53,709 bases of DNA, taken from Minisyncoccota bacterium. Its GTDB lineage: Bacteria > Patescibacteriota > Minisyncoccia > UBA6257 > JAGOQP01. The stretch lies in contig JBAZTS010000002.1 of the NCBI GenBank assembly GCA_041661795.1, positions 102,263-155,971 of the forward strand, given 5' to 3'. This document shows positions 1-53,709 of this stretch, piece by piece. Positions within the stretch are counted from its first letter, which is position 1; each line of letters begins with the position of its first letter. A model generated the notes under the pieces. That model was not told the DNA's origin. It saw only the letters and a program-made list of their open reading frames with translations, and did no database searches. The position numbers were made by a program, and so were the translations under genes.

Positions 1-1
1 A

Positions 2-457
2 GAAGGGTGGGCTGATATAGAAGTTCAGCTCAAAAGAAGGTACGACCTGATTCCAAATTTGGTAAACACTGTTAAGGGTTATATGGCTCATGAGCAGGGT
101 GTTTTTGAAAAAGTTACTAACGCCAGAACCAGAGCTCTTGGAGCTCAGACCAAACAGGAAAAGGCCGGAGCTGAAAACGAATTAACTAATACCTTAAAAA
201 CGCTTTTTGCCGTTTCGGAAAATTATCCCGACCTTAAAGCCAACGCCAATTTTTTGGAATTACAAAGAGAACTTTCCGATACCGAAAATAAAATCCAAGC
301 GGCCAGAAGATTTTACAACGGCATGGTGTTGGAATTTAATACTAAGGTGCAAACATTCCCCACAAACGTTTTCGCTTCTATTTTTAAGTTCCAATCGGAA
401 GAATTTTTCAAAGTTGAGAATGAAGAGGAAAAAGAAAACGTTAAGGTCCAGTTTTAA
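2..457 (+). CDS. lemA: LemA family protein, 5' partial (runs off the window start)
   Basis: Frame 2 reads [27 protein letters not shown] from base 2, upstream of the ORF-track start, then [23 protein letters not shown]. This is the typical LemA core. Confidence 0.85.
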
Positions 458-475
458 TTAATTTTTGCCAAACAC

Positions 476-721
476 ATGCAAGACGTAGATAAAATACTTT
501 TAACTATACAGAACGATCCGTGGATTTTCTATTTGCTTTTGGGTTGGATTACGATTTGGAAGGGGATAGCTCTTTGGAAAGCATCCGCGTTAAAAAGCAA
601 GCCCTGGTTCATTGCTCTTCTGGTGATAAACACAATGGGTATATTAGAAATCCTCTATATATTCTTTCTGTATAAAGTTAAATGGTTCTCAAAAAAACAA
701 CCCGATCAAGGTATCCAGTAA
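476..721 (+). CDS. Small two-TM membrane protein (DUF5652-like)
   Basis: 81 aa with two hydrophobic helices. The WKGIALWKA ... NTMGILEILY pattern is recalled from DUF5652-type proteins. Sits between lemA and htpX. Confidence 0.5.
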   Translation: MQDVDKILLTIQNDPWIFYLLLGWITIWKGIALWKASALKSKPWFIALLVINTMGILEILYIFFLYKVKWFSKKQPDQGIQ

Positions 722-724
722 TTT

Positions 725-756
725 TTCGTACTTTCGTAATATTTTCGTATTTCGTA
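725..756. repeat. Four direct TTCGTA words immediately upstream of the htpX start
   Basis: TTCGTA at 725, 733, 744 and 751. The array ends 9 nt before the ATG at 765. Confidence 0.7.
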
Positions 757-764
757 GCTAAATT

Positions 765-1658
765 ATGAATTTATATTCTTTTAGGTCTTCTAATATAAGA
801 AAGACATGGTTAATGTTCTCTTTGTTTTTAGTTGTTGTTATTTTTGTGGGGTGGATTTTTTCCTACGCCTATAACGACCCGGTTATACTTTATATAGCAG
901 TTTTTTTTAGCTTGTTTACCAATCTTGTCGCTTACTGGAAATCAGATAAAATTGCTCTGGCTATGTCTGGAGCCCAAAAGGCGGAAGATAAAAAGTTTGG
1001 AGAAATTTATAATATTGTTGAAAATCTTTCTATAACTGCCGGAGTGCCAATGCCAAGCATTTATATTATTAACGATCCATCTCCAAACGCTTTTGCTACG
1101 GGAAGAAATCCTAAAAATGCTTCAATCGCTATAACTACCGGGCTATTGGATATCTTGGACAGGTCTGAACTGGAAGGAGTGATAGCTCACGAGCTTTCAC
1201 ACATAAAAAATTACGATATTTTAATATCTACCGTTGCCGTGGTTTTAGTTGGTTTGATATCTATCATTTCTGATTTTTTTATGAGGATGACTTTGTTTGG
1301 TAGAGGCGGAGATGATAATAAGGGGAAAAATCCAGTGATTATGATTGTTGCTATAGCCGTTGCCGTTTTAGCTCCAATACTTGGAACTATTATGCGTCTT
1401 TCCATATCCAGAAGAAGAGAATTTTTAGCCGATGCTTCGGGGGTTCTTTTGACTAGATATCCGGAAGGTTTAGCTTCGGCCTTGGAAAAGATTTCAAAAA
1501 CCGGGCCGTCTTTAAAACCTCATAACGCTACTGCTCATCTTTTTATATCCAGTCCCTTTAGAGCCGATTCTAACCAAAGAAAAACTCCATGGCTTGCTAA
1601 ACTATTTATGACTCATCCTCCTATTGATGAACGTATAAAATCTCTAAGGCAAGTTTAA
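765..1658 (+). CDS. htpX: M48 family zinc metalloprotease HtpX
   Basis: HELSHIKNYD (HExxH) motif, four TM segments, C-terminal THPPIDERI motif. Confidence 0.9.
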   Translation: MNLYSFRSSNIRKTWLMFSLFLVVVIFVGWIFSYAYNDPVILYIAVFFSLFTNLVAYWKSDKIALAMSGAQKAEDKKFGEIYNIVENLSITAGVPMPSIYIINDPSPNAFATGRNPKNASIAITTGLLDILDRSELEGVIAHELSHIKNYDILISTVAVVLVGLISIISDFFMRMTLFGRGGDDNKGKNPVIMIVAIAVAVLAPILGTIMRLSISRRREFLADASGVLLTRYPEGLASALEKISKTGPSLKPHNATAHLFISSPFRADSNQRKTPWLAKLFMTHPPIDERIKSLRQV

Positions 1659-1666
1659 TTTTATAA

Positions 1667-2095
1667 ATGAAAATTCTGTTTATCTGCAAAGGTAATTATT
1701 TTAGGAGTCAGATGGCAGAGGCGATCTATAATCATCTGACAAATAGTCACGATGCTTTTTCGGTTGGAACATATGTCGGTGCGCCGGATGAACCGGAAGG
1801 GCAAATTCTATCGGAATTATTCAGAGATGATCCCGATTTTTTTGAGGTTATGGATAGCCACGAAATGGATTTAAGAAATAATTTAACAAAAAAGTTATTA
1901 CCAGAAATGCTTGATCAATATAATATTGTGGTCTCTATGGCAGAGGAGCCATTTATTCCGGATTTTCTGAAGAAAAATAAAAAAGTTATATGGTGGGATA
2001 TTAAAAATCCCAATCCTGTGCCGCCTGGTTTTTTTAAAAGCACATACGACAAGCTCAATGAACTTATTAAAGAACTTATAAATAAACAAATTTAA
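1667..2095 (+). CDS. Low-molecular-weight phosphotyrosine phosphatase / ArsC-family protein
   Basis: N-terminal ILFICKGNYFRSQMAE matches the CX5R(S/T) P-loop of LMW-PTPs. Confidence 0.75.
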   Translation: MKILFICKGNYFRSQMAEAIYNHLTNSHDAFSVGTYVGAPDEPEGQILSELFRDDPDFFEVMDSHEMDLRNNLTKKLLPEMLDQYNIVVSMAEEPFIPDFLKKNKKVIWWDIKNPNPVPPGFFKSTYDKLNELIKELINKQI

Positions 2096-2131
2096 AACGC
2101 AAACCGCTCCTTTTGTGTTTTTTTGTCAAAC

Positions 2132-2172
2132 AAAAAAGCTCTCATATTCTAAAAACAATGAGAGCATTTTTT
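2132..2172. terminator. Bidirectional intrinsic terminator between convergent genes
   Basis: Stem GCTCTCAT (2138-2145) pairs with ATGAGAGC (2158-2165). Flanked by an A-run and a T-run. Confidence 0.6.
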
Positions 2173-2184
2173 GTTTTAAATCAT

Positions 2185-2547
2185 TTATATTTTTAGGCCT
2201 TCTCCGAATTTTCCGATAATCGGCAACGGCTTTTGTTTTCCAGTAGCCGCATTAACGACTCCGATTATAAATAGAATCATTATAACTATGCTTAAGGGGA
2301 ACCAAAGTATCCATCCTATTATCGGGACAAACGTTCCGAATATAGAAACTACTACCGCCGCTATCAAAAGAGCCAATCCCTGTTTAACGTGATAATGAAC
2401 GAATGGGTCATTCTTGTCTTCGGTCAGAAGGGGAACAAAAAATAAGATATAAGCCACTATAGCCATAATGGTCTTATTTGAACTATTGTGTTTCTCGTGC
2501 TCATGCTCTTGTCCGTGTTCGTGCTCGTGATTTTGTTGGTTTTCCAT
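2185..2547 (-). CDS. DUF4870-like membrane protein with His-rich N-terminus
   Basis: HEHEHGQEHEHEKH N-terminus, then AIVAYILFFVPLL...DPFVHYHVKQGLALL, typical of DUF4870 multi-TM proteins. Confidence 0.6.
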   Translation of the reverse strand: MENQQNHEHEHGQEHEHEKHNSSNKTIMAIVAYILFFVPLLTEDKNDPFVHYHVKQGLALLIAAVVVSIFGTFVPIIGWILWFPLSIVIMILFIIGVVNAATGKQKPLPIIGKFGEGLKI

Positions 2548-2764
2548 ATTAATTATTTAATTATAATCCTACTCTTATTGTCCCATAAAAGATTTAATAA
2601 GGGAATACTTTGTGGAATTGCGGTGTTTGTTGGACAAAGTTCGAAACTATTTCGAGCAAAATCCAAATGATTAAAACTACTAAAAAGGACTCGGCAGGGC
2701 GAAACAATTTGTCTGGGGGAAAGGATTTAAAATCTCTTCATTTTCAAAATGCGTCGCCAAAAAA

Positions 2765-3106
2765 TTATCTAAAAATTAAAACTCCTATAATATATGAACA
2801 AAAATTCATTACCAAGGACAATGCTAATAATTTTCTGGATTTTTCCTGTAAGGCAAAAACCAACAATTTCCATTCAATTAAAACAACAACTATCTCCAAA
2901 AACAAAATTATTAGCAAACTTGATTTGAAGAAAAAAAAATGATCATTGACCAACAAAAAATAGTTTAATATTAGATTTGTAAAAAGATTGATAAAAACAA
3001 TTGCGATAATTTCTATCTTTTTTCTAAATCCAAAAAAGAAAGCGATTATTAGCTCAATTACTATCGTTAAAAGTAAAGCTAAAAGATAACTACTTATTAA
3101 TGACAT
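2765..3106 (-). CDS. Hypothetical multi-TM membrane protein
   Basis: 113 aa and strongly hydrophobic. Overlaps the upstream minus-strand ORF by 17 nt, which suggests an operon. Confidence 0.4.
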   Translation of the reverse strand: MSLISSYLLALLLTIVIELIIAFFFGFRKKIEIIAIVFINLFTNLILNYFLLVNDHFFFFKSSLLIILFLEIVVVLIEWKLLVFALQEKSRKLLALSLVMNFCSYIIGVLIFR

Positions 3107-3311
3107 TTTTCTTTCTTCTTATTGCACGAATGACCAACCAAGAAATCAAGACGATAACGCCAACAATAACGCCACCTATAATCAATAAATCAACGACTGC
3201 TGGAGTACCAGGCACAATCCTTGATGTAACAATTATATCAGCATGTGCACTCAAGGCAGAAAATAATAAACCTAACACCGCAAATATTGATAATAAACTA
3301 GCTTTTCTCAT
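3090..3311 (-). CDS. Small secreted, membrane-anchored protein
   Basis: Signal-peptide-like N-terminus (LLSIFAVLGLLFSALSAHA), C-terminal TM segment and RRKK stop-transfer. Confidence 0.4.
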   Translation of the reverse strand: MRKASLLSIFAVLGLLFSALSAHADIIVTSRIVPGTPAVVDLLIIGGVIVGVIVLISWLVIRAIRRKKNVINK

Positions 3312-3359
3312 ATTTTTATTTTGTTAATTGATTTTTTAATAAAAATGTAAAAACATTTA

Positions 3360-4439
3360 TTACTGCTCGACTCTTTGTAGTATAAATTTTTTGAAATACA
3401 AATACAATCCTGAAAAAAGAGCTACCGCCGATATAATTATTATGCTAAAAATAAACCAATTATTGGCAAGAGCTTGTTTTATTGAAAAGAAGGCGGGAAG
3501 CATTCCAAAAATTAAAGCCAAACAGGTCAAACCGAAAGCAAATCCAGGACGACCGGGCAAGATGTTTGAAATGGCGACCAATGTTATCGGCATAGTTATA
3601 TTAAATAGAAACATTCCAATAATTGCCAAGTAAGGAATATTTGCACCAAAAACAAGAAAAGGAATAGATAGAACTAACGCTCCAACAGCGACCCGAATCC
3701 AGCCAAATTTATCAGCTAAAATTCCACCAAGTCCTTTACCTAAAACAACTGCCGAGGTCAAAATTATCAGTAGATCAATATTTGTTTTCCATGGAAATAC
3801 AAGCACCGCTCCAACAAGTGAACGAATTGCAATTGAGAGAAAAACCAACAGTAGAATAAATTCGAAGTAGTTAAATTTATTTTCTCTAACTGCTTCTCGT
3901 TCATAATTCATTTCTGGTTTTCTAATAACAAACATTAAAAGACACAGAATGGCTAAAATTAAAATAAAAGGCCATGCAATGAATTGCCCACCCTTACCAA
4001 GTAAAGTGCCGACGAGAAGACCTATGGCACCAGGGGCAACATAAATTCCCGGGGCGGTCGCTTTTTTAGGAGTTAAATTCAAACTTATACTACCACCACC
4101 GATATGAAATAAAGCATTTCCTAGTCCTGCAAAAATTATGGCTACGATTGGAAAAGACAAAAATGTAATTGCGGAAAGTCCAGTTAAAATACAACCTAAA
4201 AAAGCGACTACTCGCGGAGATTTAAAATGATCTGTAACAAGGCCAAAAATTGCCTGAAGACCAAAAGCCAAAACATTATACAAAATTACTAAACTTATAA
4301 AATCTGTTGTGCTGACAATTTGATTTTTGAGAATACTAAAAATTACCGCGGCACAAATTCCGTCAACTATGGCGTGAGCAGTTCCATAAACAAAAAGATT
4401 TGCAGAAATATTTTTTAATGATATTTTTTTATTATCCAT
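3360..4439 (-). CDS. Polytopic membrane protein (transporter-like, family not recognised)
   Basis: 359 aa with roughly 10-12 hydrophobic segments. No diagnostic motif recognised. Confidence 0.55.
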   Translation of the reverse strand: MDNKKISLKNISANLFVYGTAHAIVDGICAAVIFSILKNQIVSTTDFISLVILYNVLAFGLQAIFGLVTDHFKSPRVVAFLGCILTGLSAITFLSFPIVAIIFAGLGNALFHIGGGSISLNLTPKKATAPGIYVAPGAIGLLVGTLLGKGGQFIAWPFILILAILCLLMFVIRKPEMNYEREAVRENKFNYFEFILLLVFLSIAIRSLVGAVLVFPWKTNIDLLIILTSAVVLGKGLGGILADKFGWIRVAVGALVLSIPFLVFGANIPYLAIIGMFLFNITMPITLVAISNILPGRPGFAFGLTCLALIFGMLPAFFSIKQALANNWFIFSIIIISAVALFSGLYLYFKKFILQRVEQ

Positions 4440-4473
4440 AAGTTCGAATCTCTATACTCTTCTTTTCACAATA

Positions 4474-4506
4474 ACAAAAAAAGATCTTGTTACCAAGACC
4501 TTTTTT
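4474..4506 (-). terminator. Intrinsic terminator downstream of tRNA-Ser
   Basis: On the minus strand: GGTCTTG GTAA CAAGATC followed by a T-run. Confidence 0.5.
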
Positions 4507-4513
4507 ATTGTTG

Positions 4514-4600
4514 CGGAGGGTGAGAGATTTGAACTCTCGGTGGGTTTTACCCCACACACGCTTTCCAAGCGTGCGCACTAGACCACTATGCGAACCCTCC
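4514..4600 (-). tRNA. tRNA-Ser (anticodon GGA)
   Basis: The reverse complement folds as a cloverleaf: acceptor GGAGGGT/ACCCTCC, anticodon stem CACGC/GCGTG with loop TTGGAAA (anticodon GGA), long variable arm, T-arm GAGAG-TTCAAAT-CTCTC. CCA is not encoded. Confidence 0.9.
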
Positions 4601-4626
4601 TATAAAACTTTCAATCAATAAAAATT

Positions 4627-4655
4627 ATGATACTATTAGAGCTAATTTATTGCAA
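4627..4655 (-). promoter_or_regulatory. Putative sigma70-like promoter for tRNA-Ser
   Basis: On the minus strand: TTGCAA, 17-nt spacer, TATCAT. Lies about 25 nt upstream of the tRNA 5' end. Confidence 0.35.
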
Positions 4656-4733
4656 ATATATAAAATTTTATTGTGCACTTCCATAGCCAAAGAGGGGGAG
4701 TATAATAGGGAGTGTAGATATATAACTTAAAAT

Positions 4734-5546
4734 ATGCAAAAACCGTATTACGACAATCCGAAATTCAAGCTTTATAATGGAAATTGCTTAGATGTTCTCG
4801 CCAAACTTCCTGAGAATTCAGTTGATATGGTTTTTGCTGATCCACCGTATTTACTTTCAAATGGTGGTTTTACTGTTCACGCTGGACGGCAAGTGAGCGT
4901 TAATAAGGGAGAATGGGACAAAAGCAACGGATTGAAAAAAGATTTTGAATTTCATCTTAAATGGATACAAGCCGTTAGGCGTGTATTAAAACCGTCAGGT
5001 ACTCTTTGGATTAGTGGAACTTACCACTCAATTTATCAATGCGGTTTTGCACTCCAAGTCGCAGGATTTCATGTTCTCAATGATATCGCATGGTTTAAAC
5101 CGAACGCTTCCCCGAATCTAAGTTGCCGTTTTTTTACAGCAAGTCACGAAACGATTATTTGGGCGAGAAAGGATAAAAAGGCAAAACATATTTTCAATTA
5201 CGACTTAATGAAAAACGGCACTTGGCCGGAAGACGCATTAAAAAAGCCCGGGCTTCAAATGCGTTCGGTTTGGTCTATGGGAACTCCAAAGCCAATTGAA
5301 AAGAAATTTGGCAAACACCCGACGCAAAAACCAGAAAATTTGTTAAAAAGAATTGTTCTTGCCAGTACAAATAAAAGTGACCTAATTGTTGATCCTTTCA
5401 CTGGAAGTTCAACAACGGGAATTGTCTCTTATCTTTTAGGTAGGCAATTTATCGGAATTGATACAGATTCTAAATTCTTAGATTTATCAATAAAACGATT
5501 TGAGGAGTTGGATAAAAATATTAGAGGTAAATTACAATTTAAATAA
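4734..5546 (+). CDS. Beta-class DNA methyltransferase (N6-adenine or N4-cytosine), DpnA / M2.DpnII-like
   Basis: Motif IV FADPPY precedes motif I DPFTGSSTTG. NLSCRFFTASHETIIWARK and GKHPTQKPENLL closely resemble my recollection of DpnA-type methylases. Target specificity cannot be read from the sequence. Confidence 0.9.
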   Translation: MQKPYYDNPKFKLYNGNCLDVLAKLPENSVDMVFADPPYLLSNGGFTVHAGRQVSVNKGEWDKSNGLKKDFEFHLKWIQAVRRVLKPSGTLWISGTYHSIYQCGFALQVAGFHVLNDIAWFKPNASPNLSCRFFTASHETIIWARKDKKAKHIFNYDLMKNGTWPEDALKKPGLQMRSVWSMGTPKPIEKKFGKHPTQKPENLLKRIVLASTNKSDLIVDPFTGSSTTGIVSYLLGRQFIGIDTDSKFLDLSIKRFEELDKNIRGKLQFK

Positions 5547-5553
5547 AAATAAT

Positions 5554-6330
5554 ATGGCAAACAGTAAGTCTTGGAAGAAAATATTTGATGATTATAAAAT
5601 TTTAGATCATAATTTTGATAGATCGCCGTTTCCGCTTTCTGCAACACAGATAAAACGGGCTTGTCAGAGATTTAAAGAAACAGGTGAGAAGGAAGTTCGT
5701 ATTTTGTGCAAACAAGACAGTAGAGAAGGCAGGCCAGACATTTTTCAAAAACATAATTTATTTTTACTTCCAGTAAAAAACGGCTATTACAATATTATTA
5801 AAGGTGAGGGTTATATTGATATTCCTGAAATTAAAAAAGAAACCATAGTTTATTCCTCAAAACTTGATTTCCAATTAGATACAGCAAAAATTGGTAATTC
5901 AGAGATGCAACATCTAGATTTTGCTTATGCCTCAAGTTTAATTCGTACCTTTATGGAAGATCCATCACTTGTTCTTACAATACGAGGCAGAAAGTACACT
6001 CCCGATTTTGAATTTAAAGTTGGTAGTCAAACTATTAAAGTTTCAAGCGTACAAACTGAAGTGGATGCTGGGTATGAGGGTAAGAATCAAGTCGTGCTAA
6101 TTGAAGCGAAAAACTTTAATGCGACAAATGTTATTATTCGCCAACTTTTTTATCCATTTAGACAATGGCAAGAACAAACAAAGAAAAAAGTTATCACTTT
6201 ATTTTTTGATAAAGTAAGCGACAGGGACATTTATTCAATTTGGCAATTTGAGTTTAGTGATCCAAAAGATTATAACAGTATTAAGTTGGTAAAATCGGGT
6301 AAGTTTAGGATTAAAGAAAACATTAGATGA
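5554..6330 (+). CDS. Putative type II restriction endonuclease partner of the methyltransferase
   Basis: Starts 8 nt after the methylase stop. I chose the ATG at 5554 rather than the ORF-track start at 5500. PD-(D/E)xK-like VDAGYEG...VVLIEAKN motif. Confidence 0.6.
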   Translation: MANSKSWKKIFDDYKILDHNFDRSPFPLSATQIKRACQRFKETGEKEVRILCKQDSREGRPDIFQKHNLFLLPVKNGYYNIIKGEGYIDIPEIKKETIVYSSKLDFQLDTAKIGNSEMQHLDFAYASSLIRTFMEDPSLVLTIRGRKYTPDFEFKVGSQTIKVSSVQTEVDAGYEGKNQVVLIEAKNFNATNVIIRQLFYPFRQWQEQTKKKVITLFFDKVSDRDIYSIWQFEFSDPKDYNSIKLVKSGKFRIKENIR

Positions 6331-6452
6331 ATGTCTTTGTAAAAAATAAGAATTATAGTTTGAATGAAATCGTTGATATTTGTAATAAAAACGGACTTGC
6401 TACGATTGATTGTTTGAACGATGAGGGTATAATTGGTGGCAAAGGTTTTTAG
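6327..6452 (+). CDS. Possible 41-aa ORF overlapping the endonuclease stop codon
   Basis: ATGA overlap with the endonuclease stop. Reads MNVFVKNKNYSLNEIVDICNKNGLATIDCLNDEGIIGGKGF. Too short for the ORF track and no homology recognised. Confidence 0.25.
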   Translation: MNVFVKNKNYSLNEIVDICNKNGLATIDCLNDEGIIGGKGF

Positions 6453-6554
6453 ATTAATATCCTATGGCGGTTTTATATTATTATAAGTCAAAATGAAATT
6501 TAGTATGGGGTATTAATAGAAAGATTTTTATATAAGTTAGATTGAAATAAATAT

Positions 6555-6851
6555 ATGCCTATCAAAATAGAAGGGTTTCAGTTTTGGGGACCATACTACC
6601 ACTCTCGAAGATTCGATAAAAGTTTTGGTTGTGTGTATGTGATATTAAATAATCGTAATCAGGTTGTTGACGTGGGAGAAACAAATGATGTTAATTCTCG
6701 CCTTCTTAACCATGAGCGAAAAATGTGTTGGTATCGAAATGGAGTTGGTGAAACAGGTTTATATATTTACATAAGTAATGATCAAAACTTTCGTCTATTA
6801 CTTGAAAAATTAATTAGAAATAAATACCACCCATTGTGTGGTGATAGATAA
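6555..6851 (+). CDS. Small GIY-YIG-like domain protein
   Basis: GCVYVIL-x9-VDVGETNDVNSRLLNH resembles the GIY...YIG...R...H layout. 98 aa. Overlaps the next gene by 14 nt. Confidence 0.45.
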   Translation: MPIKIEGFQFWGPYYHSRRFDKSFGCVYVILNNRNQVVDVGETNDVNSRLLNHERKMCWYRNGVGETGLYIYISNDQNFRLLLEKLIRNKYHPLCGDR

Positions 6852-7536
6852 ATTTATGGATGATAGAGGATATTTTATTATAGACGGCTCACATTTGTTC
6901 TCGAGTATTCATGAGTTGCAAAGAACAAAAAATGAATATGCAGGGAAAAAATTAAGCATTCCACTTCTTACTGAGGCTTTAACAAGAAAATGGTCTCTAT
7001 GGGTGGGTGCAACAATTCGTGTTGTTTACTATTTTAAACAGAACGACAATCGTTTAGATACAATGCTTAATATTCCTGAGGAAGATGATCCTGGTAGAAA
7101 AGATCATTGGCAGATTAAAGAGTGTGGTGAAGCGATTGATGCTGTACCAGATGATCAGTTACAAAAATTAGATCCTCAATACAGGGATCATTTTGCCCGT
7201 TCAGAAAAAGGACTTGATGGAAAACTTATTTGCGATATTTTAATGTTGGTGGCGGGTAACAGGGCTTCAAATATTGTTTTTTTAGTAAATGATAGAGATT
7301 ATATACCACTTTTTGAATCAGTACAGGCATTAGGTGGAAATACTTATCTGACAGCTCTTGATAGTTCGCAAAAAATTCAGAAAAAATTAGCAAAGCTTGC
7401 CGATAAATACCTGACGCTTGATTCAGAGCTCGATTCAATATTCGGAGTAGTTCATGAATCATCTCAACGAGAATCTCAAATTTTACAACAAGAATCAACA
7501 TCAACACCGGTAACAGAACCCCCAATACAGACTTAA
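6838..7536 (+). CDS. NYN / LabA-like (PIN-like RNase fold) domain protein
   Basis: N-terminal YFIIDGSHLF, then later NIVFLVNDRDYIPLFESVQALGGNTYLTAL. This matches the LabA/NYN acidic-residue layout. Low-complexity C-terminal tail. Confidence 0.5.
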   Translation: MVIDKFMDDRGYFIIDGSHLFSSIHELQRTKNEYAGKKLSIPLLTEALTRKWSLWVGATIRVVYYFKQNDNRLDTMLNIPEEDDPGRKDHWQIKECGEAIDAVPDDQLQKLDPQYRDHFARSEKGLDGKLICDILMLVAGNRASNIVFLVNDRDYIPLFESVQALGGNTYLTALDSSQKIQKKLAKLADKYLTLDSELDSIFGVVHESSQRESQILQQESTSTPVTEPPIQT

Positions 7537-7681
7537 TATCTTTATCCCTCAACTATAAATCCTAGAAAGTCATATATAAGAATGAATCTAATAAAAACAA
7601 AGAGTTTTGAATTGGTTATATATGTTTCAAGTTACTGGTCAATTTTTGGATAAATGCGAAATAAGGTAAAAATATGAAAAT

Positions 7682-8236
7682 ATGTCGAGTGAACGCAAGC
7701 TAAATATTGTTGATGAAAAGGGAAATATTGTTGGTGAAGAAACACGGGATAATATCCATAAAAAAGGACTACTTCATCGGGAAATTCATGTTTGGTTTTA
7801 TACATCAAAGGGTGAGATTATTTTTCAGCATCGTGCGAAAGATAAAGATACCTATCCTGACTTACTAGACGCAACAGTTGGCGGACACGTAGAAATTGGC
7901 GATGATTACAAAAATACGGCACTAAAAGAGATTGAGGAAGAAACGGGGATAAAAGTGGAGAAAAACAATCTTTCTTTTATCCAAATGATGAGAAGCGAAA
8001 GCTATGACCAAATCACTGGCATGACTAATAACGTAGTTCGCGCGGTTTACGCTTTTCGTTATGATGATCAAATTGAAAATTTGAAAATAGAAAAAGGGAA
8101 ATCTATCGGATTTGAAGCGTGGTCTTTTGAAAAATTATTTAACATCTCGGAAAACGATAAAAAATATTTCATCCCCGCTATATTTAAAAAAGAAATTTTA
8201 GCTATTTTCAGGGAAATTCAAAAATTAATTAAATGA
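7682..8236 (+). CDS. Nudix hydrolase
   Basis: Nudix box GGHVEIGDDYKNTALKEIEEETGI. Confidence 0.8.
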   Translation: MSSERKLNIVDEKGNIVGEETRDNIHKKGLLHREIHVWFYTSKGEIIFQHRAKDKDTYPDLLDATVGGHVEIGDDYKNTALKEIEEETGIKVEKNNLSFIQMMRSESYDQITGMTNNVVRAVYAFRYDDQIENLKIEKGKSIGFEAWSFEKLFNISENDKKYFIPAIFKKEILAIFREIQKLIK

Positions 8237-8355
8237 AAGTACTATTCATAGACAAGGGAAATATGATAAGAAACTTAATAACCGTGGCAATATACTCTTA
8301 ACATCCCCATCTCTTCGGTCATTGGAATTTTATAAAAGCTTGATATCAAAGTAAT

Positions 8356-8383
8356 TTGACACTGATTTTCTTTGGTTTATAAT
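8356..8383 (+). promoter_or_regulatory. Near-consensus sigma70-type promoter of the ABC efflux operon
   Basis: TTGACA (8356-8361), 16-nt spacer, TATAAT (8378-8383). Lies 60 nt upstream of the ATG at 8444. Confidence 0.6.
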
Positions 8384-8443
8384 AACCGAGTGTCTAATAT
8401 TTGAAGTAATAGCCCCGTAAAAGGGGTTTGTGTTTAAAATAAC

Positions 8444-10015
8444 ATGCAAAAAATAAAGAATATATTATCAAAAATTTGGCCGATATTGAAAAAGAAGAGA
8501 GTTTTTATACCACTGGCAATAGTAATTATTGTTGTTCTTATAATTTTACTTTCCGGAGGCAGTGATGTCGGGAATAATACTTTTACAGTACAAAAAGGCG
8601 AGGTGGTTTCCGAAGTTAGTGTTACGGGACAGGTCAAACCCTCAAGAAATGTTGACGTTGCTTTTGAAAGAAGCGGGAGAATCTCTTCAATCAGAGTTAA
8701 AGTCGGGGATAAAGTTTATCAAGGACAAACTTTAGTAGCTCAAGAGAATGGAGATTTCGCCGCTCAATTAGCCCAAGCTCAGGCCCAATTAAAATCTCAG
8801 CAAGCCAAATTAGAACAACTAAAGAACGGAAGCAGACCCGAAGATGTGCGGATAAAAGAAATTGAGCTTGCTAAAGCCAAAGAAGATTTAGCCGGTTACT
8901 ATAATAATTCAATTAATGTTATTAATGATGCTTTCTCAAAATCAAATGACGCTGTTATAAAACAAACGGATGATTTATTTACCGATGATAATTCCAGCTC
9001 TCCTAAACTTTCTTTTGAGCCCTCAAGTGGACAGTTTAAAAACGATTCGGAATATTACAGAAGCTTATCGGGGGGCGAACTTATTGCCTGGGCTAGCGAA
9101 CTAAATCAGGTGAAAAGCACGGGGGCATCGGAAAATATTTTGGAATTTTTAAACAAAGCCAAAACTCATACTGATATAATCAGAAAATTCTTAAACATCT
9201 TAGCCGAAACGTTAAATAAAACATCAACCATTTCTCCAACGGTTTTAACAGCTTATAGGACCAGCGTTAATACGGCCCTTACCAATGTTAATACCGCGGC
9301 TACTTCAATATCTACCCAAATTCAAACAGTTTCGGGGTATAAGCTGACAGTTCAGAAAATAGAAAATGAATTGGCTTTAGCTAAATCCGGAGCAAGACCA
9401 GAAGACATAACTTATCAGGAAGGACAGGTAGATAATGCCAAAGCTAGTGTAGATTATGCCCAGTCACAACTTGCAAAAACTGTTATCTCTTCTCCTTTTT
9501 CTGGAACCGTAACAAAAGTAGTTCCTGAAGTGGGAGATATAGTTCAACCAAACTCTATCGCAGTTTCGGTTATCGGTTCCGGGAAATATCAAATGGAGGT
9601 CAATATTACGGAGTCCGACATAACCAAAGTGAAAATTAATAATCAGGCCAAGGTGATTCTTGATGCTTACGGTTCTGCAATTATTTTTGAAGCTAAAGTT
9701 GTTGGGATAGATTTATCGGAAACCATTATAGAGGGAGTGGCTACTTATAAAACCATTCTTCAATTTAAAAATGAGGATGAAAGAATTCTTCCGGGATTAA
9801 CTGCCAACATAGATATTCTTAACGACAAGAAAGAAGATGTTTTATATGTTCCCACAAGAAATATAACCACTAAAGACGGTAATAAATTTGTGATGGTTGT
9901 AAAACCAGATGGGACAAATGAAGAAATTAAAATAGAGACCGGCCTTAGGGGTTCGGATGGGAGAACGGAAATATTAAGCGGAATCAACGAAGGAACAATT
10001 ATTTCTACTGAATAA
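8444..10015 (+). CDS. HlyD/MacA-family periplasmic adaptor (membrane fusion protein)
   Basis: N-terminal TM segment, biotinyl-lipoyl-like VKVGDKVYQGQTL, long coiled coil (AQLAQAQAQLKSQQAKLEQL), beta-barrel C-terminus. First gene of an operon with the ABC ATPase and permeases. Confidence 0.8.
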   Translation: MQKIKNILSKIWPILKKKRVFIPLAIVIIVVLIILLSGGSDVGNNTFTVQKGEVVSEVSVTGQVKPSRNVDVAFERSGRISSIRVKVGDKVYQGQTLVAQENGDFAAQLAQAQAQLKSQQAKLEQLKNGSRPEDVRIKEIELAKAKEDLAGYYNNSINVINDAFSKSNDAVIKQTDDLFTDDNSSSPKLSFEPSSGQFKNDSEYYRSLSGGELIAWASELNQVKSTGASENILEFLNKAKTHTDIIRKFLNILAETLNKTSTISPTVLTAYRTSVNTALTNVNTAATSISTQIQTVSGYKLTVQKIENELALAKSGARPEDITYQEGQVDNAKASVDYAQSQLAKTVISSPFSGTVTKVVPEVGDIVQPNSIAVSVIGSGKYQMEVNITESDITKVKINNQAKVILDAYGSAIIFEAKVVGIDLSETIIEGVATYKTILQFKNEDERILPGLTANIDILNDKKEDVLYVPTRNITTKDGNKFVMVVKPDGTNEEIKIETGLRGSDGRTEILSGINEGTIISTE

Positions 10016-10022
10016 AAACGGC

Positions 10023-10742
10023 ATGGATTTAATCAAAACTATTGGTTTAGAAAAGATTTACAGAAATGACGATGTTGAAACCAGAGCTCTGGATGGAATA
10101 GACCTGGATATTAAGGAGGGCGAATTTGTCGCAATTATGGGTCCTTCAGGTTCTGGAAAATCAACTCTGATGCAGGTTCTGGGATGTTTAGATAGACCCA
10201 CGGGAGGGAAATATTTTTTTGAAGGTAAAGAACTTGATACTTACACCGATAATGAATTGGCTAAAATCAGAAATGAAAAAATCGGGTTTGTTTTTCAGGC
10301 ATTTAATTTACTTCCACGTTTGAGCGTTTTGGAAAATGTGGCCATGCCTCTGATGTACAGGGGAACGCCAGAAAAGCAGAGGAAAGAAAAGGCCTTGGAA
10401 ATGATAAATATGGTAGGACTTTCCGACAGAGTTGATTATCACACTTCTCGTCTTTCTGGAGGACAAAAACAAAGAGTGGCTATAGCCAGGGCTTTGGTTA
10501 ATGAACCTAAGATAATATTTGCCGATGAACCGACTGGAAATTTGGATTCTAAATCTGGAGGAGTGGTTTTGGATTTTTTACAAAAATTAAACAATGAGGG
10601 ACATACAATAGTTGTGGTTACCCATGAATTATATGTGGCCCAATCGGCTAAAAGAATCCTTCATATAGTAGACGGCAAGCTGGACAGTGACAAATTGGTT
10701 GAAAAGAGAAGAGTAATAGCCGAAGAAGGATTTTTAAAATAA
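10023..10742 (+). CDS. ABC transporter ATP-binding protein (MacB/LolD type)
   Basis: Walker A GPSGSGKST, signature LSGGQKQR, Walker B IIFADEPTGNLD. Confidence 0.92.
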   Translation: MDLIKTIGLEKIYRNDDVETRALDGIDLDIKEGEFVAIMGPSGSGKSTLMQVLGCLDRPTGGKYFFEGKELDTYTDNELAKIRNEKIGFVFQAFNLLPRLSVLENVAMPLMYRGTPEKQRKEKALEMINMVGLSDRVDYHTSRLSGGQKQRVAIARALVNEPKIIFADEPTGNLDSKSGGVVLDFLQKLNNEGHTIVVVTHELYVAQSAKRILHIVDGKLDSDKLVEKRRVIAEEGFLK

Positions 10743-10745
10743 TTT

Positions 10746-10825
10746 TCAATTATCAATTCTCAATTTACAATCAATTCTTCAATGAATCATTGTTGCATTT
10801 AATGAAAATTGGAGTTTGAAAATTG
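10746..10825. repeat. Intergenic inverted word array (TCAAT words, then AATTG words)
   Basis: TCAAT at 10746, 10753, 10760, 10771 and 10779. Reverse-complement-type words CATTG/AATTG at 10788, 10807 and 10821. Confidence 0.6.
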
Positions 10826-10839
10826 TAAATTAACTTATT

Positions 10840-12084
10840 ATGTTATTAACAGATTTATTAAAAACGGCTTTTAGGGGGATATCCACTCACAAAAGTCGGA
10901 TGGTTTTGACTATTTTGGGAATCGTTATTGGAATTACCTCTATTATGGCAATTATGTCGGTTGGAAAGAGCGCCGAGCAATTAATTTTAGGAGAAATACA
11001 AAAATTGGGTTCAAATAATGTTTTTATACTCCCGGGAAAAGAACCCAAAGGCCCGACAGACGCGGCCGGAAGTTTGATTAATGATTCTATAAAACAAAAA
11101 GACATAGATGATTTATCAAAGTCCTCAAATGTTCCTGGGGCCACAAATATTATTCCCTACGCTTTTGGATCGGTGGCTTCTTCGTTTGAATCAAACATTT
11201 ATGAGGGCATGGTAATAGGCAGTACCGAATATTCCCAAAAAAACTTTGATTTAAAAATTGAAGAAGGTAGATATTATGACCAATACGACGTTGATTCCAA
11301 ATCTAGCGTGGCGGTTATCGGGACTGAAGTTAAAAAAGAGCTTTTTGGAAACGATGATTCTATAGGAAAAAGAATTAAGGTAAATAATAGGCCGTTTCAA
11401 GTTATAGGAGTTTTAAAAAAAGAAGGAGCCGGTTCATTTATAAACTTCAATCAAGCCGTTTTAGCGCCTTATACTTCCATACAACAGGATGTTTTGGGGA
11501 TAAAATATTTCCAAAGAGTCACGGTTGAAACAAAATCCATAGAAGAAATCCCGGGTGTCATAAAAGACATAGAGACACTTTTAAGAAACAATCACGATAT
11601 CAGCGATACCGAAGAAGATGATTTTTATATTCAGACGCAAGAAAATATTGCCAACAGCGTTAAGAGCGTAACGGGAATTTTAACTGTTCTTTTGTCTTCG
11701 GTGGCGGCCATATCCCTGATTGTCGGAGGAGTGGGGATTATGAATATTATGTTTGTCTCGGTTACAGAAAGAACAAGAGAAATAGGACTGCGAAAATCTT
11801 TGGGGGCAACCAATAAAAATATTTTGACTCAGTTTTTATACGAGGCCTTAATGCTCACTTTAAGCGGAGGAATTATAGGAGTGATTTTTGGATTTTTATT
11901 AAGCTGGGGACTTTCTTGGGCGGCGCAAAAATTTGCCGACATTGATTTCCCGTTGGTCTTTTCCATACAAGGTCTTATTTTGGGAGTTGTAGTTTCGGCT
12001 GGTATAGGAATCGTTTTTGGAATATTTCCTGCCCACCAGGCCTCGAAAAAAAGTCCTGTAGAAGCATTAAGAGATGAACAGTAA
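10840..12084 (+). CDS. ABC transporter permease (MacB_PCD + FtsX domains)
   Basis: N-terminal TM segment, large extracytoplasmic domain, C-terminal FtsX motif VGGVGIMNIMFVSVTERTREIGLRKSLGA. Confidence 0.9.
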   Translation: MLLTDLLKTAFRGISTHKSRMVLTILGIVIGITSIMAIMSVGKSAEQLILGEIQKLGSNNVFILPGKEPKGPTDAAGSLINDSIKQKDIDDLSKSSNVPGATNIIPYAFGSVASSFESNIYEGMVIGSTEYSQKNFDLKIEEGRYYDQYDVDSKSSVAVIGTEVKKELFGNDDSIGKRIKVNNRPFQVIGVLKKEGAGSFINFNQAVLAPYTSIQQDVLGIKYFQRVTVETKSIEEIPGVIKDIETLLRNNHDISDTEEDDFYIQTQENIANSVKSVTGILTVLLSSVAAISLIVGGVGIMNIMFVSVTERTREIGLRKSLGATNKNILTQFLYEALMLTLSGGIIGVIFGFLLSWGLSWAAQKFADIDFPLVFSIQGLILGVVVSAGIGIVFGIFPAHQASKKSPVEALRDEQ

Positions 12085-12090
12085 AGATGG

Positions 12091-12118
12091 TATACCGTAT
12101 ATCGTATACCGTATATCG
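12091..12118. repeat. Perfect tandem duplication, 2 x 14 nt (TATACCGTATATCG)
   Basis: Copies at 12091-12104 and 12105-12118, between the two permease genes. Confidence 0.85.
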
Positions 12119-12139
12119 AACAAGATATTTTAAAAAGAG

Positions 12140-13378
12140 ATGACAGTCAAAGACACAATAAAAACTTCAATATCATCTTTAAGAACCAGAAAGGGGAGGT
12201 CTATTTTGACGATCTTGGGAATAGTTATTGGTATCAGCGCTATTATGATTATTATGTCTATTGGAGGGAGCGCTCAACAGTTGATATTGAATGAAATTCA
12301 AATGTTTGGTCCGGAAAATATTTTTGTAAATCCCGGCAAGAATACGGGCGGGGCTTTTGATATATCTTCGGCGATTTTAAGCAGGTCTTTAACTAACAAA
12401 GATTTTGAGGATTTAAGCAAAAAATCAAATCTGCCGGATGCAATTTTAATAAACCCCTCAGTTAACGGTTCTGCAACTGTTTCTTACGGCTCTGAGGCAA
12501 AAACTGTTTCAATTTGGGGAACAGGAAGCGACGGTTTTGCTATATATACACTAATTCCCGAACAAGGCAGAATTTTTACACAAGAAGAAGTTAACGAAAA
12601 AGCGGCGGTTGTAGTACTGGGAAAAAAGATTGCCGAAGAATTTTTTGGCTCGCAAGATTCGATTGGAGAAAAAATAAAAATAAAGGATAAAACTTTTAGA
12701 GTTATTGGAATCTTTTCGTCAAAACTTTCTTCAATGTTTGGAGTTGAAGATTTGGTGGTTATTCCTTATACATCTGCTCAGCAATATCTAATGGGGATAA
12801 AATATTTTCAGGAAGTTGTCATAAAGGTTGGGTCAACGGAAGCGGTTCCTTCTACCGTTAGGGACATAGAACTTCTTTTGAGGGACAATCATAAAATAGA
12901 GGACTCGAACAACGATGATTTTATTATCACCACCCAAGAGGACATGATTGAAATGGTGGGAAGTATCATGGGAGCGATTACCGTTTTTCTGTCTTTAGTG
13001 GCGGCCATATCTCTAATTGTTGGAGGAGTTGGGGTTATGAATATTATGTTTGTATCAGTAACCGAAAGAACCAGAGAAATAGGACTTAGAAAAGCGTTGG
13101 GAGCAACCAATAAGAATATTTTAAGTCAGTTTCTTTTGGAATCGGTTATATTAACGGGACTTGGTGGAATTATTGGAATAATTGGAGGAGTAGTGATAAC
13201 TTTTTTAATAACGGCCGTAGCGGGAATATTTTTAGGAACCAGTTTTCCTTATTCGTTTTCTGGATTGGGAGCGATTCTTGGAATTTTGGTCTCCGGAGGA
13301 ACTGGACTTTTGTTTGGAGTTTTTCCTGCCCGCCAAGCATCTAAAAAAAGTCCGATGGAAGCTCTTCGCTACGAATAG
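12140..13378 (+). CDS. ABC transporter permease, paralog of the preceding gene
   Basis: Same architecture and the same VGGVGVMNIMFVSVTERTREIGLRKALGA motif. Confidence 0.9.
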   Translation: MTVKDTIKTSISSLRTRKGRSILTILGIVIGISAIMIIMSIGGSAQQLILNEIQMFGPENIFVNPGKNTGGAFDISSAILSRSLTNKDFEDLSKKSNLPDAILINPSVNGSATVSYGSEAKTVSIWGTGSDGFAIYTLIPEQGRIFTQEEVNEKAAVVVLGKKIAEEFFGSQDSIGEKIKIKDKTFRVIGIFSSKLSSMFGVEDLVVIPYTSAQQYLMGIKYFQEVVIKVGSTEAVPSTVRDIELLLRDNHKIEDSNNDDFIITTQEDMIEMVGSIMGAITVFLSLVAAISLIVGGVGVMNIMFVSVTERTREIGLRKALGATNKNILSQFLLESVILTGLGGIIGIIGGVVITFLITAVAGIFLGTSFPYSFSGLGAILGILVSGGTGLLFGVFPARQASKKSPMEALRYE

Positions 13379-13407
13379 CAAATGAAAATGTTATCCACAG
13401 CTCCTTG

Positions 13408-13435
13408 TTGAAGAATAATTTAATTGTTCTATAAT
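13408..13435 (+). promoter_or_regulatory. Putative promoter downstream of the ABC operon
   Basis: TTGAAG (13408-13413), 16-nt spacer, TATAAT (13430-13435). Confidence 0.4.
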
Positions 13436-13515
13436 GATAATGTACTGATAACAACTAAATGAAATAATTTTGTTGGAGTGAGGCCCACAGAATCGTTTCT
13501 TTAAGTGACAAAGAT

Positions 13516-13545
13516 TCCCCTGTAAAGGGGAGTTTTTGTTTTTCG
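13516..13545 (+). terminator. Intrinsic terminator
   Basis: TCCCCT GTAA AGGGGA, followed by GTTTTTGTTTTT. Confidence 0.6.
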
Positions 13546-13562
13546 GATAAAAGTTTAGTTAC

Positions 13563-13591
13563 TTGACTTGGTTGGTGGAAATATATAAATT
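13563..13591 (+). promoter_or_regulatory. Putative promoter of the GC-rich RNA
   Basis: TTGACT (13563-13568), 17-nt spacer, TAAATT (13586-13591). The rplC promoter candidate at 30196 has the near-identical TTGACA-17-TAAATT architecture. Confidence 0.4.
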
Positions 13592-13597
13592 AAAAAC

Positions 13598-13967
13598 AGA
13601 ACCTGAAATGGGTTGCGTTGACCCCGTCTATGACAGTCGTTATTTTGCTCACTATTGCTCAATCTTCCTCCTTCCTCGCTCGCGTCTTGACTAGAAGTCG
13701 GAAGAAAGAGTGAGAGTTGAGTGACCTTTGTCAGGGAGTTCTTCACTCCTTTTGTCAACGCGACTCGTGTTAGTACCCCGCCAGCAGGGTTGTTGGCTTC
13801 TCATGGTGGTTCATTCTTCGATCGATGGCCTCCTCAAGAGCTCCATACTCGTTTCACTTTTGTCCATCAAATCGAAAAAATGCCCCACGGGAGGGTTCTC
13901 CTCTCAAGCCAACGCCCTGCGCTACACCGAGGCGGCCGTGTTTTTACCGGCCGCCTCACCTTTTTAT
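13598..13967 (+). ncRNA. Unclassified structured RNA candidate (about 370 nt, GC-rich)
   Basis: One line hand-counts at 33/60 G+C, in a genome of roughly 25-35% G+C. Long-range helices 13614-13622/13754-13762 (9 bp) and 13792-13799/13906-13913 (8 bp, plus GGG/CCC). Several hairpins have G-U pairs only on the plus strand. Ends in a 10-bp GC hairpin (13929-13957) followed by a T-run. All three plus frames are open here, as expected for non-coding GC-rich sequence. Confidence 0.55.
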
Positions 13968-14015
13968 GTGGGGTTTGAAACAACCGTGTAAAAGTTGTAT
14001 CCTTTTAATATTAAA

Positions 14016-14513
14016 ATGACTAAAAAACATCTTTTTATAATACTCTCTATATTAGCTTTCTTAGTTATTTTTTCATTTGTTTATTACAAAATAAACAGCG
14101 TTGTTGATGAAGACAATGTTATAGAAACCACGGAGGTAAATGTTTATTTTTCAAACTCAATTTTAGACCCAGAAGTTTCTTGTTCTAAAGTTTTCCCCGT
14201 CAAAAGAAAAGTTGTTAAAACCGAAGCCATAGGAAAGGCAACTCTAACAGAACTTTTCAAAGGGCCAAGTGATGAAGAAAAATCGAAAGGATATTTTTCC
14301 AGTATCAATCCGGGAGTAGTTGTTCAGTCGCTTTCTATAGCAGATGGAATAGCTAGGGCTGATTTTAATCAAGCTTTGGAATTTCAAGTAGGTGGTTCTT
14401 GCAGAGTTTCTGCCATAAGATGGGAGATTACAGAGACATTAAAACAATTTCCGACTATCAAAGACGTTGTTATTTCCATAGACGGCCGTACAGAAGACAT
14501 TCTTCAACCGTAA
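14016..14513 (+). CDS. GerMN-like domain lipo/membrane protein
   Basis: N-terminal TM segment, then VYFSN...CSKVFPVKR...ATLTELFKGPSDEEKSKGYFSSI, typical of GerMN/Gmad2-type domains. I prefer the ATG at 14016 over the TTG at 13995. Confidence 0.55.
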   Translation: MTKKHLFIILSILAFLVIFSFVYYKINSVVDEDNVIETTEVNVYFSNSILDPEVSCSKVFPVKRKVVKTEAIGKATLTELFKGPSDEEKSKGYFSSINPGVVVQSLSIADGIARADFNQALEFQVGGSCRVSAIRWEITETLKQFPTIKDVVISIDGRTEDILQP

Positions 14514-15701
14514 ATGAAGATTTTAAACATTTTAAGAAAGTATAAAAAGAATTTAATCGGAGAACAGGAAGGAAATCTTCTTGAAATTAGAATAGACGGG
14601 AATAAACTGATTAATAATTTGTCTATATTCAGAAAACTTTTTCCGCATCATCATCTGGCGGTTGTTTTAAAAAGCAATGCTTATGGACACGGATTGGTTG
14701 AAATGGGAAGATTTTTGGATGTCAGGAAAGAAGTGGCGTATTTTATAGTTGACAGCATATTGGAGGCAAAAATCTTAAGAGAGTACTGGATATCAAAGCC
14801 AATAATTATAATCGGATATGTTTCTAAAAAAGCGGTTTATTTATTAAAAAAAATAAAAGATTGTTCTTTGGTGGTTAATTCTTTGGAACAGGCAAAATTT
14901 TTATCTGAAAATATTAATTTTTCCTTAGTTGTTCATGTAAAAGCCGACACAGGAATGCATCGTCAAGGAATTGAGATTGAAGATATTGATAAAGCCATAG
15001 AATTTTTGGAAAAAAATAAAAAAATAAGAATAGAAGGTCTAATGTCTCATTTGGCCGATGCCGATGGAATAAGTCAGGAGCCGACATTAAAACAAATTGA
15101 ATTATGGAAGAAAGCGGTAAAAATATTTAAAAATAAAATTCCATCGGGCCTCCTTCATTTTTCTGCTACTGCTGGAAGCCAATATACAAGCCATGGAGAA
15201 AGCAATTTAATCAGAGTTGGAATAGGAGCGTATGGTTTTGACCCTACATCGCAAAAAAAATTGGGGGTAGACCCCCACACTAATCCGATTAGTGTGGGGG
15301 TAGAGCCAATCCTTTCTTTTTGGGCTAAAACGATTAATATAAAAAATATAAAAGAAGGTGAAAGTGTTGGATATAATTTTACTTGGAAAGCAGAAAAAGA
15401 AACTTGTTTAGCTACTATCCCTTGCGGATATTATGAGGGTATTCCAAGGATTTTAAGCAACCAAGGAGTGTTATATTATGAAGATGAACCATTAAAAATA
15501 ATAGGCAGAATCAGCATGAATCTAACTGTCGTTGATGCTTCGTCTGTTAAGGATAAAATAAGAATTGAGGATAAAATAGAAATATTTTCAGATAATCAAA
15601 ACAGGGCAAATTCTATAGAAAATGTGGCTAGTATGTGTGGTACTATTCCCTATGAGATATTAGTAAAATTGGCTCCCACTATTCGAAGAGTAATAAAATA
15701 A
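14514..15701 (+). CDS. alr: Alanine racemase
   Basis: PLP-lysine motif VLKSNAYGHG, MHRQGI, SHLADAD, GESVGYN. Carries an 11-codon palindromic insertion (see the repeat feature at 15263-15304). Confidence 0.9.
   Translation: MKILNILRKYKKNLIGEQEGNLLEIRIDGNKLINNLSIFRKLFPHHHLAVVLKSNAYGHGLVEMGRFLDVRKEVAYFIVDSILEAKILREYWISKPIIIIGYVSKKAVYLLKKIKDCSLVVNSLEQAKFLSENINFSLVVHVKADTGMHRQGIEIEDIDKAIEFLEKNKKIRIEGLMSHLADADGISQEPTLKQIELWKKAVKIFKNKIPSGLLHFSATAGSQYTSHGESNLIRVGIGAYGFDPTSQKKLGVDPHTNPISVGVEPILSFWAKTINIKNIKEGESVGYNFTWKAEKETCLATIPCGYYEGIPRILSNQGVLYYEDEPLKIIGRISMNLTVVDASSVKDKIRIEDKIEIFSDNQNRANSIENVASMCGTIPYEILVKLAPTIRRVIK
15263..15304. repeat. In-frame palindromic insertion inside alr, flanked by a 9-nt direct repeat
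   Basis: GGGGGTAGA occurs at 15263-15271 and 15296-15304. A perfect 14-bp inverted repeat, CCCCCACACTAATC (15272-15285) / GATTAGTGTGGGGG (15287-15300), has a 1-nt spacer. Confidence 0.85.
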
Positions 15702-15705
15702 CAAA

Positions 15706-15802
15706 GATACCAATATACCAATGGTGCGAATGATACTAATAAATACTAAAATTTTCGCATCCATTCGTATCATTAGTAATGTTAGTATATTAGTATCATA
15801 GT
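15706..15802. repeat. About 97-bp word-array element upstream of dnaG (copy A)
   Basis: Ten hexamer words at about 9-bp spacing. Left: TACCAA x2, TGCGAA, TACTAA x2. Centre: AAAATTTT. Right: TTCGCA, TTCGTA, TTAGTA x3. Ends 3 nt before the ATG at 15806. Confidence 0.85.
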
Positions 15803-15805
15803 TTT

Positions 15806-17518
15806 ATGAACAATCCAGTACAAGAAATAAAAGAAAAATTGGACATTGTAGATATTATTAAGGAGCGCATCCCTTTGACTCCGGCTGGAAAAAATTTTAA
15901 AGCCGTTTGTCCTTTTCATAAAGAAAAAACCCCTTCCTTTATGGTTTCTCCTGACAGGCAAACTTGGCATTGTTTTGGTTCTTGCGGAGAAGGAGGAGAT
16001 GTTTTTAGTTTTGTGATGAAGTATGACAATATTGAATTTTATGAAGCGCTTAAATTGTTGGCTGAAAAAGCCGGAATAGAGTTAAAACAAATCAGTCCTT
16101 CTAGCCAAAAAGAATTTGGAGTTTTATTTGATATTAATAATTTGGCTAAAGATTTTTTTAGACAGCAATTGACGGAAAATCAGGAAGCCAATGATTATTT
16201 AGAATCAAGGCAACTTAACAAAGAAATATTGGAGGAATTTGAAATAGGATTTGCCCCCAACGCTCATGATGCGCTTTGTATTTATTTGGCCAATTTAGGA
16301 TATGACATGGTTGACTCCGAAAGGGCTGGTTTAATTTTCAAAAACGATAGGGGAACTTATCAGGACAGATTTAGAGGAAGAGTTATGTTTCCTTTGTATA
16401 ACACATTTGGGAAAGTAGTGGGATTTTCAGGAAGAATAATGCCTAAGCTTGAAAACGATAATATCGGGAAATATATCAATTCTCCGGAAACTTTGATTTT
16501 TAACAAATCAAAAATATTATACGGTTTTCATGTGACTAAACCCTTTATGAAAAGTGAGAACGAAATTATTATGGTTGAAGGCCAGATGGATTTTCTTTCT
16601 CTTTTTCAAGATGGCGTCAAAAATGCCGTGGCTGTTTCGGGAACTGCTCTTACTCAAGACCATCTTGGAATATTAAAAAGAATCAGTGAAAACATGATTA
16701 TAGGGTTTGATAACGATGAGGCGGGTTTAAACGCCACTCAAAGAGCTATAGATTTAGCTAACACCTTAGATTTCAATGTTAAAGTTTTTGTTTTGGAAGA
16801 AGCTAAAGATGCCGCAGAATTTGTATCTAAAAATCCGGGTAAGATCAAAGGACTAATAAGCAAATCCATATCGGCTCTTGATTTCTACTACAAGAGATTT
16901 TTTGAAAAAGAAGATGGTCAGGATTTAAAAAATCAAACAAGAAAGATGTTGGAAAAAATATCTCTTTTGTTAAGTCCGATAGAAAAAAGCCGATGGATAA
17001 AATATTTGTCGGAAAAAACCCATATTTCTGAAAAAGCGCTGTGGGAAGAGATGGATATGAGGAAAAAGAAAAGCTCTCAAACAAAACAATCTTTAGATGA
17101 GGTGCCGATTCAAACTGTTAAAGAAACAACCAGAATGGAAAAATTATCTTGGGAAGTTTTAACTTTAACTTTGATAGATAAGAATAAACTGGGGCTTCTT
17201 GATGATTCTCTTAGTTATTTCCCTGACCAAGCGGTGAAAGTCGTTGAATATTTTAAAAATCCTCAAAAGGATTCTGAGGTTTCTCAATTAGCGTCTGACC
17301 TAGAGATGAAAGCATCACTTAAGGCCGAGCAAGTAGATAAAGAAAAGCTTGATATTGAAATCGTCTTTTTACTAAGAGAACTAAAAAGAGAATTTTATAA
17401 AAAAAGAAGAGAGTTAATACAAGCTCAGATGAAAGAAAAAGAAAAAGAGGGGGACATGGAATCGGTGTCTAAACTTAACAAGGAATTTGACGAAGTAACA
17501 AAATTATCCGATAATTAA
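15806..17518 (+). CDS. dnaG: DNA primase
   Basis: Zinc finger CPFHKEKTPSF...HCFGCG, TOPRIM motifs EGQMD and GFDNDEAG. Confidence 0.92.
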   Translation: MNNPVQEIKEKLDIVDIIKERIPLTPAGKNFKAVCPFHKEKTPSFMVSPDRQTWHCFGSCGEGGDVFSFVMKYDNIEFYEALKLLAEKAGIELKQISPSSQKEFGVLFDINNLAKDFFRQQLTENQEANDYLESRQLNKEILEEFEIGFAPNAHDALCIYLANLGYDMVDSERAGLIFKNDRGTYQDRFRGRVMFPLYNTFGKVVGFSGRIMPKLENDNIGKYINSPETLIFNKSKILYGFHVTKPFMKSENEIIMVEGQMDFLSLFQDGVKNAVAVSGTALTQDHLGILKRISENMIIGFDNDEAGLNATQRAIDLANTLDFNVKVFVLEEAKDAAEFVSKNPGKIKGLISKSISALDFYYKRFFEKEDGQDLKNQTRKMLEKISLLLSPIEKSRWIKYLSEKTHISEKALWEEMDMRKKKSSQTKQSLDEVPIQTVKETTRMEKLSWEVLTLTLIDKNKLGLLDDSLSYFPDQAVKVVEYFKNPQKDSEVSQLASDLEMKASLKAEQVDKEKLDIEIVFLLRELKREFYKKRRELIQAQMKEKEKEGDMESVSKLNKEFDEVTKLSDN

Positions 17519-17540
17519 GCGCAACTAAAGTTGCTTATAT

Positions 17541-17636
17541 GATACCAACATACGAATGATGCGAATGATACAAATAATACGAAAATTTTAGTATCCATTT
17601 GTATCATTAGTAAAGTTAGTATATTAGTATCATAGT
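17541..17636. repeat. About 96-bp word-array element upstream of rpoD (copy B, paralog of 15706-15802)
   Basis: Aligns by eye end to end with copy A with few substitutions. Shares GCGAATGATAC...GTATCATTAGTAA-GTTAGTATATTAGTATCATAGTT. Ends 6 nt before the ATG at 17643. Confidence 0.85.
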
Positions 17637-17642
17637 TAATAT

Positions 17643-18938
17643 ATGAAAAAACAAAAGAAAAAAAGAAAGAAGACAAAATTGATTAAAAAAGTAAAGAAGA
17701 TTAAAAAGTTTAAAAAACATCTCCATAAAAAAACCTCTAAAAAGAAGGTTGTTAAGCGTGTTAAAAAACTTAAAAAGAAATCCAAAAAGAAACTTAAGAA
17801 AAAACTTAAGAAAAAAATCAAGAATTCTAAAAAGCCGATTAAAAAAATTTCAAAAGAAGTTAAATCAAAGTTTTTTGATGACCAGCAGATAACAAGTTTA
17901 GTGGAAAGGGGACGAGCCAGAGGTTTTGTTACTGACTCTGAAATTATTTCCGTTTTCCCAAATATAGAAAGCGACGTTAATTTTCTTGAAAAAATCTACG
18001 ACGAGCTGGAGAAATTTAATATAAAAGTTATTGAGGTCAATCAACTTATTGAACCAATACAGGGAAAAGAAGTTTCTCAAAAAGAAATAGAGTCCTTGGA
18101 AAGCTCCGATCTTCCCGATGCTGTTCAGATTTATTTAAAATCAATAGGAAGAACCGCTCTTTTAACCGGCCAAGAAGAAAAGGACTTGGCTAAAAGATCC
18201 GAAAAAGGAGACGAAGAAGCCAGACATAAACTTATTCAAGCCAATTTAAGATTGGTGGTTTCTATTGCCAAGCACTATGTAAATAGGAGCGCTAATTTAA
18301 GTATTTTGGATTTGATACAAGAAGGAAATATCGGTCTTTCTCGCGCCGTTGATAAATTTGATTACAGGAGGGGATTTAAGTTTTCCACCTACGCTACTTG
18401 GTGGATAAGACAGGCAATAACAAGAGCTTTAGCCGACCAATCCAGAACCATTAGAATTCCTGTCCATATGGTGGAAACTATTTCCAAATATACTCAAGTA
18501 AGAAGAAGATTGGCTCAGGAATTAGGGAGAGATCCTTTGGCGGAGGAAGTTGCCATTGAGATGGGGATATCGGTTGATAAAGTCAGACACATCCAAGAAA
18601 TTTCCCAAGAAGTTCTTTCTCTAGAAGCTCCGGTGGGAGATGATGATGAAAATTCAACCTTGTCTGAATTTATTAAAGATGAAAAAGGATTGACCCCGGA
18701 CCAAGTTACCGCTCATTCGCTTTTGAGGGAAAAAATAATAGAGATTATGAACGATTTGGCTCCAAGGGAAAGAGAAATTATCTCTATGAGATTTGGTTTG
18801 AATGATGGGGTAACTCACACTTTAGAAGAAGTTGGAAAGAAATTTGGAGTTACAAGGGAGCGTATCAGGCAAATTGAAGCCAAAGCTCTTGAAAAAATGA
18901 AAGACCACGAAAAATCCCGAGCGTTAGAGGAGTATTAA
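17643..18938 (+). CDS. rpoD: RNA polymerase sigma factor RpoD (group 1) with lysine-rich N-terminal extension
   Basis: Region 2 ([13 protein letters not shown]), region 3 and region 4 ([23 protein letters not shown]). The first 75 aa or so are almost pure K-rich low complexity. Confidence 0.92.
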
Positions 18939-18957
18939 ACAATCTACATCATAATAT

Positions 18958-20805
18958 ATGAATTATTTCCACAAACTGCGGGAACAGTTTTTAGATTTTT
19001 TTAAAGAAAGGGGACACACCATAGTTAAATCCTCATCTTTAATCCCTGACGATTCCTCAGTTCTTTTGACGACCGCTGGGATGCAACAGTTCAAAAGATA
19101 TTACACCGGAGAGTTTAATCCAGAATCGGATTTTGGATCAAGAAGAACGACATCTTTACAAAAATGTTTTAGAACCAGTGACATAGAGGAAGTAGGAGAC
19201 GATACCCATCTGACGTTTTTTGAAATGATGGGAAATTTTTCATTTGGAGATTATTTCAAAAAAGAGGCAATTGTCTGGGGATACGAATTTATTACTAATA
19301 TTTTACAGATAAATCCCGAAAGAGTTTATGTGACTGTTTTTGAGGGAGATGAAGAGAATAAAATTCCCAAGGACGAGGAGTCGTATTCTATTTGGTATAA
19401 AGAAATTGGCATTCCCCAAGAAAGGATTTTTTACGGAAACAAAAAGGATAATTTTTGGGGACCGACAGGAAATGAAGGTCCTTGTGGTCCGACAACCGAA
19501 ATTTATGTAGCTCCGTCAGCCAAGGATGCTTTGGCGCAGAATGGGGTGGAAATATGGAATATTGTTTTTAACGAGTTTTATAAGACGCAGACTAACGCGG
19601 ATATCACGCAGATCAACGCGGAAAATAGTCAGCACAAGTCAGCGTCCAGTCGGCGTCAGTCCGCGGTCTACCGAAAGGTAGACACGCCGGGGATAGACAC
19701 AGGAATGGGATTTGAAAGATTATTGGCAACTTTAGAAGGAGTTGAAAATGTTTTTGAAACATCCGCTTTTGCTCCGATAATTAAATTGTTAAACGAGCAA
19801 GCCACTGGAATTTCACAAAGAGAATTAAGAATATTAGCTGACCACATCAGGTCGTCTTCATTTTTAATTGCCGATGGTATAGAGCCGTCAAACAAAGGAG
19901 CGGGTTATGTTTTAAGAAGGTTACTAAGAACAATAATTGCAATCAAGATAAAAAATGACATCCATTCTGATATTTTTGAAACTGGTTATAAAAAGGTAAA
20001 AGAAATGTTTGGAGAAATTTATCCGGAGATAAAAGATGAGAAAAAAATAATTGGTATCTGGCAGGAGGAAAATTCAAAATTTCAAGAAAGCATTAATAGG
20101 GGAATAAAGGAATTATCTAAATATAAGAATATATCCGGGATTGACGCCTTCTATATATACGAAACATTCGGGCTTCCATTTGAATTAACCAAAGAACTAG
20201 CTCCTCAGGAGGCGGTCAAAAACATTTCTTATGAGGAATTTGAAAAAGAATTTCAAAAACACCAGGAAGTTTCCCGAGCAGGAGTTGAAAAAAAGTTTGG
20301 AGGACACGGACTTATTTTGGACACTGGAGAACTTAAAGCCGGAAATGAAGAAGAGCTTAAAAAAGTTTTGGGATTTCACACGGCTACTCATCTTTTGCAG
20401 TGGGCTTTGAGAAAAGTTTTAAACTCAGACATTCACCAAATGGGCTCTGACATAAATTTTGAACGCCTAAGATTTGATTTTAATTTGGACAGAAAAATGG
20501 CTCCAGAAGAAATAAAACAAGTGGAGGATTTTATTAATGAACAAATAAATAAAAATCTTCCTGTATATTTTAAAGAAATGCCAAAAAGTGAAGCGGAAAA
20601 AGTAGCTTTGTCTTTTTTCAAAGAAAAATATCCTGATATTGTTAGAGTTTATTTTATCGGTTCGGAAGAAAGCGGAGGAGTGTTGAGCGCCGAGTTTTGT
20701 GGCGGACCTCATGTTGAATATACCGGACAAATTGGCAAGTTTAAAATATCCAAGGAGGAATCGGTTGGAAAGGGAGTGAGGAGGATTAGAGCAACAACCG
20801 AATAA
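18958..20805 (+). CDS. alaS: Alanine--tRNA ligase, compact form with no C-Ala domain
   Basis: N-terminal FLDFFKERGHTIVKSSSLIPDDSSVLLTTAGMQQFK, GIDTGMGFERL, editing-domain HTATHLL and CGGPHV. Only 615 aa. Confidence 0.9.
   Translation: MNYFHKLREQFLDFFKERGHTIVKSSSLIPDDSSVLLTTAGMQQFKRYYTGEFNPESDFGSRRTTSLQKCFRTSDIEEVGDDTHLTFFEMMGNFSFGDYFKKEAIVWGYEFITNILQINPERVYVTVFEGDEENKIPKDEESYSIWYKEIGIPQERIFYGNKKDNFWGPTGNEGPCGPTTEIYVAPSAKDALAQNGVEIWNIVFNEFYKTQTNADITQINAENSQHKSASSRRQSAVYRKVDTPGIDTGMGFERLLATLEGVENVFETSAFAPIIKLLNEQATGISQRELRILADHIRSSSFLIADGIEPSNKGAGYVLRRLLRTIIAIKIKNDIHSDIFETGYKKVKEMFGEIYPEIKDEKKIIGIWQEENSKFQESINRGIKELSKYKNISGIDAFYIYETFGLPFELTKELAPQEAVKNISYEEFEKEFQKHQEVSRAGVEKKFGGHGLILDTGELKAGNEEELKKVLGFHTATHLLQWALRKVLNSDIHQMGSDINFERLRFDFNLDRKMAPEEIKQVEDFINEQINKNLPVYFKEMPKSEAEKVALSFFKEKYPDIVRVYFIGSEESGGVLSAEFCGGPHVEYTGQIGKFKISKEESVGKGVRRIRATTE
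19585..19666. repeat. GC-rich inverted word array embedded in-frame in alaS
   Basis: ACGCAG/ACGCGG words at 19585, 19595, 19606 and 19616 (spacing 10/11/10). Centre AAAAT. AGTC(N)GC words at 19627, 19637, 19648 and 19658 (spacing 10/11/10), containing CAGCGT/CGGCGT/CCGCGG, roughly the reverse complement of the left words. Confidence 0.8.
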
Positions 20806-20825
20806 CGTATACCGTATACCGTATA
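20806..20825. repeat. Tandem CGTATAC heptamer repeat (about 3 copies) just after the alaS stop
   Basis: CGTATAC CGTATAC CGTATA at 20806-20825. Shares the TACCGTATA word with 12091-12118. Confidence 0.8.
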
Positions 20826-20836
20826 AAACAAAATAA

Positions 20837-22054
20837 ATGTCCAGATTGATAGAAAAAATAAAAAATTGGATAAAATTTCAAAAAGAGTCCAGAAAAATAT
20901 TGATGGTTTATTTTCTTGGTGACGGAGTTTTTATTCTAAAACTAATCTATCATCCGGCTCAAAAGACAGTTACTAAAACTGGAGAATTCTTTTTGTATGA
21001 CGTATCGGAGAGTAATTTTTCTAAAAACTTGAAATATAGAGCCATTGTTTTAACTTCTTTTTTCCCTTTTCCTTATTATATTATAGTTGGAGTTTCTCAA
21101 AATTATGGTTGGTCAAAATATACGACTATTGTTGGTAAAAAAATCAGCAAAAAAGAGAATTTGGACAACGGTGACATAGGAACGGTTTTTTCAGAAGAAC
21201 TCTGGAAAATATTGGAACTTAACAAAAAAGAGGCAATAAAAAAAATGGAAATAGATGAGGCCAATCTTTTACTGGCGGGAAATAGTTTTGTTAATATAAA
21301 AACCGATAAAAACAAGTACTCTATCTATCAAAACTCTTTTCCGGAAGATATCGGTGGTCATTATTCGGATCTTGGTTTATGTCAAACTTTTATAGATAGA
21401 AAGATTTTTAATGATTTGGAAAAAATTATTCCCTCCAGAGCCAAAATTTCGTCATTTTTTGAAAAGGATTTTTATTTTCCGCTTCACTTTTATCTACAGG
21501 AAAGCCAAAAAAAAGACAAATGTTCGGATAAATTTGCTGTTATTCTTATAAAAGAAAAAGAAAGTAAAATAATTCTTTGGGATAAAATATCAATGTTTGA
21601 TTACGATAAGATAAACTTTGGAGTTAGAAACGTCTATCAATCAATTAATTATCTATTGGGTATGGATAGGGATTCATTTGTTGAGCTTATAAACAAAATG
21701 GATAAATCTGATCTTTCCGATCCTGTTAAGAAAATATTTGAAAATATTTTTGTAAAAGAGTTGGGAAATCTGAGGAACGGAATTGCTTCCTTGAAAACAT
21801 CTTTAAAAATAAAAAACATCTACATAGAAGGGGGAATTCTAACTCCGATTTTAAGATTGGATAAAAGGATAGCCAACCTGCTTATTAGTCCGGAAATAGA
21901 CGAAAAAATAATAAATATGCCCAGTGATATTCCGGCAAAAATGCAAGCAGATATTCTTGCTAATCTGATTCTGTCCAAATCGGTGAAGTTTTTTGAACCA
22001 TTGCTAAAAATGACCAAGTGGCTTATTCCTCACCAGATGAAGGTCGTTAAGTAA
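20837..22054 (+). CDS. Hypothetical protein (possibly a divergent actin-like FtsA/PilM-type fold)
   Basis: Long intact ORF of 405 aa. The only weak resemblance is NIYIEGGILTPIL, similar to the C-terminal GG motif of actin-like ATPases. Confidence 0.45.
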   Translation: MSRLIEKIKNWIKFQKESRKILMVYFLGDGVFILKLIYHPAQKTVTKTGEFFLYDVSESNFSKNLKYRAIVLTSFFPFPYYIIVGVSQNYGWSKYTTIVGKKISKKENLDNGDIGTVFSEELWKILELNKKEAIKKMEIDEANLLLAGNSFVNIKTDKNKYSIYQNSFPEDIGGHYSDLGLCQTFIDRKIFNDLEKIIPSRAKISSFFEKDFYFPLHFYLQESQKKDKCSDKFAVILIKEKESKIILWDKISMFDYDKINFGVRNVYQSINYLLGMDRDSFVELINKMDKSDLSDPVKKIFENIFVKELGNLRNGIASLKTSLKIKNIYIEGGILTPILRLDKRIANLLISPEIDEKIINMPSDIPAKMQADILANLILSKSVKFFEPLLKMTKWLIPHQMKVVK

Positions 22055-22098
22055 ATAAAGGACTTTTAAGATATTGTTTTTTGGTATATAATTAAACT

Positions 22099-23460
22099 AT
22101 GGAAAGAGGTAAGAAAAAAATAATTAGAGTAGTTGATATAGTAAGAAATATTTCTTCTGGAAGCAGAAGAAATGATGTTTCTGATTTTAGAAAAATAAAA
22201 AGTGAGTCAGATGACTTAAGAATAATGAAAGAGATAGAATCGTCCAAAGTTGAGGATGATGATATTAAATTTGAAGAATCAAGGGAGATTTTCGAAAATA
22301 GAAGCAAGGGTAAAACAAAGAAAGGTAAAAAAATATTGTGGTTGGGAATAGGTCTGGCTGTCTTGGTTATTGCTTATTTTGTGTTGGCTTCGCTTCCTAA
22401 GGTGAATATAGAAATATTTACAAAAAAAGTGCCTTGGGAATTTAATGATTCAATTATCGTGAATAAAAATATCAACCAGATAGAAATTGACTCCAAACAA
22501 ATCCCGGGAGAAATTATCACTAAAAATGCCAATCATACTTTCTATTACACACCTAATGGAAAAAAATACGTAGAAATAAAAGCCAAAGGAACTATAACAA
22601 TTTTGAATAATTTTGGGACATCACCGCAAACTTTAGTGGCTACTACCAGATTTCAAACCAGCGATGGGAAGATTTTTAGATTGGTAAACAGCATAACTGT
22701 TCCGGGGGGTAAAATGGTTGATGGAAAGCTTCAAACGGGGACGATAGATGCTCAAGTAGTGGCCGATAAAGCTGGCCCTGAATATAATATAGGAGCTCAG
22801 GAAAAACTTACTATTCCGGGATTTTTGAATTCCGAGAGATACAACAAATTTTGGGGTAAATCAGATAAGCCGATGACTGGCGGGTCTTTAGGAGAAGGTT
22901 TGGTGGCTACTCAAGAAGATATAAAGAAAGCAGAAGAAAATTCCTTGAAAGAAATAAAAGATATAATTATAGGTTCAATTACAAGTAGTCTTCCGGAAGG
23001 ATTATCAAAACCTGTAGACGGATCTACTAGTTTTGTTGTTAAGAAAAAAGAAGTTATTAGCGACCTTAATGGAGATAATAAATTTGGATTTTTTGTTGAA
23101 GGAGAAGTGTCGGCTATTGTCTTTAAAGAATCGGACATTTTGTCGCTTCTCAAAAAATTGTCAGAAAAAGATAGTGTTCCGGAAAATTTCTTGGCTCAAA
23201 ATAACAAATTGGAATATGGTTCTCCCAGTAACGATTGGAAAATTGGCAAAATGACTCTTCCTATAAAATATAGCGACATTTTCTCTCCCAAAATAGATTC
23301 TCAATTGATTACTCAGGAAATACTGGGTAAAAATGAAGTGGACCTAAAAAAATACATGCTTTCTATAAATGGGGTGGATAAACTCAATGTTTCTTTCTGG
23401 CCGTTTTGGGTCGGTGATGTTACTAAAAATAAAGATAGGGTAAAAATAACGATTGAGTAG
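22099..23460 (+). CDS. Hypothetical membrane-anchored protein (possibly baseplate-J-like domain)
   Basis: 453 aa with one N-terminal TM segment (ILWLGIGLAVLVIAYFVLASL). The segment TITILNNFGTSPQTLVATTRFQTSDGKIFRL...VVADKAGPEYNIG resembles baseplate J-like patterns from memory. Confidence 0.4.
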   Translation: MERGKKKIIRVVDIVRNISSGSRRNDVSDFRKIKSESDDLRIMKEIESSKVEDDDIKFEESREIFENRSKGKTKKGKKILWLGIGLAVLVIAYFVLASLPKVNIEIFTKKVPWEFNDSIIVNKNINQIEIDSKQIPGEIITKNANHTFYYTPNGKKYVEIKAKGTITILNNFGTSPQTLVATTRFQTSDGKIFRLVNSITVPGGKMVDGKLQTGTIDAQVVADKAGPEYNIGAQEKLTIPGFLNSERYNKFWGKSDKPMTGGSLGEGLVATQEDIKKAEENSLKEIKDIIIGSITSSLPEGLSKPVDGSTSFVVKKKEVISDLNGDNKFGFFVEGEVSAIVFKESDILSLLKKLSEKDSVPENFLAQNNKLEYGSPSNDWKIGKMTLPIKYSDIFSPKIDSQLITQEILGKNEVDLKKYMLSINGVDKLNVSFWPFWVGDVTKNKDRVKITIE

Positions 23461-23478
23461 CCAAAATACAGTTATCCC

Positions 23479-23507
23479 TTGACTTTGGTTCAATTTTTTT
23501 TTATTAT
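23479..23507 (+). promoter_or_regulatory. Putative promoter of the infA / alpha operon
   Basis: TTGACT (23479-23484), 17-nt spacer, TATTAT (23502-23507). The -10 element ends 11 nt before the infA ATG, which implies a very short or absent leader. Confidence 0.45.
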
Positions 23508-23518
23508 CAACTTCACTA

Positions 23519-23731
23519 ATGCTCAACAGCAATAAAAACGAACAGGCAGAAGGAATCGTTGTAGAATCGCTTCCCTCGGCCATGTTTAGGGTGAAAGTCA
23601 ATGAAAAAATTGTATTAGGGCATCTTTCCGGAAAGATGAGAATTCACTATATCAAGGTTATGCCTGGAGACAGAGTTTTAATTAAATTGAGTCCCGACGG
23701 CAACAGAGGAATTATTTCAAGAAGATTATAA
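23519..23731 (+). CDS. infA: Translation initiation factor IF-1
   Basis: [17 protein letters not shown]...[29 protein letters not shown]1-like fold. Confidence 0.92.
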
Positions 23732-23734
23732 ATT

Positions 23735-23848
23735 ATGAAAGTAAGAGCTTCAGTAAAAAAGATGTGTAACAGTTGTAAAACCGTCAGAAGAAAAGGGAAT
23801 ATTTATGTTATTTGTAAAAATCCAAAACACAAACAAAGACAAGGTTAA
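23735..23848 (+). CDS. rpmJ: 50S ribosomal protein L36
   Basis: Not in the ORF track (37 aa). Hand translation gives [37 protein letters not shown], in the canonical position between infA and rpsM. Confidence 0.9.
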
Positions 23849-23851
23849 AAT

Positions 23852-24235
23852 ATGAGATTATTAGGAATTAATTTACCGGATCAGAAAAAAATAGTCATTG
23901 CATTAACTTACTTTTACGGAGTTGGTAGATCTTTGGCTGAAAAAATAATAAAGGAAACAAAAATAGATCCGGATAAAAGGACTAAAGATTTGACTCCTGA
24001 AGAATCAAATAAAATAAAAAATTTTATAGAAAAGACCGCAAAAGTTGAAGGAGAGTTAAGGCAATTAGTTAAGACAAATATTGGTCGACTTAAGGACATA
24101 GGTTCTTATCGAGGCTCCAGACACGCCAGAAAACTTCCCGTTCATGGCCAAAGAACTAAAACCAATTCAAGAACCGTAAGAGGCAATGCAAGAAAAACAG
24201 CCGGAAGCGGTAAGAGAAAAGTTGATCTCAAGTAG
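23852..24235 (+). CDS. rpsM: 30S ribosomal protein S13
   Basis: LTYFYGVGRSLAEKI...GSYRGSRHARKLPVHGQRTKTNSRT. Confidence 0.95.
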   Translation: MRLLGINLPDQKKIVIALTYFYGVGRSLAEKIIKETKIDPDKRTKDLTPEESNKIKNFIEKTAKVEGELRQLVKTNIGRLKDIGSYRGSRHARKLPVHGQRTKTNSRTVRGNARKTAGSGKRKVDLK

Positions 24236-24249
24236 TATCAGCCAATATT

Positions 24250-24693
24250 ATGGGAAAGAAAAAAGTAATACAAAAAGTAGGAGGCGAACCGGTAGCAGAA
24301 GGCGCTAAACCAAAAAGCGCTGATTCCCAAAAACTGTCTTCAAAGAAGATAGAAATAGGCGTTGTTTATATAAATGCCACCTACAATAATATTCTTATAA
24401 CTGTAACCGACCAATCGGGAAATGTTTTGGCTTGGTCATCTTCTGGAACTTTAGGATTCTCCGGACCAAAAAAAGCCACACCTTTCGCCGCTTCTAAGGT
24501 AATGGAAACGGTTTTAGAAAAAACGAGAAAATCAGGACCTTTTAATGTTAATGTCATAGTCAAAGGAGTTGGAAGTGGAAGGGACTCGGCCATAAGAACC
24601 ATTGCCGCTCAAGGAATAAATATTCTATCAATCAAAGACGCTACGCCAATTCCACATAACGGTCCAAAACCAAAAAAAGTGAGAAGAGTTTAA
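24250..24693 (+). CDS. rpsK: 30S ribosomal protein S11
   Basis: VYINATYNNILITVTDQSGNVLAWSSSGTLGFSGPKKATPFAA. Confidence 0.95.
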   Translation: MGKKKVIQKVGGEPVAEGAKPKSADSQKLSSKKIEIGVVYINATYNNILITVTDQSGNVLAWSSSGTLGFSGPKKATPFAASKVMETVLEKTRKSGPFNVNVIVKGVGSGRDSAIRTIAAQGINILSIKDATPIPHNGPKPKKVRRV

Positions 24694-24694
24694 T

Positions 24695-25312
24695 ATGCGA
24701 CTTTTAAAATCAAAAGAAAAAAAGGAGAGAGCTCTACAAACCAGATTGGGATTAAAAGCCCATCGTTCTTTTTCTCCAAAAAGCGCCATGGTCAGAAGAC
24801 CTAATAAACCTGGAGAACACGGAGCTAAATTTTCAAGGTCCGGTTCTGAATTCAAAATTCAGTTGATGGAGAAGCAGAAAATGAAAATATCTTACGGGCT
24901 TACCGAAAGACAGATGAAAAATATGTTCAAAGTTGTTTCCAAGAGTAAGAAATCGGCTATGGATGTAATTACCAGAGAACTTGAGATGCGACTTGATAAC
25001 GTTGTTTACAGAATGGGTTTAATTCCTTCCAGAATAATGGGCAGGCAATTTGTCGGACATGGACATTTTTTGGTTAACGGAAGAAAAGTTACTATTCCTT
25101 CGTATAAAGTACGAGTGGGAGATGTAATATCTCCAAAGGAAAATATAAAGAATCATGATTTGTTTAAGGATTTAAAAAATACTTTAAAATCACAAAGAGA
25201 AGATTGGTTCATAGTTGATTTAGATAAACTTGAAGGCAAGGTTAAATCACTTCCGGAAAAAATTGATTTTCCATTTAATATAAACTTAATAGTCGATTAT
25301 TATTCAAGATAA
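24695..25312 (+). CDS. rpsD: 30S ribosomal protein S4
   Basis: S4 domain RQFVGHGHFLVNGRKVTIPSYKVRVGDVI. Canonical operon position. Confidence 0.95.
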   Translation: MRLLKSKEKKERALQTRLGLKAHRSFSPKSAMVRRPNKPGEHGAKFSRSGSEFKIQLMEKQKMKISYGLTERQMKNMFKVVSKSKKSAMDVITRELEMRLDNVVYRMGLIPSRIMGRQFVGHGHFLVNGRKVTIPSYKVRVGDVISPKENIKNHDLFKDLKNTLKSQREDWFIVDLDKLEGKVKSLPEKIDFPFNINLIVDYYSR

Positions 25313-25317
25313 TAAAT

Positions 25318-26094
25318 ATGGAGTATACATTTTTAAGCAAAAACGTTTCTATTAAGAAAGTATCAGAAGAACAAGCATCGGGAGTTTTTGAAATTTCCGG
25401 ACTGTACACCGGATACGGAGTTACTTTAGGGAACGCTCTTAGAAGAGTGCTTCTCTCATCTTTGCCGGGAGCAGCTATAACTCAGATAAAAATAAAAGGA
25501 GTCAAACACGAATTCTCAACCATGCCTGATGTTATGGAAGATATTATAGATATAACTCTTAATATGAAAAAGGTTAGGTTTAAGTTTTTTACAGATGAAC
25601 CTCAAATTCTTTCATTAAGAAAAAAAGGTTTAGGCCCGATAACCGCAGGTGATATAAAAGTCAATTCTGAAGTTGAAGTTGTTGACCCTGATGTTCATAT
25701 CGCTACTCTTACTTCAAAAAATGCCGAGATGGATATGGAAATAGTTGTGGAAAAAGGGTTGGGATATTCTCCGGTGGAAACAAGAAAAATGGAAAAATTA
25801 TCCATAGGGTCTATTGCCATAGACGCTATTTTTACTCCTGTAGTTAATGTAAATTTTGATGTGGAAAATATGCGTGTTGGCGATAAGACCGATTTTAATA
25901 AACTTATTCTTACTATAAAAACAGATGGAACTATTAGTCCGTCAAGGGCTCTTCACAAAGCCGCTAATATTTTGAAAGATCACATTGATATAGTTTCTGG
26001 AATAGAAACGAGCGACGAATTTGAAGGAAAAGTAAAAAAAGAGTCAGCTAAAGAAACTAAAACCGAAAAGAAGACCAAGAAAACAAAAAAGTAA
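25318..26094 (+). CDS. rpoA: DNA-directed RNA polymerase alpha subunit; N-terminal domain only, plus a lysine-rich tail
   Basis: LGNALRRVLLSSLPGAAITQIKI and the rest of the alpha-NTD are present. The protein ends at 258 aa with KVKKESAKETKTEKKTKKTKK. No alpha-CTD-like segment. Confidence 0.9.
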   Translation: MEYTFLSKNVSIKKVSEEQASGVFEISGLYTGYGVTLGNALRRVLLSSLPGAAITQIKIKGVKHEFSTMPDVMEDIIDITLNMKKVRFKFFTDEPQILSLRKKGLGPITAGDIKVNSEVEVVDPDVHIATLTSKNAEMDMEIVVEKGLGYSPVETRKMEKLSIGSIAIDAIFTPVVNVNFDVENMRVGDKTDFNKLILTIKTDGTISPSRALHKAANILKDHIDIVSGIETSDEFEGKVKKESAKETKTEKKTKKTKK

Positions 26095-26097
26095 TTC

Positions 26098-26448
26098 ATG
26101 ATACATCAAAAGAAAGGAAAAAAATTTGGTAGAAAAAGAGGTCAAAGAAGAGCTTTCTTAAAAGGCCTGATTGGTAATCTTATAAAGATAGGAAAGATAA
26201 CTACTACTGAAATTAGAGCCAAAGAAACCAGGTCACAAACTGAAAAATTATTGTCTCTCGCTAAAAAACAAAATGTCGCATCTTTAAGAATCTTAATTTC
26301 AAGAATCGGTAAAACTCCGGCTCAAAAATTATTTTACGAAATAGCTCCAAAATATTTGGATAGAAAAGGTGGATATATAAGAATTATTAAGCTTTCAAAA
26401 AAGAGAAAGGGCGACGCCTCGCAAATGGCGGTAGCAGAATTCGTTTAA
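26098..26448 (+). CDS. rplQ: 50S ribosomal protein L17
   Basis: GRKRGQRRAFLKGLIGNLIKIGKITTTEIRAKE. Canonical position after rpoA. Confidence 0.93.
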   Translation: MIHQKKGKKFGRKRGQRRAFLKGLIGNLIKIGKITTTEIRAKETRSQTEKLLSLAKKQNVASLRILISRIGKTPAQKLFYEIAPKYLDRKGGYIRIIKLSKKRKGDASQMAVAEFV

Positions 26449-26449
26449 T

Positions 26450-26659
26450 ATGAGTTTATTATCTAAAATAAAACAGGTTTTGGAAGAGGAGGAGGCCTGC
26501 TCTATATCTCAAAACGGGACGCCTATTTACGCCGTTATAAAATGGGAGAAATATCAGAAGATAATTAAAGAATCCAAAGATCTGAAAATAATAAAAGAAG
26601 AGGTTGATAAAGAAAGAGCTGAAGAGGAAAATATTGACATAAATAAGATTCCTGTGTAA
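26450..26659 (+). CDS. Small acidic hypothetical protein
   Basis: 69 aa, starting 2 nt after rplQ. A weak Phd/YefM-like N-terminal pattern (TPIYAVIKWEKYQKI). Function not supported. Confidence 0.35.
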   Translation: MSLLSKIKQVLEEEEACSISQNGTPIYAVIKWEKYQKIIKESKDLKIIKEEVDKERAEEENIDINKIPV

Positions 26660-26716
26660 TATAAGTGTCGGCATTAATAAATTTTATAATTAAAATTAAA
26701 TAAAAAACAAAAAAAT

Positions 26717-27916
26717 ATGGCAGAGAAAGCAAAATTTGACAGAAGTAAGCCGCACGTTAATGTTGGAACTATTGGTCACGTTGACCACGGAAAGACCACG
26801 TTAACCGCAGCTATTACTCATATCTTAAAATTAAAAGGTTTTATTGATAAAGAAGAAGGAGTTGACCAGATTGACAACGCTCCTGAAGAAAAGGCCCGTG
26901 GTATTACCATTGCTCTTCACCACTCTGAATATCAGACCGAGAAGAGACATTATGCTCATATTGATGCTCCTGGACACGCTGACTACATCAAGAACATGAT
27001 TACTGGAGCCGCTCAGATGGATGGAGCCATCTTGGTTGTGGCTGCAACTGATGGTCCTATGCCTCAAACCAGAGAGCACATTCTTTTGGCAAGACAGGTA
27101 GGAGTTCCAAAAATTATTGTTTTTCTTAACAAAGTTGATATGGTCTCTGACCCAGAACTTATTGATTTGGTTGAATCAGAAATCAGAGAGCTTCTTAAAA
27201 AGTATGAATTTCCTGGAGATGAAACTCCAATAATTAGAGGTTCAGCTCTAAAGGCATTGGAAACAACTTCAGGCGACAGCGAAGAAGCCAAACCTATTTT
27301 AGAATTAGTTAAGGCCTTGGATGAATACATCCCAGAACCAGTTAGGGAAACGGACAAACCATTCCTTATGCCTATTGAAGATATTTTCTCAATTGAAGGA
27401 AGAGGAACTGTGGTTACTGGAAAAATTGACAGAGGAATTGTTAAAGTTAACGAAGAAATTGAAATTGTCGGACTTAGACCAACCCAAAAAACGGTTGTTA
27501 CCGGAATTGAAATGTTCAATAAATTATTGGACGAAGGTCAAGCTGGAGACAATGTCGGAATTCTTTTGAGAGGTCTTAAAAAGGAAGATGTTGAAAGGGG
27601 ACAGGTTATCGCTAAACCCGGAAGCATTACTCCTCATACCGATTTTGAAGCCGAAGTGCTTATTTTGACCAAAGAAGAAGGTGGAAGACACACTCCATTC
27701 TTTAAAGGATATAAACCGCAGTTCTATATTAGAACCACGGATGTTACCGGAGAGGTGATTTTGCCCGAAGGAACCGAAATGGTTATGCCTGGAGACACAA
27801 TTACATTAAAAGCCCAACTTATCGCTCCTGTAGCTTTGGAAGAAAAAATGAAATTTGCTATTAGAGAGGGAGGAAAAACGGTTGGAGCCGGAGTTGTCAC
27901 TAAGATAATAAAATAA
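26717..27916 (+). CDS. tuf: Elongation factor Tu
   Basis: [18 protein letters not shown] and the full EF-Tu body. Confidence 0.97.
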
Positions 27917-27934
27917 AGTTTTTATCGCACTCTT

Positions 27935-28264
27935 ATGCCTAAAAAGGACGTTGAAAACAAAAGTAGAATACGACTAAAAATAAAATCATACGACCATCGT
28001 TTGATTGATACTTCAACCAAACAGATAATTGATACCGCTCAAAGAAACGGAGCCCAAGTAATTGGTCCGATTCCTTTACCGACGGAAATCAGGAAGTATA
28101 CCGTCAATCGTTCAACTTTTGTTCATAAAAATTCCAGAGAACAGTTTGAAATGAGAGTCCATAAACGTCTGATAGAAATATTAGACCCCGGGCAAAAGAT
28201 TGTAGAATCACTTTCCAGTTTGTCATTACCTTCGGGAGTGGAAGTGGAAATAAAAATGATTTAA
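27935..28264 (+). CDS. rpsJ: 30S ribosomal protein S10
   Basis: RIRLKIKSYDHRLIDTSTKQIIDTAQRNGAQVIGPIPLPT. Confidence 0.95.
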   Translation: MPKKDVENKSRIRLKIKSYDHRLIDTSTKQIIDTAQRNGAQVIGPIPLPTEIRKYTVNRSTFVHKNSREQFEMRVHKRLIEILDPGQKIVESLSSLSLPSGVEVEIKMI

Positions 28265-28266
28265 AT

Positions 28267-28298
28267 AAAACCCCTCCGGCTCAAATCGGAGGGGTTTT
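28267..28298 (+). terminator. Intrinsic terminator directly after rpsJ
   Basis: AAAA CCCCTCCG GCTCAAAT CGGAGGGG TTTT. Confidence 0.65.
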
Positions 28299-28301
28299 AA
28301 C

Positions 28302-29282
28302 TTGATGAATATAATAACCCAAGATCCTCTTAATGTATTAAAATCTACAAAAGCTGTGCTTGAAAAAGCTCAGTTTGTTTCGATTAACCAGGATAATATA
28401 CAAACGATAGCTAATCAGCTTTTGGAAGATTGTGAAGAAAAATTAAATAGCATGAAGAAGGATTTTCATTTAGCGGGAAATCTTGAGGATAATTTACAAT
28501 TAGTTTTTATTGAAGACGTGGTAAATTTCTGTTTTTGGGCAGACAAAGATAAATTTAAATGGCAAACGGAATGGCCTAGTGGGAATATTATATTCGGAGG
28601 ATGGTACTCTCTAAAAAGTTGTTTTGAGCGGGCATTACATAATAAAGTTCCTATTTTGGATGCCAATTATTTGTCGTCCATATCATCAGAAGATGCCAAG
28701 AACTTTTTTAAGGGCGTAGACGATACCCAGATTCCTCTTCTTGAAAATAGAACAGATAATTTAAGAGAAGCTGGGAAAATATTACTTAGTGAATTTAACG
28801 GAAAATTCGTTAATGTTTTAGAAGCTTCCGAATTTGACGCCATTAAGCTTGTTCAACTAATAATCAAATACTTCCCATCATTTAGAGACATCTCGGTTAT
28901 TGAAGGGAATGAAGTTTTTTTCTTAAAAAGGGCTCAGATATGTGCTTGTGATGTTTCTTATTTGTTGAAAAAAGATAAGTTATCCAATTTTCCTCTGTTA
29001 ACGGCATTTGCCGATTATAAATTGCCTCAGATTTTGAGAATGTTTGATATTATAGAATATAGTGATGATTTGGCTAAAAAGATAGATAACATGGAAGAAA
29101 TACCTCATGACAGTCGTGAAGAAATAGAAATAAGATCTGCTACTATTTGGGCGGTTGAATTAATACGTCAAAAAATTGGCAAAATGCCAACGAGTAATAT
29201 TGACAACCTCCTATGGTTAATGAGTCAAAAGATTCAAGATAAAGCAAAACCGTATCATAGGACAAGAACTATATATTATTAA
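28302..29282 (+). CDS. Queuosine salvage protein (DUF2419 / QNG1-like queuosine 5'-phosphate N-glycosylase family)
   Basis: FCFW, FFLKRAQICACDV, LTAFADYKLPQILRMFDIIEYS and SREEIEIRSATIWAVE match recalled DUF2419 conservation. An alternative ATG start lies at 28305. Confidence 0.7.
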   Translation: MMNIITQDPLNVLKSTKAVLEKAQFVSINQDNIQTIANQLLEDCEEKLNSMKKDFHLAGNLEDNLQLVFIEDVVNFCFWADKDKFKWQTEWPSGNIIFGGWYSLKSCFERALHNKVPILDANYLSSISSEDAKNFFKGVDDTQIPLLENRTDNLREAGKILLSEFNGKFVNVLEASEFDAIKLVQLIIKYFPSFRDISVIEGNEVFFLKRAQICACDVSYLLKKDKLSNFPLLTAFADYKLPQILRMFDIIEYSDDLAKKIDNMEEIPHDSREEIEIRSATIWAVELIRQKIGKMPTSNIDNLLWLMSQKIQDKAKPYHRTRTIYY

Positions 29283-29292
29283 TAAAATTTCA

Positions 29293-29320
29293 AAGGGCTC
29301 CTTGCGGGAGCCCTTGTTTG
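29293..29320. terminator. Bidirectional terminator between the queuosine-salvage gene and the GC-rich operon
   Basis: AAGGGCTCC (29293-29301) pairs with GGAGCCCTT (29307-29315). T-rich sequence follows on both strands. Confidence 0.6.
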
Positions 29321-29348
29321 TGGGGTGCGGAATGGTGTGTTCAATTAC

Positions 29349-29612
29349 TTACTTCTCGTGGAGGCGGCCATGAAACCACCAACGCAGAGAAAAATATGTT
29401 CTCACAAACTCCGGAATGACAAACCGAAGTCCGCAGATTGCGCAGTGGATGGCATTGTGGGCTTTAGAGATCCGGTGGATCTCTATCTGTCCACCGCAGA
29501 TGCCGTGTTTGCCGATCGCTCCTGAAGGCGGAAGAAGGTTCTCGTCCTTCACCTTACTTCCGGATAACTCATCAAGCGTTCCTTCCTCTGGACTGAAAAC
29601 TATAGGTCTCAC
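29349..29612 (-). CDS. Hypothetical zinc-ribbon-like protein (third gene of the GC-rich operon)
   Basis: GTG start preceded by AAGGAGAA. KHGICGG-x16-HCAICG resembles a YgiT/MqsA-type zinc ribbon. GC-rich codon usage. Confidence 0.5.
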   Translation of the reverse strand: MRPIVFSPEEGTLDELSGSKVKDENLLPPSGAIGKHGICGGQIEIHRISKAHNAIHCAICGLRFVIPEFVRTYFSLRWWFHGRLHEK

Positions 29613-29626
29613 GGTTTCTCCTTTTT

Positions 29627-29857
29627 TTAGTTGTCACCGAGGTAGACATTGCGTACGGCGAACAGGGACGGGTCGCAGATGAGCCCCAATCTTTTTCTCA
29701 AAAAGAGGATAAAGTTGATAGCTTGTTCCTTTCTGCAACCAACGGCTTGAAGATGTCTGTGATACTTGTCTCTGGCCCAGAACATCGGGGGATCATCTGG
29801 ACTTCCCCCGAGAAGGCCGACGTCGATGGTCATCGGGTCTTCGCTGGTCAAAATCAT
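29627..29857 (-). CDS. Hypothetical protein (second gene of the GC-rich operon)
   Basis: ATG preceded by AAGGAGGGAG. 76 aa. No family recognised. Confidence 0.5.
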   Translation of the reverse strand: MILTSEDPMTIDVGLLGGSPDDPPMFWARDKYHRHLQAVGCRKEQAINFILFLRKRLGLICDPSLFAVRNVYLGDN

Positions 29858-29874
29858 AGCTCCCTCCTTTGAAG

Positions 29875-30102
29875 TTAAGCGTTGTTGGCCTTACTGTAAG
29901 ATAGCGCCTTCTTACTGAAGGTTACCTTACAGTATCTCGAGTTTATGTTGTACTTCTTAAGAAGAAGAACAAGGGCCTCTTCTCCAGTTGAGCCGAATTC
30001 CACTGTTTCGGGAGATGATTGGAGACGGGCGAAAAATGACCCATTTCCTCCAATCTCCTCTGGTGAAAAATACCCGACTTGGATTGTTATTATTTCCGGC
30101 AT
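29875..30102 (-). CDS. HicB/DUF1902-like small protein (first gene of the GC-rich operon)
   Basis: ATG preceded by AAAGGAGAGG. IITIQVGYFSPEEIGGNGSFFARLQSSPETVEFGSTGEEALVLL resembles the HicB-N / UPF0150 antitoxin-like fold pattern. Confidence 0.5.
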   Translation of the reverse strand: MPEIITIQVGYFSPEEIGGNGSFFARLQSSPETVEFGSTGEEALVLLLKKYNINSRYCKVTFSKKALSYSKANNA

Positions 30103-30122
30103 GTCCTCTCCTTTCTTTTTTT

Positions 30123-30151
30123 AAACTACAATATAATGGTATATTTGTCAA
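30123..30151 (-). promoter_or_regulatory. Putative promoter of the GC-rich minus-strand operon
   Basis: On the minus strand: TTGACA (30151-30146), 17-nt spacer, TAGTTT (30128-30123). About 20 nt upstream of the SD/ATG at 30102. Confidence 0.5.
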
Positions 30152-30195
30152 AGGGTTATACTAATCGGAAAGAAGAAGAGAGTAGGCCAATTCTA

Positions 30196-30224
30196 TTGAC
30201 AGTAAGCCGTCTTTTTGCTAAATT
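30196..30224 (+). promoter_or_regulatory. Putative promoter of the rplC-led ribosomal operon
   Basis: TTGACA (30196-30201), 17-nt spacer, TAAATT (30219-30224). Confidence 0.5.
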
Positions 30225-30260
30225 TAACTTACCCTTTAAAAACCAAAGAGTTGTAAAAAG

Positions 30261-30292
30261 GGCCAAGGACATTGTCTTTGGGCCGATTTTTA
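30261..30292 (+). promoter_or_regulatory. Terminator-like hairpin in the rplC leader (possible attenuator)
   Basis: GGCCAAGGAC ATT GTCTTTGGGCC (one bulged G), followed by GATTTTTATT. Lies 16 nt upstream of the rplC ATG. Confidence 0.4.
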
Positions 30293-30307
30293 TTGAAGTG
30301 CAAAAAT

Positions 30308-30913
30308 ATGTTTCTAATAGGAAAAAAAGTTAATATGGACCAAGTTTGGGAAGGAAGCAAAGTTATACCGGTTACCGTAATTGAAGCCGGTCCTGTTGTT
30401 ATTACCCAAGTCAAAGGAAAAGAAAAAGATGGTTACGATGCATTTCAATTGGGTTATGACACTTCCATTAAAAAAATAACCAAACCAATGGCCGGACATT
30501 TAAAGGAATTGGGAAAATTCAGGCACATAAAAGAATTTAAAAAGAAATCAAAGGAACAGAATTACAACGTCGGTGACACCATTGACGTTTCTGTTTTTTC
30601 TAAAGGAGATAAATTAACAATTGTCGGATATGAAAAAGGAAGAGGATTCCAAGGTGTTGTTAAAAGGCACGGATTTCACGGAGGACCAAAAACTCATGGA
30701 CAAAAAAATCGTCTAAGAGCCGGAGGATCATTGGGAGCTACCGCTCCACAAAGAGTTATCAAGGGAAGAAAGATGGCCGGAAGAATGGGAGTGGAAAGAG
30801 TTACTTTAAAAAATGTTTTGGTTGTAGGTGTTGATAAAGAAAAAAACCAATTAATCATAAAGGGTCCGGTTCCCGGAAATAAAAAATCAATTATTTTAAT
30901 AGAAAAGCAATAA
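30308..30913 (+). CDS. rplC: 50S ribosomal protein L3
   Basis: MFLIGKKVNMDQVWEGSKVIPVTVIEAGP matches the canonical L3 N-terminus. I chose the ATG at 30308 rather than the ORF-track start at 30272. Confidence 0.93.
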   Translation: MFLIGKKVNMDQVWEGSKVIPVTVIEAGPVVITQVKGKEKDGYDAFQLGYDTSIKKITKPMAGHLKELGKFRHIKEFKKKSKEQNYNVGDTIDVSVFSKGDKLTIVGYEKGRGFQGVVKRHGFHGGPKTHGQKNRLRAGGSLGATAPQRVIKGRKMAGRMGVERVTLKNVLVVGVDKEKNQLIIKGPVPGNKKSIILIEKQ

Positions 30914-30920
30914 TTCAATT

Positions 30921-31559
30921 ATGAAAGTTTCTGTTTATAACATAGATAAAAAGGAAGTTGGAAATCTGGAAGTACCCCAGAAACTTTTTGATTCCAAGTG
31001 GAATCCGGAATTAGTTGCTCAAGCCGTTGAAGCGCAAAGAGCCAATAACAGGGAAAGAATTGCTTATGCCAAGGGTAGAGGCGAAGTCAGAGGAGGAGGA
31101 AAAAAACCATGGAAACAAAAGGGAACCGGAAGAGCTAGGCATGGTTCCATTAGGTCTCCGTTATGGATAGGTGGAGGAGTTACTCACGGACCAACCAAAG
31201 AAAAGAGATATGACAAAAAAATTCCTCAAAAAATGAAGCAGGGAGCCATATTTTCCGGACTTTCTAAAAAATATTCTGAAAATAACGTGATGGTTTTTGA
31301 TTCATTAGTTATAAATAAACCGTTAAAAACCAAAGAAGCCAGAAATATGATGGTAAAAATATTAGAACCAAAGGAAAGTGCCATCGTTATTCTTTCTTCA
31401 AGTCAAAAGAGCCAGCAAAGAGCTTTTAGAAATATACCCAAAGTAAACAGTTTATCGCCTTTGTCGCTTAATATTTACGATATTTTAAAATCAAAGAAGA
31501 TAATAATAGAAAAAGAAGCGGTAGAAGAAATAATTAAACACTATAAATTGTCAAAATAA
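30921..31559 (+). CDS. rplD: 50S ribosomal protein L4
   Basis: GGGKKPWKQKGTGRARHGSIRSPLWIGGGVTHGP. Confidence 0.95.
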   Translation: MKVSVYNIDKKEVGNLEVPQKLFDSKWNPELVAQAVEAQRANNRERIAYAKGRGEVRGGGKKPWKQKGTGRARHGSIRSPLWIGGGVTHGPTKEKRYDKKIPQKMKQGAIFSGLSKKYSENNVMVFDSLVINKPLKTKEARNMMVKILEPKESAIVILSSSQKSQQRAFRNIPKVNSLSPLSLNIYDILKSKKIIIEKEAVEEIIKHYKLSK

Positions 31560-31561
31560 TC

Positions 31562-31933
31562 ATGAGTTTGTTTAAAAAAACAACTAAAAAACAAGAGGTT
31601 AAAAAGAGTAACGATAATATTGCTCCGGTTAAAAACACCGTTCATCAATATCATCAACATTTTATAATAAAACAACCCTTGGTTACCGAAAGGACTCTTC
31701 TTTTAGGAGAAAAAAATCAATATGTTTTTTTAATTGATAATTTAGCCAGTAAATCAGAAGCTAAAAAACAGATAGAGAAAATGTATTCAGTTAATATAAT
31801 AAAAATTAATTCTCTAAATCAAGCCAAAAAGCCAACAGGATATAGAGGAGTTAAGAACGAAAAAAAGAGATTCAAAAAAGTTATAGCGACATTAAAACCG
31901 GGACAAAAAATAGAAATAACAGGAAACAAGTAA
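31562..31933 (+). CDS. rplW: 50S ribosomal protein L23 (with N-terminal extension)
   Basis: IKQPLVTERTLLL...YVFLIDNLASKSEAKKQIEKMYSVNI. Canonical position. Confidence 0.9.
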   Translation: MSLFKKTTKKQEVKKSNDNIAPVKNTVHQYHQHFIIKQPLVTERTLLLGEKNQYVFLIDNLASKSEAKKQIEKMYSVNIIKINSLNQAKKPTGYRGVKNEKKRFKKVIATLKPGQKIEITGNK

Positions 31934-31937
31934 TAAT

Positions 31938-32774
31938 ATGAAATCCTATAATCCAACAACTCCATCAAGAAGACACATGACATCGGTTGGCAGCCATTTG
32001 GTTTCTCGTGGAAAACCTTTAAAATCGCTCACAAAAAGAGTGAGAGAAGATTCAGGAAGGAATAACCAGGGAAGAATTACCACCCGTCATCAAGGAGGAG
32101 GAAGTAAAAAACTTTACAGAATGGTTGATTTTAGACAGAATATAATGGACATACCTTCAAAAGTGGAACGCATAGAGTACGACCCATATAGAAACGCATT
32201 TATAGCCAGAATTATTTATCAGAATGGTAAAAGATCTTATATACTGGCTTATAGTTCCGCCAAGGAAGGGGATTTAATTGTTTGTTCTCAAAAAGCTCCC
32301 GTAAAGGATGGGAACAGAATGATGTTAAAAAATATTCCGGTGGGATACATGGTTCATAATATAGAAATAAATCCTGGCAAAGGAGGACAGGTAGCCAAGT
32401 CCGCCGGGTCTTACGCTGAAGTAGTGGCTAACGACGAAAATTACACAACTTTGAAAATGCCCTCAAGTGAAAGAAGAAAAGTTCTTTGGGATTGTTTTGC
32501 TTCCATAGGACAGGTTTCTAATCCTGATTATTCATTGATGACCATAGGAAAAGCCGGAAGATCAAGATGGCTTGGAGTTCGCCCCACAGTCAGAGGATCT
32601 GCCATGAACCCGGTTGACCATCCTTATGGAGGAGGAGAAGGAAGACAAAAAAGAGGAACCAGGAAACCAAAAACTCTTTGGGGTAAAGTTACTGGAGGAA
32701 GAAAGACAAGAAACAGGAAAAAGTGGTCAAACAAATTAATAGTATCAAGAAGAATTAAAAAGAATAAGAAATAA
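31938..32774 (+). CDS. rplB: 50S ribosomal protein L2
   Basis: [34 protein letters not shown]. Confidence 0.96.
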
Positions 32775-32781
32775 TAAAACC

Positions 32782-33111
32782 ATGTCTAGGAGTTCAAAAA
32801 AGGGTCCATACATATACCCAAAACTACTGAAAAAGATGTCCAAACAGAAAGCGGAAGATGGCTCTATTAAGACATGGGCGAGAAATTCCAGTATTTCTCC
32901 TGAAATGGTTGGTTATGTTTTTTCCGTCCACAATGGAAAGAATTTTATAGAAGTTAGGGTTACAGAAGAAATGATAGGTCACAAGTTAGGAGAATTTTCT
33001 CCTACCAGGAAATTTGTTAAGCATGGAGGAAAAATGCAAAGAGATATAGAGAAAGGAGGAACTGCTCCCACGGCTTCAACAGCCCCAGTAACTCCGGCAG
33101 CTAAAAAATAA
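32782..33111 (+). CDS. rpsS: 30S ribosomal protein S19
   Basis: [10 protein letters not shown]...[30 protein letters not shown]. Confidence 0.95.
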
Positions 33112-33117
33112 ATAAAA

Positions 33118-33696
33118 ATGGAACAATCAAATATAAAAAATAATAATAAGAATCAATCAACCGTTATTACGGTTAGCTTAAGGCATCTAAGGATTGCTCC
33201 AAGAAAGGTTCGTTTAATGGCACATTTGATAAAAAATCTGAATGTTAACGAAGCTCAAGCTCAATTGATAACCAACCCAAGAAGACCTTCAGAAACCATC
33301 TTAAAGCTTTTAAATTCAGCCATAGCCGGAGCCAAAAATAAAAATTTAAATATATCAAGATTGGTGATTAAAGAAATAAGAGTAGATAAAGGACCGATAT
33401 TAAAAAGATTTATGCCAAGAGCTCAAGGAAGAGCCACTCCTATACATAAAGTTACCAGCCATATCGTTATGACTTTGGCGGAATCTGAAAAAGAGCACAA
33501 AGAGAGATTTTTAATAGAAACCAAGAAGATAAAGAAAAGCGATAAGAAAAAATTAGAAAACAAAGAAAATAAATCAAAAGTTGAAAAAGAAAAAACAGGA
33601 GATTTGAAAGAAGAAGCAAAGAAAGAGATAAAGAAAGAATCTAAAACAGAGAGTAGAGGTTTTATGAAAAGAATGTTTAGAAGAAAGAGTATATAA
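33118..33696 (+). CDS. rplV: 50S ribosomal protein L22 with long K/E-rich C-terminal extension
   Basis: LRIAPRKVRLMAHLIKNLNVNEAQAQL...MPRAQGRATPIHKVTSHI, followed by a charged tail of about 70 aa. Confidence 0.92.
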   Translation: MEQSNIKNNNKNQSTVITVSLRHLRIAPRKVRLMAHLIKNLNVNEAQAQLITNPRRPSETILKLLNSAIAGAKNKNLNISRLVIKEIRVDKGPILKRFMPRAQGRATPIHKVTSHIVMTLAESEKEHKERFLIETKKIKKSDKKKLENKENKSKVEKEKTGDLKEEAKKEIKKESKTESRGFMKRMFRRKSI

Positions 33697-33701
33697 CTAA
33701 T

Positions 33702-34370
33702 ATGGGACAAAAAATTAAACCTACATTATTACGCACAGGCGTTACTAAAGATTGGAATTCCAAGTGGTTTGCAAAGAACTTCAAGTTTGGCGCCGGCTTA
33801 AAAGAAGATATTTTAATAAGAGACATAATAAACAAAAGAATATTCAATTCGGGAATTGATTCTATCATCATAGAGAAGGCGTCAAACAATTGTAGAATAA
33901 CCATAAGATCAGCTAAACCCGGCTTGATAATAGGAAGAGGCGGTAAGGGAGCCGAAGATTTGACAAAAGAAATAGAAAAAATTGTTTCCAACTTCAGAAA
34001 AAGCCAGGGAATAAAAGAAAAACCGGTTTTGAGCGTTAATATAGAAGAAATAAAAAGATATGAAATTTCATCTCAAGTGACTGGGCAAAACATTGCTTGG
34101 GATTTGGAGAAAAGAATGCCTTTTAGAAGAACTATAAAAAAATATTTAGAAAGAATGATGCAGAACAAAGATGTTAAAGGAGCCAAGATAAGGGTCTCGG
34201 GAAGATTAGACGGAGCTGAAATCGCAAGAACAGAACATCTTTCAGCCGGTAGTTTACCGCTACAGACCCTGCGCGCCAATATTGATTATGCTCAAGCAAC
34301 AGCTTTTACAACTTATGGAACGATTGGAATAAAGATTTGGATATATAAAGGAGAAATTTTAAAGAAATAA
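33702..34370 (+). CDS. rpsC: 30S ribosomal protein S3
   Basis: MGQKIKPTLLRTGVTKDWNSKWFA, KH domain, GRLDGAEIARTE. Confidence 0.96.
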   Translation: MGQKIKPTLLRTGVTKDWNSKWFAKNFKFGAGLKEDILIRDIINKRIFNSGIDSIIIEKASNNCRITIRSAKPGLIIGRGGKGAEDLTKEIEKIVSNFRKSQGIKEKPVLSVNIEEIKRYEISSQVTGQNIAWDLEKRMPFRRTIKKYLERMMQNKDVKGAKIRVSGRLDGAEIARTEHLSAGSLPLQTLRANIDYAQATAFTTYGTIGIKIWIYKGEILKK

Positions 34371-34374
34371 AGAT

Positions 34375-34785
34375 ATGTTACAGCCAAAGAAAATGAAACA
34401 TAGGAAATGGCAGAAGGGCCGATCCAGGAAAAGAGATGTGGAAACGAGAGGAGTATCTCTTAGTTTTGGAAGTTATGGATTACAAGCCATGAGTATGTCA
34501 TACATAGATTCAAAACAAATAGAAGCCGCCAGGAAAGCCATATCCAGATTTACTAAAAAGGGTGGAAAGTTTTGGATAAGAATATTTCCGGATAAACCGA
34601 TAACCCAGAGACCTCCGGAACTAACTATGGGATCTGGAAAAGGATCAGTTGACCATTATGTTTTTCCGGTAAAATCTGGAAGAATGTTGTTTGAGATGGA
34701 TGGAGTGCCAAGAGAACAGGCCATAGAGGCGTTAACTAATGCTGGCCACAAATTACCCGTAAAAACGAGAATAGTAGAAAAATAA
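34375..34785 (+). CDS. rplP: 50S ribosomal protein L16
   Basis: MLQPKKMKHRKWQKGR...FWIRIFPDKPITQRPPELTMGSGKGS. Confidence 0.96.
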   Translation: MLQPKKMKHRKWQKGRSRKRDVETRGVSLSFGSYGLQAMSMSYIDSKQIEAARKAISRFTKKGGKFWIRIFPDKPITQRPPELTMGSGKGSVDHYVFPVKSGRMLFEMDGVPREQAIEALTNAGHKLPVKTRIVEK

Positions 34786-34787
34786 TT

Positions 34788-34991
34788 ATGAAATCAGATA
34801 AGATAAAAGAATTAAGAGGAAAGACCAAAGAAGAACTGGAAATTCTGGTTAAGGGTCTTAAAGAAAATCTGGCTTCGGCAATTTTTGATTTGAAATCCGG
34901 AAAGACCGCTAATATAAAACAGATAAAGGATTTAAAAAAAGAAATAGCTATAATTTTTACAATAATAAAAGAAAGTCAAAACAATGGATAA
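34788..34991 (+). CDS. rpmC: 50S ribosomal protein L29
   Basis: [23 protein letters not shown]. Canonical position. Confidence 0.9.
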
Positions 34992-35280
34992 CAAAAAAGA
35001 AATTAAAAAAAGAAGATTGACTGGCGAGGTTGTTTCTGACAAGATGCAGAAAACAAGAGTAGTGGCTATAGTAACCACCAAAAGGCATCCCGTTTATGAA
35101 AAGCTCTATAAGTCAACCACAAAAATAAAGGCTCACGATGAAAACAATCAATATAAAATTGGTGACGTTGTAATTATCCAAGAAACAAGACCATTATCTA
35201 AAGATAAAAGATGGGAAATAGTTGAATTGGTAAAAAAAGCTAAAGTCGCCGAGAAAATTGACGCAGAAGTTATTGAATAA
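34984..35280 (+). CDS. rpsQ: 30S ribosomal protein S17
   Basis: [31 protein letters not shown]...[25 protein letters not shown]. Confidence 0.94.
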
Positions 35281-35299
35281 TAGTTATTTATAGAAAATT

Positions 35300-35668
35300 A
35301 TGATACAAGAAAGATCAATATTAAAAGTAGCGGATAATTCCGGAGCCAAAGTTATAAGATGCTTTAGAATTCTTGGCGCTACCAGAAGGAGATACGCTCA
35401 AATAGGAGACGTAATTGTCGCCTCTGTTCAAGTGGCTGAGCCCAGAAAAGCAGTTGTCAAAAAGGATAAGGTTAGAGCGGTTATAGTCAGACAGAGGAAT
35501 AATTTTAGAAGAAAAGACGGTTCTTACGTTAAATTTGATGAAAACGCCGCGGTTTTGATTGATGCCAAGAAAGAACCCAAAGCCACCAGAATATTTGGAC
35601 CAATTCCAAGAGAAATAAAAGAGAAGGGATTTGAAAAAATATTTACAATGGCTCAGGATATCGTTTAG
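35300..35668 (+). CDS. rplN: 50S ribosomal protein L14
   Basis: MIQERSILKVADNSGAK... Confidence 0.96.
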   Translation: MIQERSILKVADNSGAKVIRCFRILGATRRRYAQIGDVIVASVQVAEPRKAVVKKDKVRAVIVRQRNNFRRKDGSYVKFDENAAVLIDAKKEPKATRIFGPIPREIKEKGFEKIFTMAQDIV

Positions 35669-35681
35669 TAAAATTAAAATT

Positions 35682-35987
35682 ATGAAACTAAGAAAAGGAG
35701 ATACAGTAAAAATAATTTCTGGGAAAGACAAAAGTAAATCCGGAAAGATACTAAGAGTTTTTAGTGAAAAGGGCTCTGTTTTAGTTGAGGGGATAAATCA
35801 GTATAAAAAACATGCCAAACCAAAAAAACAGGGAGAGAAAGGTCAGGTTATAATAGTTCCAAGACCGATGAATTCCTCAAATGTAAAAATAGTTTGTCCT
35901 TCTTGCGGTCAGGCATCCAGAGTTGGATATAAAGTAGAGGAAAAAAACAAAACGAGATACTGCAAGAAATGTAAAGCAACAATTTAA
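35682..35987 (+). CDS. rplX: 50S ribosomal protein L24 with C-terminal zinc-ribbon-like extension
   Basis: MKLRKGDTVKIISGKDKSKSGKILRV (KOW motif). C-terminal CPSCG...CKKC. I chose the ATG at 35682 rather than 35631. Confidence 0.92.
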   Translation: MKLRKGDTVKIISGKDKSKSGKILRVFSEKGSVLVEGINQYKKHAKPKKQGEKGQVIIVPRPMNSSNVKIVCPSCGQASRVGYKVEEKNKTRYCKKCKATI

Positions 35988-36001
35988 CAAAACACAAACA
36001 A

Positions 36002-36072
36002 TACGAACATATGCGAATACCGCAAATAAGATAAGAATTTCGTGGTGTTCGTGTAAATTAGCATAGTTAGCA
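36002..36072. repeat. Intergenic inverted word array upstream of rplE
   Basis: Left words TACGAA (36002) and TGCGAA (36012). Right words TTCGTG at 36039 and 36048, TTAGCA at 36058 and 36067 (spacing 9/10/9). Ends 7 nt before the ATG at 36080. Confidence 0.7.
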
Positions 36073-36079
36073 TTATTTT

Positions 36080-36643
36080 ATGAAACAAGCATCTTTAAGA
36101 GAAAAATATCAAAAAGAAATTAAACCAGAGCTCCAAAAAGAGTTGGGTTTGAAAAACGTCAATGCCTCTCCTGTTTTGGAAAAGGTGGTTGTTAATGTTG
36201 GTTTGGGAAGAATGGGTCAAAACGCTAATTTTCAAGAGAAAGTACTTCCGGAGATAATAAAAGAAGTATCTCAAATGTTTGGACAAAAACCGTCTCCAAG
36301 ACCAGCTAAGAAATCAATATCCGGATTTAAATTGAGAGAGGGTCAGACGGTGGGAATAAAAGTTACCTTAAGAGGCGGAAGAATGTATGATGTTGTAGAT
36401 AAGATAGTAAAGTCGGTTTTTCCGAGAGTAAGAGATTTTAGGGGAATAAACTTGAAAAATATAGATGAAAAAGGTAATCTCAACCTCGGCTTTAGAGAAC
36501 ACGTAGTATTTCCGGAAATAGCTCAGGATATATCAACCGTTAATTTCGGACTGCAAATTACCGTAGTGGTAAGAGCCAGAAAAAGAGAGCACGCTATTGA
36601 ATTATATAAAAAATTAGGATTTCTATTTAAGAAAGAAAAATAA
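36080..36643 (+). CDS. rplE: 50S ribosomal protein L5
   Basis: [12 protein letters not shown]...[13 protein letters not shown]. Confidence 0.95.
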
Positions 36644-36645
36644 TT

Positions 36646-36831
36646 ATGGCCAAACAATCAGTAATAGCAAGATCAAAAAAGAAACCCAAATATTCCACTA
36701 GAGCAGTCAGGAGATGTTTTAAGTGTGGAAGAAAAAGGGGATATCTGAGGGATTTTGATCTTTGTAGAATTTGTTTTAGAGAATTGGCCTCCAAGGGAGA
36801 AATTCCGGGAATAAAAAAATCATCATGGTAA
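36646..36831 (+). CDS. rpsZ: 30S ribosomal protein S14, type Z (zinc-binding)
   Basis: 61 aa with [23 protein letters not shown]. Confidence 0.95.
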
Positions 36832-36835
36832 AATT

Positions 36836-37216
36836 ATGTATATAGATTTATTAACACAAATTAAAAACGCTCAAGGAGTTAGGAGCGAGAGAATAAAATA
36901 TCCAGCATCTAAAATGGATGAGAAGGTGCTTGAGATTTTGGCTAAGAATAATTTCATTAAAGAATTTGAGAAAAAAGGAAGAGGAAATAGAAAGTATTTC
37001 GAAATAGTTCTTTCTTATAAAGGAAAGGACGGAGGGATAGAGGGAATAAAATTTGTCAGTACTCCATCAAAGAAGGTCTATAGAAAGAGCGATGAGATAA
37101 GACAAATAAGACAAGGTTTTGGAATGTCTCTTGTCTCAACTTCCAAAGGAATTATGACAAATAGAGAAGCTAGAAAAAATAAATTAGGCGGTCAGATATT
37201 GTTTAATATTTGGTAA
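36836..37216 (+). CDS. rpsH: 30S ribosomal protein S8
   Basis: DLLTQIKNAQ...GMSLVSTSKGIMTNREARKNKLGGQILFNIW. Confidence 0.95.
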   Translation: MYIDLLTQIKNAQGVRSERIKYPASKMDEKVLEILAKNNFIKEFEKKGRGNRKYFEIVLSYKGKDGGIEGIKFVSTPSKKVYRKSDEIRQIRQGFGMSLVSTSKGIMTNREARKNKLGGQILFNIW

Positions 37217-37222
37217 AAAAAT

Positions 37223-37771
37223 ATGAGTAGATTAGGAAAAAAACCTATTATAGTGCCACAAGGAGTATCCGTAGACGTACAGGATGATTTTATTTTGTTT
37301 ACTGGTCCAAAAGGAAACACTAAGACAAAAAAGCTTGATGGAATAAATGTAGAAATTACCGAAAATGGAGCAGTTATTTCACCAAAGAATCAATTATCTC
37401 AAACATTAATGAATTGGGGAACCATGTGTTCTCTTGTAAAAAATGGGATAGAAGGAGTGGAAAAGGGGTTTTCCAAAACATTAATAATAGAAGGAGTTGG
37501 ATTTAAAGCATCTTTGGAGGGAGAAAATTTAGTGTTGAAAGTGGGTTTCTCTCACCCAGTTAGTGTTCCTATACCCGAGGGAATTTCTCTAGGTGTTGAA
37601 AAAAATACTATAAATATTTCCGGAATAGAAAAAGATTTGGTTGGACAGATGGCTGCTAATATAAGAAAAATAAAAAAACCGGAACCGTATCTGGGTAAAG
37701 GAATAAGATATAGCGATGAGGTTATAAGAAGAAAAGCCGGAAAGAAAGCTGGAGCTGCCGGAGCTAAATAA
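37223..37771 (+). CDS. rplF: 50S ribosomal protein L6
   Basis: MSRLGKKPIIVPQGVSV...KKPEPYLGKGIRYSDEVIRRKAGK. Confidence 0.95.
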   Translation: MSRLGKKPIIVPQGVSVDVQDDFILFTGPKGNTKTKKLDGINVEITENGAVISPKNQLSQTLMNWGTMCSLVKNGIEGVEKGFSKTLIIEGVGFKASLEGENLVLKVGFSHPVSVPIPEGISLGVEKNTINISGIEKDLVGQMAANIRKIKKPEPYLGKGIRYSDEVIRRKAGKKAGAAGAK

Positions 37772-37778
37772 AAACATC

Positions 37779-38120
37779 ATGAACAAAATAAAGAAAATAA
37801 ATAAAATTTTAGGAAGAAGGAAAGAAAGAGTTAGAGCCAAGATAAGGGAAGATTTAAAAAAGCCCAGAATTTCTGTTTTTAAGAGCAATAAAAATGTTTA
37901 TATTCAAGTTATTGACGACCAAGCTCAAAAGACGATTGTCAGCGCTTCTTTGGATGGAAAAAAATCAAAGGAAAAATTGGAAGAGTTAGGGAAAAAGGTA
38001 GCTCAAGAACTTATTTCCAAAGATATTAAAGAGGCAGTTTTTGACAGAGGGTTGTATAAATATCACGGTGATGTCAAAATTATAGTTGAGTCGGCCAGAA
38101 AGAACGGGCTAAAAATATAA
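37779..38120 (+). CDS. rplR: 50S ribosomal protein L18
   Basis: PRISVFKSNKNVYIQVIDD...FDRGLYKYHGDVKIIVESARKNGLKI. Confidence 0.94.
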   Translation: MNKIKKINKILGRRKERVRAKIREDLKKPRISVFKSNKNVYIQVIDDQAQKTIVSASLDGKKSKEKLEELGKKVAQELISKDIKEAVFDRGLYKYHGDVKIIVESARKNGLKI

Positions 38121-38142
38121 ATCATCCAATAACTAATTTATC

Positions 38143-38188
38143 CGAATAAACGAATAATTAGTATATTAGTAAAAATAAGATATTAGTT
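38143..38188. repeat. Intergenic word array upstream of rpsE
   Basis: CGAATAA at 38143 and 38151. TTAGTA at 38158 and 38166, TTAGTT at 38183. Shares the core TTAGTATATTAGTA with the dnaG and rpoD elements. Confidence 0.7.
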
Positions 38189-38193
38189 GATAT

Positions 38194-38682
38194 ATGATGA
38201 ACAAAGGAAGAGGTGGTGGAAATAGAGGAAAAAATCCTTTATCAAAACCCAAAAGTGAATACAAAGAAAAAACTGTGGACATAAGAAGAGTGGCCAGAGT
38301 TATGGCTGGAGGAAAAAGATTCACCTTTAGGTGTACTTTGGTTATTGGTGATGAAAAAGGAATGGTGGGAGTCGGAATTGCTAAGGGCTTGGACGTTGCT
38401 CAAGCTATTGATAAAGCCAGAAATGATGCCAAGAAAAATTTATTCAGGGTGAAGATAAAGGGAACTACTCTGGCCCATGAAGTCAAAGCTAAATTCAGCG
38501 CTGCCAGAGTAATTATCAAGCCGGCCAAAGAGGGTTCTGGATTAAAAGCCGGTGGATCGGTAAGAACCGTTCTTTTGATGGCTGGTGTTAAAGACGCTTC
38601 GGCTAAATGCTTAGGAAGGACTAAGAATAAATTAACTAATGCTTTAGCGACCATAGAGGCGTTGAAGATGATAAGAACCTAA
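38194..38682 (+). CDS. rpsE: 30S ribosomal protein S5
   Basis: VDIRRVARVMAGGKRFTFRCTLVIGDEKGMVGVGIAKG. Confidence 0.95.
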   Translation: MMNKGRGGGNRGKNPLSKPKSEYKEKTVDIRRVARVMAGGKRFTFRCTLVIGDEKGMVGVGIAKGLDVAQAIDKARNDAKKNLFRVKIKGTTLAHEVKAKFSAARVIIKPAKEGSGLKAGGSVRTVLLMAGVKDASAKCLGRTKNKLTNALATIEALKMIRT

Positions 38683-38683
38683 T

Positions 38684-39088
38684 ATGCAATTACACGAAAT
38701 AAAATCAAAAACAAGGAATAAATCCAAAAGAAGAGTTGGACGAGGAGGAAAAAGAGGGACTTATTCTGGAAGAGGTCAAAAGGGTCAGAAAGCCAGAGCT
38801 GGGAGAAGAATAAAACCTGCTCAGAGGGAAATTTTGTTAAGATTTCCAAAAAAGAGAGGATATAAAAACAAACCCAAAGGCAAAAGGACAACAGCCATAA
38901 ATATTAAAAGAATAATTAAGCTTAAAGAAAAAATCATAAACAAAGAGATCCTTTTAAAGTATGGTTTTATAGCAAAAAAGAATGATTTTGTTAAAATAAT
39001 AGGGGATACAAAACCAGATTTCAAAATTGAATTTGCTCCGGATATAAAATTCTCCAAAAAATATGTCAAAAATAATACAGCTGTTTAA
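38684..39088 (+). CDS. rplO: 50S ribosomal protein L15
   Basis: RRVGRGGKRGTYSGRGQKGQKARAG. Starts 2 nt after the rpsE stop, so no rpmD (L30) gene lies between them. Confidence 0.93.
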   Translation: MQLHEIKSKTRNKSKRRVGRGGKRGTYSGRGQKGQKARAGRRIKPAQREILLRFPKKRGYKNKPKGKRTTAINIKRIIKLKEKIINKEILLKYGFIAKKNDFVKIIGDTKPDFKIEFAPDIKFSKKYVKNNTAV

Positions 39089-40334
39089 AATCAAAGATCT
39101 TAGAAAAAAGATTTTTATAGTTCTTATATGGCTTATTATTTTTAGAATTTTAGCCGCTATTCCGATTCCGGATGTTGATTTGTCGCGTTTAGAAAACTTT
39201 TTTTCAAACAATCAATTACTCGGTTTTCTTAATATATTTTCAGGAGGAGGACTGTCCAATCTATCTATAGCCATGCTTGGAGTGGCGCCTTATATTACCG
39301 CTACCATCATCATGCAACTTCTAACGATGATATTTCCAAAACTTAAGGAAATGTATTACGAGGAAGGTGCTATGGGTAGAGCTAAATTTAACAGAATTTC
39401 AAAGTACATAACTGTTCCTCTTGGCTTTCTTCAGGCCTACGGATTTTTAAATATTCTTATATCTCAGCAAGTTTTGCCCGGATTGGGGACTTTAGCACTT
39501 CTGAAAAACGCTTTAATTATAACCGGAGGTTCAATGATATTAGTTTGGATTGGAGATTTAATCAGCGAGCAGAAGATAGGCAATGGAATTTCCTTAATCA
39601 TATTTGCCGGTATAGTCAGTAGTATTCCCACTGCTGTTCAAAAACTTATAACTTCATTTAACACAGCTGATTTAATCAGCTACATAACTTTTGCTATTCT
39701 AGCCGTTGTAGTTACCGCGGGAGTCGTTTTTATAAACGAAGGTGAAAGGAAGGTTCCCATTACTTATGCCAAGAGAGTCAGGGGGGTAAAAATGTTTGGG
39801 GGGGTTTCAAGTTACCTGCCTCTAAAAGTTAATCAAGCAGGAGTTATCCCGATTATATTTGCTATCTCGGTTTTACTTTTTCCTCAATTCATATCTCAAG
39901 CGTCGGCCATTTTTTCTAAAGATTTATCGGTTAAACTCTCTGAAACCATAAATAGATTGTTTGCCAACGATTATATTTATGCCCTTATTTACTTTGTTTT
40001 GGTTGTCGTATTTACCTATTTCTACACCTCAATAACTTTTGATCCTAAGGAAATATCCAAAAACATGCAAAGGGCAGGAGGATTTATTTTGGGAATAAGG
40101 CCGGGAGAATCAACTTCCATGTATCTTGCAAGAATCATATCCAGAATTACTCTTTGGGGAGCTATTTTCCTAGGGTTTATAGCCATACTTCCTAATATCA
40201 CCAGAATTGCCACCGGGGTAAGCATTGTTACTATTGGAGGAACCAGTTTACTTATCGTTGTCTCTGTCGCTTTGGAAGTTCTAAGACAGGTTAACTCGCA
40301 ATTAATAATGAGAGAATATGAGGGATTTGAGTAA
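39063..40334 (+). CDS. secY: Preprotein translocase subunit SecY
   Basis: Ten-TM layout, LGVAPYITATIIMQLL, GISLIIFAGIV. Canonical position. Confidence 0.96.
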   Translation: MSKIIQLFKIKDLRKKIFIVLIWLIIFRILAAIPIPDVDLSRLENFFSNNQLLGFLNIFSGGGLSNLSIAMLGVAPYITATIIMQLLTMIFPKLKEMYYEEGAMGRAKFNRISKYITVPLGFLQAYGFLNILISQQVLPGLGTLALLKNALIITGGSMILVWIGDLISEQKIGNGISLIIFAGIVSSIPTAVQKLITSFNTADLISYITFAILAVVVTAGVVFINEGERKVPITYAKRVRGVKMFGGVSSYLPLKVNQAGVIPIIFAISVLLFPQFISQASAIFSKDLSVKLSETINRLFANDYIYALIYFVLVVVFTYFYTSITFDPKEISKNMQRAGGFILGIRPGESTSMYLARIISRITLWGAIFLGFIAILPNITRIATGVSIVTIGGTSLLIVVSVALEVLRQVNSQLIMREYEGFE

Positions 40335-40337
40335 AAT

Positions 40338-41033
40338 ATGAAACCGATATCAAATCAGAAAGTTGTAGTTATATTTGGAGCTCCGGGGTCTGGCAAAGGG
40401 ACGCAGGCTAAGTTAGTTGCCGATAAGTATGGTCTTTACAATTTTGATACTGGATTATTACTAAGAAGATTGTTGCACGATCCTAAATTCAAAAAAAACA
40501 GAGAAATCCAAAAGGAAAGGGTGCTCAATGATGATGGCAAACTTAATACTCCATCTTTTGTTTTGAAGATGGTCCGAAATAAAGTTGTCGAAATAGCCAG
40601 AGAAAACATTGGTCTGGTCTTCAGTGGTTCACCAAGAACTCTTTTTGAGGCTTTTGGTGATACTGAAAATGAAGGGCTACTTTCATATTTACTTAAAATG
40701 TATGAAAGGAAAAATATTATATTCTTTTTCTTATCTATTCCCGAAAAAGAATCCATAGAAAGAAATAGCAAAAGAACTGTTTGTTCTATTTGTGAAGTCC
40801 AACTGTTGGGTGTAATTAAAAACAAACCAGAAATATGTCCATTTTGTGGTGGAAAGTTGATAAAGAGGATAGATGATAACCCTGAATTAATGCAAACTAG
40901 ATTGGACCAATTCAAATCTAGAACATTTCCGATATTTTCTGAAATGAAAAAAAGAGGTTATAAGATAAACCAGATAGACGGCACCATTCTTCCTTATAAA
41001 GTTTTTGAAAATATATCCAAGAGGATATCTTAG
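40338..41033 (+). CDS. adk: Adenylate kinase (zinc-lid type)
   Basis: P-loop GAPGSGKGTQA. Lid cysteines CSIC...CPFCGG. Confidence 0.9.
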   Translation: MKPISNQKVVVIFGAPGSGKGTQAKLVADKYGLYNFDTGLLLRRLLHDPKFKKNREIQKERVLNDDGKLNTPSFVLKMVRNKVVEIARENIGLVFSGSPRTLFEAFGDTENEGLLSYLLKMYERKNIIFFFLSIPEKESIERNSKRTVCSICEVQLLGVIKNKPEICPFCGGKLIKRIDDNPELMQTRLDQFKSRTFPIFSEMKKRGYKINQIDGTILPYKVFENISKRIS

Positions 41034-41034
41034 C

Positions 41035-41112
41035 TACTAAATACGAAAGATATACGAAACTACGAAAATTAAATTATCTTGTTCGTATATTCGTACAAAT
41101 TCGTAGTTCGTA
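41035..41112. repeat. Intergenic inverted word array upstream of map
   Basis: Left: TACTAA (41035), TACGAA at 41042, 41053 and 41061. AT-rich centre AAAATTAAATT. Right: TTCGTA at 41082, 41090, 41100 and 41107. Ends 9 nt before the ATG at 41122. Confidence 0.8.
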
Positions 41113-41121
41113 GAGAAAAAC

Positions 41122-41880
41122 ATGACTTTTCTCAAAAAAGAAAATGAAATAGAAGTCCTAAAAGAAGGTGGGGCTGTTCTTTTTTATATACTTAAAACCC
41201 TTTCCAAAAAAGCTGGTATCGGAGTTAATTTACTGGACCTGGAAAAGATGTCCATAAATCTTTTTAAGGAACAAGGAATGACGCCAGCATTTTTGGGGTA
41301 TCAACCGGAAGGCGCCCAACATCCGTATCCTGCTTCAATGTGTCTTTCTGTAAACGAAGTCGTCGTCCATGGAATTCCCAAAAAATATATTTTAAAAAAT
41401 GGAGATGTTTTGAAGATTGATATGGGGGTTATTCATAAAGGTCTTTACACTGATTCGGCCCTGACCTTGGGTATAGGAAAAATTTCAAATCAGGCCCAGA
41501 AACTTATTTTGTCAACTAAAATTGCTTTGAATAAAGCCATAGAAATAGCCAAACCCGGAAAAACTTTGGGAGATATTGGATGGACGATAGAAAATGAAGC
41601 CAAAAAGGGAGGATTTAAGGTTATTAAGGGTCTGACTGGACATGGAGTCGGTTATGAACTTCATGAAGATCCGATAATATTAAATTATGGAAAGAAAAAA
41701 GAAGGTGGAAAACTGGTCCCGGGAATGGTTTTAGCCATTGAACCGATGTTTTCTTTGTCTTCTGAGAATATTATTCAAAATGATGATGAAAGTTATTCAT
41801 CTTCAGACGGAAGTTTAACGGCTCATTTTGAACATACTATCGCTATTACACAAAAGGGAAATATTGTGCTAACCTTATAA
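41122..41880 (+). CDS. map: Type I methionine aminopeptidase
   Basis: VVHGIP, DMGVIHKGLYTDSA, HGVGYELHE, AIEPM, FEHTI metal-ligand layout. Confidence 0.93.
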   Translation: MTFLKKENEIEVLKEGGAVLFYILKTLSKKAGIGVNLLDLEKMSINLFKEQGMTPAFLGYQPEGAQHPYPASMCLSVNEVVVHGIPKKYILKNGDVLKIDMGVIHKGLYTDSALTLGIGKISNQAQKLILSTKIALNKAIEIAKPGKTLGDIGWTIENEAKKGGFKVIKGLTGHGVGYELHEDPIILNYGKKKEGGKLVPGMVLAIEPMFSLSSENIIQNDDESYSSSDGSLTAHFEHTIAITQKGNIVLTL

Positions 41881-41882
41881 TT

Positions 41883-42614
41883 ATGGAAAAACAACCTTAT
41901 TTATCAGTTGTTATACCGGCTTACAATGAATCTAAGCGTCTTCCTTTAACTTTGATTGATATTGATAAACATCTTTCTAAGGCGGACTTTTCATATGAAA
42001 TTATAGTGGTTGATAATAACTCTTCCGATGCCACCAAAGAAGTTGCTCAGAGATTTATTCCCTTGATAAAAAATCTAAAAGTTATTGAATGTAAAACACA
42101 AGGAAAAGGAGCTGCGGTAAAAAAGGGAATGTTGCAAGCCGAAGGTAAAATAAGAATTTTTACCGATGCCGATAATTCAACTTCTATAGATCATTTCTTT
42201 AAAATGAAACATTATTTTAATGAAGGATATGACATAGTCATAGGGTCAAGGGATGTGGAAGGTTCTAAGATGGAACCGGCTCAGCCATGGTATAGAAGGT
42301 TGCTTGGTAATATGGGAAATGTTTTTATACAAATTATGCTTCTTAGAGGAATTAAAGATACTCAATGTGGATTTAAAGCGTTTTCCCAGGAAGCGACACA
42401 GAAAATATTTCAATTAGCCAGCATAGTCGGTTGGGGATTTGACGTTGAGGTGTTAGCTCTTGGAAAGAAATTAGGATATAAAATAAAGGAAATTCCAGTT
42501 ACCTGGGTAAACAGCGCCTTTTCTCATGTAAAACCAACGGCCTATTTGTTTGTTCTTTTGGAGGTGGTGAAAATAAAGATAAAATTTATAAGGAATTTCT
42601 ATAAAATAAGTTAA
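41883..42614 (+). CDS. Family 2 glycosyltransferase (polyprenol-phosphate glycosyltransferase-like)
   Basis: LSVVIPAYNE, VVDNNSSD, TDADNS, QCGFKAF. Confidence 0.85.
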   Translation: MEKQPYLSVVIPAYNESKRLPLTLIDIDKHLSKADFSYEIIVVDNNSSDATKEVAQRFIPLIKNLKVIECKTQGKGAAVKKGMLQAEGKIRIFTDADNSTSIDHFFKMKHYFNEGYDIVIGSRDVEGSKMEPAQPWYRRLLGNMGNVFIQIMLLRGIKDTQCGFKAFSQEATQKIFQLASIVGWGFDVEVLALGKKLGYKIKEIPVTWVNSAFSHVKPTAYLFVLLEVVKIKIKFIRNFYKIS

Positions 42615-42675
42615 GAAACGAATTGACTTTATCTTAAGAAAAGATTAGTATTTTACTTGTAATAATTAATAAAAA

Positions 42676-42700
42676 CCCGCCACTTTTGGTGGGATTAATT
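42676..42700 (+). terminator. Intrinsic terminator after the GT2 gene
   Basis: CCCGCCA CTTT TGGTGGG (one G-U pair), followed by ATTAATTTT. Confidence 0.5.
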
Positions 42701-42760
42701 TTAAAGTTTTTATTAAATAATTTGGAGCAGAACGAATAAATTATTTACTATAAAAAGTTT

Positions 42761-42878
42761 ACCCCCTCACTTATTGTTGATAATTACTAAGGGGTAACAC
42801 CAAGACAAGAGCCGATAAGGCGACATCCGTCTCTATCTTAGGTTGATACACAGATATTGCTACAATAAGTGAGGGGGT
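42761..42878 (+). ncRNA. Structured 118-nt element upstream of greA (leader or small RNA candidate)
   Basis: Perfect 17-bp closing helix: ACCCCCTCACTTATTGT (42761-42777) with ACAATAAGTGAGGGGGT (42862-42878). Internal CTAAG/CTTAG and AGAG/CTCT pairings. Followed by GCTCGATTTTGT and then greA. Confidence 0.45.
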
Positions 42879-42922
42879 GCTCGATTTTGTAGTCAATCGC
42901 TTCGCTCTTGAACAAAAATGGC

Positions 42923-43387
42923 ATGGCAGAAAGTTATTTAAGCAAAGAAAAAATAGAACAACTAAAAGGGGAATTAAAGGAGTTGAAAACAACTCGCCGA
43001 TTTGAAATTGCCGAAAGATTAAAAAGGGCTAAAGAGCATGGAGATTTGTCGGAAAATTTTGAGTATTCTCAGGCCAAAGAAGACCAGGAAAAACTGGAAA
43101 AAGAAATATTTGATTTGGAAAACTTGATAAAAGACGCCAAAATTATAACTAAATCAAAAAATAAAAATGTTGTCAGCGTGGGTCTGGCAGTTACCCTAAG
43201 ACAATCAGGAAAACATCCGGTTAAGTATGCCATTGTTGGTTCGCAAGAATCAGACCCTGTTAATAATAAAATTTCAAATGTTTCTCCTATTGGCAAAGCC
43301 ATTATGGGAAAAAAAGTTGGAGATAAAGTTAGAGTGAAAACTCCCAAAGGAATTGAGATAGATTTTGAGATAGTTGAAATTGAGTAA
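42923..43387 (+). CDS. greA: Transcription elongation factor GreA
   Basis: YLSKEKIEQLKGELKELK...RAKEHGDLSENFEYSQAKE...VSPIGKAIMGKKVGDKV. I prefer the ATG at 42923 over the TTG at 42908. Confidence 0.92.
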   Translation: MAESYLSKEKIEQLKGELKELKTTRRFEIAERLKRAKEHGDLSENFEYSQAKEDQEKLEKEIFDLENLIKDAKIITKSKNKNVVSVGLAVTLRQSGKHPVKYAIVGSQESDPVNNKISNVSPIGKAIMGKKVGDKVRVKTPKGIEIDFEIVEIE

Positions 43388-43403
43388 TTTGTAATTTTTA
43401 GAA

Positions 43404-43436
43404 AACACCTGGTAAATTGAAAACTGGGTGTTTTTA
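43404..43436 (+). terminator. Intrinsic terminator after greA
   Basis: AACACCT ... GGGTGTT stem, followed by TTTTAT. Confidence 0.5.
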
Positions 43437-43451
43437 TATTAAAATATAACT

Positions 43452-44900
43452 ATGCTTGAAGAAATTATAAAAGAGAGAAAAAGAAAAGTTAAGGAGCTTA
43501 GAGAAAATAAATTAAACCCTTATCCGGCTACAGTAAGAAGAAATGCCAAGATTGGTGAAGTTTTAGTTGGTTTTTTAAAATTATCTTCCTTAAAAAAGAA
43601 GGTTTGGTTGACAGGGAGGGTCAGGAGCTTAAGGGATCAGGGTAAAATTATATTTTTTGACCTGGAAGACGAGTCGGGGAAAATTCAGGTGGTCTTAAAA
43701 AGAGATGAATTTAAGGACTTTAGGCAGATAAAAAATCATTTGGATATTGGGGACTTTGTTGAAGTTTTTGGTTTTCCATTTAAAACCCAAAGAGGGGAAA
43801 AAAGCATAGATGTGAAATCGGCAAGAATTATAACCAAATCCCTAAGGCCCTTACCTTCCGATTTTTATGGACTGGAGGATACGGAAATTCGTTTAAGAAA
43901 ACGCTATCTTGATTTAATTTTGAATAAAGACCTAAGAGAGCTTTTTATCAAGAAGACCAAATTTTGGAAATCGGTAAGAGAGTTTATGGATAGTGACAAC
44001 TTTATGGAAGTGGAGACCCCGGTTTTGGAGTCCGTTCCCGGAGGAGCCGAAGCCGAGCCATTTGTTACTCATCACAACGCTCTGGATGAAGATTTTTATC
44101 TGAGAATTTCTTTGGAAATTGCCTTAAAAAAATTGATTGTTGGAGGATTTGAAAAGGTGTATGAAATAGGAAGAATTTTTAGAAACGAAGGAATAGACGC
44201 TGAACATTTACAGGACTACACTCAGCTTGAATTTTATTGGGCCTATGCTGATTATAATGATTTAAAGAAGTTTCTGGAAAAGATGTACAAATTCGTGATT
44301 AAAAAAACATTTGGAACACTAATTTTAAATTATCAGGGTAAGAAAATAAATTGGGGGAAGAAATGGGGAACGGTTGATTACTGCAAAGAATTTATAAAAG
44401 AAAATAAACTGGACCCGAAAACGGTATCAAAAGACGATTTAATAAAAAGAGCCAAAGATTTGAAAATTGATATTCCTTCCGGTTCTGGAAAAGGAAGATT
44501 AATAGATTTGATTTATAAAAAAACAGTCAGACCAAAACTTATCCAGCCGTGTTTTCTTATAAATCCTCCTGTTGAAATAGAGCCACTAGCCAAGAGATAT
44601 GAAAAAGACCCAAGAGTTGTTGAGCGTTTACAGATTATGGCTTGTGGAACAGAACTTGGCAAAGGATTTTCCGAGCTTAATGATCCCCAGGACCAAAGAG
44701 AAAGATTTGAGGAACAGATGAAATTAAGAGCTGCCGGAGATAAAGAAGCCCAAATGTTGGATGAGGAGTTCTTAGAAGCCCTTGAGTATGGAATGCCTCC
44801 TACGACCGGATTTGGCATGTCAGAGCGTCTTTTTGCTGTATTAGCCGATAAACCTGTAAGAGAGATGGTGTTCTTCCCTCCGATGAAAAAGAGAGGATAG
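43452..44900 (+). CDS. lysS: Lysine--tRNA ligase (class II)
   Basis: OB-fold N-domain. Class II motifs FMEVETPVL, YEIGRIFRNEG and GMPPTTGFGMSERL. Confidence 0.93.
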   Translation: MLEEIIKERKRKVKELRENKLNPYPATVRRNAKIGEVLVGFLKLSSLKKKVWLTGRVRSLRDQGKIIFFDLEDESGKIQVVLKRDEFKDFRQIKNHLDIGDFVEVFGFPFKTQRGEKSIDVKSARIITKSLRPLPSDFYGLEDTEIRLRKRYLDLILNKDLRELFIKKTKFWKSVREFMDSDNFMEVETPVLESVPGGAEAEPFVTHHNALDEDFYLRISLEIALKKLIVGGFEKVYEIGRIFRNEGIDAEHLQDYTQLEFYWAYADYNDLKKFLEKMYKFVIKKTFGTLILNYQGKKINWGKKWGTVDYCKEFIKENKLDPKTVSKDDLIKRAKDLKIDIPSGSGKGRLIDLIYKKTVRPKLIQPCFLINPPVEIEPLAKRYEKDPRVVERLQIMACGTELGKGFSELNDPQDQRERFEEQMKLRAAGDKEAQMLDEEFLEALEYGMPPTTGFGMSERLFAVLADKPVREMVFFPPMKKRG

Positions 44901-44915
44901 CGTATAGAAAATATC

Positions 44916-45722
44916 GTGATTGACTACTACCAAAACCAAAAAGAAGAGCAAAGAAAAAGAAAAAGAAGAAAATGGCGGATTTTTTTGTTTAGTTTTGTGT
45001 TTGTTGTAGTTATTGTTGGCATAGCGTTTTTTATGAACAGCAGTTTTTTTCAGATAAGAGAAGTAAGAATTGAAGGAACTAAAACTTTAGATCAGGCGTT
45101 GTTAAAAGAAGGATTGGCAAAGTTTGATAAAGAAAGGAGCTGGATTTCAAGATTAATAATTCCCCAAAACAGCACAATTATTCCTTATTTGGAAGGTAGT
45201 AAAATATCGTCAGTTTTAAAAGAGAATAACTATCCCATAAGAAATATTGAAATAAAAACATCTTTATCTAAAAAAACAGTTGATATAAAAATTACAGAAA
45301 GAGACCGGTTTGCTTTATGGTGCAAAGAAAAAGAAAACACTCAATGCTGGTGGATGGATAATGATGGATTTCTTTTTGTAGAAGGTCCTCATACGGAGGG
45401 AGGACTAATAAAAAAAATAGTTGATTATTCTGATGTTGAGGTATTACCGGGAAAATATCCTTTAGATAAGGATTATTCACAGAGGGTTGTGGAGATATTT
45501 AATTTTTTGGAAAACAAAAATATTGCCATACAAACGCTTGTTTTTAAATCTCCGGAACTGGCTCAAATAGATACGTACACACAGGAAAGTTATCCGGTAT
45601 TTTATTTTAGCTTAAGACATAGCCCGAGCTTTGCCTCCAAAACCATAGACGAACTGAAAGACAAATTTTCTAAAATAGAATATATAGATTTAACGGTGAA
45701 TAATAGAGTTTATTATAAATAA
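44916..45722 (+). CDS. ftsQ: FtsQ-like cell division protein (POTRA domain)
   Basis: GTG start, basic N-terminus, single TM segment, then IREVRIEGTKTLDQALLKE POTRA-like segment. Confidence 0.65.
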   Translation: MIDYYQNQKEEQRKRKRRKWRIFLFSFVFVVVIVGIAFFMNSSFFQIREVRIEGTKTLDQALLKEGLAKFDKERSWISRLIIPQNSTIIPYLEGSKISSVLKENNYPIRNIEIKTSLSKKTVDIKITERDRFALWCKEKENTQCWWMDNDGFLFVEGPHTEGGLIKKIVDYSDVEVLPGKYPLDKDYSQRVVEIFNFLENKNIAIQTLVFKSPELAQIDTYTQESYPVFYFSLRHSPSFASKTIDELKDKFSKIEYIDLTVNNRVYYK

Positions 45723-45857
45723 GAAAAAAACTAATTTCTCAAGCCCGCTCGCTTATTCCAGCGATTCGTTTGCTTGCCATCATCGTTTTACCGATAAGAA
45801 TCGGGCCATGCTAAAACGATTCCTGAGGCTATCGAAACCAGTTTCTTTTCTTATTTT
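45723..45857. other. Structured GC-enriched convergent intergenic region (complex terminator or small RNA)
   Basis: Nested helices: ATCGTTTTA/TAAAACGAT (9 bp) enclosing CCGAT-AAGA-ATCGG, plus TCGCT-TATTCC-AGCGA. Flanking AAGAAAAAAACTAATTTC and GAAACCAGTTTCTTTTCTT are near-complementary. Confidence 0.4.
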
Positions 45858-47729
45858 TTATCGTAATCGGTAAATAAAGATTGATGTTCCTGCTCTGGCG
45901 TAAGGTTCTTTATAATTTGAGAGCCACTGATAGCTGTCTTCTGGTTTTCTCTCAAAATTAATAGGATTAGCTTTAGCTGATTGCAAAGAGTTTACAGAAA
46001 TCGCCAACCAATCAATTCCTTGTTCTACCGGATTTCCTTTTGAAGAATTCCATGTTTCTCCTTTGTCTCCAAAATAATATTTGATATCTCCTCCTCCAAA
46101 ATAATCAATGGCAATTTTGTCTACTTTGTTTTCATTGACCCAGCTTTTTAGTTTTAACATATCTTGTCCCCAGTCATAATTTGAATCGGTAACATATTTA
46201 TAACCTCCAAATGTTCCTCCGCCAAATTGATTGAAGTATGAGATAAAATGAGGATAAGCTATCAGTGATTCAATTATCAGCCAGCCCATCAGAATAATAA
46301 TTAGAAACACTTTGGCAACTTTTTTTGTTTCCAATTCTGTTGTCTGAATCCATTTTTTCAAAGAACCTGTGGCTAGTATATAGATGAAAGGTAGCGTGGG
46401 TATTATATGCCTAAAACCTATATTAAGAGGGCTTTTAATGCTGTAAACCCAATAAAAAACAACAAAAAGAATCATTGCAAATTCTGGAAAACTGAAAGAA
46501 AAGAGGTTGGAAAATGATGTTTTAAATTTGTTTTTAACAAATCTTGTCAAAAACAGGAAAAACCCTCCGATAACAAGCAAAAGAGCGGCCAGGGATTCTT
46601 TGAGAAGATAAATAACGGGGAAATAGTACCACCAGCCACCGCCACTAACATTTCCTAAAAAGTAAGCGGTGTTACCGCCAGATGATCTTTGCATTACCAT
46701 CAGAAGGCCAAGCAGATACTCTCCAAATCCTCTTAAAACCGGAACTGAAGACATCCAGATATCAATATCGGCAAGACATCTTATGGATAAATTTGATAAA
46801 TTACATTTTGACCACATTTGGTCAGAACCGCCGGCAAAAGAACCTAAAATAAATTTTGTGTCAGCCGTTTGTTTTTCTATGGGATAATTTAAAGTGAATA
46901 TAAAATAAACAATCCATACTAAGACAAATCCAATAGCAAAAATACTGATCAATCCTTTTATATATTTCCATAAAATCAAAAATGATTGAGAAGACAATAT
47001 AGAAAGTCCCTTGTCTTTAGTTTTAAACCACCACCAGCAGATAACCAATATAATAAATATAGGAATCAAAAGAATTACGGAGAATTTGGTAAGTTGAGCA
47101 ATACCAAAAAATACTCCGGCCCAGATTAAATTCTTTTTTGAAGAATCGCTAAGATATCTGACAAAAAAGTATAGTCCTACAAAAAATCCAAAAGCCGCTC
47201 CCACATCAGTCGTAACATAGTGGCTATGGGCTAAAAAGTTAGGAGAAAGAGCCGTGAAAAAAGCAGGTATTAGGGCCCACCAATTACCCATTAATTTTCT
47301 TGACCACCAGTAAACAAAAAATACAAGCAGTAAGAAAATAAGTAATGGGAATATTCTGGATGTAAAAATTATACTATCGGCTCTATCTTGATTGGCTTTA
47401 TATAAAAAATTGTTGCCCATATCCCACTGACCGTTGATATAATCGGTCCAGAATATTTCATCAATCGGAAAATTAAGGCCCATTAACTTTAGAGGCAAAG
47501 CCGAAAGAGCTTTTATTAGAGGAGGATGTTCCGGGTTTAATCGGTAATCAAAATTATTAATATAACTGTAACCGGCCGGAATGTGAGCCAATTCATCCAT
47601 AACAGCTGACTCTTGCAGAGATGACGAAGCAGAAAGAGAGAAAGAAGAGATAATTATTGCTATTAAAATAATTATGGAAAATATCTCTCCGATCTTGTCG
47701 CTGATTAGATTGATTACTTTTTTTATCAT
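45858..47729 (-). CDS. GT39/ArnT-like membrane glycosyltransferase (polyprenol-phosphate-sugar dependent)
   Basis: 623 aa and polytopic. N-terminal loop motif MDELAHIPAGYSY (DE..H), typical of PMT/ArnT-type enzymes. Confidence 0.75.
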   Translation of the reverse strand: MIKKVINLISDKIGEIFSIIILIAIIISSFSLSASSSLQESAVMDELAHIPAGYSYINNFDYRLNPEHPPLIKALSALPLKLMGLNFPIDEIFWTDYINGQWDMGNNFLYKANQDRADSIIFTSRIFPLLIFLLLVFFVYWWSRKLMGNWWALIPAFFTALSPNFLAHSHYVTTDVGAAFGFFVGLYFFVRYLSDSSKKNLIWAGVFFGIAQLTKFSVILLIPIFIILVICWWWFKTKDKGLSILSSQSFLILWKYIKGLISIFAIGFVLVWIVYFIFTLNYPIEKQTADTKFILGSFAGGSDQMWSKCNLSNLSIRCLADIDIWMSSVPVLRGFGEYLLGLLMVMQRSSGGNTAYFLGNVSGGGWWYYFPVIYLLKESLAALLLVIGGFFLFLTRFVKNKFKTSFSNLFSFSFPEFAMILFVVFYWVYSIKSPLNIGFRHIIPTLPFIYILATGSLKKWIQTTELETKKVAKVFLIIILMGWLIIESLIAYPHFISYFNQFGGGTFGGYKYVTDSNYDWGQDMLKLKSWVNENKVDKIAIDYFGGGDIKYYFGDKGETWNSSKGNPVEQGIDWLAISVNSLQSAKANPINFERKPEDSYQWLSNYKEPYARAGTSIFIYRLR

Positions 47730-47749
47730 ATAATTATTATATCAAATTT

Positions 47750-48142
47750 ATGTCTTTTTTGCCTTCAAAATACCTCTGGACAAACCATTCCAAATTTAAG
47801 ATGGCTTTTTATAACCTTTCGGAAAGTAGGGTATTAAGAGTCATAAAATCGCCTCTGCGAACAGAGGAGGGAATAGCTCCTGATACTATAGCCGTTATGC
47901 AGCCAACTTCTTATAAAACCAAAAACGGCAAAAGAACATGGAATCAGGAAATATGGGTGATGTACTGCCTGCAAGGCAGGAAATCCGAAAAAGTCAGTCA
48001 GCGTCAGTCAGCGTTAAGTCAGCGCAAGTCCGCGATAAGGATTGTATCGGCTTGGAGATATCCCGGGCAGACAAAAGTCAGAGGAGAGTTGCCATCAGAA
48101 GTGCTAAGAGAAATTATGCAAGCCCACACACTCATAGAATAA
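47750..48142 (+). CDS. Hypothetical small protein (DUF4258-like pattern) carrying an in-frame word-array insert
   Basis: WTNHSKFKMAFYNLSESRVLRVIKSP...EIWVMY...IRIVSAWRYPG. The heptad-like insert SQRQSAL SQRKSAI is encoded by the array at 47996-48034. Confidence 0.5.
   Translation: MSFLPSKYLWTNHSKFKMAFYNLSESRVLRVIKSPLRTEEGIAPDTIAVMQPTSYKTKNGKRTWNQEIWVMYCLQGRKSEKVSQRQSALSQRKSAIRIVSAWRYPGQTKVRGELPSEVLREIMQAHTLIE
47996..48034. repeat. Half word array (4 x AGTC(A/C)GCG) in-frame inside the ORF
   Basis: AGTCAGCG at 47996, 48006 and 48017, and AGTCCGCG at 48027. Spacing is 10/11/10, identical to the phasing and words of the right arm of the alaS insert. Confidence 0.8.
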
Positions 48143-48152
48143 GTGTGTGGGC
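48122..48152 (+). terminator. Perfect 11-bp hairpin overlapping the stop codon of the preceding ORF
   Basis: GCCCACACACT (48122-48132) pairs with AGTGTGTGGGC (48142-48152). The arms resemble the CCCCCACAC/GTGTGGGGG arms of the alr palindrome. Confidence 0.55.
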
Positions 48153-48207
48153 AGGCCGCTTTATCCTCTGATTTGAATTAAAGTTCAAAAAGTGTTAAAA
48201 TCAAGAT

Positions 48208-49395
48208 ATGAAAAATGAAAATCTATCTAAAATAGAGGAGATTTTAACAAGAGGAGTTGAAGAGGTAATAGATAAAGATAACTTAAGAAAGAAACTTCTT
48301 AGCGGAAAAAAACTTCGTATTAAATTGGGAATAGATCCAACTAGTCCCAACCTTCATATTGGCAGGTCGGTTACCTTACTTAAACTTAGGGATTTTCAGG
48401 AACTTGGGCACAAGATTGTCTTTATCATCGGCGATTTTACTGGAGTGGTAGGGGACACATCCGACAAGGATAGTGAGCGCCCCATGTTGGACAAAAAAAC
48501 CGTTCAGAATAATTTAAAAACCTATACCCAGCAGGTGGGAAAAATTATTGACTTGAAAAAAAGTGAAGTTAAAAGAAATTCGCAATGGCTTTCCAAGTTG
48601 GGGTTTGAGGACATAACTAAACAGGCGAACATGTTTTCTCTTACTGAATTTATTTCCAGAGAAAATATAAAAAAGCGCTTAGATCAACAAAAAAGCATTT
48701 CTCTACGAGAAGTTCTTTACCCTTTGATGCAGGGATACGACAGCGTGGCCGTTAAAGCCGACGTAGAAGTAGGAGGTACCGACCAAAAATTTAATCTGTT
48801 GGCCGGAAGAGAAATTCAAAGAAACTACGGGCAAAAACCGCAGGATATAATCATGCTTGGGTTGATCGAAGGATTAGACGGAAGAAAAATGAGTTCCAGC
48901 TGGGGAAACACAATAAATTTGAACGATGAACCCAAAGATATGTTTGGAAAGGTTATGAAATTGGAGGACAATTTGCTGATTAAATATTTTACCAATTGCA
49001 CCAGAGTTCCTATGGAGGAAGTTGATAAATATAATACCCAGATAAAAAATGGCGCCAATCCAAGAGATATAAAAATGGTCTTGGCTTACGAAATTACCAG
49101 GATGTACTGGGGAGAAAAGGAAGCTGATAAAGCTAAAGATTTTTTTGTTTCAGCATTTCAGAAAAAAGAAACTCCAACCGATATAGAAACGATAAAAGGT
49201 AAAAAAGACCAGACATATTTTGATATTATTTTTTCCACCAAAGAATTTAAAAGCAGGGGAGAGCTTTTGAGGTTATTCCAGCAAGGAGGAATAAAAACTT
49301 TCCCAGAACATGTAGTTATCAGACAATCCGACAAAGCTAAAGAGGGGATAATTAAAGTAGGGAAAAAGAATTTTTTTAAGGTTATATTAAGATAA
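48208..49395 (+). CDS. tyrS: Tyrosine--tRNA ligase
   Basis: GIDPTSPNLHIGRSV (HIGH), GDFTGVVGDTSDK, KMSSS (KMSKS), C-terminal S4-like domain. Confidence 0.92.
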   Translation: MKNENLSKIEEILTRGVEEVIDKDNLRKKLLSGKKLRIKLGIDPTSPNLHIGRSVTLLKLRDFQELGHKIVFIIGDFTGVVGDTSDKDSERPMLDKKTVQNNLKTYTQQVGKIIDLKKSEVKRNSQWLSKLGFEDITKQANMFSLTEFISRENIKKRLDQQKSISLREVLYPLMQGYDSVAVKADVEVGGTDQKFNLLAGREIQRNYGQKPQDIIMLGLIEGLDGRKMSSSWGNTINLNDEPKDMFGKVMKLEDNLLIKYFTNCTRVPMEEVDKYNTQIKNGANPRDIKMVLAYEITRMYWGEKEADKAKDFFVSAFQKKETPTDIETIKGKKDQTYFDIIFSTKEFKSRGELLRLFQQGGIKTFPEHVVIRQSDKAKEGIIKVGKKNFFKVILR

Positions 49396-49412
49396 GTATC
49401 ATTTAAATTAAT

Positions 49413-50123
49413 ATGTCAGAATTTAGAATATATTGTGATGAAAGCAACCACTTGATTAAAGGGGTGGATTTTATGGTTTTGGGAGCAGTTTACTGTCCAG
49501 AGGAAAAAATCAAGGAAATTAATCTTAGAATCGGAGAAATAAAATCAAAAAACGGAATTCCTAAATTACGCGAGTCTAAGTGGGTAAAAGTTTCTCCATC
49601 AAAAAAACAATTATATCTAGATTTAATAGATTATTTTTTTGACAATACTGATCTTCATTATCGAGGAATAGTTATTGATAAAAAGATGTTAAATCACAAA
49701 GCATATAACCAAACTCATGATGACTGGTATTACAAGATGTATTTTGAATTATTAAGTAAAATATTAGACCCGAATATTATTTATTCGATATATTTAGATA
49801 CAAAAGATACGCGAGGTAGACATAAAACTAAAAAATTAAAGGAAATACTCTCCAACAGCTTTTTGGATTTTGAGGAAACAATTATAAAAAGAATTCAAGA
49901 AGTAAGATCGCATGAGATTGGGATATTACAACTGACTGATATTTTAAATGGAGTTCTTCAGGCAGTTAATAGACCCAATGATATAAAAAGTATCGCTAAA
50001 AAAGAATTAATTGAAAGGGTTAGAGATAGATCCAATTATAGTTTACTTAGTTCCACACTGGCAAAAGAGGGCAAGTTGAATATTTTTTATTGGCATAAAT
50101 CTGAATTTCACAATGAATGCTAA
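49413..50123 (+). CDS. DUF3800 domain protein
   Basis: N-terminal FRIYCDESNH and C-terminal ILQLTDILNGVL match the recalled DUF3800 signature (DESG ... QxADxxxG). Confidence 0.6.
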   Translation: MSEFRIYCDESNHLIKGVDFMVLGAVYCPEEKIKEINLRIGEIKSKNGIPKLRESKWVKVSPSKKQLYLDLIDYFFDNTDLHYRGIVIDKKMLNHKAYNQTHDDWYYKMYFELLSKILDPNIIYSIYLDTKDTRGRHKTKKLKEILSNSFLDFEETIIKRIQEVRSHEIGILQLTDILNGVLQAVNRPNDIKSIAKKELIERVRDRSNYSLLSSTLAKEGKLNIFYWHKSEFHNEC

Positions 50124-50616
50124 ACTATTGTGGTTACCAAAAATTATAGAACTTACTGATTTTGGTGGCAATTTTTTATTATATCAGGATTATCTCTATT
50201 CTATTTTTAAGAGAGATTTTATAGATAGTTTTCCAAAACTTGGCAGAAGCCCAGTTTTTCATTTTAAAGAAGATACCAATGGTAAACGAAATATATTTTG
50301 GCATTTAACGACAGAAATAGATCAAACCAATAATCAAAGGAATAGCGACCTCAGAAGATGCGAGAGATTGGTCTGGATAAGACCAATAATAAAAAATTAT
50401 TTAGAACCAGAAATTTTTTATTGGGAGAAAACAAACAAAAAAGAGATAAGATCTTATCTGTTTATTCCAGATGTTAACTATTTAATAATATTAAAAAAAA
50501 CAAAAACTATCTATTATTTAATTACCGCTTATCCTATAAATTACGAAAATAAAAAAGAACGATTTTTAAAGGAAGCCGAATTCTATAATCCTAAAAATGC
50601 AAAAACCGCCTTATAG
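50113..50616 (+). CDS. Hypothetical protein whose reading frame overlaps the DUF3800 gene
   Basis: Overlaps the upstream gene by 11 nt. 167 aa. FWHLTT...DLRRCERLVWIRPII...YLITAYP. No family recognised. Confidence 0.5.
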   Translation: MNAKLLWLPKIIELTDFGGNFLLYQDYLYSIFKRDFIDSFPKLGRSPVFHFKEDTNGKRNIFWHLTTEIDQTNNQRNSDLRRCERLVWIRPIIKNYLEPEIFYWEKTNKKEIRSYLFIPDVNYLIILKKTKTIYYLITAYPINYENKKERFLKEAEFYNPKNAKTAL

Positions 50617-50624
50617 CGGTTTTT
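50602..50624 (+). terminator. Intrinsic terminator overlapping the stop codon
   Basis: AAAACCGC CTTATA GCGGTTTT. Confidence 0.55.
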
Positions 50625-50754
50625 GGGCTCCTTTTACCAATGGTAAATGAGATAAGTTCATTGTATCACTATTTACAGCTTTTACAATAAAATTGTGGAT
50701 AACTTATTTTTTTAAATAATTTCAAATTGTCGATCTTATTCTTGCAAATTAGCC

Positions 50755-50959
50755 TTATTTAAACCATTTTGCACAAGTGCTGTAGTCATCTCTGATATCC
50801 CAAATGTCAGCATTTTTGTCAATTTGTTTAACACACTCTCTATACGGTTGGTCGTTGTTATATGGTCTGATAAAAAATAATAAAAGACAGAAAAACCTAT
50901 AATTAAAATAACCAAAGAACATAAAACTTTGAACCAATTTTGTTTTATTTAGTTTTGCA
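50755..50959 (-). pseudogene. Decayed paralog of the 88-aa Cys-rich membrane protein gene
   Basis: The minus strand reads ATG CAA AAC TAA, then IKQNWFKVLCSLVILIIGFSVFYYF (compare KQNWFKIVFVLIVIIAGGVYFW in the neighbour). The Cys-containing C-terminal part (RECVKQI...STCAKWFK) continues in another frame after a T-run. So there is an in-frame stop and a frameshift. Confidence 0.5.
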
Positions 50960-50964
50960 TATCT

Positions 50965-51231
50965 CTATTTAACAATGGATAAGCAATAATCAATACATTG
51001 TTTTAATTCAGGAAACTCCCTATTTTTTCCCAAGCAACTAAAACCCCCATTATTACATCCATTATATTTGAAAATTTTATGCCACGATTCATATTCACAA
51101 TCATATTTACATTGGGAAACACTTTTTTGATGTTCGTTCCAAAAATAAACACCGCCAGCAATAATCACAATTAGCACAAAAACTATCTTAAACCAATTTT
51201 GTTTGAGCCAGTTATTCATATTTTTATTCAA
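50965..51231 (-). CDS. Small Cys-rich membrane-anchored protein
   Basis: N-terminal TM segment plus an extracytoplasmic domain with 6 Cys. Overlaps the upstream gene by 8 nt. Confidence 0.5.
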   Translation of the reverse strand: MNKNMNNWLKQNWFKIVFVLIVIIAGGVYFWNEHQKSVSQCKYDCEYESWHKIFKYNGCNNGGFSCLGKNREFPELKQCIDYCLSIVK

Positions 51232-52495
51232 TCACGATTATATTTAGATTTCTATTGATAATACCCAGAAAACCTCTTGTTGGATTTTCACAGCTTAATT
51301 GATAAGTTACTGATTTATCAGCCACAAATGAAGCAGAACCAGTTTTAGTTGTTAAATCGGGCATCTCCAGAGTTGTCATGTCTCCGCCATCTTTTGGCAT
51401 CTGACATTTAGTAAGATTTGATATTTCATAATCAATTTTTATTAACTCGCCTTTTGTTACTTCAATCGGATAATTTGGAGCAACAGAGCCGTTTAATTTT
51501 ATGCTCATTTTTGGAACTCCTTTTAGATCAATTTTAATTGTCTCGCTATCAGACGATTCTTTGTTAGAACAAGTAAGAGTATATGTATAAGTTCTTTCTA
51601 TGCTGTTTAAGTTAAATCCAGTACCTACCGATCCCTGAATACTAGTATTTCCTCCAACCAACCAATCTCCAGAGAAAGCACACTCATTGGCATTTTGTCC
51701 AAACCATTGAATCCCTAATGGTTTATTTAAGTCTAAATAATAAACTCCAGATAAATTACTTGGGTTAAAGGATAAACTTGTATTAACTGAATTATCTTGT
51801 TCCGGTTCTGGTTGTATTATAGCTTGCTGATTTTGGATAACATCGATTTTAAGCTCTTTTTCTGTAGAACCCTTATGGTCCTTATATTCATTTTCGTTTG
51901 TGCATTTAATATTAAATAACAATGTTTCTATCTTATTAAAAGGCACAAAGCAATTTCCGGATTTTATATCAGTATAATTTCCTCTCCAATCAAAAGATGG
52001 GCATTCACTTATGGTTGAAGTGATATGGCATTCGCTTGCGTGATAAATTCTGTAGCTTATTCTTCCCGCATCTCCTACATATGGTCTAACGTATTGATCT
52101 TGTTTGTTATTGAAAATTATAGAAACTTCAGGAGATATATCTTTCAAAACTTCTTCAATGTGTTGTTGATTAGCATCTTGTTCGCTTTTTATTAGAGTAT
52201 TTGATGAAGTAATTGTCTGATTCTCAGTATTTTTAGTAGATACTTCATTGTTTGGATTTATTTCTGTTATGGCTTGTGTTGGTGTCGATTCATTTGTTAT
52301 TTCATTATCATTTGTCTCTCCATTAACATTAACATTCTCGAATTTATTAGGCAATGCTTTATTTTTTTCTTGATAATTACGATACTGTTCTACACCAAAA
52401 TAACTTATCCCTCCAATAGCTAAAATGCCTGTAATAATTGCAATAAGTAGTGGTATTTGGATAAAACCTTTCTGGGATTTAATTTTATCTTTCAT
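51224..52495 (-). CDS. Pilin-like-anchored surface protein with three beta-sandwich-like repeats
   Basis: N-terminal QKGFIQIPLLIAIITGILAIGG resembles a class III (prepilin-like) signal/anchor. An Asn/Thr-rich linker follows, then three repeats that each end in a Y-x-L-x-C-type motif. Confidence 0.55.
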   Translation of the reverse strand: MKDKIKSQKGFIQIPLLIAIITGILAIGGISYFGVEQYRNYQEKNKALPNKFENVNVNGETNDNEITNESTPTQAITEINPNNEVSTKNTENQTITSSNTLIKSEQDANQQHIEEVLKDISPEVSIIFNNKQDQYVRPYVGDAGRISYRIYHASECHITSTISECPSFDWRGNYTDIKSGNCFVPFNKIETLLFNIKCTNENEYKDHKGSTEKELKIDVIQNQQAIIQPEPEQDNSVNTSLSFNPSNLSGVYYLDLNKPLGIQWFGQNANECAFSGDWLVGGNTSIQGSVGTGFNLNSIERTYTYTLTCSNKESSDSETIKIDLKGVPKMSIKLNGSVAPNYPIEVTKGELIKIDYEISNLTKCQMPKDGGDMTTLEMPDLTTKTGSASFVADKSVTYQLSCENPTRGFLGIINRNLNIIVIE

Positions 52496-52859
52496 GGATT
52501 TGAATGGTTATCATTAGTTTAACAACAAAATCTTGATTTGTTAAATGGCTTGAAAAAATGGATAAATAATGGCTAAATTAGTGTATGAAACTATCCATCG
52601 GTATGGGTGGAACACAACCAGACATAAGGATGGGGGAGTAATACCGTTTAGGTTTAGGATTAAGTTGACTTCGTCAAAATTATAATATATAATAAAAACA
52701 CTACGAAACTCACATTTTTTAGTTTTAAACAGTAGTGATGTGTTATGTCTGATGCCATTATCTACATGTTGGTTTGTGTTAGGCAAAGCCCCTAAAGAGT
52801 AATTTTTTAGGGTGTTTTTATTTATTATAAATAATTTTAAAATTAATAAAAAAAATAAT

Positions 52860-53709
52860 ATGAGAAAATTAATTTGTGGTAAGTGGATATTATTAGTAAT
52901 AATTTCATTATTCTTTGTGCCTTTGTTGTCAGAGGCTGAGCAATATAATCAATCCATAACTTTAAAACCCGGATGGAATATAATCTCAGCTCCAAGAATA
53001 GTTGATAGCCACACTTTCTCAGCAGAAGAAATATCTTCCAATTTTGACATATACATACTCAATCCTTCCAGTTTGTCTGGTTGGTCAACTATGGCCGACC
53101 TTGGTCAGTCAGAGTTTACTCCTTTATTTGGTTATTTTATCAACAATAAAACTCTATCAAATCAAATTTTGACGATTAATTATAAAGAAGATCCGTTACC
53201 GGGTGAAAGACTTTTTGAAAGAAGCTTTTCTACAACTGGTTGGTATTCAATCGGTCCAGCTAATCCGACTTATACAAAAACAGTCTGTTCAAGTTCAAGC
53301 GATATAAATAATGTATCTAAAATTCTCAGTTCGTTATCAGAGAAATTCAGTTCTGTTATAGATTTTACCGACCCATTTACTGATTCTTTTGCTATAAATA
53401 ACCAATGGAAATTAGCTGTTGCCTCGGAAGCTAACAACTTAAACGATCTTAGAGAATTAAAGGGTTACGCAATTTATCTAAACCAAACTGAGGCTCTTCT
53501 GAGTGGTTTTCAAAATGATGATGAGCCGTGTATTGCACCACTTCCACCACCTCCAACACCAGCAACTCTTAATATATTCTTAGCTTCCAATCCTACTTCT
53601 CAGACAGTTGTCGGAGGAGGATGGGTTGATGCTTTGGGAGTTGTTGTAAGCGCTGGTTCTGCTTCCAAAGTCACAGTTTCTTCAGTAACCTTCCAAGGTT
53701 ATGCCGATG
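52860..53709 (+). CDS. Secreted hypothetical protein, 3' partial (runs off the window end)
   Basis: Hand-translated open frame from the ATG at 52860 with no stop to the end of the window. Signal peptide MRKLICGKWILLVIISLFFVPLLSEAE. Contains a PLPPPPTP linker. Absent from the ORF track because it has no stop. Confidence 0.6.
   Translation, partial: MRKLICGKWILLVIISLFFVPLLSEAEQYNQSITLKPGWNIISAPRIVDSHTFSAEEISSNFDIYILNPSSLSGWSTMADLGQSEFTPLFGYFINNKTLSNQILTINYKEDPLPGERLFERSFSTTGWYSIGPANPTYTKTVCSSSSDINNVSKILSSLSEKFSSVIDFTDPFTDSFAINNQWKLAVASEANNLNDLRELKGYAIYLNQTEALLSGFQNDDEPCIAPLPPPPTPATLNIFLASNPTSQTVVGGGWVDALGVVVSAGSASKVTVSSVTFQGYAD

Follow-up and report, generated by a model that had tools for sequence, protein, structure and literature searches.

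A candidate two-domain structured RNA gene in a GC-rich intergenic patch of a Patescibacterium

Introduction

Patescibacteria (CPR) account for a large share of bacterial diversity and have genomes of ~1 Mb with very little non-coding DNA. OLE, ROOL, GOLLD and raiA are among the large bacterial non-coding RNAs (ncRNAs) described so far. To our knowledge, few large bacterial ncRNAs lack an assigned function, and all of them have turned out to be of biological or structural interest. Our search for published Patescibacteria ncRNAs beyond rRNA, tRNA and diverged RNase P RNAs found almost nothing.

Several described systems invite comparison with a long structured RNA in an intergenic region. The pbuE adenine and glycine riboswitches exemplify the architectures of ON-type and tandem-aptamer leaders, while RNAIII and the Rsa RNAs of Staphylococcus, large multi-hairpin regulators of Gram-positive type with C/U-rich loops, pair with Shine–Dalgarno regions. 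The GC-IGR orphan ncRNA candidates, whose large ncRNAs of unknown function include the smtA motif, are long intergenic sequences with a G+C content far above that of their genome, no ORF or BLASTX match and a strong multi-helix fold, and are too large and too stably closed for a typical riboswitch (PMC6429828, PMC8632094, PMC11109978). Under the GC-IGR criteria, a candidate known from one representative is graded ‘unnamed’ or ‘low-ranking candidate’ (PMC11109978), and neither ‘Patescibacteria’ nor ‘candidate phyla’ occurs in the text of that 2024 survey. Among RNAs of known function, RNase P RNA required lowered Infernal thresholds in 10 of 35 circularised CPR genomes, with helices missing (Lui et al. 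2021, PMC8172020).

Here, we analysed a 53.7-kb stretch of DNA (the window) from a Patescibacterium, in which an initial annotation had pointed to an unclassified structured RNA in a GC-rich patch. Like the GC-IGR candidates, this element fills a long intergenic region that is GC-rich and has neither ORF nor BLASTX match; its multi-helix fold is strong, and it is too large and too stably closed for a typical riboswitch. Those classes rest on many representatives and on covariation, whereas the element is a single sequence that none of their Rfam models match.

Results

The host is an uncultivated ultrasmall Patescibacteria/CPR bacterium on a deep branch, with closest alr and GerM relatives that are 57–59% identical. 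Upstream of the GC-rich patch lies a MacB-type ABC operon with its stop codon at 13378; downstream, on the same strand as the element, are the GerM-alr(-dnaG-rpoD) genes, starting with the GerM start codon at 14016. The genes on both sides are complete, and the ABC operon is peptide-exporter-like. At its 3′ side, an intrinsic-terminator-like hairpin and T-run (13515–13541, plus strand; terminator scan, inverted repeat I4) insulates the RNA unit from transcription coming from the operon. Two other assemblies (ENA, Logan) carry the RNA stretch at 100% identity, so the patch is real DNA and not an assembly artefact. For an NCBI MAG of this population, the comparable segment of 11.6 kb, which ends before the RNA, shows 99.99% identity.

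The G+C content of positions 13598–13966 is 0.51, against 35% for the genome. In 200-nt windows it stays at 0.495–0.51 across 13600–13999 and is 0.27–0.41 in the flanks, bearing out the much higher G+C content first reported for the patch. Across the whole window (mean G+C 0.348), only two patches attain 0.55, one of them being 13601–14025. The value of 0.51 for the element is near that of the tRNA-Ser gene in the window (0.56) and far higher than in coding DNA (0.33–0.38). The plus strand of the element is 58% pyrimidine with more C than G (GC skew −0.11, AT skew −0.21), while all neighbouring plus-strand genes are purine-rich. Such a composition is unusual for stable structured RNAs, and minus-strand or foreign DNA would be expected to show this skew; both points count against an RNA gene.

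We predicted the fold of the ~370-nt putative transcript (13598–13966, plus strand). The full element has a minimum free energy (MFE) of −140.8 kcal/mol with 121 bp (z = −6.5 against 100 dinucleotide shuffles), and in a separate scan its plus-strand z was −7.1, compared with a mean of −0.43 (sd 1.32) for 118 further windows of 370 nt from this DNA. By these predictions it is by far the best RNA fold of its neighbourhood, and the structure that had been proposed is exceptional and lies far beyond chance. G+C content alone does not explain the fold, because the other, equally GC-rich patch (29301–29870) gave z values of only −0.7 to −1.6. The ensemble is well defined, with a mean positional entropy of 0.34. 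G–U pairs make up 16 of the 121 pairs in the plus-strand MFE structure and 8 of 116 in that of the minus strand, in line with the earlier argument from G–U pairs for a plus-strand RNA. Given this asymmetry, the lower z on the plus strand and a terminator oriented for that strand only, the plus strand is probably the active one.

The predicted fold comprises two three-way-junction domains followed by the terminator. Folded alone, domain 1 (13603–13773, plus strand) has a z of −4.43 and domain 2 (13780–13922, plus strand) a z of −4.60; in each case, 0 of 200 shuffles were as stable. Domain 1 is closed by 19 bp (13603–13606/13770–13773 plus 13608–13622/13754–13768), and the helix that had been drawn by eye between TGCGTTGAC (13614–13622) and GTCAACGCG (13754–13762) forms the core of the 15-bp segment. 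Inside it are a long irregular hairpin (13631–13733) of seven helical segments and 36 bp, and a 6-bp hairpin at 13734–13750 (GGGAGU-UCUUC-ACUCCU). The inter-domain linker UACCCCGCCA (13774–13783, plus strand) is unpaired in the full-length MFE structure, with an unpaired probability of ~0.9. Domain 2 is closed by helices 13780–81/13921–22, 13784–13790/13914–13920 and 13792–13799/13906–13913, the last being the second long-range pairing proposed earlier, GTTGGCTT with AAGCCAAC, which is extended by the 13784–13790/13914–13920 helix. Its long hairpin (13806–13888) has a large apical region exposing CCUCCUC (13829–13835) and the palindrome GAGCUC, and it too carries a 6-bp hairpin, at 13889–13905 (GGGAGG-GUUCU-CCUCUC). 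These short hairpins, near 13734–13750 and 13889–13905, correspond to two of the three local hairpins of the initial annotation; the bases of the third (13781–13798) sit instead in a long-range helix.

Both domains thus share a build: beyond the long helix that closes it, each has one long, irregular hairpin and one GGGAG hairpin of 6 bp, capped by a pyrimidine loop of 5 nt. A covariance model of domain 1 aligns to domain 2 in register, although weakly (4.2 bits, E 0.076), and a MAFFT comparison of the two gave no convincing identity. The in-register alignment suggests a common architecture of the domains and does not demonstrate duplication.

The element is bounded by a putative promoter and a strong predicted terminator. 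A sigma-70-like promoter, TTGACT-17-TAAATT (13563–13591, plus strand), is present as had been described; it matches 9 of 12 consensus positions, has an alternative −10 box (TATAAA, 13584–13589) and predicts a transcription start near 13597–13600. Promoter-like hexamers are common in AT-rich spacers, and the 1-kb region holds five promoter-like sites against 1.4 expected, so that the site at 13563 is weak evidence on its own. The intrinsic terminator (13929–13966, plus strand; inverted repeat I10) consists of a perfect 10-bp stem (13929–13938/13948–13957) in which 9 of the 10 pairs are G–C (GAGGCGGCCG/CGGCCGCCUC), a 9-nt loop and then ACCUUUUUAU; the perfect GC hairpin and T-run ACCTTTTTAT previously taken as the end of the element do close it. 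A custom scan of the 53.7 kb found two strong GC-hairpin/T-run terminators, and the plus strand has no other than this one. Each sequence statement of the earlier work that was checked proved correct in position.

Between the terminator and the GerM start codon, which share a strand, there are 50 nt and only a weak promoter-like site. This arrangement would suit a cis-acting transcription-attenuation leader of GerM-alr(-dnaG-rpoD), in which the promoter at 13563 drives the operon and the structured region senses a ligand, a protein or an RNA, a reading that we consider unlikely. We are just as doubtful of the switch that it would use, in which the terminator at 13929–13966 either forms or is bypassed by an antiterminator between linker CCGCC (13778–13782) and GGCGG (13931–13935). 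When the 3′ arm of the terminator is absent, its 5′ arm GGCGG is predicted to pair with the linker CCGCC beside domain 2 (probability ~0.95). This pairing recalls ON-type riboswitches, in which the terminator overlaps with the 3′ strand of the aptamer closing helix, and the tandem three-way-junction domains recall tandem aptamers. However, the 5-bp pairing is within chance expectation, as a 5-nt complement to part of a GC-rich arm is expected by chance (estimate 0.4–0.9), and forcing the other antiterminator candidate (13826–13835 with 13929–13938) costs ~28 kcal/mol. The closing helices (15 bp; 7 + 8 bp) and the 10-bp GC terminator also look too stable for a switch.

Comparison with known leaders and with other genomes points the same way. 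Like ON-type riboswitches and tandem-aptamer leaders, the element has tandem three-way junctions and then an intrinsic terminator just 5′ of a gene, with a strand beside domain 2 that can pair with the terminator 5′ arm. Unlike them, it has domains of 140–170 nt with 15–19-bp closing helices, no match to a conserved aptamer core and a terminator outside the main closing helix of the domain, and it is not kept upstream of homologous genes. No riboswitch, T-box or ribosomal-protein leader model matched even at E ≤ 10. In other Patescibacteria, five alr and seven GerM loci have short spacers and no GC-rich element. Because relatives are without it at syntenic positions, the element is not a conserved GerM/alr leader. 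The earlier suggestion of a long leader of the GerMN-alr operon is weakened, as GerM and alr lie directly behind other genes in other Patescibacteria, although the 5-bp pairing could act as an antiterminator.

Gene starts in the host also bear on this reading. A Shine–Dalgarno sequence is present in 1 of 41 native genes, GerM being among the 40 without, and by eye, a few native start codons have −10-like boxes close upstream. On this basis, we infer that leaders in this host may be short, in which case a 420-nt leader would be atypical. If the weak promoter-like site just 5′ of the GerM start codon (TTGAAA-17-TATCCT, 13975–14003, plus strand; 9/12) is used, GerM-alr would have its own promoter and a very short leader.

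We searched for relatives of the element. No homologue was found by nhmmer, BLAST, purpose-built covariance models, pattern scans or six-frame protein search, and copies elsewhere are confined to near-identical contigs of one population (99.99–100% identical). Homologous intergenic sequence in related genomes, which had been proposed as a check on the structured RNA, was sought and not found outside that population. The rpoD neighbourhoods of GTDB genomes (80 loci) and the five alr and seven GerM loci gave no nhmmer or blastn match. Covariance models R1 and R2, each built from one sequence, matched none of the alr, GerM and rpoD relative loci. Exact and degenerate patterns matched genome, metagenome and viral contig collections in chance numbers, none of these matches being extended by nhmmer, and BLAST against phages and plasmids in distant mode found nothing. 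Self-BLAST and nhmmer detected no second copy within the 53.7-kb window, nor did R2, the model of domain 1, find one in a further 9 kb of the contig. Where the GC-IGR criteria call for multiple representatives with covariation, the element thus offers the near-identical copies of one population. The self-searches likewise revealed no cognate copy in the window for a diversity-generating retroelement template repeat, a candidate that we rejected.

Absence from all relatives examined would fit horizontally acquired or mobile DNA that survives as a non-functional relic, for example a decayed element end, whose good fold is unrelated to present function and whose terminator was carried along. The G+C content and strand skews (GC −0.11, AT −0.21) are sharply unlike native DNA, and a weak 14-nt direct repeat (13585–13598/14016–14029, 79% identity) flanks the element. 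Moreover, foreign DNA does enter this genome: three minus-strand ORFs in a second GC-rich patch (29349–30102) have strong Shine–Dalgarno sequences and native genes have essentially none, making at least this one other patch evidently foreign coding DNA. Even so, such an origin is quite improbable, as the element resembles no protein in six frames and no phage, plasmid, viral, genome or metagenome sequence probed, has no second copy in the window or in the 9 kb beyond it covered by R2, lacks terminal inverted repeats and adjoins no transposase or integrase. The foreign-looking control patch has a z of about −1, whereas the element lies ~5 sd beyond background, and the G–U asymmetry points to selection at the RNA level. 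A MITE, dispersed repeat or mobile-element end was rejected on the basis of the single copy in the window, the lack of terminal inverted repeats and the lack of an adjacent transposase.

A third reading takes the element for a universal RNA of about this size, for instance RNase P RNA or tmRNA, that has diverged to an extreme; we regard it as very improbable. Its length of ~330–370 nt, stand-alone promoter and terminator and GC enrichment fit housekeeping RNAs, and CPR bacteria are known to have RNase P RNAs too diverged to pass Rfam thresholds (PMC8172020). For the Rfam scan that had been suggested as a check, we searched Rfam 15 with the whole window at the gathering threshold, and with segments of 751 nt and of 379 nt under permissive filters at a cut-off of E ≤ 10. 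Only chance-level matches resulted (COG2908, 19 bits where gathering requires 58.7; snoRNA and miRNA models), in keeping with the original label of an unclassified RNA. In the 751-nt and 379-nt segments, no model of RNase P RNA (RF00010/RF00011), tmRNA (RF00023 and permuted forms), SRP RNA or 6S RNA matched at E ≤ 10. ARAGORN predicted no tmRNA by default or at 80% thresholds, giving implausible AT-rich calls only at 60%, and its intron mode returned only AT-rich, mismatched pseudo-tRNAs.

Structural features argue in the same direction. No CR-I-like motif (GAGGAAAGUCC) was found on either strand by reading the sequence, and the single ACAGAA (13596–13601) lies at the extreme 5′ edge, outside an RNase P context, so that no P4 can form. 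The initial annotation had reported the universal motifs of RNase P RNA and tmRNA as absent; this holds for CR-I and agrees with the Rfam and ARAGORN results, but ACAGAA does occur. The 5′ and 3′ ends are unpaired in folds of both strands and hence form neither a P1 nor an acceptor stem. RNase P RNA consists of a P1-closed catalytic domain and a specificity domain, whereas the element has two independent three-way junctions side by side, a topology of neither RNase P RNA nor tmRNA. With the diverged CPR RNase P RNAs, which are easily missed at Rfam thresholds (PMC8172020), it shares a similar length and the make-up of a GC-rich stand-alone gene, and it differs from them in having no CR-I, CR-V, P4, P1 or sub-threshold Rfam match. 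SRP RNA and 6S RNA were rejected, as the two three-way junctions are not a rod with a central bubble and no model matched at E ≤ 10. A group I intron was also rejected, given complete flanking genes, no Intron_gpI match and no credible intron-bearing tRNA.

That the element encodes one or more small proteins, such as the 85-aa product of the plus-strand ORF at 13721–13978 or those of short minus-strand ORFs preceded by GGAGG-like motifs, is scarcely credible: ORFs of 64–87 aa are open in all three plus-strand frames (13721–13978, 13728–13991 and 13825–14019, overlapping one another as first noted) and the upstream ABC operon is peptide-exporter-like, but long ORFs in GC-rich sequence are expected by chance, and these pass through the terminator hairpin and are not called in the patch by the gene callers of public contigs. 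The element has no 3-base periodicity (0.94), none of five ORFs in the patch has a Pfam match, its concatenated six-frame translation matched none of 5.8 billion proteins at E ≤ 1, and the 85-aa ORF matched none of 1.84 billion representative proteins, all in keeping with the non-coding character first ascribed to it.

Discussion

We conclude, with modest confidence, that 13598–13966 (plus strand) is probably an independently transcribed, lineage-specific structured ncRNA gene of ~330–370 nt that belongs to no described family. Transcription would start ~6–9 nt past TTGACT-17-TAAATT, with the terminator of the ABC operon (13515–13541) insulating the unit, and would stop at the 10-bp GC hairpin and U-run. 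In between, the RNA may fold co-transcriptionally into two similarly built three-way-junction domains. The element would be transcribed and would act in trans.

Our best guess at its mechanism is a protein-binding or scaffold RNA, which would offer those few of its parts that are robustly single-stranded: the junction CCCGUCUA (8 nt), the linker UACCCCGCCA and, in domain 2, the large apical loop with CCUCCUC and the GAGCUC palindrome. We prefer this to an antisense RNA that occludes Shine–Dalgarno sequences, because native genes are without them. Like RNAIII and the Rsa RNAs, the element is several hundred nucleotides long, has its own putative promoter and terminator, is pyrimidine-rich and places CCUCCU in a hairpin loop; unlike them in sequence, it shows no similarity to either, and with 40 of 41 genes lacking a Shine–Dalgarno sequence, an RNAIII-like mechanism is unlikely in this host. 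An anti-Shine–Dalgarno seed RNA was accordingly rejected, Shine–Dalgarno sequences being present in only 1 of 41 native genes and the RNAduplex target ranking being indistinguishable from that of a decoy. A CsrB-like GGA sponge on the minus strand was also rejected, as a hand count gave ~8 GGA against ~9 expected from composition.

More tentatively, the element could found a new class of large ncRNAs with two domains in Patescibacteria, a phylum with essentially unexplored RNA biology, and be its sole member sequenced to date; it would be stable, trans-acting and perhaps a protein scaffold or a ribozyme. It is a credible, as yet unproven, candidate RNA gene and a singleton. A 370-nt RNA with its own promoter and strong terminator would be costly for a tiny genome, which hints at a function. 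In the near term, the candidate is valuable as a target for metatranscriptome mapping and a deeper homology search. If transcription and relatives were shown, it would provide a first handle on the lineage-specific RNA biology of an uncultivated episymbiont group.

Host and genomic setting

The source is an uncultivated Patescibacteria (CPR) bacterium whose RpoD most closely matches proteins (73% and ~60% identity) from MAGs labelled Saccharibacteria, Patescibacteria, Moraniibacteriota and similar. In a collection of 5.8 billion proteins, the closest Alr and GerM proteins are 57–59% identical over their full length, with named sources labelled Pacebacteria/Paceibacterota or Patescibacteria. 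The same population was also found in one ENA assembly, two Logan assemblies and the NCBI MAG GCA_041664185.1, whose copies are 99.99–100% identical to the window over the parts compared.

The element, a GC-rich patch with a predicted structured transcript at 13598–13966 on the plus strand, follows plus-strand genes for an HlyD-like adaptor, an ABC ATPase and two MacB/FtsX permeases (last stop at 13378) and precedes GerM (14016–14513, plus strand), after which come alr, dnaG, rpoD and alaS, in that order and on the same strand. As the initial annotation had noted, its composition stands out: G+C is 0.50–0.51 over 13600–13999 compared with 0.27–0.41 in the surroundings (34.8% for the window), and only one other patch in the 53.7 kb also reaches a G+C of 0.55.

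The end signals proposed in that annotation are likewise present on the plus strand: a promoter-like TTGACT-17-TAAATT (13563–13591) and a terminator with a perfect 10-bp stem, 9 of its pairs GC (13929–13957), followed by ACCTTTTTAT. A custom scan of the whole window found two strong hairpin-plus-T-run sites, the element's terminator being the sole one on the plus strand. The other, at 50600–50625 on the minus strand (CAAAAACCGC-TATAAG-GCGGTTTTTG), is probably bidirectional, since it sits between an A-run and a T-run at a convergent gene junction. A separate terminator-like hairpin (13515–13541) ends the ABC operon. Between the operon's stop codon and this hairpin lies the region's best sigma-70 match, TTGAAG-16-TATAAT (10/12); together (13408–13541) they could specify a separate AT-rich transcript of ~100 nt, or be a coincidence.

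Repeats were also seen nearby. The tandem permease genes have a 153-nt stretch in common (11683–11835 and 12980–13132; 85% DNA identity), which fits an origin by tandem gene duplication. An AT-rich, partly palindromic sequence of ~130 nt occurs in the alr–dnaG and dnaG–rpoD spacers (15706–15836 and 17541–17668; 83.6% identity); its copies also match mutually inverted (76%) and may represent a common promoter/operator or a small repeat family.

Predicted fold and strand

The plus strand (381 nt) folds at −140.8 kcal/mol (z = −6.5) and the minus strand at −136.7 kcal/mol (z = −4.8). Compared with 118 further windows of 370 nt from the same stretch, scored on both strands (mean z −0.43, s.d. 1.32), the element is the extreme of the distribution, at −7.1 (plus) and −5.1 (minus) in the same scan. 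G+C is not the cause, since a control patch of equal G+C (29301–29870) scores only −0.7 to −1.6. Folded separately, the halves have z-scores of −4.43 and −4.60, and in each case none of 200 shuffles was as stable; the ensemble is well defined (mean positional entropy 0.34). We conclude that the predicted structure exceeds chance. Outside windows overlapping the element, the lowest scan z (−3.8 plus, −3.0 minus) fell at 29701–30070, overlapping both a minus-strand cassette, at its 5′ end, and the spacer that precedes rplC.

The predicted anatomy, read 5′ to 3′ on the plus strand, is domain 1, a 10-nt linker, domain 2 and the terminator. Domain 1 (13603–13773) is closed by a 4+15-bp helix and carries an irregular hairpin of 103 nt as well as one of 6 bp (GGGAGU/ACUCCU). 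In domain 2 (13780–13922), closing helices of 2+7+8 bp enclose an 83-nt hairpin, whose apical loop is large, and a second hairpin of 6 bp (GGGAGG/CCUCUC). The helices and hairpins paired by eye in the initial annotation occur where it placed them, apart from the hairpin at 13781–13798, which gives way to a long-range helix in the MFE structure. The domains have a common predicted plan; a domain-1 covariance model aligns in register to domain 2 at just 4.2 bits, too weak to demonstrate duplication.

The plus strand is favoured as the RNA strand because the terminator U-run is found on that strand only, the promoter-like site lies on it, its z-score is lower and its fold contains 16 G-U pairs versus 8 on the minus strand, in agreement with the earlier argument from such pairs. 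One caveat is base composition: pyrimidines make up 58% of the element's plus strand, with C>G, whereas plus-strand genes here are 52–60% purine. This skew is atypical of stable RNAs, and in this genome it is what minus-strand or foreign DNA should show.

Candidate mechanism and alternatives

With its end signals and its insulation by two terminators, the element is best explained as an independent transcription unit, which would yield a stable structured RNA; we put a candidate ncRNA gene at somewhat better than even. A trans-acting RNA of this kind would offer a few robustly single-stranded parts, the predicted candidates being the CCCGUCUA junction, the UACCCCGCCA linker and, in domain 2, the apical loop with its GAGCUC palindrome. 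We infer that such an RNA would most plausibly bind protein or serve as a scaffold. An antisense RNA directing an exposed CCUCCU loop at Shine-Dalgarno sites was dropped, because a Shine-Dalgarno-like motif lies within 20 nt of the start codon in only 1 of 41 native genes (41 starts, window-wide) and predicted duplexes did not outperform a decoy.

The main rival, an attenuating leader of the GerM-alr genes, is judged unlikely. Without the 3′ arm of the terminator, GGCGG (13931–13935) is predicted to pair with CCGCC of the linker (13778–13782; p ~0.95) and could act as an antiterminator. However, chance alone would be expected to produce such a 5-mer match, and the stability of the element's helices is very high; in addition, a weak promoter-like TTGAAA-17-TATCCT (13975–14003) could give GerM its own short leader, as we would expect in this Shine-Dalgarno-less genome from a few upstream regions inspected by eye. 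At the five alr and seven GerM loci examined in other Patescibacteria, these genes come after other genes with short spacers; thus the element is not conserved in synteny, nor as a leader, which weakens the long GerMN-alr leader suggested initially as one alternative.

Homologue searches recovered only near-identical copies. No homologue was found by nhmmer and blastn in 80 rpoD loci, five alr-relative loci and the window itself, by two calibrated covariance models in 1.22 Mb of loci, including Patescibacteria rpoD, alr and GerM loci, by the domain-1 model in a further 9 kb of the same contig, or by BLAST in phage and plasmid collections. Pattern scans of genome, metagenome and viral collections gave chance numbers of matches, none of which extended.

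That the element is a relic of foreign or mobile DNA seems improbable, although such DNA does enter this genome: a second patch of high G+C, whose minus strand bears strong Shine-Dalgarno sequences, is evidently coding DNA of foreign origin. The fold of that patch, however, is unexceptional (z about −1).

A diverged known RNA is very improbable. Rfam 15 at gathering thresholds detected only a tRNA-Ser in the whole window (4514–4600, minus strand), and scans with permissive settings, run on 751 and 379 nt, gave chance matches only, the best being COG2908 (19 bits; gathering score 58.7). As CPR RNase P RNAs have diverged and are known to escape thresholds (PMC8172020), we checked the element by hand and found that it lacks a CR-I motif, cannot form P4 and has 5′ and 3′ ends that do not pair; ARAGORN found no tmRNA and, in intron mode, only mismatched AT-rich pseudo-tRNAs. 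The initial failure to recognize either RNA therein was thus borne out.

Equally remote is the encoding of one or more small proteins: 3-base periodicity is 0.94 versus ~2–8 in four of five coding controls (0.35 in the fifth), five ORFs have no Pfam match, the concatenated six-frame translation has no match at E ≤ 1 among 5.8 billion proteins, an 85-aa ORF has none among 1.84 billion cluster representatives, and public annotations call no gene here. The element is non-coding, as first proposed.

Translation initiation and the rpsJ–rplC insertion

Native upstream regions are A/T-rich, and several appear by eye to carry a TATAAT-like box a few bases before the ATG (for example at 22099 and 47750). 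Together with the near absence of Shine-Dalgarno motifs, this suggests leaderless or short-leader initiation in this Patescibacterium. The second GC-rich patch (29301–30102; G+C up to 0.55) contains three small minus-strand ORFs (75, 76 and 87 aa), the first two with a strong Shine-Dalgarno sequence just upstream, for example AAGGAGGGAGCTATG. The patch and a 326-aa plus-strand ORF (28302–29282) together split the usual junction of rpsJ (27935–28264) and rplC (30272–30913). Pfam, NCBIfam, PHROG and PADLOC gave no match to this insertion, which looks like a horizontally acquired cassette.

Relation to described RNA classes

Like the finds of the GC-IGR pipeline (PMC6429828, PMC8632094, PMC11109978), the element is intergenic, long and rich in G+C within an AT-rich genome; as a singleton, it would be graded 'unnamed' or 'low-ranking' there (PMC11109978). 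It lies outside every described RNA family and is an orphan structured ncRNA candidate. While its function remains putative, the candidate would draw its weight from unusually strong fold statistics in a lineage, the CPR, whose RNA biology is uncharted.

What the first reader, a model, noticed from the sequence alone, without database searches (positions are those of the whole stretch)
19585..19666. Helically phased inverted word array inserted in-frame in the catalytic core of AlaRS
Location: between the conserved WNIVFNEF and GIDTGMGFERL segments of alaS. Other AlaRS enzymes have only about 15-17 residues there, as far as I recall. This gene carries roughly 25 extra residues (NADITQINAENSQHKSASSRRQSAV), encoded by locally GC-rich DNA.

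Architecture:
- Four ACGC(A/G)G words at 19585, 19595, 19606 and 19616.
- An AAAAT centre.
- Four AGTC-N-GC(G/A) words at 19627, 19637, 19648 and 19658, whose cores (CAGCGT, CGGCGT, CCGCGG) approximate the reverse complement of the left words.
- Both arms have 10/11/10-nt spacing, about one word per helical turn.

Comparison: this is the same grammar (4-5 words, A/T centre, 4-5 inverted words) as the AT-rich intergenic elements of this window, but it lies inside an essential gene and preserves the reading frame. It is reminiscent of Rickettsia palindromic elements, which insert in-frame into genes. I do not know of this phased word architecture having been described.
Basis: seen in the sequence. 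Interest (0 to 1): 0.7.

Follow-up and report, generated by a model that had tools for sequence, protein, structure and literature searches.

The report
Mobile palindromic insert inside alanyl-tRNA synthetase
An 84-base palindromic repeat has been copied, in frame, into a surface loop of an essential enzyme of a tiny groundwater-type bacterium. It belongs to a large and apparently undescribed family of such repeats that sit inside housekeeping genes across the Patescibacteria (CPR).

Summary
Window 19585-19668 holds four ACGCRGA words, an A-rich centre and four inverted AGTCNGCG words, spaced 10/11/10 in each arm. That is 4 x 21 nt, or 28 codons. It is a true insertion: 75 of 120 AlaRS homologues have the minimal loop, and solved AlaRS structures have no counterpart. 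An AlphaFold model places it as a disordered tip of a beta-hairpin just before motif 3.

It is one copy of a stereotyped family. A profile built only from other genomes hits it at E=4e-19. The same profile finds a second half-copy in frame in another gene at 47991-48035. In named genomes nearly all hits were Patescibacteria.

About 62% of copies lie in frame in housekeeping genes. Most are in one orientation and one reading frame (TQTNAD...SQRKSA). An identical 87-nt copy sits in two unrelated genes, bL25 and NusA.

Best reading: a selfish element that works like Rickettsia palindromic elements and is translated as a harmless loop. Its copying machinery is unknown. The 10/11 spacing is better read as a 7-codon unit than as helical phasing. 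I found no published description.

The parts
18958..20805 (+). alaS, a short CPR-type alanyl-tRNA synthetase of 615 aa and the host gene
   Evidence: ORF. Pfam tRNA-synt_2c scores 5.5e-111 and tRNA_SAD 1.1e-16. The closest named homologues are Wolfebacteria and Paceibacterota AlaRS.
19585..19668 (+). The inserted element: 84 nt = 4 x 21 nt = 28 codons, AlaRS residues 210-237 (TQTNADITQINAENSQHKSASSRRQSAV)
   Evidence: A family profile built without the window hits 19584-19667 on the + strand at E=4e-19 with 63.6 bits; the - strand scores 47 bits. The segment is absent from 75 of 120 homologues and from solved AlaRS structures. AF2 pLDDT is below 50 for residues 212-233.
19585..19622 (+). Left arm: four ACGCRGA words starting at 19585, 19595, 19606 and 19616
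   Evidence: The family consensus word is ACGCAGAC.
19623..19626 (+). A-rich centre (AAAT)
   Evidence: The family centre is 4-5 nt, mostly A on the coding strand.
19627..19666 (+). Right arm: four AGTCNGC(G/A) words starting at 19627, 19637, 19648 and 19658
   Evidence: The family consensus word is AGTCMGCGT.
47991..48035 (+). Second family copy, right arm only: four AGTC(A/C)GCG words spaced 10/11/10, read in the same frame (SQRQSALSQRKSA)
   Evidence: The profile hits at E=3.4e-9, covering model positions 44-85.
47750..48142 (+). Host ORF of the second copy: a small conserved CPR protein of 130 aa ('ISAWRYPG' family, no Pfam match). The insert lies in its hypervariable loop.
   Evidence: Homologues P0121-P0240 carry 3-5 residues there in the minimal forms; the closest homologue, P0122, has SQRQSALSRRESA.
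47966..47981 (+). Small GC hairpin CTGCCTGCAAGGCAGG, standing where the left arm of the second copy would be. It belongs to a second repeat type.
   Evidence: The same CCTGCC-loop-GGCAGG type occurs in L299. As 'LPAGRQGG' it occupies the same AlaRS loop in P0041, P0050 and P0108.

Best explanation
The segment is one copy of a non-autonomous, selfish DNA repeat family of the Patescibacteria (CPR).

Anatomy. Each element is about 84-87 nt. It is built from eight copies of an 8-9 nt word: four ACGCAGAC words, an A-rich centre, and four inverted AGTCMGCGT words. These are arranged as four 21-nt (7-codon) units.

What happened here. A copy was pasted into alaS at the tip of the beta-hairpin just before motif 3, replacing a 5-residue turn. 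It is most likely kept in the mRNA and translated as a 28-residue polar, disordered loop that neither helps nor harms AlaRS.

Why it survives in genes. Its length is a multiple of three. Its preferred reading is free of stop codons and hydrophilic. Its hairpin is kept weak on the sense strand.

Shown versus inferred. Shown: it is an insertion, it belongs to a family, identical copies occur in unrelated genes, copies in genes have biased orientation and frame, and the insert is a disordered loop in the model. Inferred: it is translated and neutral; the conserved words are the recognition sites of an unidentified copying machinery or host protein; and its recurrence at this loop reflects frequent insertion filtered by selection.
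For: Insertion:
- The loop is 16 residues in most homologues and 39 here.
- Filled and empty alleles compare as YK|NKNGE|F against YK|27-28 aa|F/Y.
- Solved AlaRS structures have no counterpart.
- The AF2 model shows a disordered hairpin tip.

Family:
- The external profile hits at E=4e-19 and finds a second half-copy in the window.
- All 17 Patescibacteria hits in the genome scan have the 10+11 spacing.
Complete elements follow the spacing 10,11,10,(11|12),10,11,10 in 24 of 30 cases.

Mobility:
- A 100% identical 87-nt copy lies in frame in bL25 (L277) and NusA (L308/L209), with no other similarity between the loci.
- Only 1 of 121 bL25 sequences has the insert.
- AlaRS sequences with the insert are interspersed with insert-free sisters.
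- The copy in P0005 has decayed towards A/T.

Fit to coding sequence:
- 66 of 106 elements lie in long ORFs.
- 27 of 30 host ORFs tested match housekeeping Pfam families.
- The A-rich strand is the coding strand in 55 cases against 7.
- 51 of 65 in-ORF copies read the right arm as SxRxSA, and 37 of 65 use the full frame seen here.

Constraint at the DNA level and not the peptide level:
- The words stay fixed while spacers vary.
- Other frames give different peptides, such as ADQRG and RRPTQ.
- Copies also occur outside long ORFs with the same 10/11/10 layout.
Against: - No transposase, target-site duplication or conserved target sequence was found. Flank direct repeats average 3.47 nt against 3.14 +/- 0.16 in shuffles.
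- The insert replaces 5 codons and does not simply add sequence, which ordinary transposition does not predict.
- Recurrence at exactly the same AlaRS position in about 8-10 lineages could also mean target specificity or allele spread by recombination.
- Translation was not tested.
- The strong frame bias and the stereotyped peptide could mean the peptide itself is selected.
- Words remain intact in diverged orthologous copies such as L257 and L293. That suggests some ongoing constraint or homogenisation and not pure neutrality.
Confidence: 0.72

Rival explanations
1. The word arrays have a cis-acting function for the host. They would be a phased array of binding sites, or a mismatch-studded hairpin, read by a host protein. 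Possible roles are a recombination hotspot, a nucleoid or regulatory protein site, a ribosome pause signal or an RNase target. The element would be kept for that role and not be merely selfish.
For: - The words are near-invariant across CPR phyla while spacers drift.
- Watson-Crick pairing at the central base of each word is depleted below chance: 17 observed against 26.7 expected, and G-C 6 against 16. T is avoided there even at synonymous sites. The structure therefore looks shaped and not decayed.
- Spacing is almost fixed.
- AT-rich analogues sit directly upstream of the dnaG and rpoD start codons.
Against: - Copies sit in unrelated positions of unrelated genes with no common context.
- Orthologous genes commonly lack the element.
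- Some copies decay towards A/T.
- There are only 1.5 copies in this 53.7-kb window.
Confidence: 0.13
2. The insert is a selected protein module. On this reading the 28-residue TQTNAD...SxRxSA peptide does something, for example as an interaction or phosphorylation motif, and the DNA palindrome is a by-product of how the module spreads.
For: - The peptide is stereotyped.
- 51 of 65 in-ORF copies read the right arm as SxRxSA, and orientation is biased 55 to 7.
- Host genes are enriched in information-processing housekeeping genes.
Against: - Conservation follows the DNA words and not the residues. Orthologous copies L257 and L293 differ at many residues while the words are kept.
- About a fifth of in-ORF copies use other frames and give unrelated peptides.
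- Copies also exist outside long ORFs.
- The segment is predicted to be disordered.
- It is absent from close orthologues of an essential enzyme.
Confidence: 0.08
3. The element is an intervening sequence that is removed or skipped. The hairpin would be cut out of the mRNA, or bypassed by the ribosome, so the peptide is never made.
For: - The element can fold. The window region gives z = -4.1 and the family mean z is -4.8.
- From my own knowledge, CPR genomes are known for intervening sequences in rRNA genes, and mobile GC-rich palindromes in a yeast mitochondrion are bypassed during translation.
Against: - If the element were removed, frame and stop codons would not matter. Yet the length is a multiple of three, in-ORF copies are stop-free in the host frame, and orientation and frame are strongly biased.
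- The sense-strand hairpin is systematically weaker than the antisense one: -35.7 against -43.2 kcal/mol, in 25 of 28 elements. It has less than half the stability of a perfect palindrome at -81.3.
- No Rfam family matches.
Confidence: 0.05
4. The insert arose locally. Slippage or tandem duplication of a 21-nt unit in a tolerant loop would have produced it, with no relation to other loci.
For: - Each arm is a 2 x 21 nt tandem repeat; the left arm units are 81% identical.
- Some relatives carry extended arms of 6 or more words, as in L219 and L255.
Against: - A profile built from 96 elements of other genomes recognises it at E=4e-19.
- The same architecture recurs in over 100 loci.
- Identical copies occur in unrelated genes.
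Confidence: 0.02

Closest known systems
Rickettsia palindromic elements (RPE-1 to RPE-10; Ogata et al. 2000, as summarised in PMC10969869)
   Same: - Short palindromic repeats dispersed in a reduced genome.
- A large share inserted in frame in unrelated housekeeping genes.
- They encode a family-specific peptide placed where the host fold tolerates it.
- No transposase or clear target duplication is known.
   Different: - Different phylum: Patescibacteria, not Rickettsia.
- Shorter: 84-87 nt against about 100-150 bp.
- Built from eight copies of one 8-9 nt word in a fixed 10/11/10 layout (4 x 21 nt), with a mismatched centre in each word pair. I do not know of such a word architecture for RPEs.
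- Sequence similarity to RPE consensus sequences was not tested.
Bacterial MITEs that fuse in frame with host ORFs (ERIC, BOX, Coxiella QMITE1; PMC10969869, PMC5896051)
   Same: - Small and non-autonomous.
- Carry inverted arms and occur in multiple copies.
- Occasionally translated as part of host proteins.
   Different: - No target-site duplication was detected and no parent insertion sequence is known.
- In-frame residence is the majority state here (66 of 106) and not the exception.
- The insert replaces 5 codons at the alaS site.
REP / REPIN elements mobilised by RAYT transposases (PMC3733652; Bertels and Rainey 2011, from my own knowledge)
   Same: - Two inverted repeat units form a hairpin of about 70-110 nt.
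- Spread within a genome without target duplication.
- The palindromes are imperfect.
   Different: - REPs are extragenic and carry a conserved GTAG or CGTC head. These elements are mostly intragenic and have no conserved head.
- Presence of a RAYT gene was not examined.
[quoted passage not shown]
   Same: Coding repeats whose DNA has dyad symmetry, spread between genomes and translated.
   Different: - PARCELs are 25-residue amphipathic units in long tandem arrays, in surface or unknown-function ORFs.
- Here a single 28-residue polar insert sits inside a conserved housekeeping enzyme.
Mobile GC clusters of yeast mitochondria and the 'byp' elements derived from them (from my own knowledge)
   Same: GC-rich palindromic mini-elements in an AT-rich genome that land inside protein-coding genes.
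   Different: Byps break the reading frame and are skipped by the ribosome. These elements keep the frame and are most likely translated.

Membership tests
Rickettsia palindromic elements (RPE) | Short palindromic repeat present in several dispersed copies | tested here: met
   The element has inverted arms and is 84 nt long. The window holds a second half-copy. Over 100 loci were found elsewhere, with several per contig in L146, L128 and L177.
Rickettsia palindromic elements (RPE) | Inserted in frame in protein-coding genes and encoding a conserved peptide | tested here: met
   66 of 106 elements lie in long ORFs, with the stereotyped peptide TQTNAD..SxRxSA. Hosts include AlaRS, bL25, NusA, LigA, RecG and DnaG.
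Rickettsia palindromic elements (RPE) | Insertion point compatible with the host protein fold (surface loop) | tested here: met
   AF2 gives pLDDT below 50 at a beta-hairpin tip. The inserts in bL25 and the small protein also lie in hairpin loops of variable length.
Rickettsia palindromic elements (RPE) | Sequence homology to an RPE family consensus, and occurrence in Rickettsia | tested here: not met
   The host is a Patescibacteria genome. Similarity to RPE consensus sequences could not be computed because no RPE sequences were on hand. The element is therefore filed as 'works like' and not as a member.
Rickettsia palindromic elements (RPE) | Retained in mRNA and protein | not testable with these tools
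   This needs metatranscriptome or metaproteome data.
MITE | Terminal inverted repeats, size about 50-500 bp, no coding capacity of its own | tested here: met
   The whole element consists of two 38-nt inverted arms.
MITE | Target-site duplication flanking the element | tested here: inconclusive
   The longest direct flank repeat averages 3.47 nt against 3.14 +/- 0.16 in shuffles. There is only a weak A at -2 and T at +2. At alaS, 5 codons are replaced.
MITE | A parent insertion sequence with matching ends that supplies transposase | not tested
   No whole-genome census was possible. No transposase was noticed beside the copies examined.
REP / REPIN | Extragenic location | tested here: not met
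   62% of copies lie inside long ORFs.
REP / REPIN | Conserved GTAG or CGTC tetranucleotide at the 5' end of each unit | tested here: not met
   The first base of the outer word and the flanks are variable.
REP / REPIN | A RAYT (Y1 HUH transposase) gene in the same genome | not tested
   This needs complete genomes.
PARCEL | 25-residue amphipathic unit in long tandem arrays | tested here: not met
   The unit is 7 residues, with four units in total. It is polar and occurs as a single insert.
Known structured RNA (Rfam) | Match to a curated covariance model | tested here: not met
   The only hit in 19480-19780 is a chance-level snoRNA match at E=4.5. At gathering threshold the whole window yields only a tRNA.

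The most novel reading that the evidence does not exclude
This is a new class of bacterial mobile element that is specialised for living inside coding sequence. On this reading its features are adaptations and not accidents. Those features are the 4 x 7-codon length, the stop-free polar reading, the strand-specific weakening of the sense hairpin by designed mismatches at the centre of every word pair, and the eight conserved words. The words would be read by a dedicated, still unknown CPR protein that copies the element, or drives its spread by recombination into empty alleles. That would explain why the same AlaRS loop is hit in many lineages. If so, a measurable part of CPR protein sequence divergence in housekeeping genes is written by this element.
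Probability: 0.3. Interest if true: 0.85.

Novelty: new variant of a known kind. Interest (0 to 1): 0.68.

Why it matters
- In-frame selfish repeats have so far been treated as a peculiarity of Rickettsia, with a few scattered MITE cases. Here the same lifestyle appears in a different and very large bacterial radiation. The anatomy is much more regular, and the hosts are core genes: aminoacyl-tRNA synthetases, ribosomal protein bL25, NusA, DNA ligase, primase, RecG, ClpB and ATP synthase gamma.
- It gives a concrete source for the unexplained insertions seen in CPR proteins.
- It warns annotators and people building alignments or phylogenies that 28-residue blocks in CPR marker genes can be mobile DNA.
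- It offers a clean system for asking how a DNA parasite is shaped by having to be translated. The identical bL25 and NusA copies show the family is or was recently active.
- The fixed words invite a search for the protein that reads them.

Tried and rejected
- Target-site duplication or target motif. The flanks of 30 complete elements show no conserved sequence and only marginal direct or inverted repeats.
- Stem covariation. The words are invariant, the spacers are no more complementary than shuffled pairs (28% against 30%), and central bases pair less than expected. A conserved stable hairpin is therefore not supported.
- Rfam gave no match.
- Phage carriage. The full-element pattern gives 0 hits in IMG/VR. 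A looser three-word pattern hits many GC-rich viral contigs, but these are plain tandem coding repeats or three-word arrays with different words.
- Non-CPR hits of the one-arm pattern in named genomes are uniform 10/10 or 11/11 tandem repeats in GC-rich genomes and are unrelated. The exceptions are L134 and L164, MAGs labelled Gammaproteobacteria that carry true elements and may be misbinned.
- Empty site for the recent bL25 insertion. The nearest homologue is only 79% identical, so the exact junction could not be fixed.
- Literature. Seven searches covered peptide strings, Patescibacteria with MITE, Saccharibacteria with palindromic repeat, and Parcubacteria with insertions. They found RPE, MITE, REP and PARCEL papers but nothing on this family.
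- The family profile does not detect the AT-rich look-alikes of the window.
Full report
**1.

Reading the window directly gives four left words: ACGCAG at 19585, ACGCGG at 19595, ACGCAG at 19606 and ACGCGG at 19616. The centre is AAAT. The four right words are AGTCAGCA at 19627, AGTCAGCG at 19637, AGTCGGCG at 19648 and AGTCCGCG at 19658.

Both arms are spaced 10/11/10. Each arm is therefore two 21-nt units, and the right arm starts exactly 42 nt after the left. The repeat finders see the 21-nt unit.

The words are not a composition effect:
- AGTCNGCR occurs 11 times against 3.5 expected, and 0 of 100 shuffles reach 11. Nine of the 11 lie in this element or in one other array.
- Chains of at least three TCNG[CT]G words at 9-12 nt spacing occur three times in the window against 0.005 per shuffle.
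- ACGCRG alone is not enriched; only its clustering is.
- Local GC is 0.53-0.58 in a 0.348 window.

**2. It is an insertion at a hairpin tip of AlaRS**

The ORF 18958-20805 is a 615-aa CPR-type AlaRS. Its nearest named relatives are Wolfebacteria and Paceibacterota.

In 120 homologues the stretch between WN(I/L)VFNE(F/Y) and DTGMG is minimal in 75 cases, typically YKEKNGxFxKxxxPG. The window has 23 residues more. Against Aquifex aeolicus AlaRS (1RIQ, 3HTZ) the match splits into two pieces that are contiguous in the crystal sequence, leaving 21 query residues unmatched at NRDE|NG.

An AlphaFold2 model has mean pLDDT 84.3. It puts residues 212-233 at pLDDT below 50, between strands 197-209 and 238-251. 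That is the tip of the beta-hairpin that precedes the motif-3 segment GIDTGMGFERL.

Comparing DNA of filled and empty alleles shows that the element replaces a 5-codon turn. The pairs were the window against P0004, and P0005 against P0009 at 88% amino-acid identity. The change is YK|NKNGE|F to YK|27-28 codons|F/Y.

**3. It is one copy of a stereotyped family**

A second array lies at 47996-48034. It has four AGTC(A/C)GCG words with the same 10/11/10 spacing and the same reading frame (SQRQSALSQRKSA). It sits in the hypervariable loop of a small conserved CPR protein.

The inserts in other AlaRS lineages have the same DNA architecture, with slightly different words such as ACGCGGAT and AATCAGCG.

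A scan of one genome per species with three AGTCAGCG words gave 88 loci:
- The 17 Patescibacteria hits all had one 10-nt and one 11-nt spacing. They came from Jorgensen-, Lipton-, Wolfe- and Saccharibacteria, Paceibacterota and Parcubacteria.
- The hits in GC-rich non-CPR genomes were uniform tandem repeats.
- In the CPR loci the element is always four words per arm, 38 nt per arm, with about 6 nt between arms.

The same pattern gave no hit in 2.9 million viral contigs.

Of 30 completely parsed elements, 24 have the spacing 10,11,10,(11 or 12),10,11,10.

A profile built from 96 elements, none from the window, finds 19584-19667 at E=4e-19. It finds 47991-48035 at E=3.4e-9, matching the right-arm half of the model only. 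It finds nothing else in the window.

**4. The family is, or recently was, mobile**

An 87-nt stretch is 100% identical between L277 and L308/L209, and the two loci share nothing else.
- In L277 it lies in frame in ribosomal protein bL25. In L308/L209 it lies in frame in NusA.
- Both contigs come from the same groundwater sample at the same coverage. L209 belongs to a Saccharibacteria MAG. That they are one genome is an inference.
- Among the 120 closest bL25 homologues plus L277, only L277 has the insert.

In a neighbour-joining tree of AlaRS with the loop masked, insert-bearing sequences are interspersed with insert-free sisters. The pairs are P0005/P0009, P0006/P0022, P0015/P0025, P0001-3/P0004, P0052/P0116, P0056/P0117 and P0055/P0062.

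The empty alleles carry the turn shared with distant outgroups, so they are ancestral. The loop has therefore been hit repeatedly, or filled alleles have spread by recombination.

A different GC hairpin type (LPAGRQGG) occupies the same loop in three further lineages. This argues that the loop is simply a permissive site.

Some copies have decayed towards A/T. In P0005 the words have become ATACGAAT and ATCAGTAT.

**5. The family is fitted to coding sequence**

Of 106 distinct elements, 66 lie in stop-free frames with at least 120 flanking codons. Of 30 such host ORFs scanned, 27 match housekeeping Pfam families:
- CCA-adding enzyme
- LigA (two)
- class-V aminotransferase (three)
- LepA (two)
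- GrpE, GatB, ScpA and PolX
- Mur ligases (two)
- RecG (two)
- bL25, PheT, DnaG and PNPase
- class I aminoacyl-tRNA synthetases (two)
- RsmH, NusA and ClpB
- another AlaRS, hit at the same loop
- ATP synthase gamma

The element has a polarity. On one strand the variable central base of the words is A or G in the left arm and A or C in the right arm, and the centre is A-rich. That strand is the coding strand in 55 cases against 7.

Frame use is also biased:
- 51 of 65 in-ORF copies read the right arm as S-x-R-x-S-A.
- 45 read the left arm as T-Q-x-N-A-D.
- 37 use the full frame seen in the window.
- When the centre is 4 nt instead of 5 nt, the left arm reads ADQRG..ADLRG while the right arm keeps its frame. 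The frame preference is therefore anchored on the right arm.

Conservation still follows the DNA words. Spacers and many residues differ between orthologous copies such as L257 and L293 while the words stay. Copies outside long ORFs have the same layout.

**6. Hairpin or array of sites?**

The arms are complementary only through the word cores: ACGC with GCGT, and GAC with GTC.
- Spacers pair no better than shuffled pairs (28% against 30%).
- The central base of each word pair forms a Watson-Crick pair less often than its base frequencies predict: 17 against 26.7, and G-C 6 against 16.
- T is almost absent at that position even where it would be synonymous.
- The recently copied bL25/NusA element has four mismatches out of four. 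The mismatch therefore belongs to active copies and is not decay.

Folding energies fit this picture:
- sense strand, mean -35.7 kcal/mol (z about -4.8)
- antisense strand, -43.2 kcal/mol, more stable in 25 of 28 elements
- perfect palindrome built from the same left arms, -81.3 kcal/mol

I read this as a palindrome kept deliberately weak, most of all on the mRNA strand. Its invariant words look more like recognition sites than stem filler. That last step is inference.

**7. On 'helical phasing'**

The fixed quantity is 21 nt, which is 7 codons, and the element is 4 x 21 nt. Looser arrays of similar words in GC-rich non-CPR contigs have three words at a uniform 9 or 10 nt. Uniform 10/10 arms are relatively commoner outside ORFs, 9 of 62 against 3 of 132.

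The 10/11 alternation is thus at least as well explained by keeping the reading frame as by the 10.5-bp DNA turn. The two readings cannot be separated with sequence alone.

**8. Most likely mechanism**

This is a selfish, non-autonomous repeat. It is copied by an unidentified machinery and lands anywhere. It survives mainly where it falls in frame, in the benign orientation, in a surface loop. It is then translated as a polar disordered loop.

Shown:
- it is an insertion
- it belongs to a family
- identical copies lie in unrelated genes
- copies in genes are biased in orientation and frame
- the insert is a disordered loop in the model

Inferred:
- it is translated
- it is neutral
- the words are binding sites
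- its recurrence at this loop reflects selection filtering frequent insertions

Not explained:
- the replacement of five codons at the alaS site
- the lack of a target duplication
- what copies the element

**9. Relation to known elements**

It works like the Rickettsia palindromic elements (PMC10969869). It is not a member of that group: the phylum, size and internal architecture all differ.
- It fits the loose definition of a MITE, but no target duplication or parent insertion sequence was found.
- It fails two defining features of REP/REPIN: extragenic location and a GTAG or CGTC head.
- It is unlike PARCELs (PMC2996958).
- No Rfam family matches.

Seven literature searches found no description of this family. 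The library does not hold subscription journals, so a prior description cannot be excluded.

**10. Caveats**

- The pattern scans were capped and were seeded with the element's own words, so counts are samples and not a census.
- ORF calls are stop-free frames and not curated genes.
- Taxonomy of the metagenome contigs was not checked.
- Two MAGs labelled Gammaproteobacteria carry true elements.
- The AlaRS tree is a simple neighbour-joining tree on identity distances.

Noticed in passing
window 15707-15800 and 17541-17634; also 35992-36073: AT-rich palindromic word arrays of about 95 nt, with words such as ATACGAAT and ATTAGTAT at a 9-10 nt period around an AATTTT centre. Two copies, similar over most of their length in the alignment, end about 10 nt before the start codons of dnaG and rpoD. 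They fold with z = -4.4 and -6.6. The grammar matches the alaS element, but the family profile does not detect them.
   Followed up: partly
window 47966-47981; L299; AlaRS P0041, P0050, P0108: A second GC-rich hairpin repeat type, CCTGCC-loop-GGCAGG, encoding peptides such as LPAGRQGG or CLQGRK. It takes the place of the left arm of the second copy in the window. In three other lineages it occupies the very same AlaRS loop.
   Followed up: partly
L238, L239, L251, L267, L315, L317, L323, L232 (next to the elements): A third repeat, AAGCCTGCCCCGTAGCGACGCGGAGCGTCTGCTT (peptide SLPRSDAERLL). It is repeatedly fused to half-elements in place of the two outer words, which suggests nested or modular insertions.
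   Followed up: no
L270:6515-8974(-) and L271:4730-6940(-): A PD-(D/E)XK_3 nuclease domain (PF13366) lies inside the ORFs of LepA and RecG. This may be another kind of mobile insertion in CPR housekeeping genes.
   Followed up: no
L303:2-3265(-): A class I aminoacyl-tRNA synthetase ORF carries a histidine-phosphatase domain (His_Phos_1, residues 610-775) between its catalytic and anticodon-binding parts.
   Followed up: no
window 19666-19683: A perfect 7-bp hairpin with a GAAA loop, GTCTACC-GAAA-GGTAGAC, directly abuts the 3' end of the element. It encodes VYRKVD of the native strand and is not conserved in P0005 or P0006.
   Followed up: no
window 20797-20825 and 12090-12118: Short tandem repeats of ACCGTAT / GTATACC. 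One array of four units lies across the alaS stop codon and the bases just after it.
   Followed up: no
L055:1404-1583, L103, L041, L021, L106 (IMG/VR contigs, GC 0.5-0.6): Multi-copy inverted arrays of three words each, such as ATCTGCGT and CCTCTGTG, at a uniform 9-10 nt period. They are sometimes nested as two array types per arm. They may be a broader superfamily of word palindromes outside the CPR.
   Followed up: partly
L219:3595.. and L255:142..: The right arm of the element is extended to six or more AGTCAGCG words, so the arrays can grow by 21-nt units.
   Followed up: no
L001 vs L312 (orthologous alaS inserts): The two inserts share junctions and the last word (GAGTCCGCGTTA). All left words differ in concert: ACGCGGAT in one and ACGCAGAC in the other. 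This hints at homogenisation of the words within an element or with other copies in the genome.
   Followed up: no
L134 and L164: True 4+4 elements occur in MAGs labelled 'uncultured Gammaproteobacteria' (GC 0.49 and 0.36). These are either misbinned CPR contigs or occurrences outside the CPR.
   Followed up: no

Follow-up and report, generated by a model that had tools for sequence, protein, structure and literature searches.

A GC-rich three-gene cassette, possibly a moron-like accessory operon, in the gap between rpsJ and rplC of a Minisyncoccota bacterium

HicB antitoxins, MqsA antitoxins, other zinc-ribbon proteins and phage morons are the described systems closest to the gene cassette analyzed here. 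The N-domain of HicB follows the order beta-beta-beta-alpha-beta. In MqsA/YgiT antitoxins, a four-ligand zinc ribbon occurs in a small bacterial protein. Zinc-ribbon proteins, including LysW and the RpoP/Rpb12 type, carry a two-knuckle, zinc-binding beta-hairpin. The tiny genomes of Patescibacteria are regarded as tightly streamlined, and their uptake of foreign genes is little known. Morons are defined as self-contained accessory transcription units in prophages (PMC3594210).

The cassette lies in a window of 53,709 nucleotides (the whole stretch of DNA that was analyzed) from a Minisyncoccota bacterium. We read it, with modest confidence, as a moron-like accessory operon, acquired recently and probably derived from a phage, that occupies an inter-operon gap. 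The relevant features, in window coordinates, are the following.

28266-28299, plus strand: rpsJ terminator hairpin, with 13-nt arms (100% complementary) and a loop of 8, followed by TTTT
28305-29282, plus strand: queuosine-salvage gene (Q_salvage; PF10343, E = 2.4e-76), GC3 0.27
29293-29318, either strand: GC-rich hairpin GGGCTCC-TTGC-GGGAGCCC, as read from the sequence
29612-29349, minus strand: ORF3, 87 aa, GTG start, from an unnamed zinc-ribbon family with H-C-C-C ligands
29618-29623, minus strand: Shine-Dalgarno (SD) site AAGGAG of ORF3
29857-29627, minus strand: ORF2, 76 aa, ATG start, ORFan
29863-29869, minus strand: SD site AAGGAGG of ORF2
30102-29875, minus strand: ORF1, 75 aa, ATG start, ORFan for which a small alpha/beta fold is predicted
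30108-30113, minus strand: SD site AAGGAG of ORF1
30123-30151, minus strand: candidate cassette promoter, TTGACA (30151-30146), 17 nt, TAGTTT (30128-30123)
30196-30224, plus strand: rplC operon promoter called by the promoter scan, TTGACA, 17 nt, TAAATT with TG
30263-30290, plus strand: rplC leader hairpin and T-run, a terminator-like site in the scan, attenuator-like
30308-30913, plus strand: rplC (uL3; PF00297), with which the downstream ribosomal operon begins

The cassette differs from its surroundings in composition, as the first-pass annotation had proposed. The GC content of the block at 29319-30151 is 0.471 (z = 4.5), whereas other 833-nt windows average 0.345 ± 0.028 and reach at most 0.430. 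GC3 values of ORF1, ORF2 and ORF3 are 0.46, 0.62 and 0.55, respectively; the mean for host genes is 0.29 ± 0.046. The Q_salvage gene, correctly recognized earlier as the successor of rpsJ, has a host-like composition and lies outside the GC-rich block. Elsewhere in the window, a second GC-rich island (13560-13990) contains no ORFs and folds at z = -4.5.

The layout of three tightly spaced genes was likewise confirmed. The ORFs are non-overlapping, lie on the minus strand in three frames within 29349-30102, and are separated by gaps of 17 and 14 nt. SD sites of 6-7 nt stand 5-8 nt upstream of the start in all three. Such sites are indeed rare in the host, where a single gene among 56 has an SD core of at least 5 nt, supplied by the 3' arm of the rpsJ terminator. 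The enrichment (3/3 against 1/56) corresponds to p ~1e-4 by hypergeometric arithmetic on the counts. Starts, SD sites and tight spacing are intact in all three ORFs. A search for strain variants suited to dN/dS found none; all known contigs are identical, and the "99%" cluster mate of ORF3 differs solely by V/M at the GTG start.

The expression signals attributed to the cassette are plausible at sequence level, comprising a promoter, the SD sites and a hairpin. The TTGACA-17-TAGTTT promoter is present as described, with a perfect -35 element and a weak -10 element that agrees with the consensus at three of six positions (T1, A2, T6). A consensus promoter scan did not call it because of this partial agreement. 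The rplC promoter diverges from it and forms the host side of the right boundary. On the left, the hairpin at 29293-29318 is common to the convergent Q_salvage and ORF3 genes and is usable from both strands. Its earlier assignment as a bidirectional terminator is probably right; the hairpin is real, but its T-runs are short, and for this reason a consensus terminator scan passed it over.

ORF1 and ORF2 matched only themselves among 1.84 billion cluster representatives, and a word-indexed search of 5.8 billion proteins likewise returned only self matches for the three cassette proteins. Neither ORF1 nor ORF2 has a Pfam family even at E <= 10. Comparison with NCBIfam, PADLOC and PHROG gave no family for either, the lone NCBIfam match of ORF1 (E = 0.09) being irrelevant, and the PDB sequence search was empty for both (for ORF1, 0 at E <= 10). 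The middle protein, which had already seemed unplaceable, is an ORFan in this sense. A single-sequence AF2 model of ORF1 contains strands at residues 5-12, 22-27, 30-37 and 58-62 and a helix at residues 40-50, with a pLDDT of 68-86 over residues 1-50. The order in this medium-confidence model is beta-beta-beta-alpha-beta, and the protein ends after a short helix at residue 69 of 75. Several gene callers missed ORF2. Its GC at codon positions 1, 2 and 3 (0.52, 0.38 and 0.62) is distributed as is typical of coding sequence. That ORF1 and ORF2 are real genes is suggested by their SD sites, their spacing, GC by codon position and a single fold of medium confidence.

Some leads were discarded. Foldseek with a concatenated, low-confidence model of the three proteins gave HIV-RT matches that are meaningless. 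The idea that the ~130-aa N-domain of long-form ORF3 relatives is present here in two pieces, as ORF1 and ORF2, was rejected on sequence grounds, with HMM scores below those of shuffles, an hhalign probability of 0.9%, and shuffle tests at z = -0.66 (global) and 1.3 (local, 7/80 as good). By eye, the summed lengths agree and the pairs FW/TxWL and KEQAINFIL/RDQAIQILF look alike.

ORF3 has 124 homologs at E <= 1e-3 among the 1.84 billion cluster representatives, the best of which is just 41% identical. In 68 aligned sequences (ORF3 and 67 homologs), H36, C39, C57 and C60 are invariant, and ORF3 retains every invariant and nearly invariant family residue. Its AF2 model (pLDDT 95.4, pTM 0.84) comprises six strands and one helix, with N-terminal strands at residues 4-7 and 11-14 and the helix at the C-terminus. 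The knuckles, H-x2-C and C-x2-C, lie 17 residues apart (C39 to C57), each at a beta-hairpin turn of the model. The predicted structure combines four ligands with two knuckles flanked by strands, the arrangement of a zinc ribbon, and His36, Cys39, Cys57 and Cys60 would form the zinc site. Long-form relatives match ORF3 with an hhalign probability of 99.2% (E = 1.5e-19). No Pfam, NCBIfam, PADLOC or PHROG model was significant for ORF3. The sole match among PDB sequences was a weak one to the LysW zinc ribbon (E = 0.13), and a weak echo of Zn_ribbon_RPAB4 appears in 10 of 68 family members (best E = 0.019). Foldseek of the ORF3 model against the PDB gave a best E of 0.5 and TM <= 0.37 among the 50 matches listed. 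Comparison with the BFVD viral structures gave no match to the whole domain.

Family loci were located by degenerate DNA patterns; with a looser pattern, 13/20 metagenome and 4/7 viral matches were chance. Cellular members occur on Parcubacteria-like contigs amid housekeeping genes, and in 7/9 cellular contexts the family gene is lone and antiparallel to both flanking genes. ORF3 homologs are mostly alone or fused to an unrelated N-domain, and their neighborhoods contain no conserved neighbor and no known defense genes. The GC3 of the family gene exceeds that of its neighbors in Ca. Colwellbacteria (0.56 vs 0.38) and at other loci. A clear AGGAG-type SD precedes five of nine family genes examined (L085, L086, L087, L093 and L099). 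The family also occurs in three IMG/VR contigs (41.6, 62 and 75.9 kb; metagenomic predictions of viruses), where it adjoins PHROG exonuclease and nucleotidyltransferase genes.

The site of the cassette had been presented as one of the most conserved loci of the genome, with rpsJ normally placed directly before rplC. This holds for 59 loci from other phyla, in which the gap measures 38-115 nt, but it is not general in Patescibacteria, where the gap is expanded or broken in 9/16 sampled loci. The terminator reported after rpsJ is present and, by its predicted structure, is the end of the tuf-rpsJ transcription unit. On the other side, TTGACA and TTTTTGCTA of the rplC promoter are invariant in the window and in the closest available relatives (L004, L005, L006 and L008), and the rplC leader element aligns with GC-rich hairpin and T-run segments of relatives. 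A conserved promoter and leader thus serve rplC, and rpsJ ends at a terminator of its own; by these predicted signals, rpsJ|rplC in the Paceibacteria lineage is a boundary between two transcription units and therefore an inter-operon gap. The rplC product itself is 71-74% identical to Paceibacterota/Wolfebacteria uL3.

Contents of the gap vary among these four relatives, and the cassette is absent from the rpsJ-rplC interval of each. L006 and L008 have a gap of 312-472 nt with no cargo, and in L004 different small genes occupy 2 kb. L005 lacks an rpsJ within 5 kb, carries a 60%-GC island and has cargo that matches the phage families phrog_24725 (E = 1e-32) and phrog_2831. A 70-aa protein from the L004 gap superficially resembles ORF1; at E = 2.4, it was not accepted as a relative. 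The Q_salvage gene gave no tblastn match in the rpsJ-rplC loci of relatives.

In the preferred reading, a block from about 29283 to 30190 would have been inserted in the spacer between the tuf-rpsJ(-Q_salvage) and rplC-onward units of a low-GC, essentially SD-less Parcubacteria/Paceibacteria genome. The cassette would be transcribed leftward from the sigma-70-like TTGACA-17-TAGTTT promoter, back to back with the rplC promoter, and translated from its three strong SD sites. Transcription would end at the hairpin common to the convergent Q_salvage gene. The predicted products are two lineage-unique small soluble proteins, ORF1 with a small alpha/beta domain and ORF2, together with the zinc ribbon ORF3. 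ORF3 most likely binds a nucleic acid or a protein partner through the zinc ribbon, in an aspect of phage-host interplay such as regulation or exclusion; it is unlikely to be an enzyme or a toxin of the classical kind. Because the family is scattered as lone, usually anti-oriented genes and is also found in viral contigs, the most likely source is a mobile element of Patescibacteria, such as a phage, or else an SD-using donor of higher GC.

The earlier proposal of a recent acquisition from a higher-GC, SD-using donor stands in part, carried by the foreign GC3, the SD use and the absence of the block from the four relatives, but the donor half found no match. Neither block DNA nor ORF3 protein matched significantly among 50,697 phage and 72,556 plasmid records, a weak tblastn alignment of ORF3 to an Amphritea plasmid (E = 0.7) being the sole match. 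Around the block, a search for an integrase, a transposase, att-like direct repeats and flanking terminal inverted repeats found none, and repeats were at chance level.

Competing explanations differ mainly in what the cassette would do. The first-pass annotation leaned toward a toxin-antitoxin or addiction module, in which ORF1 would be a HicB-like antitoxin set against a toxin encoded by ORF2 or ORF3, with ORF3 as an MqsA/YgiT-like regulator. No HicA, HicB, UPF0150, DUF1902, MqsA, MqsR or other toxin or antitoxin profile from Pfam, NCBIfam or PADLOC matched, despite a compact operon of small proteins on a foreign islet. The beta-beta-beta-alpha-beta order of the ORF1 model agrees with this proposal, yet the HicB/DUF1902 likeness goes back to the topology of a medium-confidence model, and PDB sequence searches were empty for ORF1 and ORF2. 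The zinc ribbon of ORF3 also agrees, but MqsA is absent from the Foldseek matches listed for its model, and the YgiT/MqsA resemblance is unsupported. A DNA-binding HTH or RHH domain is missing from all three proteins, the genes have separate SD sites rather than forming an overlapping pair, and ORF3 homologs are not found in conserved pairs. Under generic criteria for type II modules, there is no toxin family match, no conserved neighbor of ORF3 homologs and no homolog of ORF1 or ORF2. We regard an addiction module as quite improbable. A new anti-phage defense, superinfection-exclusion or anti-defense cassette on a phage-derived islet seems unlikely, if slightly less so. It would accommodate the ORF3 relatives placed among early and DNA-metabolism genes in viral contigs, the patchy and independently inserted family in cellular genomes, and the moron-like anatomy, with morons as defined in PMC3594210. 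However, PADLOC-DB 2.0 matched neither the three proteins nor 20 long-form relatives, no enzymatic or effector domain is present, and known defense genes are missing near family members. The toxin-antitoxin or defense module first suggested for the cassette is unsupported; the three proteins matched nothing in Pfam, NCBIfam, PADLOC and PHROG, and ORF3 homologs are usually alone.

The remaining explanations question whether the block is functional, or a gene cassette at all. As a neutral passenger, it would be a recently acquired fragment, barely or not expressed in an SD-independent host and heading for decay. Three intact ORFs with preserved starts, SD sites and spacing speak against decay, as does an ORF3 that keeps all invariant family residues and is modeled at pLDDT 95. 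Small streamlined genomes, moreover, usually shed useless DNA fast. Still, the promoter has a weak -10 hexamer, two of the three genes (ORF1 and ORF2) are ORFans, host-trained gene callers skipped ORF2 and ORF3, and a single clonal sequence is known. The host almost never uses SD sites, and the anti-SD motif is missing in about half of Parcubacteria (PMC9297842); if this host lacks it, the SD sites may be useless there. We give the passenger explanation a small but real chance, on a par with the defense cassette. Far less probable, and largely refuted already, is an assembly chimera or a structured non-coding RNA misread as ORFs. The block and its junctions are 100% identical in five independent assemblies (the NCBI MAG, a MEGAHIT assembly at ENA, a contig from JGI, and Logan assemblies for two different SRA runs), with three or more assemblers yielding junction-spanning contigs from two SRA runs, and the block is not chimeric. 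RNA genes often account for GC-rich islands in genomes of high AT content; the second island folds strongly, and the ORF1-ORF2 region has a slight folding advantage over shuffled versions of it (z = -2.4). Against an RNA stand the 124 protein homologs of ORF3, three SD-start pairs at the right spacing, and an Rfam search of the block that found no known RNA family even at E <= 1.

The cassette reveals no new mechanism. Its interest lies elsewhere. The rpsJ|rplC boundary is nearly invariant elsewhere in bacteria, and in Paceibacteria it is an ordinary inter-operon gap that repeatedly gathers foreign, partly phage-derived cargo. An intact, SD-bearing, GC-rich cassette in an almost SD-free host is a clean natural marker of recent transfer and offers a handle on translation initiation in SD-poor hosts. 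The unnamed zinc-ribbon family is now delimited. Its model is confident and resembles none of the solved structures, and the family could reasonably be taken up as a new domain entry and studied for structure or function. A more far-reaching interpretation, which we consider unlikely, is that ORF3 and its ~124 relatives represent an undescribed zinc-ribbon-based fold on a small mobile gene that shuttles between Patescibacteria and phages and inserts, lone and anti-oriented, between housekeeping genes. The cassette would then be a new phage-host conflict module (exclusion, addiction or anti-defense) whose SD signals are maintained in an SD-independent host.

Compared with the HicB/UPF0150/DUF1902 proteins, ORF1 is similarly small and shares the strand order in its model, but it has no profile match, no DNA-binding C-terminal domain and no HicA-like neighbor; HicA/YcfA models matched neither ORF2 nor ORF3. 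ORF3 resembles MqsA/YgiT antitoxins as a small bacterial protein with a four-ligand zinc ribbon, yet it lacks a profile match, the HTH (HTH-XRE) domain and an MqsR-like partner, and its ligands are H-C-C-C. With LysW and the RpoP/Rpb12-type ribbons it shares the two knuckles. It differs from them in that an invariant His takes the place of Cys as the first ligand, and the conserved PIVLT..GE.L N-terminal segment, two strands in the model, and the TYG.LR C-terminal helix are specific to the ORF3 family.

Mobile elements generally exceed their hosts in AT content. The cassette departs from morons in being GC-richer, not AT-richer, than its host. It also lies outside a recognizable prophage, with the chromosomal Q_salvage and rplC genes as flanks and no phage genes in the surrounding window, and the three genes together are not known from any phage. 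In other respects, it would correspond closely to a moron, as a self-contained transcription unit added at a tolerant site. Promoter-like and terminator-like signals of its own delimit the cassette, its GC content, GC3 and SD use are foreign to the surroundings, and it stands between two otherwise adjacent genes. Its genes are small and of accessory or no known function, and the homologs of ORF3 extend into viral contigs.

The segment between the queuosine-salvage gene and rplC forms a compact cassette of three small minus-strand genes (ORF1, ORF2 and ORF3). Its host belongs to a low-GC (0.348) Parcubacteria/Paceibacteria branch of the Patescibacteria, as indicated by the 71-74% identity of uL3 to homologs in Candidatus Paceibacterota, Wolfebacteria and Parcubacteria MAGs. 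The locus comprises the following features:

28305-29282, queuosine-salvage gene Q_salvage (PF10343, E = 2e-76)
29293-29318, GC hairpin with short T-runs, usable by both convergent units
29612..29349, minus strand, ORF3, 87 aa, GTG start
29857..29627, minus strand, ORF2, 76 aa
30102..29875, minus strand, ORF1, 75 aa
30151-30146 (TTGACA), 17 nt, 30128-30123 (TAGTTT), minus strand, candidate cassette promoter, read from sequence
30196-30290, rplC promoter and leader: TTGACA-17-TAAATT with TG, then hairpin and T-run
30308-30913, rplC, right-hand flank of the three-ORF block

What the first-pass annotation observed here holds. The cassette has a GC content of 0.471, against 0.345 +/- 0.028 in all other 833-nt windows (maximum 0.430; z = 4.5), and GC3 reaches 0.46, 0.62 and 0.55 in ORF1, ORF2 and ORF3, compared with 0.29 +/- 0.046 in 56 host genes. 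The three ORFs lie in different frames, separated by spacers of 17 and 14 nt, and AAGGAG or AAGGAGG sits 5-8 nt upstream of each. Among the 56 host genes, a Shine-Dalgarno (SD) core of at least 5 nt precedes only one, where it is an arm of the rpsJ terminator, and a core of at least 4 nt precedes seven. The promoter is present as described; its -10 element fits the consensus at only 3/6 positions and escaped a consensus scan. The bidirectional hairpin is likewise real. On these signals, we infer that the cassette may be expressed.

The anti-SD motif has been lost in about half of Parcubacteria (PMC9297842). The SD-free genes of this host, whose 16S 3' end lies outside the window, appear consistent with that loss, and the SD sites of the cassette can thus be read as a donor signature. 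A foreign origin is very probable. Automatic gene callers did not call ORF2 in the NCBI, ENA or Logan records of the locus (L001, L002, L003, L121), nor ORF3 in those of ENA and Logan, which indicates that foreign small genes are under-annotated in such genomes. Q_salvage starts at TTG (28302) or ATG (28305), 3-6 nt beyond the rpsJ terminator's 3' arm; to be expressed, it would require transcription to pass the terminator or to begin at a promoter that was not recognised. GGAGG in that terminator stem is the sole SD-like sequence close to any host gene.

An assembly chimera is very unlikely, since the junctions recur in several datasets. Junction-spanning DNA is 100% identical in the ENA MEGAHIT assembly ERZ27249449 (156-kb contig), in Logan assemblies of two runs (SRR18595301 and SRR6484324) and in the NCBI MAG GCA_041664185.1 (contig JBAYLG010000001.1). 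The protein sequences recorded from a 155,971-bp JGI/IMG contig are likewise the same, and the sole "variant" protein reflects a V/M difference at the GTG start. The cassette is thus known from a single clonal sequence, which offers no basis for a selection test. A search of the cassette against Rfam matched no family, and the chance that it is an artefact or an RNA is minimal.

The position had been considered striking because rpsJ and rplC normally adjoin. This holds in other phyla: among loci returned by a uL3 search, 59 (mostly Actinomycetota) have gaps of 38-115 nt (median 44). In Patescibacteria-like loci, however, the gap is expanded or broken in 9 of the 16 with enough upstream sequence. 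Seven have gaps of 13-472 nt, four of 1.2-3.3 kb, and five lack rpsJ within 5 kb. Across the lineage, this junction looks like a hot spot for insertions. The window and its four closest relatives (L004, L005, L006 and L008), five Paceibacteria genomes in all, share an invariant rplC promoter (TTGACA-17-T(A)AATT, TG upstream) and also a leader hairpin followed by a T-run. This leader matched nothing in Rfam at the gathering threshold and may act as an attenuator, as in L4-type autoregulation. Together with the perfect 13-bp stem of the rpsJ terminator, these elements mark rpsJ/rplC as a boundary between two transcription units in this lineage, and this boundary tolerates insertions.

Gap content varies among these relatives, and the location is less remarkable than first supposed. 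L006 and L008 carry nothing, L004 holds small genes of unknown nature over about 2 kb, and L005 combines these genes with a 60%-GC island. Neither Q_salvage nor any cassette ORF was found in the relatives' rpsJ-rplC intervals. Two proteins of the L005 cargo match phage families, namely phrog_24725 (E = 1e-32) and phrog_2831 (E = 6e-9). Cargo arrives at this gap recurrently, some of it derived from phages, and the cassette is one example. In L005, the island (2550-3700, 53-63% GC) lies upstream of rplC in a locus of roughly 38-45% GC; the island encodes the phrog_24725 match, a 178-aa lipoprotein-like protein, and the adjoining 216-aa protein, which matches phrog_2831, resembles by eye a 212-aa protein in the L004 gap. 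Another L004 gap ORF (3643-3855, 70 aa) closes with the Cys/Gly-rich tail GGCGGCRGCHGCG and has no Pfam match and no significant similarity to ORF1.

The content of the cassette, two ORFans and a member of an unnamed zinc-ribbon family, is new. None of the three proteins matched Pfam, NCBIfam, PADLOC or PHROGs, and each matched only itself when 5.8 billion proteins were searched through a word index. With the three proteins joined into one query, a complete HMMER scan over 1.84 billion cluster representatives returned no relatives of ORF1 or ORF2 and 124 of ORF3 (E 3e-10 to 1e-3, 30-50% identity). The ORF3 family consensus reads PIVLT..GE.L, a variable stretch, then IG.H..C.G.......S.TH.AL.C..CGLR..IP.....TYG.LR. 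The H-x2-C...C-x2-C ribbon noted earlier defines the family, and H36, C39, C57 and C60 do not vary across 68 sequences. With the family alignment, AlphaFold predicts six strands and a C-terminal helix (pLDDT 95.4, pTM 0.84). About 20 relatives are long forms (180-260 aa), in which the ORF3 domain follows an N-domain of about 130 aa that is equally without annotation. Whether ORF1 and ORF2 represent this N-domain in split form was examined with HMM scores, hhalign and shuffling, and all three spoke against it. Judged by architecture, an enzyme or toxin is a less likely role for ORF3 than a binding or regulatory protein of the zinc-ribbon kind.

The toxin-antitoxin module first proposed is improbable: no family, partner or structural evidence supports it. 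The suggested likeness of ORF3 to MqsA was not borne out, as MqsA is missing from the listed Foldseek matches of the model (best PDB E = 0.5, best BFVD E = 0.37). Family profile searches returned generic zinc-ribbon noise only. The ORF1 model, built without an alignment, shows a medium-confidence beta-beta-beta-alpha-beta unit, a predicted topology compatible with a HicB-like fold and far from specific to one. A new defence or anti-defence cassette is suggested by the genomic context and contains no known component; we consider it unlikely. Unexpressed passenger DNA seems about equally unlikely. The weak -10 element, the SD-less host and the ORFan status of ORF1 and ORF2 favor it, while the intactness of all three ORFs and the retention of every conserved family residue in ORF3 speak against it.

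The family's genomic contexts hint at mobility. In seven of nine cellular contexts, window included, the ORF3-family gene stands alone on the strand opposite both flanking housekeeping genes (L084, L086, L087, L089/L106, L116/L117, L118). Examples of its placement are:

between ybeY and hisS
adjoining mfd and pth
between miaB and thrS
near obg

No partner gene is conserved. GC3 exceeds that of neighbors in several hosts, for example, 0.56 versus 0.38 +/- 0.05 in Candidatus Colwellbacteria, source of the best homolog (P0004, MBI2013620.1, on a 645-kb contig). A clear AGGAG-type SD precedes five of nine genes examined (L085, L086, L087, L093, L099). The lone, anti-oriented placement and the often higher GC3 are only suggestive of a small mobile gene inserted repeatedly and independently. 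Degenerate-pattern scans also located members in three IMG/VR viral contigs (41.6, 62 and 75.9 kb), where neighbors match PHROG exonuclease, nucleotidyltransferase and phrog_1362 families. The donor search of cultured phage and plasmid collections yielded no significant match to the cassette, the sole alignment being a weak ORF3 tblastn hit to an Amphritea plasmid (E = 0.7). A phage link stands at roughly even chances.

Elsewhere in the window, a second GC-rich island (13560-13990, about 0.43-0.50 GC vs 0.35, probably minus strand) is flanked by genes for a MacB/FtsX-type permease and a Germane-domain protein. None of its ORFs exceeds about 90 aa, it has neither tRNA nor tmRNA, and Rfam returned nothing even at E <= 1. 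Folding of the minus strand gives -146 kcal/mol (z = -4.5 vs shuffles), and the island is a candidate for a structured RNA, about 400 nt long, that has escaped annotation. Gene order is also unusual at 23500-28264, where infA-rpmJ-rpsM-rpsK-rpsD-rpoA-rplQ lies directly upstream of tuf-rpsJ and not downstream of secY. At 39063-40334, the gene called next after uS5 has 134 aa and no Pfam match, and it precedes secY. If, as we assume, this gene encodes uL15, uL30 would be absent there, as reported for CPR bacteria.

On balance, we lean towards a recently acquired, self-contained accessory operon, most plausibly of phage or mobile-element origin, which would have been dropped into a tolerant inter-operon gap. 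The cassette is useful as a marker of horizontal transfer in a streamlined genome, and the ORF3 family, whose confident model is unlike any solved structure, offers a starting point for defining a new domain family. The finding reveals no new mechanism. Small, horizontally acquired, moron-like islets are a well-known kind of element, and the cassette belongs among them.
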